A DNA stretch of 62,900 bases, the filler included, from Globobulimina sp. (lineage: Eukaryota), in the NCBI GenBank assembly GCA_003354225.1. It is 24 parts of 24 records of this genome, joined end to end, with 100 filler letters (N's around TTAATTAATTAA, not from the genome) between each part and the next. Parts side by side here need not be neighbours in the genome. Positions count along the whole stretch, not along the records: positions 47,265 to 49,787 come from PIVH01006180.1; positions 49,888 to 52,410 come from PIVH01006181.1; 22 more parts are not named here. One strand, 5' to 3'. Positions 1 through 62,900 of the stretch are shown in pieces. A program made the translations under genes and the position numbers. Below the pieces are notes generated by a model, which saw only the letters and a list, made by a program, of their open reading frames with translations, was not told the origin of the DNA and ran no database searches. Position 1 is the stretch's first letter. Each line of letters starts with the position of its first letter.

Positions 1-262
1 GGTTACAAATATATAGGACCAAGAACGAAGAAGATAGAAAAATGCTCATATTAGTCATCTATACTGACAAATCTCAAAACAAGTTCCATGTGTTCATTTG
101 TTATAACTTTGCGCTGGATTTGCAAATCCAATTAAGATACAAAGTAATAACAAACGCAACACAAAGCTATAGCAGACCGTGTCTGTATAACTATAATCAG
201 CTCACACCGCACAAAAGTGTTGTTTGTATAATTGTATATTTTAATCGACAATTAAGAAAGAA

Positions 263-1325
263 TCATTTTTTATTTTTATTGAGTGTTGGAAATATAAGAT
301 TTGGAAATTTATTTGTAATTTCTTTAAATTCATCAAAGGAAAGACCAGCATCATTATTTATATCGATATCTATTTGTCTCATAATCGCAGTTACTTTCGA
401 TTGAACCTGTTGTTTATTTGTGGCCATATGCGTTGATTTTAATATTTGTGATAATTCCGACTTATCGATTGAACCATTCCCATCAATATCGAATATATTA
501 AATGCATATTTTATTTTCAATTCTTTATTATTTGTCACTAAATTAACGACACAGATTAAAAATTCACGGAAATCAATTTGTTTTTTAGAATTTGGTTGAA
601 ATAATTTAAACAAAGATTCACAAATCGGATTTTCTGCTTTTTCCTGGATGGATTTGCAGAAATTTTCATATTTTATCATCCCGGTTTGTTGATTATCGCA
701 TTGATCCAAACAGTTTGCATGAATCGCATCAATATTTTTGGTACTAAAATTAATTTGTTTCATCATATTTTTTAAAATAAACGCTCGGTCTGCCTTTTCA
801 TTTGCTGTTAATATTTTAAATGACGGTGATTTGTAAAACTCTTTTTGTGGATCATTGCCATGTTTATTATAATTTGTTATCGTTGATTCAATTGGTTTTA
901 ATTTCTTTTTTGTAACGCCTTTCGATATAATCTCTTCTTGTTCTTTGGGTGACAATATTTTGGTTGACGGCTTTTTTATTACTTTTGGAGGCCCAGAATG
1001 TCTAAATATCATTCTTGCAAATTCATCAAATGTTATTTGTCCATCGCCGTCAGCATCACACATTCTTATCATTTCATCAATATCTTCATCGGTTGCGTTT
1101 TCCCCTAAATGTTGATAGACTCTGTGGTTTTCAGAATTGTTATAGGAATTAGGAATATACTGATCGGAAAAACAAACAAGTCAGATTTGTATATACAAAC
1201 CTTCTCAATTCGCCAGCGCCAACAAAACCATTATCATCCAGATCAAAAGCATTAAAGCACGATTCGACCTCTGCCACTGTGAATGGACCAAATGGATCAT
1301 CACTCGCATTGATGTTAGCTGTCAT
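263..1325 (-). CDS. Multi-EF-hand calcium-binding protein (calmodulin-like N-lobe plus calcineurin-B-like C-terminal part); intron 1200-1122
   Basis: EF-hand loops DLDDNGFVGAGE, DADGDGQITFDE, DIDGNGSIDKSE and DINNDAGLSFDE. A GT-AG intron joins ORF 1149-1334 in frame to ORF 263-1072 (ELRR|VYQHLGENATDEDIDEMI). Confidence 0.9.
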
Positions 1326-1433
1326 ACTCAGCAAAGCAAGGATCGAACCAAAGTAAAAAAAAAACTTACATAGATTACATCTTATTTTATATCTGTTAAA
1401 AACATTGATTGGTTATGACAATTGCATAACAAT

Positions 1434-1994
1434 TTATGTACAGTCAGTGTCAAACATATCGTCTGTATTGATTGTATGGTCCAACTTCGCATACATTGAT
1501 TTTGGTTTCTTTTTGTTGAACACATATTCCGCCAAACCAGCCATAATTACAAATGATAATATGTTTACAATCCACCATGTAAAACTCCATGGGAAATGCT
1601 TCAATATCCAACATAAAACAAAATGAAACATGTATATCGCCGACACGTAATCCAAACATTTATGTGATCTCTTTGCCCGTTTTACAGTCACTGTCGTAAT
1701 ATAAGCGCTGTAATTATATAAAAGATAATACGGTACATCATTGTAGTGATTGTATAACGCAAACACACACCATGGGATTGATGATAATATGTAGCATATA
1801 ATTACAGTATGTCCCTCGCCAAGATTTAATTTATTGCTATCAAATAATAGTCCAAATATTGATTGATGTGAGTTATAATCAAATAATGCCAATAATGTTG
1901 AGGTTATCCCATAAAATATCATTTGTAAAAATAGTATTCGTGTGATAATTTCTGCTGAATTCAACTTTTCCTTCTCATAAACGAGCCGATTCAT
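1434..1994 (-). CDS. SYS1: SYS1-family Golgi membrane protein; probable in-frame 63-nt intron 1770-1708
   Basis: IITRILFLQMIFY, VKRAKR..CLDY and FPWSFTWW match the Sys1 family pattern. Removing GTGTGT...TTACAG deletes an atypical insert. Confidence 0.8.
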   Translation of the reverse strand: MNRLVYEKEKLNSAEIITRILFLQMIFYGITSTLLALFDYNSHQSIFGLLFDSNKLNLGEGHTVIICYILSSIPWCVFALYNHYNDVPYYLLYNYSAYITTVTVKRAKRSHKCLDYVSAIYMFHFVLCWILKHFPWSFTWWIVNILSFVIMAGLAEYVFNKKKPKSMYAKLDHTINTDDMFDTDCT

Positions 1995-2119
1995 GATATA
2001 TATAATTGAAAGAGTGCAAGGATTAAAAAATGACTTAAATGACTATAAAATGATTGTTTTTAAAGTAAACGTTTTTTTTAGCAACACTTCAAAAAATAAC
2101 CAAATTAAAAACGTTACAA

Positions 2120-2527
2120 TTAACGGTCATCATTGCCATTATCCATGGAAGTCAATATTTGACATTGAAAATGTCCAAATCTTTTGAACTGATTATCTTT
2201 CCAAACACCCATAAAATCGAAACCATTAAAAAACCCATCCATAACATATCCATTTCTTAATTGTACACGTAATCCACCATAAATATCCCATTCTGATTCT
2301 ATTTCATCAACAACAAACATATTATCCTCATCCATCAAAATCCCATCATTCCGATTCTCATTCAATAACTTAACAATTCCTTTAATTTTAAAATCTATTT
2401 TGTTTAAATCTAAATAACATTTAATTATTTGTCTATCCTCGACACAGAACAACAACTTCCTATCCCTTTCATTTATATTTGGTAAACAATTAAAATGCCC
2501 ATAAAATTCATATTTCCCTGCATTTAA
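2120..2527 (-). CDS. Hypothetical protein, 5'-truncated by contig end
   Basis: Open frame running toward the contig edge with protein-like composition; no family recognised. Confidence 0.4.
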   Translation of the reverse strand, partial: LNAGKYEFYGHFNCLPNINERDRKLLFCVEDRQIIKCYLDLNKIDFKIKGIVKLLNENRNDGILMDEDNMFVVDEIESEWDIYGGLRVQLRNGYVMDGFFNGFDFMGVWKDNQFKRFGHFQCQILTSMDNGNDDR

Positions 2528-2627
2528 NNNNNNNNNNNNNNNNNNNNNNNNNNNNNNNNNNNNNNNNNNNNTTAATTAATTAANNNNNNNNNNNNNNNNN
2601 NNNNNNNNNNNNNNNNNNNNNNNNNNN
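2528..2627. other. Artificial contig spacer (first of 23): 44 N + TTAATTAATTAA + 44 N
   Basis: The same 100-nt linker, with stops in all six frames, recurs about every 2.63 kb. Contig lengths fall steadily from 2527 to 2522 nt, so this is a length-sorted concatenation. Confidence 0.99.
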
Positions 2628-2792
2628 TGTATAAAATAATGAGTTTCACGATGATATAGTAAAAGTAAAATAAAGTTACTTTTACCGGCGTTTTTGGGAA
2701 TAAATCCTTAAATTAAAATAATAATTAACCTTAAAGATCGTTTGCAAACTTAAACTAGGCTTACTTGACACTAGCGTTTTAGTTTCAACATC

Positions 2793-4194
2793 ATGGCCTC
2801 AAGTACCTTTCTTTACGTCCAGTCATACCAATAGTTTACATTTTCTATCACTATATAGGTCCAGATAAAGCCCAAACATTCAAATCACCACAAATACGCT
2901 TACAGCAATTATTGGCAGGAAAGCAACTGAGAAACTGGACCTCATCGGATGTTATTTTATGGCTACAACTTGTCAACGATGGATTATTCTGCAAATACAC
3001 TGACATATTTTCAGCAAAACAAATAACTGGACAAACATTGATGACCTTGGATAACAACAAAATAGCATCAGACTTACTTGGAACGCAGCATCAAATCAAC
3101 ACATTTGTGCAAAGTATAAAGCAACTTAAACAAAAAAATGGCCGTAAAATGTCCATTCACCGACGAAGACAGCGCAGAGGGACTCAATCGCAAACATTGC
3201 AATTCCACCCTCCACAGTTACAATCATTGAATACTCGCTCTTTACGAGATTTAAATTCAGCCATTCGGATACCGCGCGCATCGACGCCGACCATTCGCAT
3301 ACCGCAGTCAAAAAGGCGTAAATATCGATCACGAGCATCCTCATCACAGTACGAACAACAATCTGCCACACCGACGCCCGCTTCATCCAACATTGTAAAA
3401 GCTTTCACTTTCACCGCATTATCACCACTCAGTACCAATTCAGGTGTTTATAAATAACTGCACAGAACAAAAAAAGCAACAAAATGTCTCCCTAACCGCA
3501 AAAATCCGATACAAATAACATTTTGTCGTATATACTATATACAGAGCTAAGTAATGTGAGTGCGCCGGTGAGCCGTCAAAGGTCGTACTCTTTCGGCGAT
3601 GAGGAGGACCCCACAGATAAGAAATCTTTGTGGAAATTGTACAAATCAAAAGAGACATATTCAGGGATATTATTCAAACGGGGGAAATTTCATAAATCTT
3701 TCAAAAAACGATGGTTGGTTTTGTGTGCTAAGGACAATAATTATAAACAAGGCAATACATACAAAAAGAGACACTCACGAAATCTGTCGGCGAGTTTATT
3801 TAGTAACAGCATGGACGATGAGTATGAAACAAAGTATGCATCGACTCCGTATTCATATAATTTCAATGCGAAGAAAAAAAGTAAATTAAAATATTTAAAT
3901 ATTGGATATTTGTTTTATTTCAATGAGCGGCCGATCAAAGATAATGATTTTCCAAACGGTTTTATTGATTTGTCGAGAATGGAGTGTATTATTGGCCTGT
4001 TTTATGACAATGGAAATGAGAGTGAGCGTGACATAAACCATAAGAAAATAAAGTATTTAAAGAAAAAAAGTAAGGATAGCAAATATTATGAGATTGTGTT
4101 GAAAACTACAGATAGGGAATGGATATTTGGCGCGATTGATAGTTCGAGTTATGTCGAATGGTTGATAAGGCTCAAAAAGTTTGAGCACAAATAA
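2793..4194 (+). CDS. SAM-domain plus PH-domain signalling protein; introns 2803-2858 and 3444-3544
   Basis: SAM motif WTSSDVILWL...KYTDIFSAKQITGQTLMTL. PH motifs YSGILFKRGKFHKSFKKRWLVL and TTDREWIFGA..EWLIRL. Both introns are GT-AG and restore frame. Confidence 0.85.
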
Positions 4195-4314
4195 TTAAAT
4201 TTTGCAAGTGAGTGCTTTTTTTTTATTTACTTTTATTGAAATGTGTTACGTCGCTCAGATCGAAAAATAAAGTTTACAAATCGTCAAATCTTAAATAAGT
4301 TTTCTACAATTTTA

Positions 4315-4794
4315 TTAACTGTTTGTTGTGCTGTTTGTGTTATTTGTGTTGTTTGGAGTGTTTGTGGAATTATTATTGTTGGTATTGTTTATAATGTTTG
4401 TGGCCGTGGTGTTATTGTTGTTTGTTGATATTGGATTGTTGACATTATTGAAAGTGATATTCATGAGATTATTAAGACGAATAATTGACCGCAGTCGTGT
4501 CCTAATGGTCGTTAGCTCGTTTCGCAGCAATTCTGCAGAGTTTGTTGTCAATGCTATATTTGTTCTACGCCGTGAATATGCTTCACTACGTCTGAATTGT
4601 TGGGAGAGTCTTGCAAATTCGTCATTTGACATTACATCGGGCTCGTCGGAATTTGGTGGAACATTTTCCTCATCATCGGTCTCTGGGTCTTTATGTTCGG
4701 CTGCTGTGCCCTGTGTGTTTGTGCCGACATTTCTAGATCTGGTTGTTCTGTTTCTCCTGCTGTTAGCTGCAATGTCTGGAATTGAAGAGCTCAT
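4315..4794 (-). CDS. Hypothetical low-complexity (N/T-rich) protein
   Basis: ATG-initiated 159-aa ORF with a short helical core and an AAT/AAC-rich tail. Confidence 0.5.
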   Translation of the reverse strand: MSSSIPDIAANSRRNRTTRSRNVGTNTQGTAAEHKDPETDDEENVPPNSDEPDVMSNDEFARLSQQFRRSEAYSRRRTNIALTTNSAELLRNELTTIRTRLRSIIRLNNLMNITFNNVNNPISTNNNNTTATNIINNTNNNNSTNTPNNTNNTNSTTNS

Positions 4795-5254
4795 TGTTCA
4801 AAAACTGATTCTATTTCTGTTTTTTTTTGCTATTTTTGCAATTAATTAAAATGTCATAGTTGCTTTGAATAATAAAAATTAATTAATAATTAAATTCAAG
4901 AAAAAAACATTCATCAATGTTATATCAACTAAAAATGATTAACGCAGCACTCAAAATAACAAAAAAACAAAGTGCACTGATTATATAATTATAGTTTTTG
5001 TCAATGATTTGAATTGTGGTTTTTGGTGTTATTTGCTTTAAAATGTAAATATCCTGTATTGTTATTGAATGTATGTATAGTTTGTTGTTTTCCTAAATCA
5101 TGTAATTCTGTTTGTATTTCCTGACATATTGTTTGTAGTGATTTGTTCTCCTTANNNNNNNNNNNNNNNNNNNNNNNNNNNNNNNNNNNNNNNNNNNNTT
5201 AATTAATTAANNNNNNNNNNNNNNNNNNNNNNNNNNNNNNNNNNNNNNNNNNNN

Positions 5255-6056
5255 TATATTTATTTCAACATTTTTGCAATTATTAATAACATACTGTAAG
5301 AAAAATAATTCTGTTTGAATACACAGCTTTTATTGGATCTTTTTCATCTTTGTCAGCAGTTTTTTGTTCACTAAAAACGTTTTCAAACATTTCAATTGAA
5401 CGTTTATAAACTTTGCCCAAATCTTCATTACCCCCGGCTTTTATTGCTAATATTTTCTCGTTTAACTGTTTCATATCAATATTTTTAACAAAATCTAATT
5501 CTTGAATCACTGTAAAATATTCAATAAATTTAATTACTCCAATTCTATCATCATCGGTTAAATGTGATAATAATGCAACTATTGATTCATTTGCAACCTG
5601 CATTTTATTTTTTGCTTTTTGACTGGCATCGTCTTCATTATTTTTATAAAATCTACTATTCATCGAACCACTGTGATCAACACATATTATCAAATTTAAA
5701 TTATTTCTTTCAAATGTATTCACATCAAAGTTTTCATTCAATCCAACCGTCATAAAATATTCTGTTGTATCTTCATCAATGCCTTTGACCGATGTCTCGT
5801 TATTTTGAAAGGATAATCTTTGCGCTTTAATTAACGATGTTGGTTTTTTAGTTTTTGCATAACAATATGTCGGCACTATTAATTGATCTTTTTCATCATA
5901 TTCTTTTTCGTCTTCATTTTGTTTGTTTGTTTTGGTATCAAACATATATTCGTTAAATAAACCTTCATATGTCATAGTTGATACGTTTGGCAATCGAACT
6001 AAAGAAGAATCACGGAATGTGTGCACATCTTGAGCACCTCCAACATTGGCGCCCAT
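5255..6056 (-). CDS. von Willebrand factor A domain protein, 3'-truncated
   Basis: MIDAS motif LIICVDHSGSM, HLTDDDRIGVIKF, and NRIIFLT followed by a GTATGT donor at the contig end. N-terminal VGGAQD..F..TYEGLFNEYMFDT. Confidence 0.85.
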
Positions 6057-6368
6057 TGCAGAAAACGAATGGGTAAGAAAAACTGAACAAGTAAAGCACA
6101 CTAACCATCACAATCCACAACTAACTGTATGTCGCGATGGGACAAATTTTAAAAATAACATGTAACAAATTACAATGCCGAATTAAAACATGCAAGAAAA
6201 ACACAACAAAAAAAAACAACTAAAAACAAGACGGAAATCCACAGAAATCCACCAGATAAACCAGTGAAATCTGTGCATGAGCAAACACACATTAACACAT
6301 AAAATAAATCGGCAAACTTACTTAAACATAACACATAACACATAATGACATTTTATTATTTTTTATAA

Positions 6369-6836
6369 TTAAAGACATATTAACAAAATGATACAAATTA
6401 CAACCACAAAGGCAGATGATTTCTTTCGCGTTGTTATTCTTTTTTTTTTGGCAACAGCCGAACCCGTACTTTTAGGTTTGTTGTGATTGCAGCTTTTGTC
6501 ACTGTTGTCACTTTTGTCACTCTTATCTGTATCATAAAATGTTAATGTTTCACGATGGCCACGTTGACCATATCGCGATACAATATGAACAACAGCTCTT
6601 TCATCAAATGTCACCTTTAATGGAGAACCGTTTTTTGCTTTTCTCTCTCTAGCAATTGTGAATGGGTTTGTATCTGATTTAAGAGAGCTAGGCTTGGATT
6701 TTGTTTGTACATTATCCCCTTTCGATGCTGTTTCCACCGGTTTCTTGACTTTCTTCTCATTGTGAATATTAATAATATCAGATGTAAGATGGGTTATCGG
6801 TGATTTTAATAATCTTACTGTTGTTTTGATTGTCAT
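6369..6836 (-). CDS. Basic hypothetical protein with C-terminal tail anchor
   Basis: K/S-rich ORF ending in the hydrophobic stretch AFVVVICIILLICL*. Confidence 0.55.
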   Translation of the reverse strand: MTIKTTVRLLKSPITHLTSDIINIHNEKKVKKPVETASKGDNVQTKSKPSSLKSDTNPFTIARERKAKNGSPLKVTFDERAVVHIVSRYGQRGHRETLTFYDTDKSDKSDNSDKSCNHNKPKSTGSAVAKKKRITTRKKSSAFVVVICIILLICL

Positions 6837-6979
6837 TATCTGCGAGGATAAAGGCCAAGTTTTTGGGTGATTAGATATCTCACTCAAATAATAATTGGAT
6901 TCGACCCAAATACAAATTAATAATAATTAAATTAATAATTACATGCAGAAAATATATTACTTGTACGTATAAAATGAAC

Positions 6980-7781
6980 TCATTTCAATGGAAAATGCTT
7001 GACAGCAATTTCTTTAAATTCATCTTTTCTTTCATATAGCGCTTCAATAACTTGTTGTATTTGTTCTTTTGTTGCATTACCTAAATGATGATAACCTCCA
7101 TCTGCTGACCCTTTAACCACATATTCAATCACCTCCTTTATATCCTTACTATGTACCTGCTCCGCCATTGCTTGCCGTGCAGATTCAGGCCAGTAAGCAG
7201 CACCAAGCAACCCTCCAAATATTCCATTAACGCCTTTCACAACAACATCAATATCCGATTCTGCATTTTTCTTCTCATCATCACGTCCATCCTCCGCAAC
7301 TACAAAATTCTTCAATACAATTTTCTTAAACTCATCTTTCCGTTTCGTTATTGCACCAATTACCTGTTCCAACTGTTCCTCCGTAGCCTCAGCCAATCCA
7401 TGATACCCAGCAACCGCAGAACCTCTCACCATTTCACTAATCACGGTCTCAACCGCTTTATTGCGTATACCAGTGGCCATTGTATTATAATGTTTCGTCG
7501 GCCAATATGAAAGTGATTGTGCTGAAATCCCCTGAAAAATACCTGCAACCGCAGTGGTAATCAACTGTTCCGTGTCCGTAACCTTTGTCTCTGGAGGTAT
7601 CGTATTTGGTTCATGCGCCGGGAAAAAAGCAACAAATCTCGACTCAATTGATTCTCTCGATGGCGTATCTTTGGTGGTTGTCGGATCATGAATGGCGGAA
7701 TGAAATGTGTAACGAGCAGCGGCTGTGTAATCTGAATCGAATTGTTTGAATATTATCATTTCATTCTTGGCCATATTTGGA
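6980..7781 (-). CDS. CmcJ/NvfI/AsaB-family oxidoreductase C-terminus fused to a duplicated helical domain; 5'-truncated
   Basis: EMIIFKQFDSD...RYTFHSAIHDP..PSRESIESRFVAFF matches the family C-terminal motif (K.yDS..H.AF.DP..RESIE.R). It is followed by two copies of an about 85-aa module. Confidence 0.7.
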
Positions 7782-7881
7782 NNNNNNNNNNNNNNNNNNN
7801 NNNNNNNNNNNNNNNNNNNNNNNNNTTAATTAATTAANNNNNNNNNNNNNNNNNNNNNNNNNNNNNNNNNNNNNNNNNNNN

Positions 7882-10408
7882 GGCAAATGTTTCAGATATT
7901 TCTCCAACAATAAACCATACCGTTCTGCAAACCACATATTAGTATTATTTGTCAGATCATATTCGGATTTCAGATGATAATATAAATAATGTCCAATTTG
8001 AAACGGCTTATTCAATGCGCGGATGATTAGAAACGTAGATAAAAACGATTCGTGATGCAACTCATATTTCAGCGCTTGAACCAATTGCAGCAAACACGAC
8101 TTACTCAGCGTGTAATCGTCCAATTTGTTTAAACAGTTTATAGCGTATAATCTTATTCTATTATCAGCAAATTCGTAGCGTAATAATTCAATCATATCCT
8201 CGGGATTTGACGGTTTGTCCCATCTTTCCAAATAATCATAGGCTTCCATACGACTTTCCATATCCAACCATTTCACACTACGCAGAAAAGTCGGGATGTT
8301 GCTACTGTCTCTCATCAACTTCTCCTTATTCGAATATATCAACATTTTGTCTCTTTCATCCAATGGGAATATGCCGTCTCTTTGGATGATATCATGTAAT
8401 ATGTTCTGCGAAGGAAAGGTCACTCGGTCATAGGCTTTGATTTGTCGCCGGATGTAATGAGGTCTCCTCATGTTCACAATGGGCGCAACTATGTCAAATT
8501 TATAGTTCAATGCGAAATTAATTGTTAAAATCACACTGTTTATCTTATTATTCCTTTTTAATTGGCATTCCCGCACAGAGCCAAACTTTTTGAATGTATT
8601 CGTAGAATATGGATCTATTTTGGGCCCACCTTTGATATGTTTGAATACCGGCACTGGCCACATATGCAAGTTATGCTCGCCTTTGATTAGTCGATGCGAG
8701 CTGGAGACCATTGGCAATTTAACAAAAGCGATTGCTTCCGAATGATAAATTTGTTCCTTATCTTCTTCTTCCTCGTTGAAACTGTGCGGTACGTTGGGCA
8801 TTGACCTGGTTGTTTCGGGCCGACGTTGATAGAAATCATTAATGTCGCTGTCACCAATAAATCCATCCGTATCTGACACTGTTTTGGCTGAGATATGCTG
8901 ACTGTTTCTATGAATGTTGTCCTTTTCCTTTGCGTCGATAGCCATAAAACGCAATATTTTCGGTTGCTGCTTCTTTTGTTTTTTGCTTTTCTGTTTTTCT
9001 TTTTTCTGTAACTGTTGCTCGGCAGACACATTCTTTTTGATTCCATACAATGTAAAACACCAAATTGCTTCGCGTGGCAAACACGAATAGTATAAACCTG
9101 TATTTTTGGTAGAAAATGTACAGTGCTGTTTGGGCATTTTAATGTGATCCGAAAGCAGTGCCGTTGGGATACGAACGTCCCAGGAACACTGCGCAAAAAC
9201 TTCCGCTCCAAACATCAATTCGATGCGTAATATGTAGGTAAAATATGCAGCGTACTGTTTCTGTCTAATTCTGGGACAAACTGTTATATTCTTTAAAGCT
9301 TTGATACTGAAAACAATGTCGTGGTCGAATTCAGATAATCGAACTACTTCACTCTCAATTTTATTCCATTCGATATCTGTTATTTGCCCATTCAAATTAT
9401 TTGATACGTTGCTGAAAGTTGGTGTGTCCACAGCCACCGAGGTCTGAGCGCCGGCGTTGCAGATTGAGGGTATTTTATTTTGTAGATACAATATTTCATT
9501 GCTGATGTCCTCGTTTAACCGGTTTAAAGACTCTTTGATTTGATTGTCATTTATTGTCTCTTTTATGGTATTTCCAATGCAATAATATCCTTTGTATTGG
9601 TATGACAATGCTGCTTTATTTCTGGTTGTGTGAGCTGAGGAATATGCTCTATATTTCTTGCTATCATATTCAATTAATTTGCGGTCATAAAGCAATACTA
9701 ACGAGGCATTGTACATATGTTGGCGTGTTTGAGTGCACTGACAATGGTTTTGTCTGATTTCGTTCCGTAGAAACGACAAAGACATAATTTTAATATGATT
9801 GCTGTTCCTATCATTTTTCAAATATTCCTCTCTGCCGCAGACCTTCAATATAAAACAATTAACATTCAATTTGTCCAACAAATGCCTATATGGTTCGTGT
9901 TCCTTTGTGCATTTAATTTGTGACAGTAAATCCGTAACAGCTATTTTTACGGTGGTATCACTCTCAAACAACAGCTGTGTATCATAAGTATGGTCATCTT
10001 TAATATACTCATTCTGTATCAAGTTACTTATATTATATTTTACTGTGATAATATATTGTTTCTGTTTGGATGTTAACGGCAAAGCTAACGAGCTCAGCAT
10101 GGTCGGATACATTACATCTTTCAAGGCCGGTACTAACTTATTATAATTTATGTTATTGCATTGCTGATAATACACTTTAACATATTCATTATCAAAATCC
10201 CATCCTTCATTGTTATCAAACCGCAGCATTGTGTTTATTCTACCCACAGTTTCCTCATATCGTTGACTTGCATCATAATCTCGCATATCAGTATCCATTC
10301 CCATCTCCATTTCCTTTTTACTCTCATGAAATGACTCAGGAACATTATCCGTTGGCGATGGGGTCTCATCGCTCTCTTCCTCCACAATCGCATCATGAAC
10401 AATATTCA
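7882..10408 (-). CDS. Class I-type phosphoinositide 3-kinase catalytic subunit, internal fragment (RBD, C2 and helical domains)
   Basis: FILKVCGREEYL (RBD), YSCLPREA and NLHMWP (C2), FLRSVKW..ELL..FADNRIRLYAINCL..LLQLVQALKYE..FLIIRAL..IGHYLYYHLKSE (PIK helical). Confidence 0.92.
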
Positions 10409-10508
10409 NNNNNNNNNNNNNNNNNNNNNNNNNNNNNNNNNNNNNNNNNNNNTTAATTAATTAANNNNNNNNNNNNNNNNNNNNNNNNNNNNNNNNNNNN
10501 NNNNNNNN

Positions 10509-11657
10509 TTTTGTCATAATGCCGACTCACCCTTTGTTTACTAATATATTTTATCCGTTTTTGTATTTTATCAGTTTCCAGCAACATTGGTAACTTCCAA
10601 TATGATTTCATTAATTCCTTATTGCTGAACGTACCATGTATGGCCGAATGGCATTGCCTACAAATCCATATTCCGTGTTTGTTTAAAAACAACCGTTTCT
10701 CTTTCGCATTAGAATCAGAATGCACTTTTATATATTCATTATGCGTACATGTTGGTATTAAATGGTGCCACGTCAATGGTAATAATCGATTGCAAACACA
10801 ACAAACATCATTGGATGGCTTTATTCTTTTTTTTTTGCCATTTTCATCGATTATCGTATATTTCTCCACATCACTCTCAGTAAAGCCCTCTCCGTATTTG
10901 TCATCTTTCTCTTTGCCATCAGCAAAGATCTCAAAGTTTTTTGTATCTTCGTCATTGATTACCAAACGGGCCAATTTCTCCTCATCCACTTCATATAAAT
11001 CCATCATCTCATTGTGATATTTCTTACCTTTTACGCCATTATTTGCAATTGAATCATCTCTCAATATCATTTTATCCAAATCTTTTTCTTTTTGGGTGCT
11101 TGTTTTTATTGAATCTTGCAACGAAACGGATTGTTTGGGCGTTTTTTCTGTAGATTCGCACTGTTTTAATTGATCAATGACTGTGTTTTGTTCATTGCCA
11201 TAGTCTTCAAGTTGAATGGCATACTCATAGCCTGGCTGTTTGATTTCAGTTATTTTGGCAGCGTACCATTCATCTTTTGATATTTAGATTTTATAATTGT
11301 AATTATATTGGAACATCAATAATAAACTTAACTGTCTTCGATGTACAATGCAATGCATTTTGCATTGATAGGGAATGGTTCATGAAATGGAGGCAAATGT
11401 TTATTGACTTGTAATAATTGGATTAATTTAAGACATAATTGTTTAGATTCTGCTTGTGATGTTGCAATTGAATATGTTAATAACATGTCATTTGTTAATG
11501 CGAATAATTTATTTATTGTTAAAGGCTCTGATTTTTGGCTGTTGTTTAAATATGTTTCAATTACATTAACCAGCCATGATGATATTGGAGATGAATTATC
11601 GGCAATTACGCTGTTTATAATATCTTTGATTGATTGTTCAGCCGTTTCAGCTGACAT
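10509..11657 (-). CDS. Tudor-domain plus HNH (YisB-like) nuclease-fold protein; intron 11332-11274; 3' end at contig edge
   Basis: The spliced frame gives CIALYIEDNEWYAAKI...QLEDYGNEQ (Tudor). The C-terminus has CCVCNR..LTWHHLIP..ICRQCHSAIH..FSNKEL (HNH). Confidence 0.8.
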
Positions 11658-11706
11658 TATTTGACACTAGCTTCTAAATGTTAAATGTTAAAACTAGTAG
11701 TAGACA

Positions 11707-13035
11707 ATGTCAAGTCCTGTGGAACCTAATCTGTCACCAAAAGCGTTAAAACCATTATTTTACATATGGTTTAATTCAATTTCAAACGATGGGAAGTCAT
11801 TAAACATCACACAATTTTCTACTATTATGAATCGTATATTTGCATCAACATCCACTTTATCTCAAAGACAAATATATATATCACAAATATTCAACCAATT
11901 ATCAAACAATTCAGATGTTATACGTTACAATGAATTTCTGTCTAAAAATGATGATATATTCATTGACATTATGATTAAATTATTAGAGGGCAATTTTACT
12001 GCATTGTCGACACTCCAATCTGTTCCTAATTTATGTGTAAATAATCCATCCAATAATACATTGCAGCAAATACTGTGTGAACAGGTATTCATTGTATGTA
12101 ATGCTATGCATATGTGTCAGACAGAATTATATAATTACCGTTTGTTTGTAGTCACAAAAGATGTCAGAACTTAGAGAGTTGAATTCAAGCAGTTATAATT
12201 TACTTGGAAGAGTAGCAAGATTAGACATGGAATTAGATGTACTTTCTGAAGAAAAGGGAAACTTACAAACAGATCAAGATATAATGACTCGCTCATTTTC
12301 AAATTTAAACGAAGATTATACATCTTTAGTTGAACAAATTAGTGTTTTAAAATCATTCAATCGAGAATGTAAATTACTAAATGAAACATTACAAAGTTCA
12401 TTAGATTCTGTTCAAAAAGATTTATTTAATCAACAAGAAATATGCAAACAGCAAAACGATATTATTGAGAATTTAACTAAATTAAAATTATTAAATCAAC
12501 AAAATAAAGAAACCATTCATCAATTAATGCTCCAAAAAGACCAACAAAGCAAGAAAATTATGAATTTATCCACAATAAATCAGCAGGTTCAAGTTGCAGT
12601 TATGTTGTTTTACAAATTACAAATGTGAATTCTTATAATTATATCTGCTCGTTTTTGCAATTTGCAATAGATGGAGAGTGCAGCAACGGCGTTGGACCAA
12701 AAAACAGAACAAGTGAATAAATTACAACGGCAATTGGAAATATTAAAATTAAAACCATTTGATTTTAATATGGATGATCATGATGATTTTAATAACGATG
12801 CAGACGAAATATTAAGGTAAGTGATGATAAATATTTCAATTTTCGAGATATCTATTTTTAAGATTTCAATTTTTCAGATTTGACGATCTGTACATCAAAT
12901 CTGAAAAATTGATAAATCATGATTTCAGTTTTATATTTTTTAATGCTGAAAAATTGATAAATCATGCAGTCCAAATCCATTTTGTATGATGTGCCATGGC
13001 CATACAATTAATGACAATAACAATAACAACATATT
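11707..13035 (+). CDS. Coiled-coil protein with degenerate N-terminal EF-hand-like region; introns 12085-12151, 12587-12670, 12817-12969; 3'-truncated
   Basis: Three GT-AG introns link the ORFs in frame; heptad-rich L/Q/E/K composition. Confidence 0.7.
12866..12912. repeat. Perfect 18-bp intronic inverted repeat TCAATTTTTCAGATTTGA / TCAAATCTGAAAAATTGA with 11-nt loop
   Basis: Read directly. There is also a direct repeat CTGAAAAATTGATAAATCATG at 12901 and 12946. Confidence 0.9.
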
Positions 13036-13135
13036 NNNNNNNNNNNNNNNNNNNNNNNNNNNNNNNNNNNNNNNNNNNNTTAATTAATTAANNNNNNNNN
13101 NNNNNNNNNNNNNNNNNNNNNNNNNNNNNNNNNNN

Positions 13136-14069
13136 TCTCAGCACTTCATTGTCTTATAAACACTCAATGGACAATCTCAAAAAGCATAGAATGAGCACAT
13201 CCATCTCGACCGTCAATGATTTATTTGGTGAGTTGAAAAAATCAAAAGATAAACCAAAACAAATTAAGTTGGTGGATGATGTTCGAATCACTTTATTCAA
13301 TGCAATGTATCCATTACCTCACAAATGCAAATTCGTTGCCTGGATAATGTTAATAATTTGGACATTTATTGTTTGTGTCATTGCAATAAGTTATGGCATT
13401 CAATTTGATTTAGATTATGATGTCTTGCAAAATCCAAATAAATCACAGACTCAATATGACAACGACGATAATTGTTTATTTGCCAACAGTAAGAAAGAAG
13501 AAATTGAATCGTATTTAACAGATCGTCAGCTATCGCAAAATAAAAATGATATGTTTAGAGATTTTGAAAATGATTATATTGTAAGCACAGAATCAGCCAA
13601 ATGGTTATTATCAGGTTTCCAGGCATTGATATTGTCCATTTTTTTGTGGCAACCATTAAGAATTTATATTATTACCTGGATCAAACTCCATTTGTTTACT
13701 TGGAATTTGCGAATGAAATTATCACCAAAGAATTTGTATTTATTATGCATGAAATGTTGCTGTCTCACTCTCCCAAAAGAAATATCATTCAATGTCTATG
13801 AAAATGTTAATAATGATCGGAAATCTGCATATTCGATGATTGCAAATAGAAACAGACCACTTGACATTATTGGATATTTTTGTAATGATCGATTATTTTT
13901 AAAAGTAGACCAAACTGAAACTGCGGGGAAACTAAAATTGTTAACAAGTGATGTTGATATTGATGATGATGATGATATTTTCTTGGAGACAATAAATGAA
14001 AATGATAAAAGTAAAAATGAAGAAATGGTTGAAATGGTTGAAAACGCAACATCTGATTTTAAGGTTTAA
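13136..14069 (+). CDS. Polycystin-1 (PKD1-like) family membrane protein, C-terminal fragment
   Basis: LPHKCKFVAWIML...SYGIQFD and SAKWLLS...SIFLWQPLRI resemble the PKD1L transmembrane block. Confidence 0.6.
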
Positions 14070-14276
14070 AATTCTTAGTTTCTTTAATATTTATTTGTAT
14101 AATATCAATATGGCACATCCATTTAAGATTTCTCATTTTTCACACATTCTAAAACTCCGTTTTGTTTCAGTAGACGTAATATAAAGGAATTAATTATATA
14201 TATATAAATTATTCAGCTCACGTATTACTTACAAATCTACAAAATTAACAAATATAATCAATGTGTCAAATCTACA

Positions 14277-15546
14277 CTACTCATTTCCAGATTTCTCATA
14301 TATCGTATCCACCCAAGGCCATTCAGGATGGCCTCGATCACGAATCACACGCTCTCCTTTCGCATTCACAATAGTCGGGATCCCATATCTTTGATTTGCA
14401 TCCAATGCATCCATTCTTTTCAACTGTTCCTCATTCAATTTAAATGCCCAAACCTCAAAATTTGATTTTATCCTTGACGGCGTGACAGATTTTGGCATCA
14501 CCACAACTCCTCTATCAATCTGATAGCGCACACAGACATTTGCTACACTCACACCACACTCAACGGCAATTTTCTTAATCTCAACATCATCAAACACTCT
14601 CTTCAACGAATGGTCCCAACCCGCGGGCCGTCCCGGATTACCCAAAGGTGAGTATGCTTGCAATACAATACCATTATCCTCGCAATATTTACGCATCTTA
14701 TTTTGAGCCAAATATGGGTGACCTTCACATTGCTGCACTGTTGGCCGAATACTGCAGCTATTTAATACCTTTTGTACCTATCATATCATATCATGCATTG
14801 TACTCATATTTAGATGTCATGCATGTATATAATTAACTTGCTGCTCACTAAAATTCGAGATCCCGATATGTTTCGCCAATCCGAGGCGTACACATTGCTC
14901 CATACCTTTCCATGTCTCAGTATGAGGTACGAGGTCGCCAAAATCCATGGAACCATCAGCTTTCTTTGGGAAGTTTACATCGCCAGCACGCAATGTCAAT
15001 GGCCAATGAATTAAATATAAATCCACGTATTCTAAACCTAAATCGCTTAGTGTTTGTTTTAAGGCAGGAACTACATCGTTTGCGGCATGCTTTGTGTTCC
15101 ATAGTTTGGAGGTAATGAATATATCTTCCCTTTTAATACCGGATTTTAATGCAGCGGCTATTCCCGCACCGACTTCCGGCTCATTTCCATAGATGGCGGC
15201 TCCGTCGATCATTCTATAGCCGATTTTCAAGGCATATTCTACGGCGGCTCTTACTTGTCCTGGTTGGGATAACCATGTCTATGTTTAAAGTTTGTTGAGT
15301 AACTGAAAGATAATTGCATTGTTTTGGAGATTGCTTAACTCCTAATCCGAGCTGGGGTATTTCTGATACGTTGGTATGTTTGTCATCGATTTTTGTTACT
15401 AATTTGCGAAAGGTTTGATGTTTATAACCTGCTGCGCTTAATAGTTCAGTCTCTTCTTTTTTTTCGTCATTGTCATCGTCGTCTTTGTGTTCTTTATTTA
15501 CAAAATCAAGCACTTCATCCACTGATGAAATTAGTTTAGTTGCCAT
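14277..15546 (-). CDS. Aldo-keto reductase (AKR1-like); introns 15339-15279 and 14837-14778
   Basis: PQLGLG|TW, GYRMIDGAAIYGNE, IFITSKLWN, DLYLIHWP, IGISNF, AYSPLG and PKSVTPSRIKSNF. Confidence 0.95.
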
Positions 15547-15762
15547 TAGACTATGCTTAACTAAGTTTTTTTCGAGACCGTTACATTTCAAGTCTACTTA
15601 TGTCTAAGAGGATTGCTTGCCAGCAGCGTGGATTAATAAATAGTCCTCACTCTATTGCCTCTNNNNNNNNNNNNNNNNNNNNNNNNNNNNNNNNNNNNNN
15701 NNNNNNTTAATTAATTAANNNNNNNNNNNNNNNNNNNNNNNNNNNNNNNNNNNNNNNNNNNN

Positions 15763-16312
15763 GTATCCATATTCGCTTCTTTGCGATGTACTCAATTGCA
15801 TCCAAATATGTTATCTTGCAACAATGCATCAACCAGGCAACCGTAACTGTGCATGATCTGTTTGCTCCAGCAATACAATGAACGAATATTTTACCATTTT
15901 TAAACGATTTACAATTATTTATAAATTCAAAACATTTGTTGATAATTTCATTTGATAATATTTCATAATTTTCATTGTCATCAAGTTCCATTGCACAAAC
16001 TTTAAAATTATATTTTTTGTCATACTTTTTGCCAAATTCTCCTGCACAAAGATTTAATATATGGGTAATTCCTAATTTTTGTAATTCATCTGCTTTTCGC
16101 GCATTTCCCGCTGATCCCAACCATAAAAAATCTTCAATTATTTCAGATGGAGCATAAGGGTTTTTCTGTCCAATCTTATCATATTTAGCAAGAATGTTAT
16201 TTGTTTCTGTCAAATATTTCTTTACCACCAAATCTCTCAATGTAATGAATGTATCTGCTTTATCCACTTCCTTTATATCATCTGCTGCATCAAGTTTTTG
16301 TTCAAGTGACAT
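15763..16312 (-). CDS. Dual-specificity protein phosphatase, 3'-truncated
   Basis: PSEIIEDFLWLGS, LGITHILN and the catalytic VHCIAGANRS (HCxxGxxRS). Confidence 0.92.
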
Positions 16313-16418
16313 CTTTAAACGAGTTGTTAAGAAAATGAAAATTAATACTCTAAATATTAATATATTAACATGTACAGTTATAAGTTATAGTAATATAGTT
16401 ATGATTTAATACTCGATA

Positions 16419-17798
16419 TCATTTAAGCGTTACATGCATACCACATAATATTTTAACCAACATAGCAGCATCGATGTCTTTTTTCATAAAATCATATTGC
16501 ATCCATTTTCCAAATGCAATTCTGCCATATTTATCAATAATATTTTTTAAATCAATCTCATGTCTTTCCACAATGATCCTAAAAAACATAACATAGCTTG
16601 GTCCATGTTTATAAATGGAATCCGCAAACAAATTTGCATAAAATTCGTCACGTTTCGTCAACCATAACAAAATCTGAGCAATCGCATAAAATAATTTATC
16701 ATTCGTCTCATCATAAATATCCATTACAGTTTCATATAAACTTAATTCTGTTTCATTTACATTCGATAATTCAAATTCTTGCGATACAAAATATAAATGT
16801 TTAAAAGAGCGACCACTGAATATCTCAGCAAAAACATTACTATTTTTATTCAAAGTACCTGCAGACATTGCAACTGTAGCTAACAATAAATTTGACGCAT
16901 CTTTTTTAACCAAATCCATATCAATCCCACCAAGGCCATCACCATCGGCATCTTTCCTGCAATGATTAAGTATCTGTAACAAAAAAATATTAATTGCGGT
17001 TTTTTTCCCCCACATATTGGACGTCAACGAATCGACCCTTTTTGACAATGAATTGCTATGTTGGACATTGAATAATAACTCCATTTCTTTTAAGCTGTTA
17101 TTATCGAAGATGCACAACAAAGATGATAATAAATTTACATCTTTCATGGTACGGATAGCAATTTCAACACAATGCGTATTTAATTCCTGTTTATTCATAA
17201 ATAATAACAATAATAATTGTTCATATATTGGATGCCAGTTAAATTTTTGTGAAATCACCTCCAATAAATCTGCTTTATATAACTTCTGATATTCGCGTTT
17301 TAGACATTGTCTCTGTTCCTTATTTGTTTTGAATATAATATTATTAAATTGTTCCATTCGTTTTGCAGTCATTTTTAATTTAACGCCACTGTCGATATAT
17401 TTATATAAATCTTGCACAATATGCGCTGCGTTGAAATCTTTATTTGGTAATGCTTTAATAGCGTATGATGCGGCTACATTTACATTGTCATCATAGTGTT
17501 TTATAGGTTTTTCTTTAATATCATCAATATTTGCTATAGCTACACGGGGTGTTTTTTTCTGTTTTTGTATAGATTTGTCATTGATTTGAGATTTTTTTTC
17601 ATCATCCTTGCTGTCCTTGCCTTCACTATCTTTATTTTCAAGCACTCCTTCAACTAATTGCTGCCATGTTTCTCTATCGCCATCAGGCGTAAATATAACA
17701 TCCTCACTATTTTCTGCTTCGGGTGGTGCTGATGCTGGATGTTGGATATTTAGATCAGTTTCATTCTCGTATCCTTTGGGAAAGCCTGGAGTTGCCAT
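16419..17798 (-). CDS. Divergent annexin
   Basis: Four helical repeats, including EQRQCLKREYQKLYKADLLEVI, FAEIFSGRSFKHL, FYANLFADSI and RIIVERHEIDLKNI. Confidence 0.75.
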   Translation of the reverse strand: MATPGFPKGYENETDLNIQHPASAPPEAENSEDVIFTPDGDRETWQQLVEGVLENKDSEGKDSKDDEKKSQINDKSIQKQKKTPRVAIANIDDIKEKPIKHYDDNVNVAASYAIKALPNKDFNAAHIVQDLYKYIDSGVKLKMTAKRMEQFNNIIFKTNKEQRQCLKREYQKLYKADLLEVISQKFNWHPIYEQLLLLLFMNKQELNTHCVEIAIRTMKDVNLLSSLLCIFDNNSLKEMELLFNVQHSNSLSKRVDSLTSNMWGKKTAINIFLLQILNHCRKDADGDGLGGIDMDLVKKDASNLLLATVAMSAGTLNKNSNVFAEIFSGRSFKHLYFVSQEFELSNVNETELSLYETVMDIYDETNDKLFYAIAQILLWLTKRDEFYANLFADSIYKHGPSYVMFFRIIVERHEIDLKNIIDKYGRIAFGKWMQYDFMKKDIDAAMLVKILCGMHVTLK

Positions 17799-17862
17799 AC
17801 TTTGCGGTTGTTTTTTTAAAATATAAACTAAAACTATAAAAAACTCAAATTAATTTAAAATC

Positions 17863-18289
17863 ATGAGTGTAGAAGAAAAAGAATTAGAAGTATTGGATGA
17901 AAATCGAGAGGCATGGTCATCGCGTATAGCATTTTGGTTAGGTGCTATTGGATCCGCTGTCGGTTTAGGAAATTTATGGCGATTTCCTTATCAATGTTAT
18001 TTGTTTTATATACATTAATTTTACCATTATTAAATGAAATATAAATATTTCAATATTGTATAGGTGCAACATGGGGTGGTGGCGCATTTATATTTGCATA
18101 TTTAGTATGCCTTTTCACTTTGGGTACGTTTAGTTGTTATATATAATATTAATTAAATAACATAAACAAACAACAATACAAATGACTGTAATTTATAAGG
18201 AATGCCATTATTAACTCAAGAATTATCATTAGGACAGAAACACAGATCAGGTGATATTGAAGCGTTTGGTCGAATGAATTGGAGATTAC
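17863..18289 (+). CDS. Neurotransmitter:sodium symporter (SLC6/NSS) family, 5' part; introns 17996-18063 and 18124-18199
   Basis: Not in the ORF track. Translation by hand gives [51 protein letters not shown]. Confidence 0.93.
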
Positions 18290-18762
18290 NNNNNNNNNNN
18301 NNNNNNNNNNNNNNNNNNNNNNNNNNNNNNNNNTTAATTAATTAANNNNNNNNNNNNNNNNNNNNNNNNNNNNNNNNNNNNNNNNNNNNATAAAGGTCAC
18401 TCTGTGGTGATGTTGAGGGTCTCCTCCAACAGATAGCATTTGGAATATTTGGCAAATCAAAGTTGCTGTGGTCATAATTAATAAACAATAACCCGGATAG
18501 TTTAGAAATATACGATATTGTTTTGCTTTTGTCTTGATTGCATCCTTTGTTTTTTTCCTTTATAATTAATAACAAATGTGGAGAAAATCAAAATCATATC
18601 TATAGCAATATAAACGTATTTGAGCACAATGTCCGCAGTTAAATGCGCTGGCATATTGAACAACAAAATTAAAGAAGTGTTTTACTAGTAAAAATAGATA
18701 ACCCCCACCCCCTGTATTTGAAAAAGATTCTTCAGAAAACAGCAGGTACATTTTATAATTTG

Positions 18763-19863
18763 ATGACTTCTTGGCGAATTGGCTGGGTGCTGATAGTATT
18801 TATGCAACATGGATGCAAATGTTTAAACACATGGAATAAAACTACATTCCCACATGGATTGGATATATGGACATCGACTTCACCGTTTGTTCCTGTTCAA
18901 TCCGAATCATATGGGACCATCAAGATAGGACATACAATGAGTGTTGAATTCGATTTTATATTCAATGGTCGAACTAATATTCCCAGAATGTTTTATGCAG
19001 AAAATTTCTTCCGCATTGGACATGATGCGATTGGAGGTCGAGGTTGCAACGGTGACGGCTCACAATATCCAGCCTTATGGCTAACAAATGGTGCGACCAA
19101 TACAGGCGTATTAGAGATAAGTGCAACGTCTGGTACATCGTGTGCGAGATCATATGCATTGCACGAATATGGAAATATAAATATCGGACCATCACATCAT
19201 ATAAAAATAGAATTAAATCCAACACAAATATTAGTTGATATATCTGGTGGAGATAAACCAAACTTCACTCGAATATTCTCAAGACGTGCAACCATAAGAG
19301 ACCATATCGGACAATCCGTTCCTGTCTGGTTTATGTCGAATCGTTTTGCTGGAACTGATTATAATGTTGGAAGTGGCATATTTTCCAATATAGTGATAAT
19401 ATCAAACATATTTAGCATACAACCCACTCGCTATCCGACACCACATCCAACATTGATGGGCATACAGCCAATATTTTACCCGTCATTAATGTCTCCAACT
19501 ACAGAAAATCCAACATTTAATCCAACAGTCAAGCCGCGATTATCACATCCGACCACAGAGAATCCAACATTTAGCCCAACATCCACGCCAACTACACAAA
19601 CTCCAACAATTTACCCATCCGCTCCTCCAACAACAATTCCTACATTTTCGCCACAGGACAAAACAATTTATGCTCCTAATATTTTGACACCAAATACTAG
19701 TAATAATACAACAGCCAATTCATGGAAAACTGTGGTAATCACTGTTGCGATTTTGTCAGTATGTTGGACCATAATTCTTTTTTTCTGTTTCCAACGAATA
19801 AGGAAATTCCAGGCAGAAAATGCCAACACACATAAACCACGTGGTGAAGAAATATATGTTTGA
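18763..19863 (+). CDS. Type I membrane/surface protein with beta-rich ectodomain and PT (TxxPT) repeat stalk
   Basis: Signal peptide, repeats such as PTTENPTFNPT, and a TM helix VVITVAILSVCWTIILFFCF. The true 3' end may be spliced. Confidence 0.75.
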   Translation: MTSWRIGWVLIVFMQHGCKCLNTWNKTTFPHGLDIWTSTSPFVPVQSESYGTIKIGHTMSVEFDFIFNGRTNIPRMFYAENFFRIGHDAIGGRGCNGDGSQYPALWLTNGATNTGVLEISATSGTSCARSYALHEYGNINIGPSHHIKIELNPTQILVDISGGDKPNFTRIFSRRATIRDHIGQSVPVWFMSNRFAGTDYNVGSGIFSNIVIISNIFSIQPTRYPTPHPTLMGIQPIFYPSLMSPTTENPTFNPTVKPRLSHPTTENPTFSPTSTPTTQTPTIYPSAPPTTIPTFSPQDKTIYAPNILTPNTSNNTTANSWKTVVITVAILSVCWTIILFFCFQRIRKFQAENANTHKPRGEEIYV

Positions 19864-20040
19864 TTAAATGTATCATGTTTTTTGTTTGTATTTTTGTATA
19901 GGTGTTTGTGTTTGCAATGTTTTTAACTTTTTTTTCCGATTATATTATGTTTTTTTTGTGTCATTTTGTTGGTTAATTGATTTATATTCATGCATTATTA
20001 TTTTTAAGAGATATTTTAACGAAAACTGGAAAACCATTCT

Positions 20041-20915
20041 TTGATCCTCTTTACCCTCATCGTCTGGGCATTGACTTGCTTTTGGACAGTATTACACTCC
20101 AAATTTAATATTTATTTAAATACAGAGCAAAATGAAATCAATCCACCTACACTGCTCCACGCGTTTACAATCCACGAAATACACGAAAATCTGGATAATG
20201 TAGGAATAATTCACAAGGATCCAGTCACTCCAATAACAACCAATGCAGCAATGAGACAAAAAAACAACAATAACCACTCCAAACAGACAAATCAACGTAA
20301 ACCACAAAGAAATATCGGTCGCAAATTCGTGCAAATGGATGGAATGTCGCCAAAGGAACTGTTTCTTGCTCGAATGCAAAGACCAAATAAATATAAAGAT
20401 CGAAATAAAGATTCGACCACAACCAAAGACATGCCATCGTTCATTGCTTCCTATGATTCGACATACGATGCTCACGACGATAACCTTAGCGATCTCAAAA
20501 TCTATTCTGATACAAATGGCGTTTCCTTTGAGGAAAGTACGATTCATATGATTCTATCAACTGGTTTTCAATATATTTGGCTGGAAAACAACAATAATCT
20601 GAAATTCTGCAATGGAGTGCCGACTCGTTTGGGCAATGTGTTGAGTGGATATTGGACAGCACGCAGTTTAGCATATTTTTTGGGAGTGCAGTTTGAATTA
20701 ATTTCTCCGCATAGATACTTAAAGGAACTCTGTGCGCCGCATTTAAGCAATGAGAGAGTTAAACGCGTTGCGAGATATTTTTTTGACGAAACATATATTG
20801 TTAAACACAGAAAATCACTCACAAATAAGCAACATGTTTATGATGGGCTATATTGGAGCAATTATTTGGATAAAAGGATAAGAAATGATTCCATTGTTTC
20901 AGATTATAAACATAT
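20041..20915 (+). CDS. Type II membrane protein, possibly fucosyltransferase-like; start uncertain, 3'-truncated
   Basis: N-terminal hydrophobic segment and stem, then RLGNVLSGYW..RSLA, resembling the GRLGN motif of GT11-type enzymes. Confidence 0.4.
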
Positions 20916-21015
20916 NNNNNNNNNNNNNNNNNNNNNNNNNNNNNNNNNNNNNNNNNNNNTTAATTAATTAANNNNNNNNNNNNNNNNNNNNNNNNNNNNN
21001 NNNNNNNNNNNNNNN

Positions 21016-21372
21016 CGTGAAAAATCCTGGTTTGCCCGCCCCGGTTTATTTGCCATTAGATTTGCAAGGCCGGAAATGTAATGGCCCTGGGATTCTGAAG
21101 GGTAGAGCTGTTTGGCTTTGGATGCATGGGATACGGCCTCATTTGCCTTCTTCTGAATAAGCATGCACTTGGCCATGAGCAGGTGGGCGGTATAATCCCG
21201 GTCAGCCTTCCTGATGGCGGACTTAAATGCTTTTGCCGCTTTGTCATAGGCTTCCTGACCCAGATATTTCTCCCCCTCCTGCAACAGAACAATGGCATCC
21301 TTTTGTTTGCGAAGCCCTGCAATCGAGTCCATATATCTGTCTCTGTGAAGAGGGAAATCTCTCGTGGCTGCA
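21016..21372 (-). CDS. Bacterial TPR-containing fragment (resembles the C-terminal half of deltaproteobacterial M48/BepA-like peptidases)
   Basis: Abrupt rise in GC, no introns, TPR-like helices (AAKAFKSAIRKADRDYTAHLLMAKC; AKQLYPSESQGHYISGLA). Confidence 0.6.
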
Positions 21373-22357
21373 TACATGAATAAACAATATGTCTTCCGCC
21401 ACGCTCAATGCCTTGGAATAAAACACCCATAAAAGCATAAGCAAACAATCTCATATACATTGGTGCGTGGCGCGCAATTGCACTAAACACAGGTCCTGGA
21501 CAATGACCATAACAATCAATCTTATTTTCATATTTATCCACTAAATGATTAATCAACATTTGATTCCACATTTTAGTTTCCGCATAATGCGATACTTGAC
21601 CTGTTAAACTATATTCATATTTCGTGTCAAAATCATGATATTTTTGCCATCGATGGGTATCTGACGACGTTGCCACAATCCTTGGCAAAGTTGTTGCATT
21701 CTCATTGAATAAATCTAATTTTATAAAATATTTTGTTAATATCACATTCGATAAGAAGTTAACAAATAACATCATATCAATTCCATCCTTTGTTTCTCGC
21801 GCCGGATGTACAGTCATTCCTGCATTTAAACATAAAATATCAATCTTGATTTGCTTGGTTCTGTGCATGATCGTGATTTAGTTTAATTTATTTATTTATT
21901 TCAGAGTAGAAACGAAAATATAATGTAACTGAAGCTGTTCAAAGAATAGCAAATACGAATTGAAATCGCTCAAATCAATGTTAAATCCTTGTATTTGAAC
22001 ATCTGTTTGTCCAGTTTTGGATGCCAGATTCTTTAAATTATTCACAGTTTGTTCCAACTGTGATCTACATGCAACAATAACATTTGCTCCATGAGACACC
22101 AACTCTTTCACCATTCCATAACCAACACCACGGTTAGCACCAGTTACTAACACGGTTTTGCCTTTTAAAAAAGGTGTGAAATCATTGTAATCTTTTTGTG
22201 CTGGATATATTGAATAAAAGCATGCGTGGTATGTTTTAGGGCCAATCACAACACATCCCAAAAGAATATAAATCCCCAAAACAACAATTGTAAATTTTCT
22301 GCAATAATACAATCCCAAAATACATAACGCTGCAAATGGTAAGAATGTGTAGAACAT
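21350..22357 (-). CDS. Short-chain dehydrogenase/reductase (retinol dehydrogenase-like); intron 21929-21861; 3' end replaced by bacterial sequence
   Basis: VLVTGANRGVG, DLSDFNS, IDILCLNAG, RIVATSS, YAETK (YxxxK) and PGPVFS. Confidence 0.88.
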
Positions 22358-22411
22358 TAATAATTCTTTTTTGTTAGGACTTAGGACAGATATAAACCAA
22401 CAAAGTTTTTC

Positions 22412-22711
22412 ATGCTCAGACTAAGTGAATCAGGGTCGCTGACAATGGCGTCATTAATCGCCATTGAAGAAAGCGTCACAAACGACAATAATGACAACAT
22501 AGACAAAACTAATCATAACAACGACGAACAAGACAACGATCCGAACCCAGGCACCATACGTATCGAATCCGTAGACCAAAAAGACACTGACTTGCCAGAC
22601 ACTGAACGTCAACCAACAGTGTTTAAACGCGCCCACACCGTGATGCTGACGGAAGAGATGCAATGGTTCGAGGACGATTACGTGAAACTGGAACCTTTGG
22701 GCGAAGGCGGC
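22412..22711 (+). CDS. N-terminus of a probable eukaryotic protein kinase, cut at the glycine-rich loop
   Basis: N/D-rich leader like other host genes, ending in FEDDYVKLEPLGEGG, typical of kinase subdomain I entry. It is head-to-head with the intron-containing SDR. Confidence 0.6.
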
Positions 22712-23541
22712 ACTTATGTTCTGGAAATGTCGTCCTATCAGCTGGAGTTAACCCTTTCGATAACCTTTGACGTGGCAGTGCTGCTTAATATTAGCGCCGA
22801 TCACCTTGAGCGCCACGGCGGAATGGACGGATACATTGCCGCCAAGAAACTGATATTTCATCGTCAAACTGATCCGCGGACAGCCGTTATTGGCATCGAT
22901 GATCCATTCTCGGAAAAGATATATGACGAACTTCGGGCTGTCGGGGATCAGACCATTATCCCGATCTCGGCAACCAAGCGGGCCCATGGCGGGGTCTATA
23001 CCGACAACGGTCTGTTGATCGACGATACGGATGGTCAGGAAACCCCGGTCTGCGATTTGAAAGATATTCCGAGTTTACCCGGCGCTCATAACTGGCAAAA
23101 TGCAGCGGCTGCGTATGCGGCGTGTAAAGCTGCGGGCGTTCAGCCTCATGTCATCATGGCATGCCTGCAAAGTTATCCAGGGCTTGTTCATCGCCAGGAA
23201 GCCCTGGAAATTGTCGACGGTGTTGCCTTCATCAATGACAGCAAAGCAACCAACGCTGATGCCGCCGCGCGCGCACTGGCCTGCTACGCCAACATTTACT
23301 GGATTGCAGGTGGTCGCTCGAAAGCAGGGGGGCTTGCCGCGACCAGACCGTACTTTGACCGGGTCCGCCATGCCTTTCTGATTGGTGAATCCGCCCTTCA
23401 GTTTTCGCAAGAAATTGGTAGCGAATTTTCATTTACACTATCTGGTGACTTGAAAACTGCAATTGGGCAAATCCGCCAACAGATTACTGCTGATGGCGTG
23501 AAAGATGCCGTTGTATTGTTGTCACCAGCAGCCGCTTCGTT
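22688..23541 (+). CDS. murD: Bacterial (alphaproteobacterial-like) UDP-N-acetylmuramoyl-L-alanine--D-glutamate ligase, partial
   Basis: VLEMSSYQL, LLNISADHLERHG, GAHNWQNA, GLVHRQE, FINDSKATN, WIAGG and VLLSPAAAS; GC-rich, no introns. Confidence 0.95.
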
Positions 23542-23968
23542 NNNNNNNNNNNNNNNNNNNNNNNNNNNNNNNNNNNNNNNNNNNNTTAATTAATTAANNN
23601 NNNNNNNNNNNNNNNNNNNNNNNNNNNNNNNNNNNNNNNNNTCAATTTACAAAAACAAAAGACTCAAAAGTTACTACACTTCGTGGTATTGCGAATATGC
23701 AAAATGGATTCAAAATCAATCTTTATCCAAGAGATTAAATTTTAACATCATTCTAGTTTGTGTGTTTGTTATTAAATACCATCTTTGTATTATATTTTTA
23801 CCGAAAAAAAACGCAGTAATTTAAACATTCTTCATTTTATTAAATAGTTTAAATAGTATTGGTTTATGTTCAATTGTAGGCATTTGGCATATTAATGATA
23901 AAGGATATCCGTACCAATCAGTAACTACGCTACAAAGATCAACTCTCATTATCTCCCAACAACAATCT

Positions 23969-26025
23969 TTGAATGAATGTGATGAATTGTCTGCAATATT
24001 TGTGGATGAATCGATGCATGAACAGCAAATCTCAATTACCCAATGTTTTCTTTCACAGTCATTTTTTATAAATAACACAATTATATTCAATTTCTGTGTT
24101 GATGACAGCAACAAAACCCATTGCTTCGATAGTAAAATTATTGATGGAATTATGACTGGACATCAATGTCTATCATCTATTAACAAACAAAATTGCAGCG
24201 ATAATGACCAGATATCAATAATTCCGTTTTCTGGCTGGAATCAATTTTTGTTTGATGGAAAATATTCATTACGATCACAATATAATGCACCAAGAGACTA
24301 CTTATTAAATATTGGACCATTAAATAAGGTAATAAATGGTGGTTTGACCTCGTTATGTCATTTAAGAATTGATTACAATCAAACCAATAAAAAATATATT
24401 GGTCGTTATAAAATATTTTATCAAATAAATTCAAAACAAGATGACAAAGGCGAACAATTAGAATATGATTTAAATATTATTTCGTGGAATGGGACTTATT
24501 TACAATTCATATTATACCCGCAACCAAATAATTTATCAATCATTCAAATGTTTGAACTCAATGTTAATTATATCGCATTATCAAATGGTACAACTTTATT
24601 ATCTCGCAATGTAACAGGAAAATATCACGATTCACGTTATAATTCTTCCAGGTTTGTTGTGTAAAAAAAGTGTTTTTCAATTGCTGCACCGAATCGATTA
24701 TATTTACATTCAGCTCAATACTGACTGGTGTTCGATGGAACATATTTTCGTTTGGATTACTAAACGAGGCAAACTCTACGAAATTCAACGACTGGCAAAA
24801 TAGGACAAGGCGGCAATTAAAATTTTTAATGATGTTTGGCAATCCGACATATAAATCAGTTACGTATAATATAAGCAAAGTAAATGTGAGTAACACCGCC
24901 TATGGATATCACAGAGATGATAATTACAAACAACACGCCCAAAGCTATAATATTTATGATATAACTTTGGATTTTGAGATACCAAGTTATTATGACACAA
25001 ATCAAGCATTACAACGGCGAGTTCATGGATATATATCGATACCTTTTAACAGTGCGGATACTGGCAACAAATTGCCATTTATAGTGGGCCTGAATGGCCA
25101 TGGCGGCAGTTCCTGGCAATTAATGTATCCGCCAAACAATGATAATATATATTGGTATGGCGATGCATTTGCGAGGAGAAACTATGTTGAATTTGCCATT
25201 GATATGTCACATAGGAATGTGACACCGTTATATGATGATCATTATTGCCAAGGCGATGATGCTGAGCATGCAAATGGTGCACATCCCGCAATAATTGCCC
25301 GTGGTTTTAATTTTAGTGATTGGGAAGAAGATGGCGAACGTGTTTGGGACGCATACCATGCAACAAAATGGTTTTTATCCTCAGACAGTGTTTTTTATAA
25401 TGTGAGTAAAAATATTGATAGACAGCGAATATATGTCACTGGCTTGAGTATGGGGGCTGAAGTTGCAACATTTTTAGGTGGACTGTTTGCAAATGATGTT
25501 ACTGCGGTTATAGCAGCAGGATTTTCACCAGATTTGGATGTGATGCGGTACCACGGAAATCATCCTTGTTGGCTGTGGACCAATTCTAATATCAGGGAAC
25601 ATATTGATACTGCAACGTTGCATGGCTTGATTGCACCAAATTTGTTAACTGTTATGAGTGGCGAAGGAGATATGACGTATTCACGCCATGAGCCACCATA
25701 TTCTGCGGACAAACAAGTGTTGCGACGAAGTAGAGCATATTCAGCAGTTAGCGCTGATAAAGCATTTGGTTTGAATATATTTCATTATTTACATTATGAT
25801 GTTCATAGATGGCATTGTGGTGACATTGATGATGATGAGTTAAATCAGACTCATCTTTATGTGCAAATACCAAATGATATACAACCAATGGATCAAAATA
25901 TGTATAATGATATAATATGGCAAAATTTGGCAAATGTTTCATCGGTGAAATGTCCAAATAATAACTCATATTTTAATGTCTTTGATTTGTTGCAATATTA
26001 TTCTGCAAATAAATATTTTTTGTGA
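23969..26025 (+). CDS. Alpha/beta-hydrolase (dienelactone hydrolase/acetylxylan esterase-like) with N-terminal extension; intron 24652-24713; start uncertain
   Basis: GLNGHGG, nucleophile elbow IYVTGLSMGAE and LIAPNLL. The intron joins ORFs 23969-24664 and 24670-26025 in frame. Confidence 0.8.
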
Positions 26026-27053
26026 CTGAACTGGATGTTTAAGCAATCAGCAATCAGCAATCGGCAAACATGGAACTTTGCATTGGTATTTAAACTAATC
26101 TGTTGCAATTACGGATACCTATGTAAGGACCGTAAGGTCTCAATCGATCCACTACACAAATTTAAAANNNNNNNNNNNNNNNNNNNNNNNNNNNNNNNNN
26201 NNNNNNNNNNNTTAATTAATTAANNNNNNNNNNNNNNNNNNNNNNNNNNNNNNNNNNNNNNNNNNNNTGTATAATTTTTGCTCCTTTTTGTATGTTTTTG
26301 TGTTTGTTGTTGTTTGTTGATAGAATGCATTATGTATACCCTTGTTGTCATGTTGATCGAGTGATTGGTTTTTGAAAAAAAGTGGAATTTGAAAAAAAAT
26401 TTAAAAAAACCGTTGACTAGTTTATAATTCTATCATTGTATTCTAAATGGATTGTTCAGAGGAAAGGAGAAAATATAGGGAACTTAAAAAAACAAAATTC
26501 AATGAAATTTGTCATTCAGTTATATTGAGGATTTTGTTAAAACTTATGGCTGAAATAATTATACATTTGTATTGGCAAATGGTGAACATATGGAATCAAT
26601 TGCAACATTAAATTTGTTAACCAAAACGTATTGGTTACACAATGTCATTCCGACCATATTTGACAAGACAAGACAAGAGAAGATGTTTTGGTGCAATGAG
26701 GGAGACAGTAATTCGACGAATTCAAAATAGATGGTACAAACTACAAATATATCTGTTTATTTTATAATGCATTGAAACAAAAAAGAAATTGAATGATAAT
26801 CAAGTGGAAAGTTAAAAAAACGATGCCAATTTTATTCTGTTTTGAACAATAAAAATGCATTAGAACTTAGTGTCAAAATAATAAAAAATATGGCACAAAA
26901 AAGTAAAAAAATAGCACTGATATCAAAATTATGAAAAAATGTGTGACAGAATATAAGATAAGATTATTGTAATTGTTCCTCTTTGGTTATGTGCTGTGTG
27001 AGGAGTGCCATGATTTTGTTTGGAAGTTTGTGGCCAGTTATTATTTGGCGAAC

Positions 27054-28607
27054 ATGTCAGAGTCAGACACATACATCGCGTCGATAGATGCAGGCACTTC
27101 CAGTGTCCGTGTTATATTATTCACTAAAAATGGAGAAATAGCATTCAGTGAACAGAAAGAATTGACGCTAGAAACACCCAAACCAGGCTGGGTGCAGCAA
27201 TGTGCCGATGAAATCTATAAAAACATCACACAATGTATGGAAAAATTATTATCCAAAAACAAAATCAACCAGAAACAAATTGTATCGGTCGGAATTACAA
27301 ATCAAAGGGAAACCACAATTCTTTGGGATTCAAATACAGGGAAACCAATAAGTAAAGCAATTGTATGGCAAGACACGCGAACATCACATATTGTAAATAC
27401 AATCAGCAGTCAATTAGGCTCGAAATATGCATTGCAATCAAAGTGTGGTTTGCCACTGTCGACATACTTCAGTGCCACCAAAATAAAATGGCTCTTCGAT
27501 AACAATGCAAATGCCTCAATCTTAGCAAATAAAAATCAGTTAAAATTTGGAACTGTCGATTCTTGGCTAATATGGAATTTGTTAGGCAACAAAACTCATT
27601 TAATTGATGTTACAAATGCTTCGCGAACCATGCTGATGAACTTAAATACATTAAACTGGGATCAATCGTTATGTCAAACATTCAATATTCCACCAAATAT
27701 ATTGCCCAAAATTGTGCCTTGTTCATTTAATTATGGTGTTATTGCAAATGGACCGTTTGCCGGCTTGCCGTTGACGGCATGCATTGGTGACCAACAGGCG
27801 GCTACGTTGGGTCAGTTATGTATAAATGAAGGGGATGTCAAAAATACCTATGGTACCGGTGCTTTTTTAATATTTAATACTGGAAATACACCGATTTACT
27901 CGCAACATGGATTGTTGACCACTGTATTATGGCAGTTTGACGATGAAAAGGACGCAACATTTGCGTTAGAAGGGTCTGTCGCTGTGGCTGGCCAAGCTGT
28001 GCAATTTCTGAGAGACAACCTTGGAATGATAGAAACAGCGAAAGAATGCAGCGATTTGGCGGAGCAATGCGTGGAAGAAAGTGGTGTATATTTTGTGACG
28101 GCATTTAGTGGATTATACAGTCCGTATTGGCGAACTGATGCCGTTGGGTTGATTTATGGATTGACTATGCATACTCAAAAGGAAAATATTTGCAAAGCAG
28201 CATTGGAAGCAACTTGTTATCGAACATGTGAAATTATTGAGGCCATGAAAGAGGATACAAAACAGTTTGGAATAAAATTTAATTCGTTAAAAGTCGATGG
28301 TGGAATGGCTGCAAGTGATGTTATGTTGCGATATCAAGCTGATTTATTACAGATTGCAGTAATTCGACCAGTTATGATTGAAACCACTGCTTTAGGAGCG
28401 GCCATTGCTTCTGGTTTGAAAGTTGGATTTTGGAAAAGTTTGGAAGAAGTAAAACTTTGTATTGGTGGTAAAAGCACAGAATTTAAACCATCAATCAAAG
28501 AGAGTCATGCATTGAGATTGAGAGATGGATGGAAAGATGCGATATCCCGATGTTTTAGGAATGATAATAGTGATAAAACGGACAAGGAAATGAAAGTAAA
28601 TGAGTGA
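27054..28607 (+). CDS. GK: Glycerol kinase
   Basis: IDAGTSSVR, GITNQRETT, AIVWQDTRT, YFSATKIKW, DVTNASRT, GDQQAA, KNTYGTG, VDGG and ETTALGAA. Confidence 0.97.
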   Translation: MSESDTYIASIDAGTSSVRVILFTKNGEIAFSEQKELTLETPKPGWVQQCADEIYKNITQCMEKLLSKNKINQKQIVSVGITNQRETTILWDSNTGKPISKAIVWQDTRTSHIVNTISSQLGSKYALQSKCGLPLSTYFSATKIKWLFDNNANASILANKNQLKFGTVDSWLIWNLLGNKTHLIDVTNASRTMLMNLNTLNWDQSLCQTFNIPPNILPKIVPCSFNYGVIANGPFAGLPLTACIGDQQAATLGQLCINEGDVKNTYGTGAFLIFNTGNTPIYSQHGLLTTVLWQFDDEKDATFALEGSVAVAGQAVQFLRDNLGMIETAKECSDLAEQCVEESGVYFVTAFSGLYSPYWRTDAVGLIYGLTMHTQKENICKAALEATCYRTCEIIEAMKEDTKQFGIKFNSLKVDGGMAASDVMLRYQADLLQIAVIRPVMIETTALGAAIASGLKVGFWKSLEEVKLCIGGKSTEFKPSIKESHALRLRDGWKDAISRCFRNDNSDKTDKEMKVNE

Positions 28608-29357
28608 TATAAGTATTGCGTTGAAACTTTTTTCTAGAGGTACTGCTAACGAACTATAAGAATTGATTTGATTAAAACTTTTAAAATTGATGCAATTGAC
28701 TTTTTAGGCTTAAACTTCTAAACACTTCTTTTGTGATTGGCAAGGTTTTTGGGTTAGCTAGAGTGGTTTTCAACTTTGAATACTAGGATTCGANNNNNNN
28801 NNNNNNNNNNNNNNNNNNNNNNNNNNNNNNNNNNNNNTTAATTAATTAANNNNNNNNNNNNNNNNNNNNNNNNNNNNNNNNNNNNNNNNNNNNATCCAGC
28901 CAATTCAATAAAATTATTTATCTCTCAGAATAATGAACAATTTGGTTCAAAAGGATGGGGTTTAAAGAAAATACATTATAAACATCCACAAAGAAAAGGT
29001 GAATGTTCTGAGACATTATCAATATATAAATTAAAATAAGTTTGTTAATTATTTATCATTTTTTTGTAAATAATGTATCAATTTTCTTTTGTGTTTTCTC
29101 TATTTTTGCATGATTTTGTTTATTTTTTATGTTTGCTTTTACCGTTTTTATTTCGTATTTTATCGGTTATCGTATAAATACCTCGATATGTGCGCCCTTT
29201 TGCATGTCTGTGTGATGACGTGTGTGTGAAAACCATTTTGATGCAACGTTTTCATATACAGTTAACACCAATCTTGAATTCAAAATCAGGGCAGTCACGA
29301 GAAAGGTCACTATTCTATGGAACAGTTTAGCTTTTCGTGTATGGAATGGATACGAGT

Positions 29358-30341
29358 TTAGAACATATGAGTGTCAAAGGAGAGTTTCTTTTGATTTAAC
29401 ATCACAATCAATAGATCAGCAGCAGCTTTCTGAAACACAGGATATAAAATCAAGCCACCGATAGGAAGAAAGAAACACAATGTCATAGCGCTTCCAAATC
29501 CAAATAATAACCATTGATAATTGTGTTTATCATTTTTCTCCATTTTATAGCTTACCTTACAAAAATATGGAGACAACAATTCTCGAGATAAGGCTTGCGA
29601 TGTCACATATAACTCACTCAAATATAATAAGATTTTAGCCATCCAGTTACTAAACAAAACAGTAAATGCTAAACCAATCAATGTTAATGTAATATTATTC
29701 AAATGATAATTCACTTTAAATATCTTCCTATTAAATACATGTTTATACATAGTTTTTTTTATATAAAAACAAATGATAAAAAAGCTAAACTTATACAGTT
29801 GATAAGCCAACATCGAGACCGATACACATATCCGAACGCCGGGAATTAATCGCAATATAAAGATAACAGTGGACACAACCAATAATTGCGCTATTCGTTT
29901 GCCTAAATGTTTCAGTGCGGTTAGTGTAGTTTGCTTAGTTTCAGCATTTAATAATCGGGAGCCAAATGAACCATTTTTATGCATTAGCTCGTTATCAAAA
30001 GGTGACGTTGGAAATAAACCCAATGAGCGTGAGATGAATAAAACGAATAACGGAATGTACCAAAATGCATCGAAAAATACACCAAAAAAGGTCATTGATA
30101 AACGTGTGTCCCGTAAAATGTTTGCTAATGATGACAATGAGAAAATTGTCATAAATAATTGTAAAATGTATAATAAGACACGAATGGGAATGGTGATCAT
30201 ATAAATCACGACGAGAGAGATTATGATGCCAATTAATAATGATTTGACTCTCTTTTCTTGAAATATCGTTGATCCAGAAGACAACACTTGAAACACTATT
30301 ATTCCAAATCCTTGTTGGAATGCACCAACACCGCCGGACAT
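29358..30341 (-). CDS. Multi-pass membrane protein (EI24-like); probable in-frame 63-nt intron 29790-29728
   Basis: Several TM helices; SRELLSPYF and LLFGFG..LPIGG..FQKAAA resemble EI24/CysZ-like proteins. Confidence 0.55.
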   Translation of the reverse strand: MSGGVGAFQQGFGIIVFQVLSSGSTIFQEKRVKSLLIGIIISLVVIYMITIPIRVLLYILQLFMTIFSLSSLANILRDTRLSMTFFGVFFDAFWYIPLFVLFISRSLGLFPTSPFDNELMHKNGSFGSRLLNAETKQTTLTALKHLGKRIAQLLVVSTVIFILRLIPGVRICVSVSMLAYQLYKFSFFIICFYIKKTMYKHVFNRKIFKVNYHLNNITLTLIGLAFTVLFSNWMAKILLYLSELYVTSQALSRELLSPYFCKVSYKMEKNDKHNYQWLLFGFGSAMTLCFFLPIGGLILYPVFQKAAADLLIVMLNQKKLSFDTHMF

Positions 30342-30395
30342 GTTTTAATAATTGTTTTTTTTTTGAGTTGTTTACAACAAAGCTAATTATTCATC

Positions 30396-31419
30396 ATGTC
30401 AGCTTCAACAGATAGCAAAACAAAACCAAACACACCTACTCCAACATCAGAAAACATATCATTTCTCTTAGAACTGTTTAAATATCGTAATATAGCATGG
30501 CGATATTTATTATGTTATTGCTTACCATTACAACAAAAAATATTAATCAAACAATTGCGTATTGCACATGACAGAACATCATCATTATCCGCACAGCGTA
30601 AACAATCTGTAGAAACACAAAAAAAATCAAACAAATCTAAAAATATATTTAATAATATCTCAAGTTTGTTTGACGACAGCGACGAACAAAAATATATGCA
30701 TAATTCTGATGAAAATGATGACGATATTCCTGATTTCTACCATTTACCACGTATCTCCTTAAATGAGTTGCAAACCTTATTCAAAGAAGGCAGGCAAAAA
30801 TACGAGTTATTGACAAAAATATATATCACTGAAAAGCAACAGGTACACTATATACCTGCGGGAAATCGTAAATCGATCAAAGTCAGTTTCAAACTGAAAT
30901 CCATCCTTGCACTGTTCCACATATATCAAAAACAAAAAATTCAGTTTGAAACTGACCGCACAAAATCAGTTTGAAACTGAAAGCAGGAAAATTAAATTTA
31001 CGATTTTCTGCCATATGTCAGGCGATACGCAATGAGATGATGCGAGCGACAGCGCCTCCATCAGAACAGTACAATGACCCCAGTTTACGCACTCGCAGCC
31101 ATACAATAACTCAGTTGATACAGAGAGAGGACTCAAAGTGCACCAAAATCTTTACACGCATTGATTTGATCAAAGATGACTGGAAAGCACAGGAAAAAAT
31201 GAATAAATTGGTGCAATTAAGGAGTGCGCCACCAACCTATTCACCGCCTAAACCGCCTAAACCGCCACCATTTATATCGCAACCGCAGCATAGACATAAT
31301 TTCCATGCCAATAAGAAGAAAAATGCCAAAAGGAAACCCAAAAAAATTGACGGGAACAAGTTAAAAATAAAACATATATCAAATACTGGGGAAAAAAAAA
31401 AAAAAAAGAAAAACGCATC
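30396..31419 (+). CDS. Hypothetical protein; intron 30843-31021; 3'-truncated
   Basis: CAG|GTACAC...TGTCAG|GCG joins the two ORFs in frame (EKQQ|AIRNEM). Confidence 0.7.
30883..30980. repeat. Three copies of palindrome TCAGTTT(G/C)AAACTGA inside an intron
   Basis: Copies at 30883-30897, 30941-30955 and 30966-30980. Confidence 0.95.
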
Positions 31420-31519
31420 NNNNNNNNNNNNNNNNNNNNNNNNNNNNNNNNNNNNNNNNNNNNTTAATTAATTAANNNNNNNNNNNNNNNNNNNNNNNNN
31501 NNNNNNNNNNNNNNNNNNN

Positions 31520-31880
31520 GGAAAAATTAAACAATAATTTTCTTGATATAAGCGCGAAATTATGGCATTGGACAAAATTTGTAACCCTTTTAATGAAATT
31601 GATATATAAATTAGATGCGGAGAATACAAATATATTATCATCCTTTTTAGCAAGTGGAGGAATACAAAATGAAATAAGTCAAGGATGGGAAGAACAAATT
31701 GAAGCATCAATGGTTTACGCATTAACTACGTGTTTAGCAAAATCCATTAAAGATAAAAAAATATCACAACATAACATTGGTAAATTAAAAGATATAAATA
31801 AATTAATAAGACATATTGAAATTGTATGTCATAGAATTGACAAAGGACAACGTTTTACCGAAAAGCCATCATTTGAATGA
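31520..31880 (+). CDS. BBS9: BBSome subunit BBS9/PTHB1, C-terminal fragment
   Basis: QGWEE..EAS...LTTCLAKS.KD...DINKLIRHIEIVCHRIDKG matches the PTHB1 C-terminus as recalled. Confidence 0.7.
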
Positions 31881-32340
31881 TAAATTCTATTTAACTTTGA
31901 TTTGGTTGATTATTTTTTTATTTTGCTTTTGTTCATCTCTCTCATTTGATAAACCATTTTTTTACATTATTATAACAAGATTTTTCAAAGGATCGAACAA
32001 AAACTCAATCTAGCGTCGATTTCAGGTAGCATCCTTGCGACATATTTTCACGAAGTCTGCGCCGTTTTGACAACATTTGTAATTATTTCAAGAAAAATTA
32101 AACCTAAAGTTTTTGCCGTTTGGTTTCATGAAATCAAAACATGAAATGGAAATATGTAATATTTTCCAAAATAAATTAAAACAAATCCGAAAGTAGTATT
32201 TCACAATCATATCCGTAATAAATTTATTTTGAAAACCATTTCAGGAATATATTCTTGTAAAATCTGCAGTAAGTTTCAAGTAAAAAAATCTTTAAATTTT
32301 CCATATATCCAACCTGAAATTGACGCTAACTCACTCAAAC

Positions 32341-33567
32341 ATGCATCGTGTACAAAAAATAGCAAATCAGTTAGCATTAAATACCGGCGAAGATGCATTA
32401 TTTAGCAAAACAACATCCGGATGTCCATCATCTCCCGCACCATACAACCGTCCCGCAAAGGTATTAGTAACCGGCGCCGCCGGCAATATTGCATATTCAA
32501 TATTATTTGGAATTGGACGCGGCAAATTATTAGGACCAAATCAGAAAATTGAATTATATCTCTTAGATATACCAATGATGGCGGATAAAATGAATGGAGT
32601 TGTGATGGAGTTAAAAGACTGTGCTTTCCCGTTATTCACCAATATCATAGCCACCACCGACTATAAAACTGCATTCACCAACATCGATGTTGCGCTATTA
32701 ATTGGTGCCAAACCAAGAGGAAAAGGCATGGTCAGAGCTGATTTACTCAAAGCAAATGCAAATATATTCAAAGGTATATACATATATTTTATGGAAATTT
32801 CTGACAAAATATAAACAAATACTGTACGCATCACATAACCAAAGGGCAAGGCCAAGCCATTGAGAAATACGCATCGCGCGACATTAAAATAGTAGTAGTT
32901 GGAAATCCGGCCAATACCAATTGTTTAATCACAATGAAGAACGCCCCATCAATCCCTCCATGCAATTTCAGTGCAATGACCCGATTAGGTATGCATTGGG
33001 AATATGACACATATGTTTTGCATGCAATTATTGTGCCACACAGATCAGAATCGCGCAGTGTCGCAGTTAGCGGATAAAATTGGATGTTCCGTGTCGAGTA
33101 TTAACAATGTGATAATATGGGGCAATCATTCAAAGACACAATATCCAGATATTTCCCATGGATACATTTCATGCCCGAGAGATGCAACAAAAGTGTTAAC
33201 ATCGATTCGTTCGGCGGTTAATGATGATTTTTATGTGGATAATACGTTTATTTCTACAGTGCAACAAAGGGGGAAAGCGATAATCGATGCACGTGGATTA
33301 TCATCGGCCGCGTCCGCAGCAAATGCATGCTTGGACCATGCAAGAGATTGGTTGTGCGGTACCGATGGACGTATTGTGTCAATGGCTGTCATTTCAAAAG
33401 GGAATCCGTACGGTATTGATGAGGACATTGTGTATTCGTTCCCCGTTACGTGTTCCAGCGGTAATTATAATATTGTTAAATTACCAGTTTCTATGAAATC
33501 ATATCAAAGAATGAAAAGGACTGAAAAGGAATTGTTGGATGAAAGAAAAATCGCTCTTCCAATTTAA
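32341..33567 (+). CDS. MDH: Malate dehydrogenase (cytosolic/MDH1 clade) with N-terminal PTS2-like presequence; introns 32774-32844 and 32989-33043
   Basis: [64 protein letters not shown] and SSAASAANA. Confidence 0.96.
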
Positions 33568-34260
33568 TTATATAATTATAAATATTTAGACTTGAATGGT
33601 GGGTCGACACCACACGTTTTTGTGAATACAAACTCAATATATAGTAAGTGTGCTGTATGTAGTAATCACGAGAAGAAATTCTAAAACTCCTAAATATGTT
33701 TCTAGCAACAGTACACTTTCAAAAACATGCAGGATCTGACACTGAATGTGTCTCTTGACGCATTCAAACACGTTGGATTTACAATTAATATTTATAAATG
33801 AACTTATAGTTAGTATTTTATATTATTGTCCACAGTGAAATTGTCCGATGTTTTTAGTGACAGCAGCCGGAGCTTGCACCTTCTCACCAAACAATTCATT
33901 GCATCCTCTGGTACAACTAGCAGGTAAATAAAATACGGATGAATCAAATGCATTTGCTGCAACATTGATATTCCACCATTGTAAGGTTGTGCCACCTCCA
34001 GCTTCTGCCACAGGATATGAATTATTTGAACATGCGTAATAAAAANNNNNNNNNNNNNNNNNNNNNNNNNNNNNNNNNNNNNNNNNNNNTTAATTAATTA
34101 ANNNNNNNNNNNNNNNNNNNNNNNNNNNNNNNNNNNNNNNNNNNNTTGTGTCTTGTTTTTTTTGGTTCAACGCATACAAAAAATTACGAAAGAAACGAAA
34201 AAAACGAAAAAAAAAAGAACAACAACAAACTTTACAAATTAAATTATAGTGAGTTCAGTG

Positions 34261-35911
34261 TCAGTCTCCAGAATCTGACTCGTCGGAATCATCTTCGTCA
34301 TCGGAAGAGTCGCCCGGATTATCACTTAATTCGCCATTCCTATATCTCTCTAACTGCGTGTATAGAAAATGAGCGTGGGCCTTATTCTTTATCCGAAACG
34401 CATCTTGCACCGCTTCAATGGTTTCACAATAATCAGATAAGATGGACCATGTAATTATTCCCTTGGATTCAAATGTATTGACATACGCCCTCATTACATT
34501 TTGTTTTTTTAACCATTCCCGAAATTGCATTGTTTCCTCATTAAATTTGCCAATAAATTTCACCAATAATTTGCCCTCCAACTTATTTTGTACTCCAATA
34601 GTTTCCTTTAAAAAGGGCACATCAAAATGTTCCACCATTCTTATATCATTGGCTCCCGCCGTCTTAAACCTCTCCAAATAGTGCGGCATCCCAATGGTCG
34701 CTAATAAGAAATTCTCGAATAAATCATGAATAGACGCCCCTGTACCCACTATCAAGCGACGTCGATTTCGACTCTGTTTCTCATCAGTCACAAATTTATC
34801 GATTTCATCTACTTTTTTCCTCTCAATCTCCAATTCGCCGCGCAATTTCTTTAGATCCTCTTTTAATGCATTCACTTCTTCATTGGATGCGGCATTCCCA
34901 ACAAATTGGACCTGTCCAGTTGACGATGGGTTTGGCGACGCCCCGCGCCGTCGGTTCATATTATTCATATTGGCCTGTTTTTCATCATCATGGCCGCCGC
35001 CGCCACCACCACCACCTGCGGTGCTCGCTTTTTTTTTTTTAGTTTTAGCCACTGTCGGTTTATTTAACTTTTTTAGAGCCATAGCATTTTTTTTCATAAT
35101 GCTTCTCATATTTTCCTTTTCAGTCTCAAGCGCAGCTTTTTTCTTTGGGTCGGCATCGGAGCAGGCCGCGAGCACTTTTTTCAAATGTTTTTTCTCTTTG
35201 TCTTTGCCCATAAATATGGCCACCGACGCCATGAAGCGGATGGCCTGCTTCTTTGTGTCATTGTTCCTGTTGTCAGTGTCCGTAATCGCAGAGTCCAACA
35301 CTTCGCCGGATTTTAATAATTTCTTCCATTCATCTTTGGCTTTGCTGGGGTTTGTTTCAGCGGCCTCCGACAAAAAGGACCAAAACGCGCCTTTAACGAT
35401 GGGATTGGCAGATTGCAACATTGTGGTAATTGCGCCGCTCCATCGGCCAACTTCGCCACATTTCGACCATAAAACGATTAAAACCGGCGTTACAAATCGA
35501 AACACCTTCTTTTCCACCCATTGCTTCATTAATGCTTCCGCTAATTTCGCATTCTTCTTCTCGTAAATGGTGGGATTCAAACCAGGCAATGATTTGGTTA
35601 ATATTTGCAACAATTTCACCCGCGTAAAGACGTGTTGTTCTATGTCCAACCATTGGATGAAATAATTCATTGCTTTCTCTGTTTTTTTGCCTCCTTTGAT
35701 TTTGGTGCCTTCCGCCAGTGGCTCTAATATGTCCCATACGTCGTTGCAACACGCAAACCGACCTTTCCATTTCTCTGCTTCTCCTGCGTTCGTAAACCAT
35801 TCCTCTGGTAGTTTACCGTATGGATCCCTATATAATATAATATAATATATGCGTATAGTGAGTGTATACATATGTGCATGATATATGTGTACAACTACTC
35901 AACTCAGACAT
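34261..35911 (-). CDS. Single TOG/HEAT-like domain plus coiled coil plus two C-terminal SAM-like domains; intron 35903-35828
   Basis: Spliced start MSE|DPYGKLPEEWF..EKWKGR resembles a TOG domain start, followed by HEAT-like helices. FLLATIGMPHYLERFKTAG and WLKKQNVMRAYVNTFESKGI are SAM-like. Confidence 0.65.
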
Positions 35912-36431
35912 TACCACTTTAAAAAGTTTTTGACGCTCAACGGCAGATCTCCCTATTAAAGATTTTGACGCTCCTTAAATAGGGATGACCACACTGACTC
36001 TTTCGTCATTTTGCTTGACTTTTGCGTTGTTGCATTGTGTGTGTATTGCATGAATCAGATAGGATCTAAAAGGAAAGGCTAGAATTCCATTTTTTCAATG
36101 TGATTAAAGTTGCTATGTCGAACAAAGAAAGCTATGATACAATTTCAAACACTTTTATTACGCACTAATTTTTTGCAGCCAATGGTGACATGGTCTTTTG
36201 TCTCTGTTTCTGATCATCTGACCAATAATATACATTTAATATAGCACACCAACAATTATATCAATTTTAATAATGTTTCAAATTTGATATTTGCATTCGA
36301 TTCGCATATCAATTTTTATGATTGCTCATTGCTGATTTATCTTTTTTTATTTCAACAATTTCAATATCATTCAGTTGCGTACAATATATCAACTAATAAG
36401 TCGTTGTAATATTTATTTTTATTGCAATCAT

Positions 36432-36669
36432 TCATTTCTGGTTACAGTGTGCAAGCAAATAAATCATTATGTCCATACTAGACATATATTGCACATACAA
36501 CTCAGCTTCTAAATGGTGTCCGGAAGGTTCGTCCGTTGGCACATTGGTTACGGTGCACGGCGCGATATTATATTTGGCTCACATCGCTTTGCACTCTGCA
36601 ATGTCATAATATTGCGTACGGAAAGAGGCAATGCCTTGCGAGTTATTTGCAGCTGAACCTTTAGCACCG
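36432..36669 (-). pseudogene. Sedolisin/tripeptidyl-peptidase I (S53) pseudogene fragment
   Basis: NNSQGIASFRTQYY...KAM*AKY...LEAELYVQYMSS. There is an in-frame TGA at 36581-36579, the catalytic EAxLD is changed to EAELY, and similarity is lost shortly afterwards. Confidence 0.65.
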
Positions 36670-36769
36670 NNNNNNNNNNNNNNNNNNNNNNNNNNNNNNN
36701 NNNNNNNNNNNNNTTAATTAATTAANNNNNNNNNNNNNNNNNNNNNNNNNNNNNNNNNNNNNNNNNNNN

Positions 36770-39226
36770 CGCACCTTTGCCTCAGAAATTGTGCGCAGAT
36801 TACATAAAAGCGGCAAAGACTTGGCCATGGCCAACAACATAGAGTTCCCATATCACACCCGCTTATTTGGCACCATTGACAAGAAACAATTAGAAAAGCG
36901 CCGAAATGCAATCAATACCTATTTGGAGAGCATCTGTGGCGATGAAAACGTTGTTCGTCACTCATATTTTTTATCTTTCTTTGACTTCAATGATGGGCAA
37001 TACAGCGACTACAACGAGCACAAAATCAACGACAATTACAAGGAAGCACAGTTTCGCTTGAAATGCATCGAGGAAACATTAGAAATCATAGGCATGAATG
37101 GCGGTATCCCGATTGATTCGGCTGATATCACTTCTGACGACATGGAGGATATTCTCATTCCAATCCCGCCGGACAAGGAACACAATTACAAAGAACAGGA
37201 ACTAAATTTCGAAGTCCCTTACGATTTGCATCATTACAAAGACCCCGAATACAAATTAGTAGCGGCTATCTTTGACATCATACAGCAACAATTAGAGATG
37301 AAGGAACAGAGCGATTTGGATGACAATGGCAGCAAAGCACCCTTCCATGTCAGCACAAACAGCAATTTCATGAACTCGTACCATGCGAGCATGCATGCTC
37401 TGAATGCACAGAAACATCAACAGGCAAAGCCACAGCCACCGCCACAGCCTCAGCCCCGTCTACCCAATGGAGACGATTCCCATATAAATGCCAATGCAAA
37501 CACACACAAGAAACATTCACGCAAACATAGCGGCGGTGTGGTGCTACCCTCCCCATTGCCGCCTACGCATTTGCGTGCGATGAGCATTATAGAATCCTCT
37601 TTCACGCCGGCAACGATGATATTTCACCCCTCGATTTCGGCCAAGAGTGGCAAGATTGAGAGCAACATCGATAGCAACAATTATATTGATTTGCAAAACG
37701 AGAATAAATGGACCAGCAATCAGTTTAAAAGTAAGTTTAATTCCTCCATTCGTGGCATAGATGGCGGTCCCCGTATAATCCGGACGGCGTCTGAAGCCAC
37801 TTCCGACCAATCGTTGTCGTATAAGATACCTACATTGGTGTCGCAGGTCTGGAGTAAGATTAGTATTTTGTTGGACGCCAAGAAGGAGTCCATCCCATTG
37901 TTGTTAGCTGCGGTGAACAAGGATTTATATCCCATTATACAAGAGGCCCTGAACGATGTTGCAACGATTATAAAATCATTGTATAACAGTCAGAGTCACA
38001 ACCACCAGAATCAGAGTATGTTGACTGAATACACGCTCAAAGAGAAAGCAGAGGAGAATACTCAGAGTCAGAGTCAGAACCCTCAAAAGCATGGCAAATA
38101 TCTATCTATGTTTGGCCATGGCTATGACGGCGATGAGGACAGTAGCAGCGATAGCGACGGCAGCGAGATTCGTCGCAGTATCGGCATCCGGCATTTTCCA
38201 TTCATTTCCGCCATGCGGCAATATTGCATATCAGAGTCGAGACTGTATGAATTTTTCTTAGCTTTTGAGAATTTGGCCATTGACAATATCTTCGGACATC
38301 TAGATGTAGACAGCGATGCTAATGAGAATAACAAGTATAAATATATACATTTATTGAGCTATAATTATAACATATTATCCAATACGTCGTCGATCAATTT
38401 TACGGACCGCTTGCAACACATCGAACGCATTCATAATCAAATAAATTTAATTTTGTGTGAGATCATCTATGCGGTTTTAAAGTGTATGATGAAGTGTTTG
38501 GGCGACATCATTTTATACAAAGATTTGTTGGAAGAGACCTTCATTGCTTGCGGCGATACTTTCGATCAGGACGTGATTAATAAGCATGAGGATTCTTTGT
38601 TGAATATTTTACGCGACAGCGGCTATAATATATCCTTTATTGTCGACGATTTGAAACAAAAAATTAAATCTCAGTTTAAAGAGTATTCATCGGTCATTTT
38701 CAATCCTTTGTTAGATGGCATCTCGACCATTGGTGAGATCTCTTTGAATTGTATTTGTTTGATGATATCGCAGTTTGTGTTCGATGACGGACAATTTCCA
38801 CTCAATATCAATACATTTCGCTCCTCTTTTATACAAATATGGTTCCAGCCGCTTGATTATTATATTTCTGATGTTACAGAATGCGTTTTTTATATTTTAT
38901 ATCAATCCTCGATTGGTTTGGTTCATTCCGCATCGCAAGACTTATTACAAAATAATATCTTTAATTATGCGTCGAGTTCTAATTCACATTCAACCTCTAC
39001 TTGGTATCAAATATTGCGGGGACAAAATATTAAAAATATTTCGCGCAAAATACCCCCAATCTTAAATAAAAATATTTCCACAAAGGATATTTTGGATTTA
39101 GTCATTGAACGGACACTCACCAACATTGTGGATGAAACCTTGATTTATATCAAACTTGAATGTGAAAAAGCATTTTTTTTAAAATTTCAAAAAAAGGAAC
39201 AACGACTTTTTAATTATGACTTCTGA
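36770..39226 (+). CDS. PX-domain protein with long helical C-terminus, 5'-truncated
   Basis: FPYHTRLFG..KKQLEKRRNAINTYLESI..VVRHSYFLSFF is the C-terminal half of a PX domain; 811-aa open frame. Confidence 0.75.
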   Translation, partial: RTFASEIVRRLHKSGKDLAMANNIEFPYHTRLFGTIDKKQLEKRRNAINTYLESICGDENVVRHSYFLSFFDFNDGQYSDYNEHKINDNYKEAQFRLKCIEETLEIIGMNGGIPIDSADITSDDMEDILIPIPPDKEHNYKEQELNFEVPYDLHHYKDPEYKLVAAIFDIIQQQLEMKEQSDLDDNGSKAPFHVSTNSNFMNSYHASMHALNAQKHQQAKPQPPPQPQPRLPNGDDSHINANANTHKKHSRKHSGGVVLPSPLPPTHLRAMSIIESSFTPATMIFHPSISAKSGKIESNIDSNNYIDLQNENKWTSNQFKSKFNSSIRGIDGGPRIIRTASEATSDQSLSYKIPTLVSQVWSKISILLDAKKESIPLLLAAVNKDLYPIIQEALNDVATIIKSLYNSQSHNHQNQSMLTEYTLKEKAEENTQSQSQNPQKHGKYLSMFGHGYDGDEDSSSDSDGSEIRRSIGIRHFPFISAMRQYCISESRLYEFFLAFENLAIDNIFGHLDVDSDANENNKYKYIHLLSYNYNILSNTSSINFTDRLQHIERIHNQINLILCEIIYAVLKCMMKCLGDIILYKDLLEETFIACGDTFDQDVINKHEDSLLNILRDSGYNISFIVDDLKQKIKSQFKEYSSVIFNPLLDGISTIGEISLNCICLMISQFVFDDGQFPLNINTFRSSFIQIWFQPLDYYISDVTECVFYILYQSSIGLVHSASQDLLQNNIFNYASSSNSHSTSTWYQILRGQNIKNISRKIPPILNKNISTKDILDLVIERTLTNIVDETLIYIKLECEKAFFLKFQKKEQRLFNYDF

Positions 39227-39393
39227 CTTGTTTTTGTATTTTTTTCTCTTTTGTAAATTTTTTGTGTTGGTTGCTTATATATATCAGATATCGNNNNNNN
39301 NNNNNNNNNNNNNNNNNNNNNNNNNNNNNNNNNNNNNTTAATTAATTAANNNNNNNNNNNNNNNNNNNNNNNNNNNNNNNNNNNNNNNNNNNN

Positions 39394-41859
39394 CTGGCCA
39401 ATTTTTTGTGAGTAGTCGTTTTCCTGACTTACTTTTATTTTAAAAACCAAACCCCAAGTACCTCCCAGATTTCGCTCAAGTCTAAATTCATCCTCATTCA
39501 AAGTGCCATTCACTTTGTCATCGGGAACAATCTGTAACTTCTCCAGCGCAAATTGTGCGAGTAAATCGCAGGGCGGATTGGGTGTTACTGGGATGGTGGC
39601 GATGCTCGGCGGCTTATTGACAACAATGGGAGCAGCCGCAGTTTTAATTGCTTGTAAGCCAGACATAAAATCACCAATCCCATTCTGCCGAAAACTTAAT
39701 TCTGATCCAGGTCCGGGTCCAGGCGGTGGAGGGGTAATATCCGGTAACTCCACGTTATTATTATTATTATTTGCAGCCAGCTTCTTATTATTTTGTAGAA
39801 TGGCTTGTGGAGGAAGTGCCACATTGGTAATTGCGGCGGTTGCGACAGTCGGTACAGTTATAGTGGAGGCAGAGGCAGGTTGTGATGGTACATAAATTGG
39901 TGCAGTGATTACATTTGCGGGCAGAGTGGGTACCGCATTTATGCTTTGTGGTGGTGAAAATGTTTGGGTTGGTTTCCCGTCTGGCACAGTGGTCGCAGTG
40001 GTCGCAGTGGTCGCAGTGGCAGGTGGCGGTCCCGGTGCATATTGTAATACGTATTGTTGTTGTACAGGTTGTACAGGTTGTACAGGATAGCCACCATAGG
40101 GCGGATAGGCAGCGGCATAGTATGGTACCCCTTGTACAGTATATATGGGTTGCACCGCAGTGGTTGGTGGTGCTTGCACCGGGACTTGAGTCTGGGTCTG
40201 AGTCTGGGCCTGGGTCTGCCCATACGGTGTTTGTGCATGTGGCGGTTGAGATTGTGGTTGGGGCTGTGATTGTGGCTGTTGATGAATATGTTGGTGTTGA
40301 TGTTGATGTTGGTGTTGGTGTTGATGAGGATGTGGTTGGATTTGTTCGTATGGATTTGTATTTGCATTTGCATTTGCATTTGGAGGCGGACCATATGGAT
40401 TATGCTGTGGATGTTGCGGTGGTGCTCCATATGGATTGTTGTTGTATGCTTGTGCTTGTGCTTGTGCTTGTGGATAATGGGTGGAATATACAGGTGGTGG
40501 AGGCCCCTGATGTTCATAATGAATATTTTGTTGCGGTGCTGGTTGGCTGTAATGGGTTTGATGTGGTGGTAATGGACCATGCTGGCCATGGCCTGGATGC
40601 ATATGGTTTGGCGCAGCTACATGTACCATATGTTGTGGCGGTGGCGGACCATGACTGGTGTGGTGCGCATAGGCCATATGCTGTGGTTGTGGTTGTGTAT
40701 GCGGTGGTGGTCCATACATATTATTTGGATCATAATACGGATTTGGATGGGTTTGTTGCGGTGGATGTGTTTGATGATATTGTTGATTATTATAAGCATT
40801 ATGCCCCCCGCTTTGTTGAGAGGTGTATTGATTATTGCTGTTCTCAATGGTGAGTGGTGCATTATTATTATTATTATTGTTAGTATTCGCAGTATGTTTA
40901 GTTTGCTGTTGTTGCTGTTGCTGCTGTTCATCGTTTCGTTGTTTAAAATCAATTTTCGGTTGGAATGGATCAGAATTTGCTAATTTAGCTAATAATGTTT
41001 CATTATGATTTTCAAACCGTTTACCATTTAATTCTCGAATGGCAATTTGTGCATCTTTGGCTTTTCTATACCTTACAAAGGCAACACCGGACTCTCTCAA
41101 CCGTGTACATGTTAACTCGCCATAAGGTGTGCATAATGCGGTCAGTTGTTGCTCATCAAAATTGCGAGGCAAACAGCGTAAGTATACATTATTTGTATTC
41201 TTATTCATTATCATTTCCACCTCGTATTGTTTTACCTCATCGCCAACGCGAATGTATCGTTTGCTATTTTTTTGTTTACGAAACGCATATTTTACTAATA
41301 ATTGATCCTGACATCGGTCTAATTTCGCGCCATTCATCGCTTCCAAGGCCTTCAATCAAAATAAAATACATAAAAAGAAAGAAAAAAGAAACAGCGCAAA
41401 TTCGCATACTTTTTTAGCTCCGAATCCTTGCTCAAATCGAACAAATCCAACGCCATCGCCATAGACCCGCGATTGCGAGATAACACCAAATGTTTTGAAT
41501 AAATCATCCAATTCAATTTGTGTGCAATCTTTCCATAAGCCTTTAACATATAGGTTTGTGTTATCCAAATCCGATGGATCGTGCGGTTCGTTATCATCAC
41601 GACCGGCATTGTTATGGTTTATAATATTAATATTATTATTATTATTGTTATTGTTATTATTCTCTTGTATTTGCATTTGCTGCATTTGTTGTTGCATTTG
41701 TTGCATTTGAACTTGTTGTAATTGATAATTTTTATATTCTTTTATTGATGGAGTCATGCTTTCCATTTGTTGACGAGCTAGTTCTTGAATTTGTGGATTA
41801 TTATTATTATTATTTATATTGCTATTTATATTCATATTATTATTATTATCCCCATTCAT
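39394..41859 (-). CDS. Two-RRM RNA-binding protein (RBMS/ELAV-like) with long Q/N/H/P/Y low-complexity region; intron 41409-41350; 3'-truncated
   Basis: RNP2/RNP1 pairs NLYVKGL..GVGFVRF and NVYLRCL..GVAFVRY. Confidence 0.9.
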
Positions 41860-42040
41860 TTTTGAAGCTATATTAAATAAATATATACGATGTGAATTTT
41901 AAATGTAATAAATATTANNNNNNNNNNNNNNNNNNNNNNNNNNNNNNNNNNNNNNNNNNNNTTAATTAATTAANNNNNNNNNNNNNNNNNNNNNNNNNNN
42001 NNNNNNNNNNNNNNNNNCAATTTTTCAGATTTAACTGCAG

Positions 42041-43259
42041 AAGAGTCAATACATCAATACATTGACGATTTTGCATGGCGACCATTTTCATTAAGGTATT
42101 GGAGATATAACAGACATATTAAATGAGATATTACATAGAAGCATATTCTTTCGGAATATCAAATTTTAAAATTGGACAGTATCTCAACTGCATCCTGTCT
42201 TTAATTCAAAATTGTATGTTTATATCTCAAATATGTTTGTTGTATTAAAGACATAATTTTCATGGAATGACAAAATACGTTAAAAAAGTACATATAACAA
42301 ATATTGGCAAATGTTTTAGAAATGACGTTTTGTTATTTGGTGTGGTTTCTAATTTTGAAAGTATGTCACCACAACAATTTATTCAGAAAGTCAACGGATT
42401 TGACACATCATTAACTGGCACAGAATTGCTTTATACAGCAAGGGGCAGTCAATCTGCAATGATTGGAAGCGGGACAGCAAGTTTCTTAAAATTAGAAACA
42501 TTAAACGATAATTTTCTATTAAAATTCACAGATGGTGATCATGAGCATTCTGATGATGTTTATAAAATGGTTAAATCGCAGGGATGGTATTCTTTATATC
42601 CATATTATGATTTAACAGATAGGACTGACGGGTTTGGCTCCAATGATGCATTGTTATCCATCTCTGCAGTTCCACGCTTATTTGATGGTGTCGAGAGTAT
42701 CGAAGATGTGTGGATGTGGAAAATGTTTATAAAATTAAAAACAAACGTTGTTAATTCCGAGATTGAGCTGGTAAAAAAGGGATTGTCTCCCTATTGTAAG
42801 CAAATATGGGATTATAATACATTCGCAGCGCAGATATCGGACAGTGTGACTATGTTAGATTTAATATTTTCAATGAATACTTATATGGCATTATTCTTAT
42901 GTTTGTTCAGTTTGATTGCTTCTATGTCAACAAATATTATTCAGCAAACAAAAGAAATTGGTATTTTAAGAAGTTTGGGCTTGACAAAATTTGAAATTAA
43001 TAAAATATATATTTATGAATCGTTGGTATTAATATTATCGTCATCATTGATTGGTATGCTCATCGGCTGTGTGCTGTGTTTTGTTGTGCTGCAACAACAA
43101 CAATTATTTACAAATTATCCGGTTGCTTTTTATATTCCGCAATCCGTGATTGGTGCGTGCATCACTGGGGCTATTGCCACATCTGTATTATCTGTGTGGT
43201 TTCCATTAAAAACGTTAAATACAAAAGTAATTGCACAAAATTTGAGAGATGTTTTGTAG
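42041..43259 (+). CDS. FtsX-like (MacB-type) permease family protein, spliced C-terminal part
   Basis: FSLIASMSTNIIQQTKEIGILRSLGL..IYIYESLVLIL...IGMLIG; upstream GT-AG introns. Confidence 0.85.
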
Positions 43260-43401
43260 CCAATGATTTCCTTAATTCATTGTATGATTTCCTTAATTCA
43301 CCTTTTTAATTTCAAGTATTCTTGAGTGTTCACTCTATCTCCAAAAAAGTTGTAGGATAACAACTGAACTCATCTCATATTTTAAACGACACATAGTAAA
43401 A

Positions 43402-44541
43402 ATGTCAATAGATGAATATCTTCAAAATAGTAAGAAATCAATGGATGAATATGATTTGCTTTTTCGTCAACCGCAAAATCTATCACTTACTCAAACTCCA
43501 CCAACACGTAAGAAAATATCACAAACTCGAGCAGCACGTAAGAGCATATCACAAACACCACCGACACACAAGAGTTGGCAAACACAGCATGGCCGCATGG
43601 GAAAAAGACCACTTCTTCGAGATCGAGTTCATGGCGGCAGCCTCCGTAACATTATGGAGAGAGAAAATTCATCATTGGCAGTAAAAGTATCTAAATTGCA
43701 GAGCGAATTAAAACAATGTGGCAGGTTAAGAGATGCATTGCAAAAGTATGTACATTTGTTGTTGTTTACTAATTAAATAATTTAATCCGACGTACATGTT
43801 CAGAGAAAGTGAAACAACAAACAATGATTTGAGACTATTTATAAAGTATGTGCATGGCCATGGTTTTAATTGTTTATATTTAATAATTGTTTACGTTTTG
43901 ATATGAACAGAAAAAACCAATCATTACAAAAACAAGTAAAACAATTTAAAGAATTAAAGGCCCAAATATCTACATTCCAGACACTATTAAAAGATTATGA
44001 GAAAATTAATGCAGAATTAAAAAGGTAAGTTAATTCTTGATGTTTATGCAAAATAATACCATGCGACCACCAATCAACAGAGACAAGCAATCATTAAAGA
44101 ATCAATTGCGAGAATCTGGAATAACAAACAAGCGATTCCAAAAGTATGTGACTTAAAAAAAACATAAATTATATCATATACCATCAATTCGCCATATCTC
44201 CGATTGTTTTTCTTAAATTTAAATATCTAATTTGCACATACGATTTATTCGGAATGTGGGACTGATACATATTTTTTGTTTATTGTGATACTCAAAAACA
44301 AACAATATCAGAATCATTATAATATCATTTAAGTCTTGTTACTTTAACAGAGAATGCGAGTTGTTTAAAAAACAAATATCTGAATTGGCACCGGTTGATG
44401 GCGAAACATACAAACGTAATAAAATTTTATTTTATAGTTCAAAAAATAAACAATCCCTAAAGCCCCGAAATAATATCGGTCATCAACAAAAAACCTTGCA
44501 TGTATTTCTAAAAACACATGATATAAATATGACCGATTGGA
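43402..44541 (+). CDS. Multi-exon coiled-coil protein, 3' end unresolved
   Basis: Repeated AA|GTATGT and AG|GTAAGT donors with AACAG acceptors separating short K/Q/E/L exons. There is a 30-nt coding repeat (SQTPPTRKSI-like) near 43490-43575. Confidence 0.6.
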
Positions 44542-44641
44542 NNNNNNNNNNNNNNNNNNNNNNNNNNNNNNNNNNNNNNNNNNNNTTAATTAATTAANNN
44601 NNNNNNNNNNNNNNNNNNNNNNNNNNNNNNNNNNNNNNNNN

Positions 44642-45099
44642 TCCCAGTTGTCATCTGCAATATCGTAAAAATTTTGCAATACAGTGGCTATAGAGAGATC
44701 AGACGAGTTGTTGCTTTGAACAACCTGGTCAGGCACCTCGACCTGGGCAACTGTTCCGGGATCCCAGGCATGTCCTTCTAAAAAAAGCGTCTTTTTACCG
44801 TTTGTTGAATCTGTATAGGGTGTCACGGCTCGACCGCTGTAGCCGAAACGAGACTCACCATAAACACCTTGAGGAAGGCCAAAAGCTCCTAAATACTGCA
44901 TGTTACTTGCCTGAATGCGAGGGAGTTTGGTGAGACAATCCACATCTCCGTTGCAGACATAGCTGGAAGCACTGTCAGTGAGCAGTAGTGACAGCATTGA
45001 AATATTGTTGTTTTCAGAACATGCTGCCTGTGCACTTAGCAAAAGACCAATCCAGGCAAGAAGAATACCACAATATTCAATCCATGTTTTTCTGTTCAA
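44642..45099 (-). CDS. Bacterial secreted hypothetical protein, 3'-truncated
   Basis: Signal peptide; YLGAFGLP..FGYSG beta-propeller-like start; intronless contig with higher GC. Confidence 0.6.
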
Positions 45100-45383
45100 T
45101 GCGCTTACTCCCAGTGAAAAGAGGTTATTTCATTTAATAATTATGACCAAACATTGCTATCCCACGACTATCCGACGATAGGGCAGAAAAAAAAATAATT
45201 TCCAGACATTTTTTCTGCAGTGGTAATAGAAACTCTATAATCTAAAAAGTCTACCGTTTCTTATATTCTCTTACAGATGAGTTGAAGCATAGATCTATGA
45301 TGATAAAACTTTTTCCGACTCATACCCTCTAATAATAATGAAGAGTTTTCCACAACGATTTCTTTTAACAGTAAAACAGTATC

Positions 45384-45535
45384 GTGTCCCCGGATTTGCG
45401 CAATAAATGGCTATTTCCCCCTAACTCTTCGTTGCGCTCAAAATTTAATCCTCGGAATATCACATATATGCCTGCGGTTAAATTTATCGAGCGTCTCGAT
45501 TTAGGGCAAAATATCTCATTAATGGACAGACACTA
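45384..45535. mobile_element. Bacterial fold-back repeat of about 150 bp (MITE/REPIN-like)
   Basis: Nested imperfect inverted repeats: GTGTC/GACAC, CCCTAA/TTAGGG, CGCTC/GAGCG, AAATTTAA/TTAAATTT. It resembles intergenic repeats recalled from Desulfobacterales. Confidence 0.6.
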
Positions 45536-45751
45536 ACTATAAAAAAGGACATAAATATCGAATGACTATGGCAATATAAACCCAAAAGGGATATTTTGGT
45601 TAGGCGATAAGGTTCAGCCACATTTATATTTTATATTTTATATTTTTGTCTTTCTAAATATCACGTAATGGATCGACAAGAGAATTGCAAAAAAATAACG
45701 ATCCCTCCTCAAATCTAATACAAAACCATAGTTATAAGAAAAGGTAACCTA

Positions 45752-47137
45752 ATGACAAACTACAAACAAACAAGCCTTAAATGGATGTGGGCCGTTACAA
45801 CATTGGTGGTCTTTCTGCTTTCCACTGGAGCTGCCCTTGGAAGTGTCAGCTATATCTTTGATAACTTTGATATGGGTTCGAATCTTAATCCCGATGGCTC
45901 GCATCCAAACGATTTTAATGGCAACAAAGGTCTGTGGGTTGGAGGAGCAGCAGGGGCTATTATTACCCCCACATTTGACAGCGCGGTAATTCATGATGCC
46001 AATGGGTATTCACTTAAACTGGAATATGATGTTAACGCCTATGGCTCTGAAGGTGGGTACTATGAACACTTTACCTACAATTATTCTTCACTAGCGAATC
46101 CAATATTTGACATGAGTGATTTCGACGAGTTTCACTTCTGGATAAAGGGTGGAGGGACATTTACAACCAGGTGTTACATTGAGTTTGTTGATAACAACTG
46201 GAATAAAGCTCAGATAGAGATTACTGGGATTAACAATACATGGCAAGAAAAGGTCGTAGAAAATCTTCAATCCTACACCTCTGTCGATTGGACACAAATG
46301 AAACAATGGGCAATTGTCATAAAAAACAATCATACCGATGTTAAAGCAGGGACACTTTATCTTGACGATCTCTCTTTTGTAGATATCGATGAAGGCTTTA
46401 CTACAGATGATGAGTTCCTGGAATTAGTCAGCAAAAGAACCTTTAAATTCTTTTGGGATACGGCACACCCAGAAACCGGATTAATGCGTGACCGCTTAGC
46501 GAGTCGTGATGTAAGCAGCGTGGCATCGGTGGGTTTTGGTTTGACAACATATTGTATAGCTGCTGAGAGAGCCTGGAAAAGTCGCTCTGAGATAGCAAAT
46601 GAGGTTAAAAAGGTGCTCAACACATTGTGGTCGAAGCCACAGGGTCCAGATAATAGCGGAACCAGCGGCTATATGGGTTTTTATTACCATATACTGGACA
46701 TTGATACTGGTACCAGAAACAATATTTCTGAACTTTCCTCGATAGATTCCGCTTTGTTATTAGCCGGTGTGCTCACCTGCAAAGAGTATTTTAACGGCAC
46801 AGATCAGGTGGAAAATGACATAAGGACTCTTGCTGATGCCATCTATAAGCGAGTTGACTGGACATACATGTTGGACACAAATTCAAATCAGTTTCGTATG
46901 GAGTGGAAGCCGGAATCAGGCTTTGCTGGATATTGGGATTACACTACGAGTGAAGTAAGAATTATCTGTCTGTTGGCTATTGGCTCTCCAACATATCCGG
47001 TTGACAGCAGCACATTTTATGCCTGGACAAGAAAGCAGGGCAAATATGGCGATTATGCCTTGTATCAAAACCAGTATGGGCAAATGTACCTTTATGCATT
47101 CGACCACATGTGGATTGATTATAGAATGCTGACTTAG
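45752..47137 (+). CDS. Bacterial secreted carbohydrate-binding module plus glucoamylase-like/GH144 (beta-1,2-glucanase-like) protein, probably C-terminally truncated
   Basis: Signal peptide and beta-sandwich (SLKLEYDV..FWIKG..GTLYLDDLSF), then RTFKFFW..TGLMRDR..SVASVGFGL..GFYYH..ELSSIDSALLLAG..IYKRVDW..LLAIGSPT. Confidence 0.8.
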   Translation: MTNYKQTSLKWMWAVTTLVVFLLSTGAALGSVSYIFDNFDMGSNLNPDGSHPNDFNGNKGLWVGGAAGAIITPTFDSAVIHDANGYSLKLEYDVNAYGSEGGYYEHFTYNYSSLANPIFDMSDFDEFHFWIKGGGTFTTRCYIEFVDNNWNKAQIEITGINNTWQEKVVENLQSYTSVDWTQMKQWAIVIKNNHTDVKAGTLYLDDLSFVDIDEGFTTDDEFLELVSKRTFKFFWDTAHPETGLMRDRLASRDVSSVASVGFGLTTYCIAAERAWKSRSEIANEVKKVLNTLWSKPQGPDNSGTSGYMGFYYHILDIDTGTRNNISELSSIDSALLLAGVLTCKEYFNGTDQVENDIRTLADAIYKRVDWTYMLDTNSNQFRMEWKPESGFAGYWDYTTSEVRIICLLAIGSPTYPVDSSTFYAWTRKQGKYGDYALYQNQYGQMYLYAFDHMWIDYRMLT

Positions 47138-47353
47138 AACTCTACCAGTTCCTGCAACTGAAGTNNNNNNNNNNNNNNNNNNNNNNNNNNNNNNNNNNNN
47201 NNNNNNNNTTAATTAATTAANNNNNNNNNNNNNNNNNNNNNNNNNNNNNNNNNNNNNNNNNNNNCGTCATAATCAGTCCACTTCAGGTTTTTACTACATA
47301 TCATCTTTTATATTGCTTGTGTTTTGTGAAAAATAATTTAATTATATTTAGCT

Positions 47354-49499
47354 ATGGATATTTGCTGTGTTAATGAAGTGAAAATAGATGAGACAGACAC
47401 TACATTCATCTCACACATTGAACAGAGTGGCTCCTTCACCAAATTGCATATCAAATCTCTAAATGTCAACAGTGACAATTCGCTGTTTGTTGTTGCAGAG
47501 CAAATCACGCCAATCAACTTTGAGAGAACTGATGATCGCATTATAACTATGATAGCATCGAATAGATACGATTGTATTTATTTAATTTCCTATTTTGGAA
47601 TGATATTTATTTTTGATATTAATACTGCCACACAAATATATTCAAAAAAAATATCAAAGAAATTGCTCTCAGCTTTGCCACATTTTGAAACCGGCGGTTT
47701 AATAACATTTGACTCAGAGGGCAATGTTGCAATCATTTCCTTCAAGAATGACACGTTAATAACATACATTATTCATACTCTGCACAATACAAAATTGGCT
47801 GCTTCCTGGGCTACAAAATATGATTTACCGGGGGCACGACCTATATTCCACGCGAGATTTGCCGCATTAATGGAGAAAGCAGATAGCTCTGAAAAGGCTG
47901 CTAAGTTAGCAGCAGATGCACCAAATGGCTGTCTCAGAACTCTTGAAACGATACAAAAATTGCAATCAGCTCCACAGATTTCCGGTAAACCTCCCGCTGA
48001 TTTGCTGTATTACACGTTTTTATTACGGAGAGGAGCATTGAACAAAACAGAATCAGTTTGTTTCTGTAAACGTATATTGCAATTTAAACCAAGTGGAGGA
48101 ATGGCAAAAATTGAGCAGTTTCTAAAAGAAGAAAAATTAGAGCACTCTGAGGTATTTTATATGCATTGTGATATTATTTACACTCGTTTTCAACCAAAAG
48201 GAATTGGATGATTTATTGGCTCGACACAATCCGAGAAGCTATTTCGCAGCAAAAGCAAATCCATCAAAACTGGTTCTATGCTTTATTCAATTGGGACAAT
48301 CATCAAAAATCGTACAATATTGCAAAACAAACAGCTATGCTCCAAAATGGGAGGATGTATTAAGTAATGTTTCGCGAATGAACCGGGCCGATACTGCTAG
48401 TTTTGCCAAACAATTGGTGCAAGAAAAGTATTTGTCCGCAACACAGGTTGTTGAGGTGTTATGTGCGCGAAACGATGTTATGAGCGCTACAGAATTTTTA
48501 TTGGATTATTTACAGCTTAGAGGTGATAGCGAAGATGATGGCGAATTGCAAACCAAATTGTTTGAGATTAACTTGCGTTGTGCACCGCAAGTCGCCGATG
48601 CTATTTTTGAATCCGATCTGTATATATTCACTCACTACGATACAAATCATATAGCACATTTATGTGAAAGTGCGCAATTATTTGACAGAGCGTTGCTGCA
48701 TTTCCATGATTTAAGTGATATTAAAAGAGTTTTGAAGAAATGTGTCAACATATTATCCCCAGATTTTGTGTTTACATATTTTGGAGGTTTAACAGCTGAG
48801 TATTCATTGTCATGTTTGAGTGATTTATTGGATGATGGGAATGTAGCGTTGGTTGTTGATGTTGCAAAGAGATATTCAAAGCAATTGACGTGTGACAAAT
48901 TGATTGATTTATTTGAGAAATGCGGAGCTTGGGAGGGGTTATATTCATATTTAGCGACTATGATTAATGGAAGCAAGGATAAGAAGCTAATATTCAAATA
49001 CATTGTTGCTGCAGCTCACATTGGGCAGTTTTCAAAAATTGAATTGATTTGTCGTGAAAACGATTATTATGATCCAGAACAGGTTAAAACATATTTATTA
49101 AAATCGGAGCTAATTACTTCATTGATTCATGTGTGTGACCGATATGGATTTTATACTGATTTGGCAAAATATTTATATGGTAGAAACTTACACAAATTTA
49201 TTGAGGTTTATTTAGATAAAATGAGGCCGACTGCAACGCCACTTTTTGTCGGCGTAATTTTAGATATGAATCCGTTGTATTTTATGATTGCTCACTGCTT
49301 AACATATAAATGGATGAGAGCTATTATTTATGATTATATTTTTGGAGATGAAACACCAAAACAACAGATTAGGAAAATAGTTGAGGTGGTGAATAGTGCA
49401 AGATATTGTGAGGAGGAATTAAAAAATGAATTCCATGCTAGAAATATGTCTGAATTTGTGGCATGGATCGGAAACGATGATATCGATGGTGAACAATAG
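47354..49499 (+). CDS. Divergent, truncated clathrin heavy chain-like protein; intron 48152-48200
   Basis: AAKLAADAPNGCLRTLETIQK, LQTKLFEINLRCAPQVADAI, THYDTNHIAHLCESA, FKYIVAAA..ICRENDYYDPEQVK and LIHVCDRYGF. Confidence 0.88.
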
Positions 49500-49592
49500 T
49501 TTGCTTAAACTCATTGAGATTTGAGGTTGAAAATCACAAATAGTACAACGATATAATACTTATTACAGATTATATAATTGAAACAACTGCAT

Positions 49593-49775
49593 TTATCGCA
49601 GATGTTTTAGGTTTCAGGTTTTTTATGTTTCGAGGTTTCAATGTTTGTAGGTCCGACAAAATCCGATTATGTTTCTTTCATTACTGCTGATCTGCAGTGA
49701 AAATATTAGTCGAACCTACAAACCTCTAAACATAAAAAACTCATATGAGCATGAAACCTAAAACCTCTGGGATAA
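49593..49775. repeat. Fold-back inverted repeat of about 180 bp (MITE-like)
   Basis: Paired blocks: GTTTTAGGTTTCA/TGAAACCTAAAAC, GTTTTTTATGTTT/AAACATAAAAAAC, GTTTGTAGGT(C)CGAC/GTCG(A)ACCTACAAAC. Confidence 0.85.
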
Positions 49776-50024
49776 GTAGAGGACTCCNNNNNNNNNNNNN
49801 NNNNNNNNNNNNNNNNNNNNNNNNNNNNNNNTTAATTAATTAANNNNNNNNNNNNNNNNNNNNNNNNNNNNNNNNNNNNNNNNNNNNTCACAGGATTGGT
49901 TCTGGTGAATACAAAGAAGTTAAAAGTTTTTTTTCTGTACTTTGGCTTGTTATTATCGATGGTTTATTCAAGAAATTCGGACATCTCGCGGGGGTTCAGA
50001 ATGGGGGCTGCATAGCTCCCCTCG

Positions 50025-50270
50025 AACCATATTGTTATACCAATTGGATTAACCCCTAACCTATAATATAACCATATTTATATACCAAATGGATTACCCC
50101 CTAACCTATAATATAACCATATTGATATACCAAATGGATTAACCCCTAACCTATAATATAACCATATTGATATACCAAATGGATTAACCCCTAACCCATA
50201 ATATATTCATATTTATATTACAAATGGGTTAACCCCTAACCCATAACATATCCATATTTATATTACAAAT
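50025..50270. repeat. 45-bp tandem array (about 5.5 copies) with telomere-like core TAACCCCTAACC
   Basis: Units start at 50025, 50070, 50115, 50160, 50205 and 50250. Consensus AACCATATTGATATACCAAATGGATTAACCCCTAACCTATAATAT. Confidence 0.95.
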
Positions 50271-50282
50271 CATCTCAATCCA

Positions 50283-52280
50283 TCATCTCAATGACTTCTT
50301 TTTCTTTCGTGTTTTTTCTTATTGGTTTTTTTGATGATGTGCTGGCTGAATTAACAAACAATTTGATACATCCTCTACTGACATCTGATCCTACCATTCT
50401 TTCACTGTCTTTTGCTAACGGTAGTTTATACATGTACACTATGAAAATACTTCAAAAAAAAAAAATACAAAACTGATTGTTATGCATCTTTTATTTTTTG
50501 GATTGGTCTCTTTTATCCTTCCTGATGCAATCAATTCAGAAAACCTCGGATTTCTCTTCAACTCCCTCATAAACCACGAAATCTTTTTATCCACTTTCTC
50601 ATTATTTAATAAATCATTTTCCAAAGCAATTATACTTGGAACTGAAGATTGCAAAAACATATTTACAAGATATAAATCTCTGCTTGAAAATACGGAGGTC
50701 TTTGGTGCATCAAACTGCAAATATGTGAATAAATTTGCTGCACTATATGCCGTGTCTGCCTCTTTTGATTCTTCATACTCATAATGGAAGATTCTCGGCA
50801 ATGAACGGAAATAGTCGCATATTTTCAGTTTATCTTTAATACTCCTCCGAAAATTCGTAGTTTGGACACGGAGCATCTCGGGTACTTTATCCCAGGCTAA
50901 TGTTCCTGGACGAACAAACGCGATAACCGCCCAGGCTGCATATAATGTTATTGTATATTGTTGAGCTTGCTCAGTTTTCAACATTTTCACCACATTTTCA
51001 TCTGGAGTGAAACATACAAACTTCTCCGTCACCACGTCAGCGGGCGTATTATAAGTAATGGCAGATGTATTTGCAATAATTCTGGCACCAACAGATGATG
51101 TATAATCAGAATATTTATTAGCATTTTGATTCACAATATAAGTCGCCTTATTTGGAGTGTCGAACGCTGTCGGTCCAAACAGTGTTTCTAATGTACCATC
51201 AGGCTGTATATGTTTCTTTAATTTACTACCATTTGTAATTTGATTCCTCTCCCTGCCAGATGCTTCATCCACATGAAAACCAGTTGAAAATCTGTGTTTA
51301 TGATTTTGTTTCTTTCCTGCTCTTAAATAATCCTCTCCACCGGTCCCTTGCCATGTCCTTGAAGATAAAACATTAACCCTGTGTGTATCGATGAAATACG
51401 TCAAATAGGAAAAAAGTACTTCAAATAGAAAAAACTATATACTTTGGACGCAATGCTTTTCTCTCATGAATGCATGCTGAGCTTTTCGCACTCCATCCAT
51501 CATCCACATTGCATAATCATCCACCTGTTTGGCACCAAAGTGCTGATTTGTGTTGATCTAAAGGTTAATAACCATTCCAAAACATCCATATTTTGTGATG
51601 CTAAATTAAAAAATACTTTATTTACGGCTTCTTCTGGTAACAATTTTTCAAATGCAATGAATTTATTTTCTATTTGACCAACCATTAAATCTTCCGGTCT
51701 TCCATACCCAATGATTGGTTTCGATTGCACAGCATAAAAACAAAAATTGCTCGCAGGAAATATAAAATCATGACCATTTAAATCCTCAACACGAACGGAT
51801 TCTGTGTTCATCGCGATAAATCTCCCAATATTTTCTAAGTCAACCCCTGAAAATGAAAATGCTTTGACTGCGACACATTGTGCATTTAATATTCTTTGCA
51901 ATATTTTTTTAGCTTTCTCACTGTAATCATTCGATACAGGTCTACCCTGATCATCTTTTTCTCGATTTTTTAAATTTCGGAATAATTCAATGTATTCGCC
52001 ACGTGCATATTGATATCCTATGCATGTTTTGCAAGTTAATTTGACACGTTACTTCAAATTAAAAAAATGACATACCTTGACTTAAATGATATATAAATTC
52101 AGTATAAGGAGTAGGATGTTCTGAGCCCTTTTCGCCACAATACCAATGAAAAGCATTCCCAGCCCATACCAAGATCGATAAATTCTCTGATTTTATCGTC
52201 CTGATTTTTTCTTTACAAACTAATATCGCTAAATAAACAGCAGCTTGTCTCGCATGCAATGTTTTTAATTTGTTAAACAT
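50283..52280 (-). CDS. Spliced D5-like (poxvirus D5/phage P4-type) superfamily 3 helicase gene; introns 52075-52018, 51442-51379, 50473-50415; +1 frame break at about 51502; 5' end uncertain
   Basis: D5_N-like EDLNGHDFIFPASN..GRPEDL, Walker A G-DGWSAKS, Walker B FHVDE, KLKKHI, motif C YIVNQN, Arg finger GARII, PDENVVKML, and winged-helix-like FSSRDLY, all in the expected order. Confidence 0.65.
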
Positions 52281-52510
52281 CAAATCCAAATATGGGAATG
52301 GTTCTCAAATAAAAAGGTTCGATGGTTAGGATCAAACACATGCGGTGAATCGTTCGAAATGTGGCAGGTATTCGAATATATCAACGATGTACGAACAGGA
52401 AACAATACAANNNNNNNNNNNNNNNNNNNNNNNNNNNNNNNNNNNNNNNNNNNNTTAATTAATTAANNNNNNNNNNNNNNNNNNNNNNNNNNNNNNNNNN
52501 NNNNNNNNNN

Positions 52511-55033
52511 TCGGCGTGATCTTGTTTGCATTCTTTAAAATTGTGTATATTCCATAAAAATTCATCATAATCTTTTTTATCCCATTGTTGTTTGAGTTGG
52601 ACCCAACTTTCAATTTGATGTAAATACAAATGTAACTGATTATTATTTGTATTAATATTATTATTCGCACCCACTGGCACTGTGTATGGATAATAGCCGC
52701 CAATTAATAATAAAGGAAATGGTATTAACGGATCAAATGAAACGCCTAAATGTCCGGGATCGATAAACGAGGAAGCAATGGTTGTATGGAATTTGACCAT
52801 TACACAACTTAAATCCTCCAACCATCGCAATTTTTGCATATGATTTACTAATACCTGTGCTTGCACACTTAATTTAAAGCCATATTCTGTTTGAAGTGCA
52901 TCCTCAGCTTCATTATTGATATCATTATTATTATTCGGGGAGTGGGTGGTAAAATGTATTAAGACACAATCGCCAGGCACTGTTATTTTATTTGGCCATT
53001 TGTTTGATGCTCCATAAATGGGCGAGGTTACAGACACAAAGCCATTACAGGTTTTTGTAAAAAACTGAAGAAAATCTTTTTCTGAACAGGTACAACATAA
53101 AGTTTTATCAAAGGTAATAACAAGTTCTTTGGCGCCGGGAATCGTTACTAATTTTTTAATTGTTTTCCCCAATGGGTATGGATGTGGCGATTCTCTTAAT
53201 TCATGAACAGTTTTATATTGTTTCCGTAGTTTGTTTTTACAATAATTATTACTTTTTGTTAATATAACATCAGTTAATTTTAATAAGTCTGAAATATGCG
53301 GCGTCAATAAATTATTAAATAGCTTGTTTCGCATTAAATGTTTAAATAATTTCTGTTGTTGTGTGTCTTTGGCAGTGCTCTCAATCAAAGCTAATAAATT
53401 TGTCAATAACGGAATTGTTATTTTTCCGAAAAATGATTTGTGTAATACATCACAATTATTTTCAAACAAAAACGATAATTCATTCGACTCATTTAAATCT
53501 TGGTTAATATTATTAATGTCTTCGAGTATTTGTTTTGATATAGAAATGACATGCTTTGCATATTGAAATAAATATTTATCGATATTTTTTTGTTGGGTTG
53601 TTTCAAGACTGCCAATATTAATATCTTCAGACATTTTATACCATACTTCTTGTAAAGAAATGGGGATATTCTCCGAAAATTGCTGCATTGCTTCCGTTTT
53701 ATCTCCATATTCAAATTTTGATTGATAACGGAATAATAGCATGGATTGCAAATCTAATAATAACTGAGCCATCCTCTCATTAGGAGAGCTATCTAAATTA
53801 TTTATATCAATCCAACAATTTGAGGCTAACATTTCTAAGGTACCAAAAAATAATTGATAACATTTCATTGATTGCTTATCCTCATCATCTTGTTTTTTCT
53901 CATCGATAGCGCCATTTGATTCATTTGAAGACAACAAAGAGTCAATAAATTGCGAGGGTGAACCAACGGAACCAAATTGATTCAGCATAACTGGCAAAGT
54001 ATGATTAATTTCAATATGTGTAATATTCGATAAATTGTCAACCAAATCATCCGTAAACTGAGCTAAAAACATTTTTAATTTCGTATTATCAGTGGTCTGC
54101 TGCTCAATTTCTTGCTGTCTTATTAATAATGCTAATAAGTATATTAATTTCGTATTAATTGTATTAAAAAATATTTTTTGTCCTTTCACCAATGCGTTTG
54201 CTGCAGCTTTTGTTAATGGGTTTGGTAAATTTGGTATTGAGCGCATTATTGTTAATAAAATGCATTTTAATTCTTTGATGCGATTGCTTGGTATACAAAA
54301 ATTATCGATGGTAATGCGTAATTTGTCAATTGCAGAAACTTGAACAGTTAGTAATTGCAATGAATGATACAATATGCGACACATTATATTATTTTTATTG
54401 GTTTGCAACTCATTTGATGCTAAGAATAATATTTCATTCAATATTCCCAACACTTTAAATGAACAATCAATGTGAAGAGGGGCACTCAGTGCATCTTTAT
54501 TTAATTTATTATTATTTTCCTTCTTTATTGCAATTAATTGCAACTCTGATAATAAGATAACACATAATTGTAAGCCACTCAGTGCATTCTCAGAATCATT
54601 AAATTGTATGTATTTATTCACCGATGAGGAGGGATGGAATTCGTCAGTGTCGTTGGCTTGTTTTTCATTATTACTATGCAATGAATGTAATTTGTTTAAT
54701 ATCTTGGACACATTATAGATTTTATTATGATTTTCTTTTTGGGATAACAGCATTTTTACAATGGACAACATATCAAATAAACTGCCTCTTGCAATGGCAA
54801 CAGCAATCATTACACGTACACATTGATTTGGTTGTTTATTGTCGACGGCAATCGACTTCATAAAATCCATCAAATCATCATATGGATCATCATCTGCGTC
54901 GCCATTATTATTATCATTTGTATTGTCCTCTAAAATAATAGCTAAGATATTTAATATTTGCGGTACAACGGATGGGTCATTTTTCGCTGTAGATTTGACC
55001 AAAACTTTTAATATTTCCATAATCCATCTATTC
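52511..55033 (-). CDS. Internal fragment of a giant protein resembling HECTD4/HERC-type E3 ligases (CUB-like domain)
   Basis: AVAIARGSLFDML; ESPHPY..VTIPGAKELVITFD..DFLQFF..WPNKITVPGD..EYGFKLSV; open across the whole contig. Confidence 0.6.
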
Positions 55034-55172
55034 NNNNNNNNNNNNNNNNNNNNNNNNNNNNNNNNNNNNNNNNNNNNTTAATTAATTAANNNNNNNNNNN
55101 NNNNNNNNNNNNNNNNNNNNNNNNNNNNNNNNNAATCAAAATAACATAAATGTAGATATGTGAATAAATATT

Positions 55173-57256
55173 TTAACATTGTTGTGGCTCAAAACATTGA
55201 CATTTGCCATCTACAATTTTGGCTTGAAAGGGTACTGCCGGCAATCGTGATTTTGATGTAATAATTGGACACATATTCATTGGGCACGGATGCTGCTTTC
55301 TGTCCAAATCACCACAACACGGATAATCGGACCACGCATAACTTATTCCATCAATTGAAGTGACATCATTTTCAAGCATAGAGGAAATATTTATATTTAC
55401 TGTGTATCCATTACTATCCATAGAAAACACATTCATTCCAATCAAATCCCTCCAAATACTTTGATTTATGAAAAGTTTTATTGTTGACCAATATTTAACT
55501 GTTTGTGCTAAAGACTCATTGTACCATAAATTAAAGGGTTGAACAATAACCTTTTCATCAAATAACATATTTTCGTTAAAATTGATTGTTATTATTTTAT
55601 CATTTCTATCCAAATCACATCCTTTCAATAGAGGCCCCTTCCATATTTGGTTATTATTATAAATAAACTTATTGATATTCATTGCCATTCTTTGACCGAC
55701 ATATAATTTTGGCCGGGCATGAATTGGCCCACCAAACCATTTGGTTGTATTCAAATCATATGCATGATATTTCATACTATGCCCTGGATCACCTTCACGT
55801 ACATCATTGCATGCAAACAATCGCATACTCAAAAGCATGAGGTCCGGTGTTTGGAAATCATACATTTCCCAAATAACAACACAGGATCAATGCTTCTGAG
55901 TGTTTGATTGTTTGCAAATATGAATATACAAACCAATGTCATACGCTTGCGCCATAAATACATTAATCATTTGTTTATTTGGTAAAATGCCATAATTTCC
56001 AGACTGTGCATGTCGAAAATACGGCATTGCTTTTTGATGTCCTTCAGATGTTCCACCCGCTAACTCCACAATGCCAAATGGCAAATATTGTTCATTCCAA
56101 ACACTGCGATATTTATCAATCATTAATTTTTCTAAACACGAATAGGGCGAAACGGCAGAATAATTTCTCATTTGTTGTCTCACATTATTTTCGCCCTGAT
56201 ACCATATGATACCTTTTATTGTCATATTAATGAATGGTAATACCATGCCATTGTACAATGTGCCGCATTCTTCGCCTGGACAATCATTGTTTGTTTCACC
56301 ACAAATTGATGTCTCAATGGTTTTGTTCATTATCCAGCTCTAACAAAAGCAAATTTATTTTGCAAATTATTGCTAAGTTTTGTTAGTTTGGAAACGGTTT
56401 GCAAAAGTTGCCTAACTTCGATTTGCGAGCCACCGACAGCAGAAACAATGAGACCAAAATTAATATGGCTCATTTTATACATATCCACCAATGATTGTGC
56501 TGTATACCAACACGTTGCAGAAAACCTTGAAACTCGTTCTATATTTGAACTGAAATGCCATTCATATTTATGATTATTTCTACCATTTTCGGCAGGTATT
56601 ACAAACGGTAATATATTATCATGTGTTGCCATTTTGCGTTTATTATAGAATCTAATATTTGAATATTTGCCCAATTCAGTAATATTCGCATAGGTATATC
56701 TGGCATTGAATGTAAATTCAACTTCTAACGCCATATTTGATTGACCCAAACATAAATATACATCACCAAATGTTATATTGTGTATTGTTGAATGTCGTGG
56801 ATCTGAAATGCATTGCTTACAATAAATAGTCAATGTATAATTACCACCATTCGCATAGGTTTCAGCTAATACTATTTTCCAATCACCATTCTCCATTGAG
56901 ATTGTTGAATAATTGTGGGTGGAATCTGTGTTTACATCTTTTATAAGTAATATTATCCATGCATTTGGTGTGTCTGATGTTCCATACAAAGCAGCATATT
57001 CTGGTTCCCTTTGTAATACGCTGTTATTTGTGAAAACTCCACTAAACATTACACCGCTTTTACTCTCTGCCCAATTGCCCATTACTTCATCTCCAATGGA
57101 ACGTAACGCGACTACATTGGCTAAACCACTCTCTGTGTCATTTGCAAAGAATTTATTTGCATATTCGCCTACATAGTTACCATTAGTTATGTAGACCAGA
57201 TACACAACAATGCTAAAAATCACACAAAAGTTTCGATTAATTGACGCCATTGCCAT
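55173..57256 (-). CDS. SIAE: Sialate O-acetylesterase (SGNH) family protein; introns 56416-56340 and 55933-55793
   Basis: VLQR, FGDVYLCLGQSNM, FSATCWY, VGGSQIE|SW, LYNGMVLP, WYQGENN, DIG|DP and IHARPKLYVGQRMA. Confidence 0.9.
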
Positions 57257-57756
57257 ATGATATGAAAACGTCAAACTAAAATTTGAGTTCAATTAACAAG
57301 ATGACTGAAGAGGTTTTTGGATTTGATGACCGCGCTAGTATTAAGTGAACAAAATTTTTACAATTAATCAATTAAAATTGCAATATTACAGATGGACGAA
57401 ACAATTATGATAATGATAATTTATTGTCAGACAAATTTGAAAAAATAGAATTTGCGCCAGTATCACTGCATAATGTCTCATTATCCATTGGAATTGAAGC
57501 ATTATAATCCGTACCAAAATTAAAATGAAAAGATTCATTTTCATCAAAATCGCCAAATGCTCTTTCTTCCGCGTTATATGCACTTGAACTCGTCCTGTTA
57601 TCCGTTGGTGTATCTCCTGACTGTGCCATAAATTTATATAAATGATCATTGGTTTGNNNNNNNNNNNNNNNNNNNNNNNNNNNNNNNNNNNNNNNNNNNN
57701 TTAATTAATTAANNNNNNNNNNNNNNNNNNNNNNNNNNNNNNNNNNNNNNNNNNNN

Positions 57757-58271
57757 GTAGAATGGTTCGAAAGAATTGTGATAATGGAGCCACCATCTTC
57801 CAGCAGTGCAAGGATATGATATTCTGAAACCAAATCCTTTTTAACCAATCTACAGGGAAAGGAAAGTAATGTATATTGTATTTGTGAATTGCGATTTTGC
57901 ATTATTAAAATACATACGTTTGTAGCACAGAAATCATTTCCATTATACTCATTGACGTCGACACAGAAATCCTTTCTTTGTGCAGATTCCTTTTCTTTAT
58001 GATATAAATCCTTCAATGATAAGTAATCATTGTTATAGCGAGCAATCACATTATTCCATGAATCGCGTGTATTACCATCCAAAGCTTTTATTTCTTGTTT
58101 CATTTCTTTTAATGATGTGCTGCATTGCTGAAGGTATATTTTTATCTGATCGATAATCTCTTGTATTTCACCTTGTGGTGATGTTTTTAATTGACTTATT
58201 TGTCGAGATATATTGGCTGATAATTCGTGGTATTCTTTATCAAGTTCTGTTAAATACGAACTGTCATCCAT
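57757..58271 (-). CDS. Vti1-like Qb-SNARE, N-terminal Habc region; downstream splicing unresolved
   Basis: Three-helix bundle pattern (EYHELSANI..LKEMKQEIKAL..WNNVIARYNNDY..RKDF). Confidence 0.6.
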
Positions 58272-58360
58272 GTCAAGTAAAAATGGTCATGCAAGACACA
58301 AACCAACAAAAAGGAGTTTTCACTGTTTTACATCTAACATGGGAAGTAGCATTTTTTTTA

Positions 58361-59947
58361 TCACACTGTCAAATGATTCCAATCCTTAGAAACCGTTGTT
58401 AGTTTTTGCAGCGCATAATTGTATTTATTCGCCAAATATGGTGTCAGTTTACGTTTATCAATCAACAGCATTCCGTTATTGTATTGATTGGTTACAGCAT
58501 TTATCGGAGGCTGCCATAATGACAATTCGTTAATTATAAACTCTCCCAATTTGCCCTTTTCATGCAGTGCGCCTCTACAATGTTTACCTTTGCCGACAAT
58601 AATTCGTATCATTTTATCGGAATTATTCAATTCCATCAACTCCTTCACTTTGTAGGCAAACAAATATCGAATCACAAATTGAGCCTCAGCCTGTTGAAAA
58701 CCATGCAAATCCACTAAATTATCTGTATAATATCCAATCCATTGTTTATCCAATAAATATTCAAATACGTTGACAATTTCCATTGGATTACTATCTGCAT
58801 ACAAAAATATAGCACCTTCCAACTGTGTTTTGGCCAAAATCGGTGTTATTTCTAATCCATATAATGAGGATTCATCATATATTACATCCTTCAATTTTAC
58901 ATATAATTTATATTTATCTTCAAAATCACGCTTGTTTGATGCAATTAAATGTGAAATAGAATGACATTTCAAATGCAACATAGCCTCACTACATATATTC
59001 CTGTCATCGTTTAACCATTTTTCAAGAATATCAATGCATTTCTTATAATTTCCGATAGAAACGCAACATTTCATAACAGTCATAACTCCGATTTCATTCA
59101 AATATAATCCATTTATTTGCTTTATAATATGTAAAACGTTTTTAATTTCTTTGAAATCGCCACATTGAGCACATACATCCAAATATGCATTGATTGTCGG
59201 TAAATGATAGGTTAATTCATTGCATTTTGCTTTATCAATATATTGATAAAATAATTGTTTCCCTTTGTCAAACTGATGAGATCTGCCATATATTGTTATC
59301 ATTTGAGTATAGATCAATTCATTTGGTGTTAACTTATATTTATTTATCATTGCATTCCAACACTTTTCTGCTTGTTTATATTTGCATCTTTTTGTAAATG
59401 CTTTTAGCAGAATGCCAAAAGTTATGATATCCGGCGTCAAATTATATTCATTGAGCAGTGCCTCAAAACATTGAATAATTATTTCCATTGATTTTGAGGA
59501 ATTTGACCGTGTCATACTATTCATAAATACATGGCATTCCGTTAATGTTGGTGTAATGTTTGGATTTGCTAATAATAAATGCATAATTGTTTCAACTGAT
59601 TTCCAATCTCTTAATACATTGCATTTTTGCATAGCTTTGCCATACATTGCTGCAGTTTTAATATCAATATCATATTTTTTAACAATTTCAAGAATTTTCA
59701 CACTTTCTGTTGCTGCGTCAAGCAATCGCTTCACTTTATAGTCATTCTTGCATTGCAGCTGACTGGTTTCAATCAAAGATGGTGTTTTCACAAATTTTCC
59801 ATGTCCTGATACATAATTAGATTGTGACTGATCTAATTTCATGCTGTGACTTCTATTTATTAATTCATTTGTATGCATATGTTGGTATCTCTTGCATACA
59901 GACAAATAATATCTGATTTTGGAAGATATAGTTACAGAAAGTGCCAT
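58361..59947 (-). CDS. PPR-SMR protein
   Basis: PPR repeats (LTPDIITFGILLKAF; LTPNELIYTQMITIYGR) and a C-terminal SMR domain (VDLHG, IIVGKGKH, NNGML). Confidence 0.9.
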   Translation of the reverse strand: MALSVTISSKIRYYLSVCKRYQHMHTNELINRSHSMKLDQSQSNYVSGHGKFVKTPSLIETSQLQCKNDYKVKRLLDAATESVKILEIVKKYDIDIKTAAMYGKAMQKCNVLRDWKSVETIMHLLLANPNITPTLTECHVFMNSMTRSNSSKSMEIIIQCFEALLNEYNLTPDIITFGILLKAFTKRCKYKQAEKCWNAMINKYKLTPNELIYTQMITIYGRSHQFDKGKQLFYQYIDKAKCNELTYHLPTINAYLDVCAQCGDFKEIKNVLHIIKQINGLYLNEIGVMTVMKCCVSIGNYKKCIDILEKWLNDDRNICSEAMLHLKCHSISHLIASNKRDFEDKYKLYVKLKDVIYDESSLYGLEITPILAKTQLEGAIFLYADSNPMEIVNVFEYLLDKQWIGYYTDNLVDLHGFQQAEAQFVIRYLFAYKVKELMELNNSDKMIRIIVGKGKHCRGALHEKGKLGEFIINELSLWQPPINAVTNQYNNGMLLIDKRKLTPYLANKYNYALQKLTTVSKDWNHLTV

Positions 59948-60068
59948 TATGTAATTTCTTACTCGAGTAATATCAACCCATTTTCATCAAGAATAAATAA
60001 ACTAAATGACAACAACAAACACTGCATGCAATTAAGATCTTTGATTAGAATCAAACACAATGAAACAA

Positions 60069-60278
60069 TCACTTTACGGATAAATAAATAATCAAAGCAA
60101 TAACACCCAATAATATTAATATAACAACACACCATAACACTTTCATCAATGCTTGTCTCCTTCCCATTGTATTTATGGTTCTTCCCATTCTGCCTAACAA
60201 AGTATTTCCAGCTATTAAATTTGCTTTGATTTTGTCAATGACAGTGCTTTGTTGATACAAATTCTCCTCAATATCAAT
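60069..60278 (-). CDS. Qb-SNARE (Vti1/Gos1-like) C-terminus with TM anchor, 5'-truncated
   Basis: NLYQQSTVIDKIKANL..LGRMGRTINTMGRR..KVLWCVVILILLGVIALIIYL. Confidence 0.75.
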   Translation of the reverse strand: MDIEENLYQQSTVIDKIKANLIAGNTLLGRMGRTINTMGRRQALMKVLWCVVILILLGVIALIIYLSVK

Positions 60279-60378
60279 NNNNNNNNNNNNNNNNNNNNNN
60301 NNNNNNNNNNNNNNNNNNNNNNTTAATTAATTAANNNNNNNNNNNNNNNNNNNNNNNNNNNNNNNNNNNNNNNNNNNN

Positions 60379-60677
60379 AACACGTTACTGCTACTCTTTC
60401 TATGTCAGATTTCATCTCTAATCATTCTGTAATAGGAACAGGGTACGACATTTTCATAAATGAAGAACGTGAAATAGTTGGCACAGTGTCATGGCGATAC
60501 GAAATGGATCTAACGGGATGTTGCTATTGTTGTTGCATATTATTTTGTTGCTTATTTCCTTTATGTTGCAGAAAATGTAAACATTATGAAAAGAGAGGAC
60601 AAAACACATTTAAATTTAATATAAACGATAAAAACAATCCAAAAATATGTTTTGTGCTGACTGAATATGAGAAATGA
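60379..60677 (+). CDS. Small NTF2/SnoaL-like protein with Cys-rich insert, 5'-truncated
   Basis: ORF with GCCYCCCILFCCLFPLCC. The N-terminus is preserved in the downstream duplicate (VDALCGLMTED...GIDNYREHV). Confidence 0.5.
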
Positions 60678-60860
60678 ATTAAAAAATGTAAACATTCTCC
60701 ATCTGTTTGCGGATTCATTTTAAACACTCACCATCAACATTTGCATTTTGCAAAGTATATTTACTACATTTCATTTTTTTTTCATCATTAACATGTAATT
60801 CGTTTTACATTTTGAAAATCAGCAAAATGTTTTTGAAAAATCATCACTAAATATCTTGTC

Positions 60861-61143
60861 ATGTCACAATTTAACAATGACTCCGAACAGATACCAACAA
60901 TCGAAGAGAATCTGAAAATAAAGTTAAAAAAACTGATGGCTGATTATTTTAAAACAAATTCAAGTCCAACCAATGTTGACGCATTGTGTGGTTTAATGAC
61001 TGAAGATATTGAGGCTTTGCATATTCGAGCAGATATAAATGGAATTGACAATTATAGGGAACACGTTGCTGCTACTCTTTCTATGTCAGATTTCATCTCT
61101 AATCATTCTGTAATCGGAACAGTGAAATAGTTGGCACAGTGTC
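60861..61143 (+). pseudogene. Truncated tandem duplicate of the 60379-60677 gene
   Basis: 61060-61143 matches 60379-60490 apart from about 2 substitutions and a 28-nt deletion that creates an early stop; similarity ends at 61143. Confidence 0.75.
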
Positions 61144-62148
61144 CCCAGAAGAAAAGACCCAGCTGACTTAAAACGTGAAGCCAGACCAAAATTAGAATCA
61201 TTTATGAGAGATAATGGTATTTGGCAGATTGATTTGTTTGATTTACTCACTGACGAATATGAAATATATTCACCCGAAGAAGTGAACGAATGTCGGACCG
61301 ATCCCGACTGGGTTCACCAATTCTTAATCGATGCGAAACAGTGTGGTGTTATGGGAAAACATGCCAATACATTGGCTGCATTTTGTGGCAAAAAATCTAA
61401 GAAAAAAAAGAAAAAAAAAGTCGCCGAACAAAAACAACGGGCGCCGCGGCAAAAAGGTCAACCAATCAAAAACTTATATTTTTTTAACGTTTATTTCAGT
61501 TTTAAACTGCAAAATTGGTAAATAATTTTCAGTTTGAAACTGAAACATTTGGCAGCTTTCAGTTTGAAACTGAAAATATGGTACTTTTTTGTTGAAATAG
61601 ATGACGAAGAGATGAAGATTGAGGCACGCCCAAAACTGGAGAAATATTTGCGAGCTCATGATGTTTGGCAGATTGATTTGTTTGATATGATGGTGGACAA
61701 ATATCACATTTACAGTGTGTCCGACTTTGCCGCATATCAAGAAGACGAGGAGTGGGTCGATGAGTTTTTGCTGGAAGCGAAGCAATGCGGTGTTATGGGC
61801 GCAAAAGTAAAATATTTGGAGCAATTGGTTGGGCGAAGGAAAAATGTCAATAAAAAGAAGAAAAAGAAAAAGAAGAAAATGGCAGCTGCGCCGACTAAAA
61901 AAAAGGAGTTAAGTCCGGAGGAAATTGAAAATAAGGCACGAGATAAAATGGAGCCATTTATGCAAAATGAAGGATTTTGGCACAAAGATTTGTTTTTAAT
62001 ATTATTGAGATTTGATGTTTATTCGCCAGCGGATATGAATGGTTTATCCAAGTCTGATAAGAAAGAGATTATACAACAAGCAAAGCAGAAAGGATTAATT
62101 GGTGGCAAAGTTAAAAAATTCAAAGCATTCGGCACCAATTATGTTTGA
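61144..62148 (+). CDS. Protein with three SAM-like repeats separated by poly-Lys linkers; intron 61457-61600; start codon missing or at 61204
   Basis: Repeat AR(P/D)K(L/M)E.(F/Y)....W..DLF.....YS....AKQ.G..G occurs three times. Confidence 0.7.
61497..61575. repeat. Three copies of the CAGTTTNAAACTG palindrome in an intron
   Basis: Copies at 61497-61509, 61527-61545 and 61557-61575; the last two are TTTCAGTTTGAAACTGAAA. Confidence 0.95.
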
Positions 62149-62900
62149 ACTCAAATGACCTCAATTAATTCAGTTATGATATTAATATGTTGCACTTTTG
62201 TAACTGAATTAAGAAAAAACAAAAAACTTACTTAGTTATTTTGCCACGTGTATCTTGCCACCATCGCAGTTCAGTATATTCATCAAAAGAAATACAAACT
62301 CATTCAAATGATATATAAGCAATATTATATGCATTGGATTACACTCAAAAATAATGACTGCAACAACGCATATTCGCGCATTGACATCATCCACGACATT
62401 GAACCGTAACTCTGTGCAGACTGTATAGCTATAGTTTGAAACTGAGAAAACACGCATTATTTTAAGATGGTTAATATGATTGACATTGGCATCAAAATCA
62501 CGCAATAAACTTAGATTTGCATTATTTACCATAAATATAAATATATCATCAAATCATTCCCATTGACATCATCCACATTGAACCGCAACTCGGTGCTCTG
62601 ACGCCATGAAACACGGAAATATACACAAAACAAATCAGTTTGAAACTAAATGCATATTTTTTTGCATGGTTTGAAACTGAAAACATATCCACATTTATGC
62701 AGATATCGCATTGTTAGCACAAAAATCGGATTGAAGCTGAAAATTACCGATTTTATACAATTACAATTACCGATGTTAACAATATTATTCACAATCTGTG
62801 CATGCCAATAATTATAATCACAGCATACAAACAGCCAACAATTATTACATTCGGCTCATTTTTGAGTGCTATCACAATGCATATAATATAATATAATATT

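Follow-up and report, generated by a model that had tools for sequence, protein, structure and literature searches.

One contig in the 62,900-nucleotide stretch of the Globobulimina sp. genome assembly analyzed here (the window), from an AT-rich eukaryote, probably holds a nuclear copy, now decayed, of a very divergent and lineage-restricted family of D5/P4/DUF5906-like, SF3-type helicases. Sequence comparison supports the view that the gene encodes a P-loop NTPase, with the D5/P4-type SF3 helicases as the nearest relatives that can be recognised. The data show the gene structure, the frame break, the homologues and the order of the motifs; SF3 membership, a viral origin and loss of function we infer.

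According to this reading, the family would have at its core a P-loop helicase descended from viruses or mobile elements. Judged by family membership, intact proteins would form ring-shaped ATPases translocating on DNA, with a Walker A of the form GGxSGK[ST], a Walker B with VDE, a sensor asparagine (QN) and an arginine finger. The N-terminal region ahead of these ATPase motifs is peculiar to the family, and no primase is recognisable in it. Two putative spliceosomal introns and a host-like codon usage, gained by the contig copy or inherited, would mean that it resides in the nucleus. Because of a surplus base and an alanine in the P-loop, it would yield only a 240-residue N-terminal fragment and no helicase. 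On its 2.5-kb contig, the locus is probably a pseudogene.

The window consists of 24 contigs ordered by size (2527 to 2522 bp) and joined by 23 regularly spaced linkers. The flanks past 49888 and 52410 are linkers to unrelated contigs, so that adjacent contigs are not genomic neighbours. Neither a second gene nor terminal inverted repeats were found in the 2523-bp contig, Rfam and tRNA scans of it gave no matches, and the 23 other contigs of the window contained no additional copy of the helicase gene.

One minus-strand gene with two putative introns

Three minus-strand ORFs (52059-52304, 51500-52048 and 50439-51434) make up one gene. The earlier note had joined them into a product of about 600 residues, and both the reading frames and the homologues bear out the joining; the read-through protein is somewhat shorter, at about 573 residues including one X at a frame break. 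Coordinates are collected in the table.

Features of the helicase-like contig (positions along the whole window; minus-strand motifs are given in reading direction)
Feature	Position	Strand	Details
Contig	49888-52410	.	2523 bp, complete; artificial linkers (N44-TTAATTAATTAA-N44) at both ends
Exon 1, visible part	52076-52280	-	ATG at 52280; collinear in family alignment
Predicted intron 1	52018-52075	-	58 nt, GTATGT...CATAG, phase 1; frame 1 to frame 2; P0004 continuous over junction
Exon 2, first part	51515-52017	-	frame 2, end ..STLVPNRWMI; BLASTP to P0001
+1 frame break	51503-51516	-	one surplus base within 14 nt; frame 2 closes 51502-51500, frame 0 opens 51516
Exon 2, second part	51443-51513	-	frame 0, degenerate Walker A; BLASTP to P0001
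Predicted intron 2	51379-51442	-	64 nt, GTATAT...CACAG, phase 2; splits Lys codon; in-frame TAG at start
Last exon	50439-51378	-	312 codons + TAG; phmmer matches to homologues
Walker B FHVDEAS	51278-51258	-	last exon
Motif C YIVNQN	51140-51123	-	last exon
Arg segment VGARIIANTS	51092-51063	-	last exon
Conserved C-terminal region	50582-50550; 50522-50469	-	ISWFMRELKRN; GRIKE..CITISF; last exon
Tandem array	50025-50270	.	45 bp x 5.5 copies, 92% matches, score 373; downstream of gene
G+C-rich imperfect hairpin	49993-50028	.	-9.6 kcal/mol, z -0.95

Three GT-AG introns of 58-64 nt had been proposed, and two of them are supported as introns of the spliceosomal type. Both run from GT to AG, both restore the frame when removed, and homologues align without a gap over the junctions (for intron 2, P0001 and P0004). 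The third candidate (51616-51558, minus strand, 59 nt, GTATTT..TTTAG) proved to be coding sequence, leaving the gene with two supported introns and not three. It lies inside the ungapped BLASTP alignment of the first part of exon 2 to P0001 (query residues 75-165, E 1e-18), and the frame opened by its removal has no similarity to P0001 (E 3.5).

The visible part of exon 1 matched residues 119-142 of P0004, with 9 of 24 positions identical (BLASTP, E 0.005). As P0004 is about 90 residues longer at the N-terminus, more exons may lie upstream of exon 1.

The frame break and the altered P-loop

The +1 frame break is real; it lies just before Walker A and recurs in a separate assembly of sequencing run X1. 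The uncorrected translation ends at a TGA (51502-51500). Reading through the break restores the spacing of P0001 in the family alignment, and a +1 shift anywhere in 51516-51503, stop included, gives the spacing of the homologues. Behind it, the frame-0 piece (51516-51442, ..DDGWSAKSS..ALRPK) aligns with P0001 at its Walker A region (residues 142-167, CDVFADGGMSGKST..; 13 of 26 identical, BLASTP E 6e-6). The surplus base is found eight codons ahead of the P-loop, with no homopolymer at the break. A Logan contig of run X1 (2670 nt) spans 50259-52410 without a gap, differs there in 2 letters and has the break, in an agreement that is not fully independent, since run X1 is possibly the source of the window itself. 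Next to nothing of the contig stretch was present in runs X2 and X3.

The segment that the earlier note had read as Walker A (G-DGWSAKS) does correspond to the Walker A region of P0001, but its P-loop is degenerate. The contig copy reads DDGWSAKS (51504-51481, minus strand) and lacks GK[ST], with alanine replacing the glycine that homologues have before the P-loop lysine, and aspartate where P0001 has another glycine. P-loops of the homologues are canonical (GGxSGK[ST]), with GGMSGKS in P0001 and P0005 and GGSGKT in P0004. The frame break and the altered P-loop are two lesions within 15 codons, which gives the gene the look of decay. Apart from the break all 573 codons are open, as would be expected if the decay is very recent or if the break is an error.

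We consider it quite unlikely that the gene is intact and functional, the break being a sequencing or assembly error and the protein a domesticated host NTPase or helicase. Such a reading is favored by the presence of only one break in about 573 codons, by the regained homologue spacing after a +1 shift, by the retained Walker B, sensor asparagine and arginine, and by the host-like codon usage together with homologues in transcriptome sets. It is opposed by the gapless reproduction of the break in the run X1 contig, outside any homopolymer, and by the P-loop itself, which follows the break and has lost the glycine of GK[ST] and a further glycine of P0001. A variant in which a programmed +1 shift occurs at the TGA is far less likely still. 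Decay of a nuclear copy remains our preferred reading of the two lesions.

A divergent family with D5/P4-type helicases as its probable closest kin

Homologues of the gene are few. With the last exon as query, phmmer found 4 matches at E <= 0.001 among 1,835,955,588 representative proteins (P0001, 7.5e-27; P0002, 4.1e-20; P0003, 4.9e-12; P0004, 3.5e-10). P0001 and P0004 are from transcriptome sets of Nonionella stella and P0003 from that of Bolivina argentea, and P0002 is from an ENA contig; P0005, also from N. stella, belongs to the 90% cluster of P0001. The read-through protein aligns with P0004 over its full length. Identity among family members is 25-39%, and N. stella has two deep paralogues.

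Other searches did not extend the family. A word-indexed protein search with the last exon returned nothing at E <= 0.01, and one with family alignment A2 found no match beyond P0004 itself. Among 50,697 phage records, tblastn of the last exon and P0001 gave chance-level matches only (E 0.3 and 6). IMG/VR viral contigs (searched with alignment A3, P0004, P0002, P0005 and a back-translated motif pattern) and JGI metagenome contigs (searched with alignment A3 and the motif pattern) yielded no relative. The pattern detects the contig gene, used as a positive control; its single match in the JGI contigs (L095) reads VVDEATWPG.., has no other likeness and is due to chance. Literature searches brought up no paper describing a foraminiferal D5-like helicase. 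So far, the family has been seen in data sets from foraminifera, in an ENA contig and in the present genome only.

Downstream of the P-loop, Walker B, motif C and the arginine segment (VGARII) follow one another in the order claimed by the earlier note. Walker B occupies residues 295-301 of the read-through protein and the P-loop lysine is residue 247, a spacing of about 50 residues; in homologues Walker B is kept as VDEAS or VEECS. In a 13-member reference alignment (A4) of phage D5-like primase-helicases, the invariant columns N264 and R279 coincide with the family's QN and R columns.

The family is divergent enough to be missed by standard annotation, with no Pfam, NCBIfam or PHROG match at threshold. 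For P0001, DUF5906 was the only Pfam match at E <= 1 (E 0.098, 13.7 bits, residues 192-251; 24,736 models), and P0005 gave the same family (E 0.14, 13.3 bits). Both scores are well below the PF19263 gathering cut-off of 27.6 bits, and the two proteins belong to one 90% cluster; as the sole P-loop family reported by Pfam, DUF5906 is nonetheless a lead. No family was matched by the pieces of the contig gene in Pfam and PHROG, nothing by P0004 and P0002 in Pfam, NCBIfam and PHROGs, and nothing relevant by the homologues in NCBIfam and PHROGs.

A search of the ESM Atlas with residues 225-560 of P0004 pointed to the same family. All 30 of 30 matches fell in sets bearing DUF5906, some of which also carry D5_N, Pox_D5 or VapE-like annotations, and the best score was 0.96 with 204 of 256 features in common, on a scale that is not calibrated for part-proteins. 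With the last exon the recognition value was under the usual range, and nothing usable was returned.

Profile-profile comparison may also hint at a relationship. We aligned the family by hhalign with the C-terminal halves of 13 phage D5-like primase-helicases, namely P4 and 12 records from a spread tblastn listing (13 of 456 matching records, chosen for host spread). The proteins listed by a word-indexed search with P4 alpha residues 330-777 were all at least 89% identical to it, and the relatives from a scan of viral contigs were all at least 88% identical; neither set entered the reference. Scores were 25.7-27.1 (P 0.017-0.018) over 259-282 collinear columns, with coinciding P-loop, N and R columns; a second run scored 26.0 (P 0.026), and the HH-suite probability was only 1.9-2.7%. 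The observed score was reached by 1 of 200 column shuffles, and the reversed reference scored 13.4. The P-loop half alone scored 24.6 (P 0.0096), a value reached by none of 100 shuffles; with this comparison included, HH-suite probabilities range over 1.9-4.3%. The alignments remain collinear for about 60-90 columns beyond the arginine finger and stop around template column 303-354, which is ahead of the Pox_D5 region of P4 alpha or at its beginning.

The D5_N-like and winged-helix-like segments of the earlier note are unsupported. Between the N-terminal halves the hhalign score was 11.0, reached by 41 of 100 shuffles, and an NG dipeptide at the aligned D5_N place occurs in P0001 only. Searches of PDB sequences yielded nothing with two pieces of the contig gene and nothing relevant with profile A2, the PPAR-gamma matches of this profile (E 0.15) falling in a low-information C-terminal stretch. 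The family profile did not match the phage P4 record, and in HMM-against-sequence comparison with 227 phage ORFs the D5 ORFs did not stand out. AlphaFold2 models were unusable (mean pLDDT 30.2 from the single sequence, 34.8 from an 8-row alignment).

Could the family be some other lineage-specific P-loop NTPase, AAA+-like for example, with a generic resemblance to D5 proteins? We regard this as rather improbable. In its favor, the individual statistics for SF3 are all weak, the similarity in the D5_N region is not significant, there is no PDB match or usable model, and motif spacing alone is insufficient to separate SF3 from AAA+ proteins. Against it, DUF5906 is the one P-loop family reported among the Pfam models, all ESM neighbours belong to DUF5906 sets, and the hhalign collinearity continues well past the arginine finger. 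The probable assignment to SF3/D5-type helicases, without its D5_N part, draws on several weak lines that agree with each other (motifs, DUF5906, ESM and profile-profile comparison).

Probable nuclear residence and comparison with known systems

The earlier note had also proposed a long-resident, nucleus-adapted self-replicating element or a domesticated viral gene. Long residence in the nucleus fits the codon usage, which correlates at r 0.90 with that of the window's remaining long ORFs taken together (those ORFs' own values are 0.14-0.89). A self-replicating element is unsupported at this locus, given the frameshift and the degenerate P-loop. The tandem array exists but gives no support to an element: in run X1 its sequence recurs in other contexts, on numerous short, unconnected contigs whose loose ends lie at 50026, 50259 and 50270. 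The 2670-nt contig of run X1 diverges from the window at 50259, a position close within the end of the array on the gene side. The G+C-rich hairpin is at chance level, with 37 of 200 shuffles folding at least as well.

D5-type helicases are hallmark genes of nuclear viruses and mobile elements such as Polinton-like and virophage-like ones. The contig might be a piece of such a virus or element, or of a new one, either live or active until recently, with the helicase as its replication gene and the downstream repeats as its terminus. This would agree with the patchy, fast-evolving family and its deep paralogues, and intron-rich nuclear viruses are on record (10.64898/2026.08.29.747986), but it is very unlikely in view of the broken copy, the array and hairpin results, the lack of a second gene, terminal inverted repeats or further copy in contig or window, and the lack of relatives among the IMG/VR and JGI metagenome contigs searched. 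A wider proposal, that Foraminifera have a still undescribed lineage of nuclear DNA viruses or self-replicating elements and that the family is the helicase replicating them, is unlikely, though less so. Were it true, the lineage would have been nuclear long enough for a hallmark gene to gain introns and host codon usage, the contig would hold a single eroded copy, and live copies would be the source of the transcripts in N. stella and B. argentea.

Introns in viral-type genes have been taken as a sign of nuclear residence in the mirusviricot orders Okeanovirales and Styxvirales, intron-rich nuclear DNA viruses that are described as being without replication genes (10.64898/2026.08.29.747986). 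Compared with that description, the intron-bearing gene here is a replication-type helicase, and its membership in a virus genome is without support.

The family agrees with the D5/P4-type SF3 primase-helicases in how Walker A, Walker B, sensor asparagine and arginine finger are ordered and spaced, and its profile is collinear with 13 phage members. The domains of phage P4 alpha are D5_N (PF08706, 336-467), DUF5906 (PF19263, 500-608) and Pox_D5 (PF03288, 670-768). In contrast to these proteins, the family has neither primase nor Toprim, shows no detectable D5_N similarity in its N-terminal region and is too divergent for an HMM-to-sequence match; unlike the phage genes, the gene has a eukaryotic host and spliceosomal introns, and the contig copy is broken.

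Past invasions by viruses or elements are known to leave virus-type D5-like helicases behind in protist genomes. The present gene differs from such protist-resident genes in that no capsid, polymerase or integrase is visible on its 2.5-kb contig and no relative was found in IMG/VR. To our knowledge, almost no viruses or DNA elements have been described from Foraminifera, and the helicase would add them, or something living with them, to the groups bearing such traces, which are hardly on record for them. The practical result from this locus alone is modest; two introns in a viral hallmark replication gene would bear on the duration of its nuclear stay, and if intact, expressed copies occur in element-like contexts, the family could serve as a handle for foraminiferal viruses or elements. 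Parallels exist with the D5-like helicase genes of giant-virus insertions, virophages, Polinton-like viruses and related elements in protist genomes, likewise viral hallmark helicases that sit in eukaryotic DNA, resemble the host in composition and show signs of erosion.

Gene structure and introns

The coding signal of the contig at 49888-52410 lies on the minus strand throughout, and its open reading frames form one split gene, as had been claimed from the sequence alone. The read-through protein, spliced twice and with an X placed at the +1 frame break (573 residues), aligns over its whole length, exon 1 included, with the homologous protein P0004 (625 residues). Two predicted introns are supported by the reading frames, the in-frame stops and the continuity of the homologues.

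Segments of the putative helicase gene, in order of transcription
Feature	Position	Strand	Remarks
Exon 1, frame 1	ATG at 52280 to GTATGT donor at 52075	-	reading frame
Intron 1, 58 nt	52075-52018	-	ends CATAG; splices in phase to frame 2
Frame 2 segment	from 52017 side to TGA 51502-51500	-	reading frame
Frame 0 segment	opens 51516, to GTATAT donor at 51442	-	reading frame; reads LCNVDDGWSAKSSACIHERKALRPK
Intron 2, 64 nt	51442-51379	-	ends CACAG; Lys codon split; leads into last exon
Last exon, 312 codons	51378-50442, TAG at 50441-50439	-	reading frame

The earlier note had counted three introns, of which the two in the table stand and one is false. The third candidate (51616-51558, 59 nt, GTATTT..TTTAG) was rejected because it is inside an ungapped alignment: the frame-2 ORF matches the homologue P0001 by BLASTP in a single ungapped alignment (residues 75-165, E 1e-18), within which the candidate corresponds to residues 135-154 and is coding. 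The frame opened by splicing it out has no similarity to P0001 (BLASTP E 3.5), leaving the gene with two supported introns.

Both supported introns carry the motif TTTTnnATTTGAAGTA some 10-15 nt past a GTAT donor, and their starts, together with four exon bases, are 80% alike along 30 nt. With at most one mismatch, TTTTnnATTTGAAGTA has four matches in the window against 0.16 expected, three of them within this gene (minus strand, 52050-52065, 51417-51432 and 50448-50463). The two introns may stem from a duplication, or TTTTnnATTTGAAGTA may be an intron signal of the organism. The third copy lies inside a 30-nt GTAT..CATAG stretch (50439-50468, minus strand) that covers the stop codon of the gene and is far shorter than introns 1 and 2; splicing it out would change the C-terminus from ..ITISFVFFFFEVFS to ..ITISFCTCINYR, neither ending being backed by homologues.

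Frame break and altered P-loop

The claimed +1 frame break was located: frame 2 must give way to frame 0 within 51516-51503, and removal of one base there makes the spacing from PNR to the P-loop identical to that of P0001. The frame-0 piece matches residues 142-167 of P0001 at 13 of 26 positions (BLASTP E 6e-6). In sequencing run X1, whose Logan contigs cover the stretch, a 2670-nt contig spans 50259-52410 with no gaps and two differing letters; the surplus base is thus reproduced in a second assembly, X1 being possibly the source data of the window itself.

As written, the gene stops after 240 residues. Directly past the break, its P-loop reads DDGWSAKS, versus DGGMSGKS in P0001 and in P0005 (a member of P0001's cluster) and GGSGKT in P0004, so that the window copy has Ala before the P-loop Lys and all three homologues have Gly there. 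The frame break may be a single error. The occurrence of two lesions, frame break and altered P-loop, within 15 codons suggests decay.

Relatives and probable assignment to D5-type helicases

When the last exon was searched exhaustively with phmmer (E <= 0.001), four proteins matched among 1,835,955,588 representatives: P0001 (E 7.5e-27, 37% identity) and P0004 (E 3.5e-10, 25%) from a EukProt set labelled Nonionella stella, P0002 (E 4.1e-20, 31%) from a 2651-nt ENA contig, and P0003 (E 4.9e-12, 39%) from a EukProt set labelled Bolivina argentea. With an identity of only 28%, P0001 and P0004 are two deep paralogues in N. stella. The origin of these homologues suggests that the organism of the window is a foraminifer, too. 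Five scans of IMG/VR contigs turned up no relative, nor did two scans of JGI metagenome contigs, by family profile and by motif pattern, where the sole pattern match was due to chance.

P0005 (617 residues, N. stella set) is extended at its C-terminus by about 170 residues (approximately 445-617) that the window gene, P0002, P0003 and P0004 lack; library matches of the extension are sub-threshold only (CheB-methylesterase, E 0.018-0.022).

The family shares the motif order GGxSGK[ST], a hydrophobic run with VDE, QN and Arg. In the window protein, Walker A, Walker B, QN and Arg are collinear, as the first reading had it, with spacings of 51, 47 and 14 residues. Among 24,736 Pfam models, P0001 matched only DUF5906 (PF19263) at E <= 1 (E 0.098; P0005, E 0.14), both matches being far below threshold and from one 90% cluster; no other P-loop family was found for either protein. 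In phage P4 alpha, DUF5906 is located between D5_N and Pox_D5. An ESM Atlas feature search with P0004 225-560 gave 30 matches, all 30 in DUF5906-carrying sets, with a top score of 0.96 (204 of 256 features common), a figure that is not calibrated for protein parts and to be read against shuffled proteins, about one in 100 of which reach 0.95.

When the family was compared by hhalign with a reference of 13 phage D5-like C-terminal halves, local scores were 25.7-27.1 (P 0.017-0.018) over 259-282 collinear columns, and the family P-loop, sensor Asn and Arg coincided with invariant columns of the reference. The observed score was reached by one of 200 column-shuffled references, and the reversed reference scored 13.4. 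A second run gave 26.0 (P 0.026), and the ATPase half alone 24.6 (P 0.0096), with none of 100 shuffles as high; HH probabilities were only 1.9-4.3%. No match was obtained for the window pieces, P0002 and P0004 against profile libraries, or in HMM-to-sequence tests. Two AlphaFold2 models had unusably low pLDDT values of 30.2 and 34.8. The family probably belongs to the D5/P4/VapE-like clade. For the part before the P-loop, 41 of 100 shuffles came as close to D5_N, and the labels "D5_N-like" and "winged helix" are unsupported for this product.

Genomic context and comparison with known elements

The 12-mer TTAATTAATTAA occurs 23 times in the window (0.11 expected) at a spacing of 2622-2627 bases, first at 2572-2583, and every copy is flanked by N runs (N44-TTAATTAATTAA-N44). 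These linkers divide the window into 24 size-sorted pieces, from 2527 down to 2522 bp, and 49888-52410 is exactly one of them (2523 bp, 34.6% G+C). The preceding clathrin heavy-chain fragment and the following 840-residue ORF are therefore not genomic neighbours of the gene, and any window finding that relies on adjacency over a linker is void. The remaining pieces code for common eukaryotic proteins (PI3K accessory domain, clathrin, annexin, RRM, PPR, FGGY kinase). Three long open frames on other contigs, at 52513-55032 (-), 36770-39223 (+) and 34264-35898 (-), match no Pfam family at E <= 1e-5; with 840, 818 and 545 residues, they represent proteins of the same organism that are either specific to its lineage or evolving fast.

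Of the "structured downstream end", the tandem array is real and the hairpin is no better than chance. In X1, coverage of 49921-50270 is broken up into many short contigs whose loose ends lie at 49921-49922, 50026, 50259 and 50270; one of these contigs runs on for 255 letters unlike the window, and the gene-bearing contig departs from the window at 50259, its last 24 letters differing. The array is thus present in more than one context, and only one assembly path joins it to the gene. The downstream structure has no evidential value. Each 45-bp unit of the array (50025-50270) contains AACCCCTAACC, that is, one telomere-like CCCTAA hexamer, which may well be due to chance.

Codon usage of the gene correlates with that of pooled long ORFs of other contigs (r = 0.90; own values of the latter 0.14 to 0.89), and together with the introns it fits long nuclear residence. 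Searches for terminal inverted repeats, a second gene in the contig and a further copy in the window found none. The observation of a split gene with a frame break and ordered P-loop motifs was largely right, and the gene is most likely an eroded nuclear copy from a D5-like SF3 helicase family that is highly divergent, descends from a virus or element, and has so far been found in foraminiferal data only. Live copies may belong to a virus or mobile element.

No report of this family was found in literature full text. D5-like helicases inside protist genomes are already known; new here are the lineage in which the gene occurs, the extent of its divergence and its introns. A preprint describes foraminifer-associated giant-virus-like contigs, says that these viruses are without a D5-like primase-helicase, and mentions intron-rich nuclear mirusviruses (10.64898/2026.08.29.747986).
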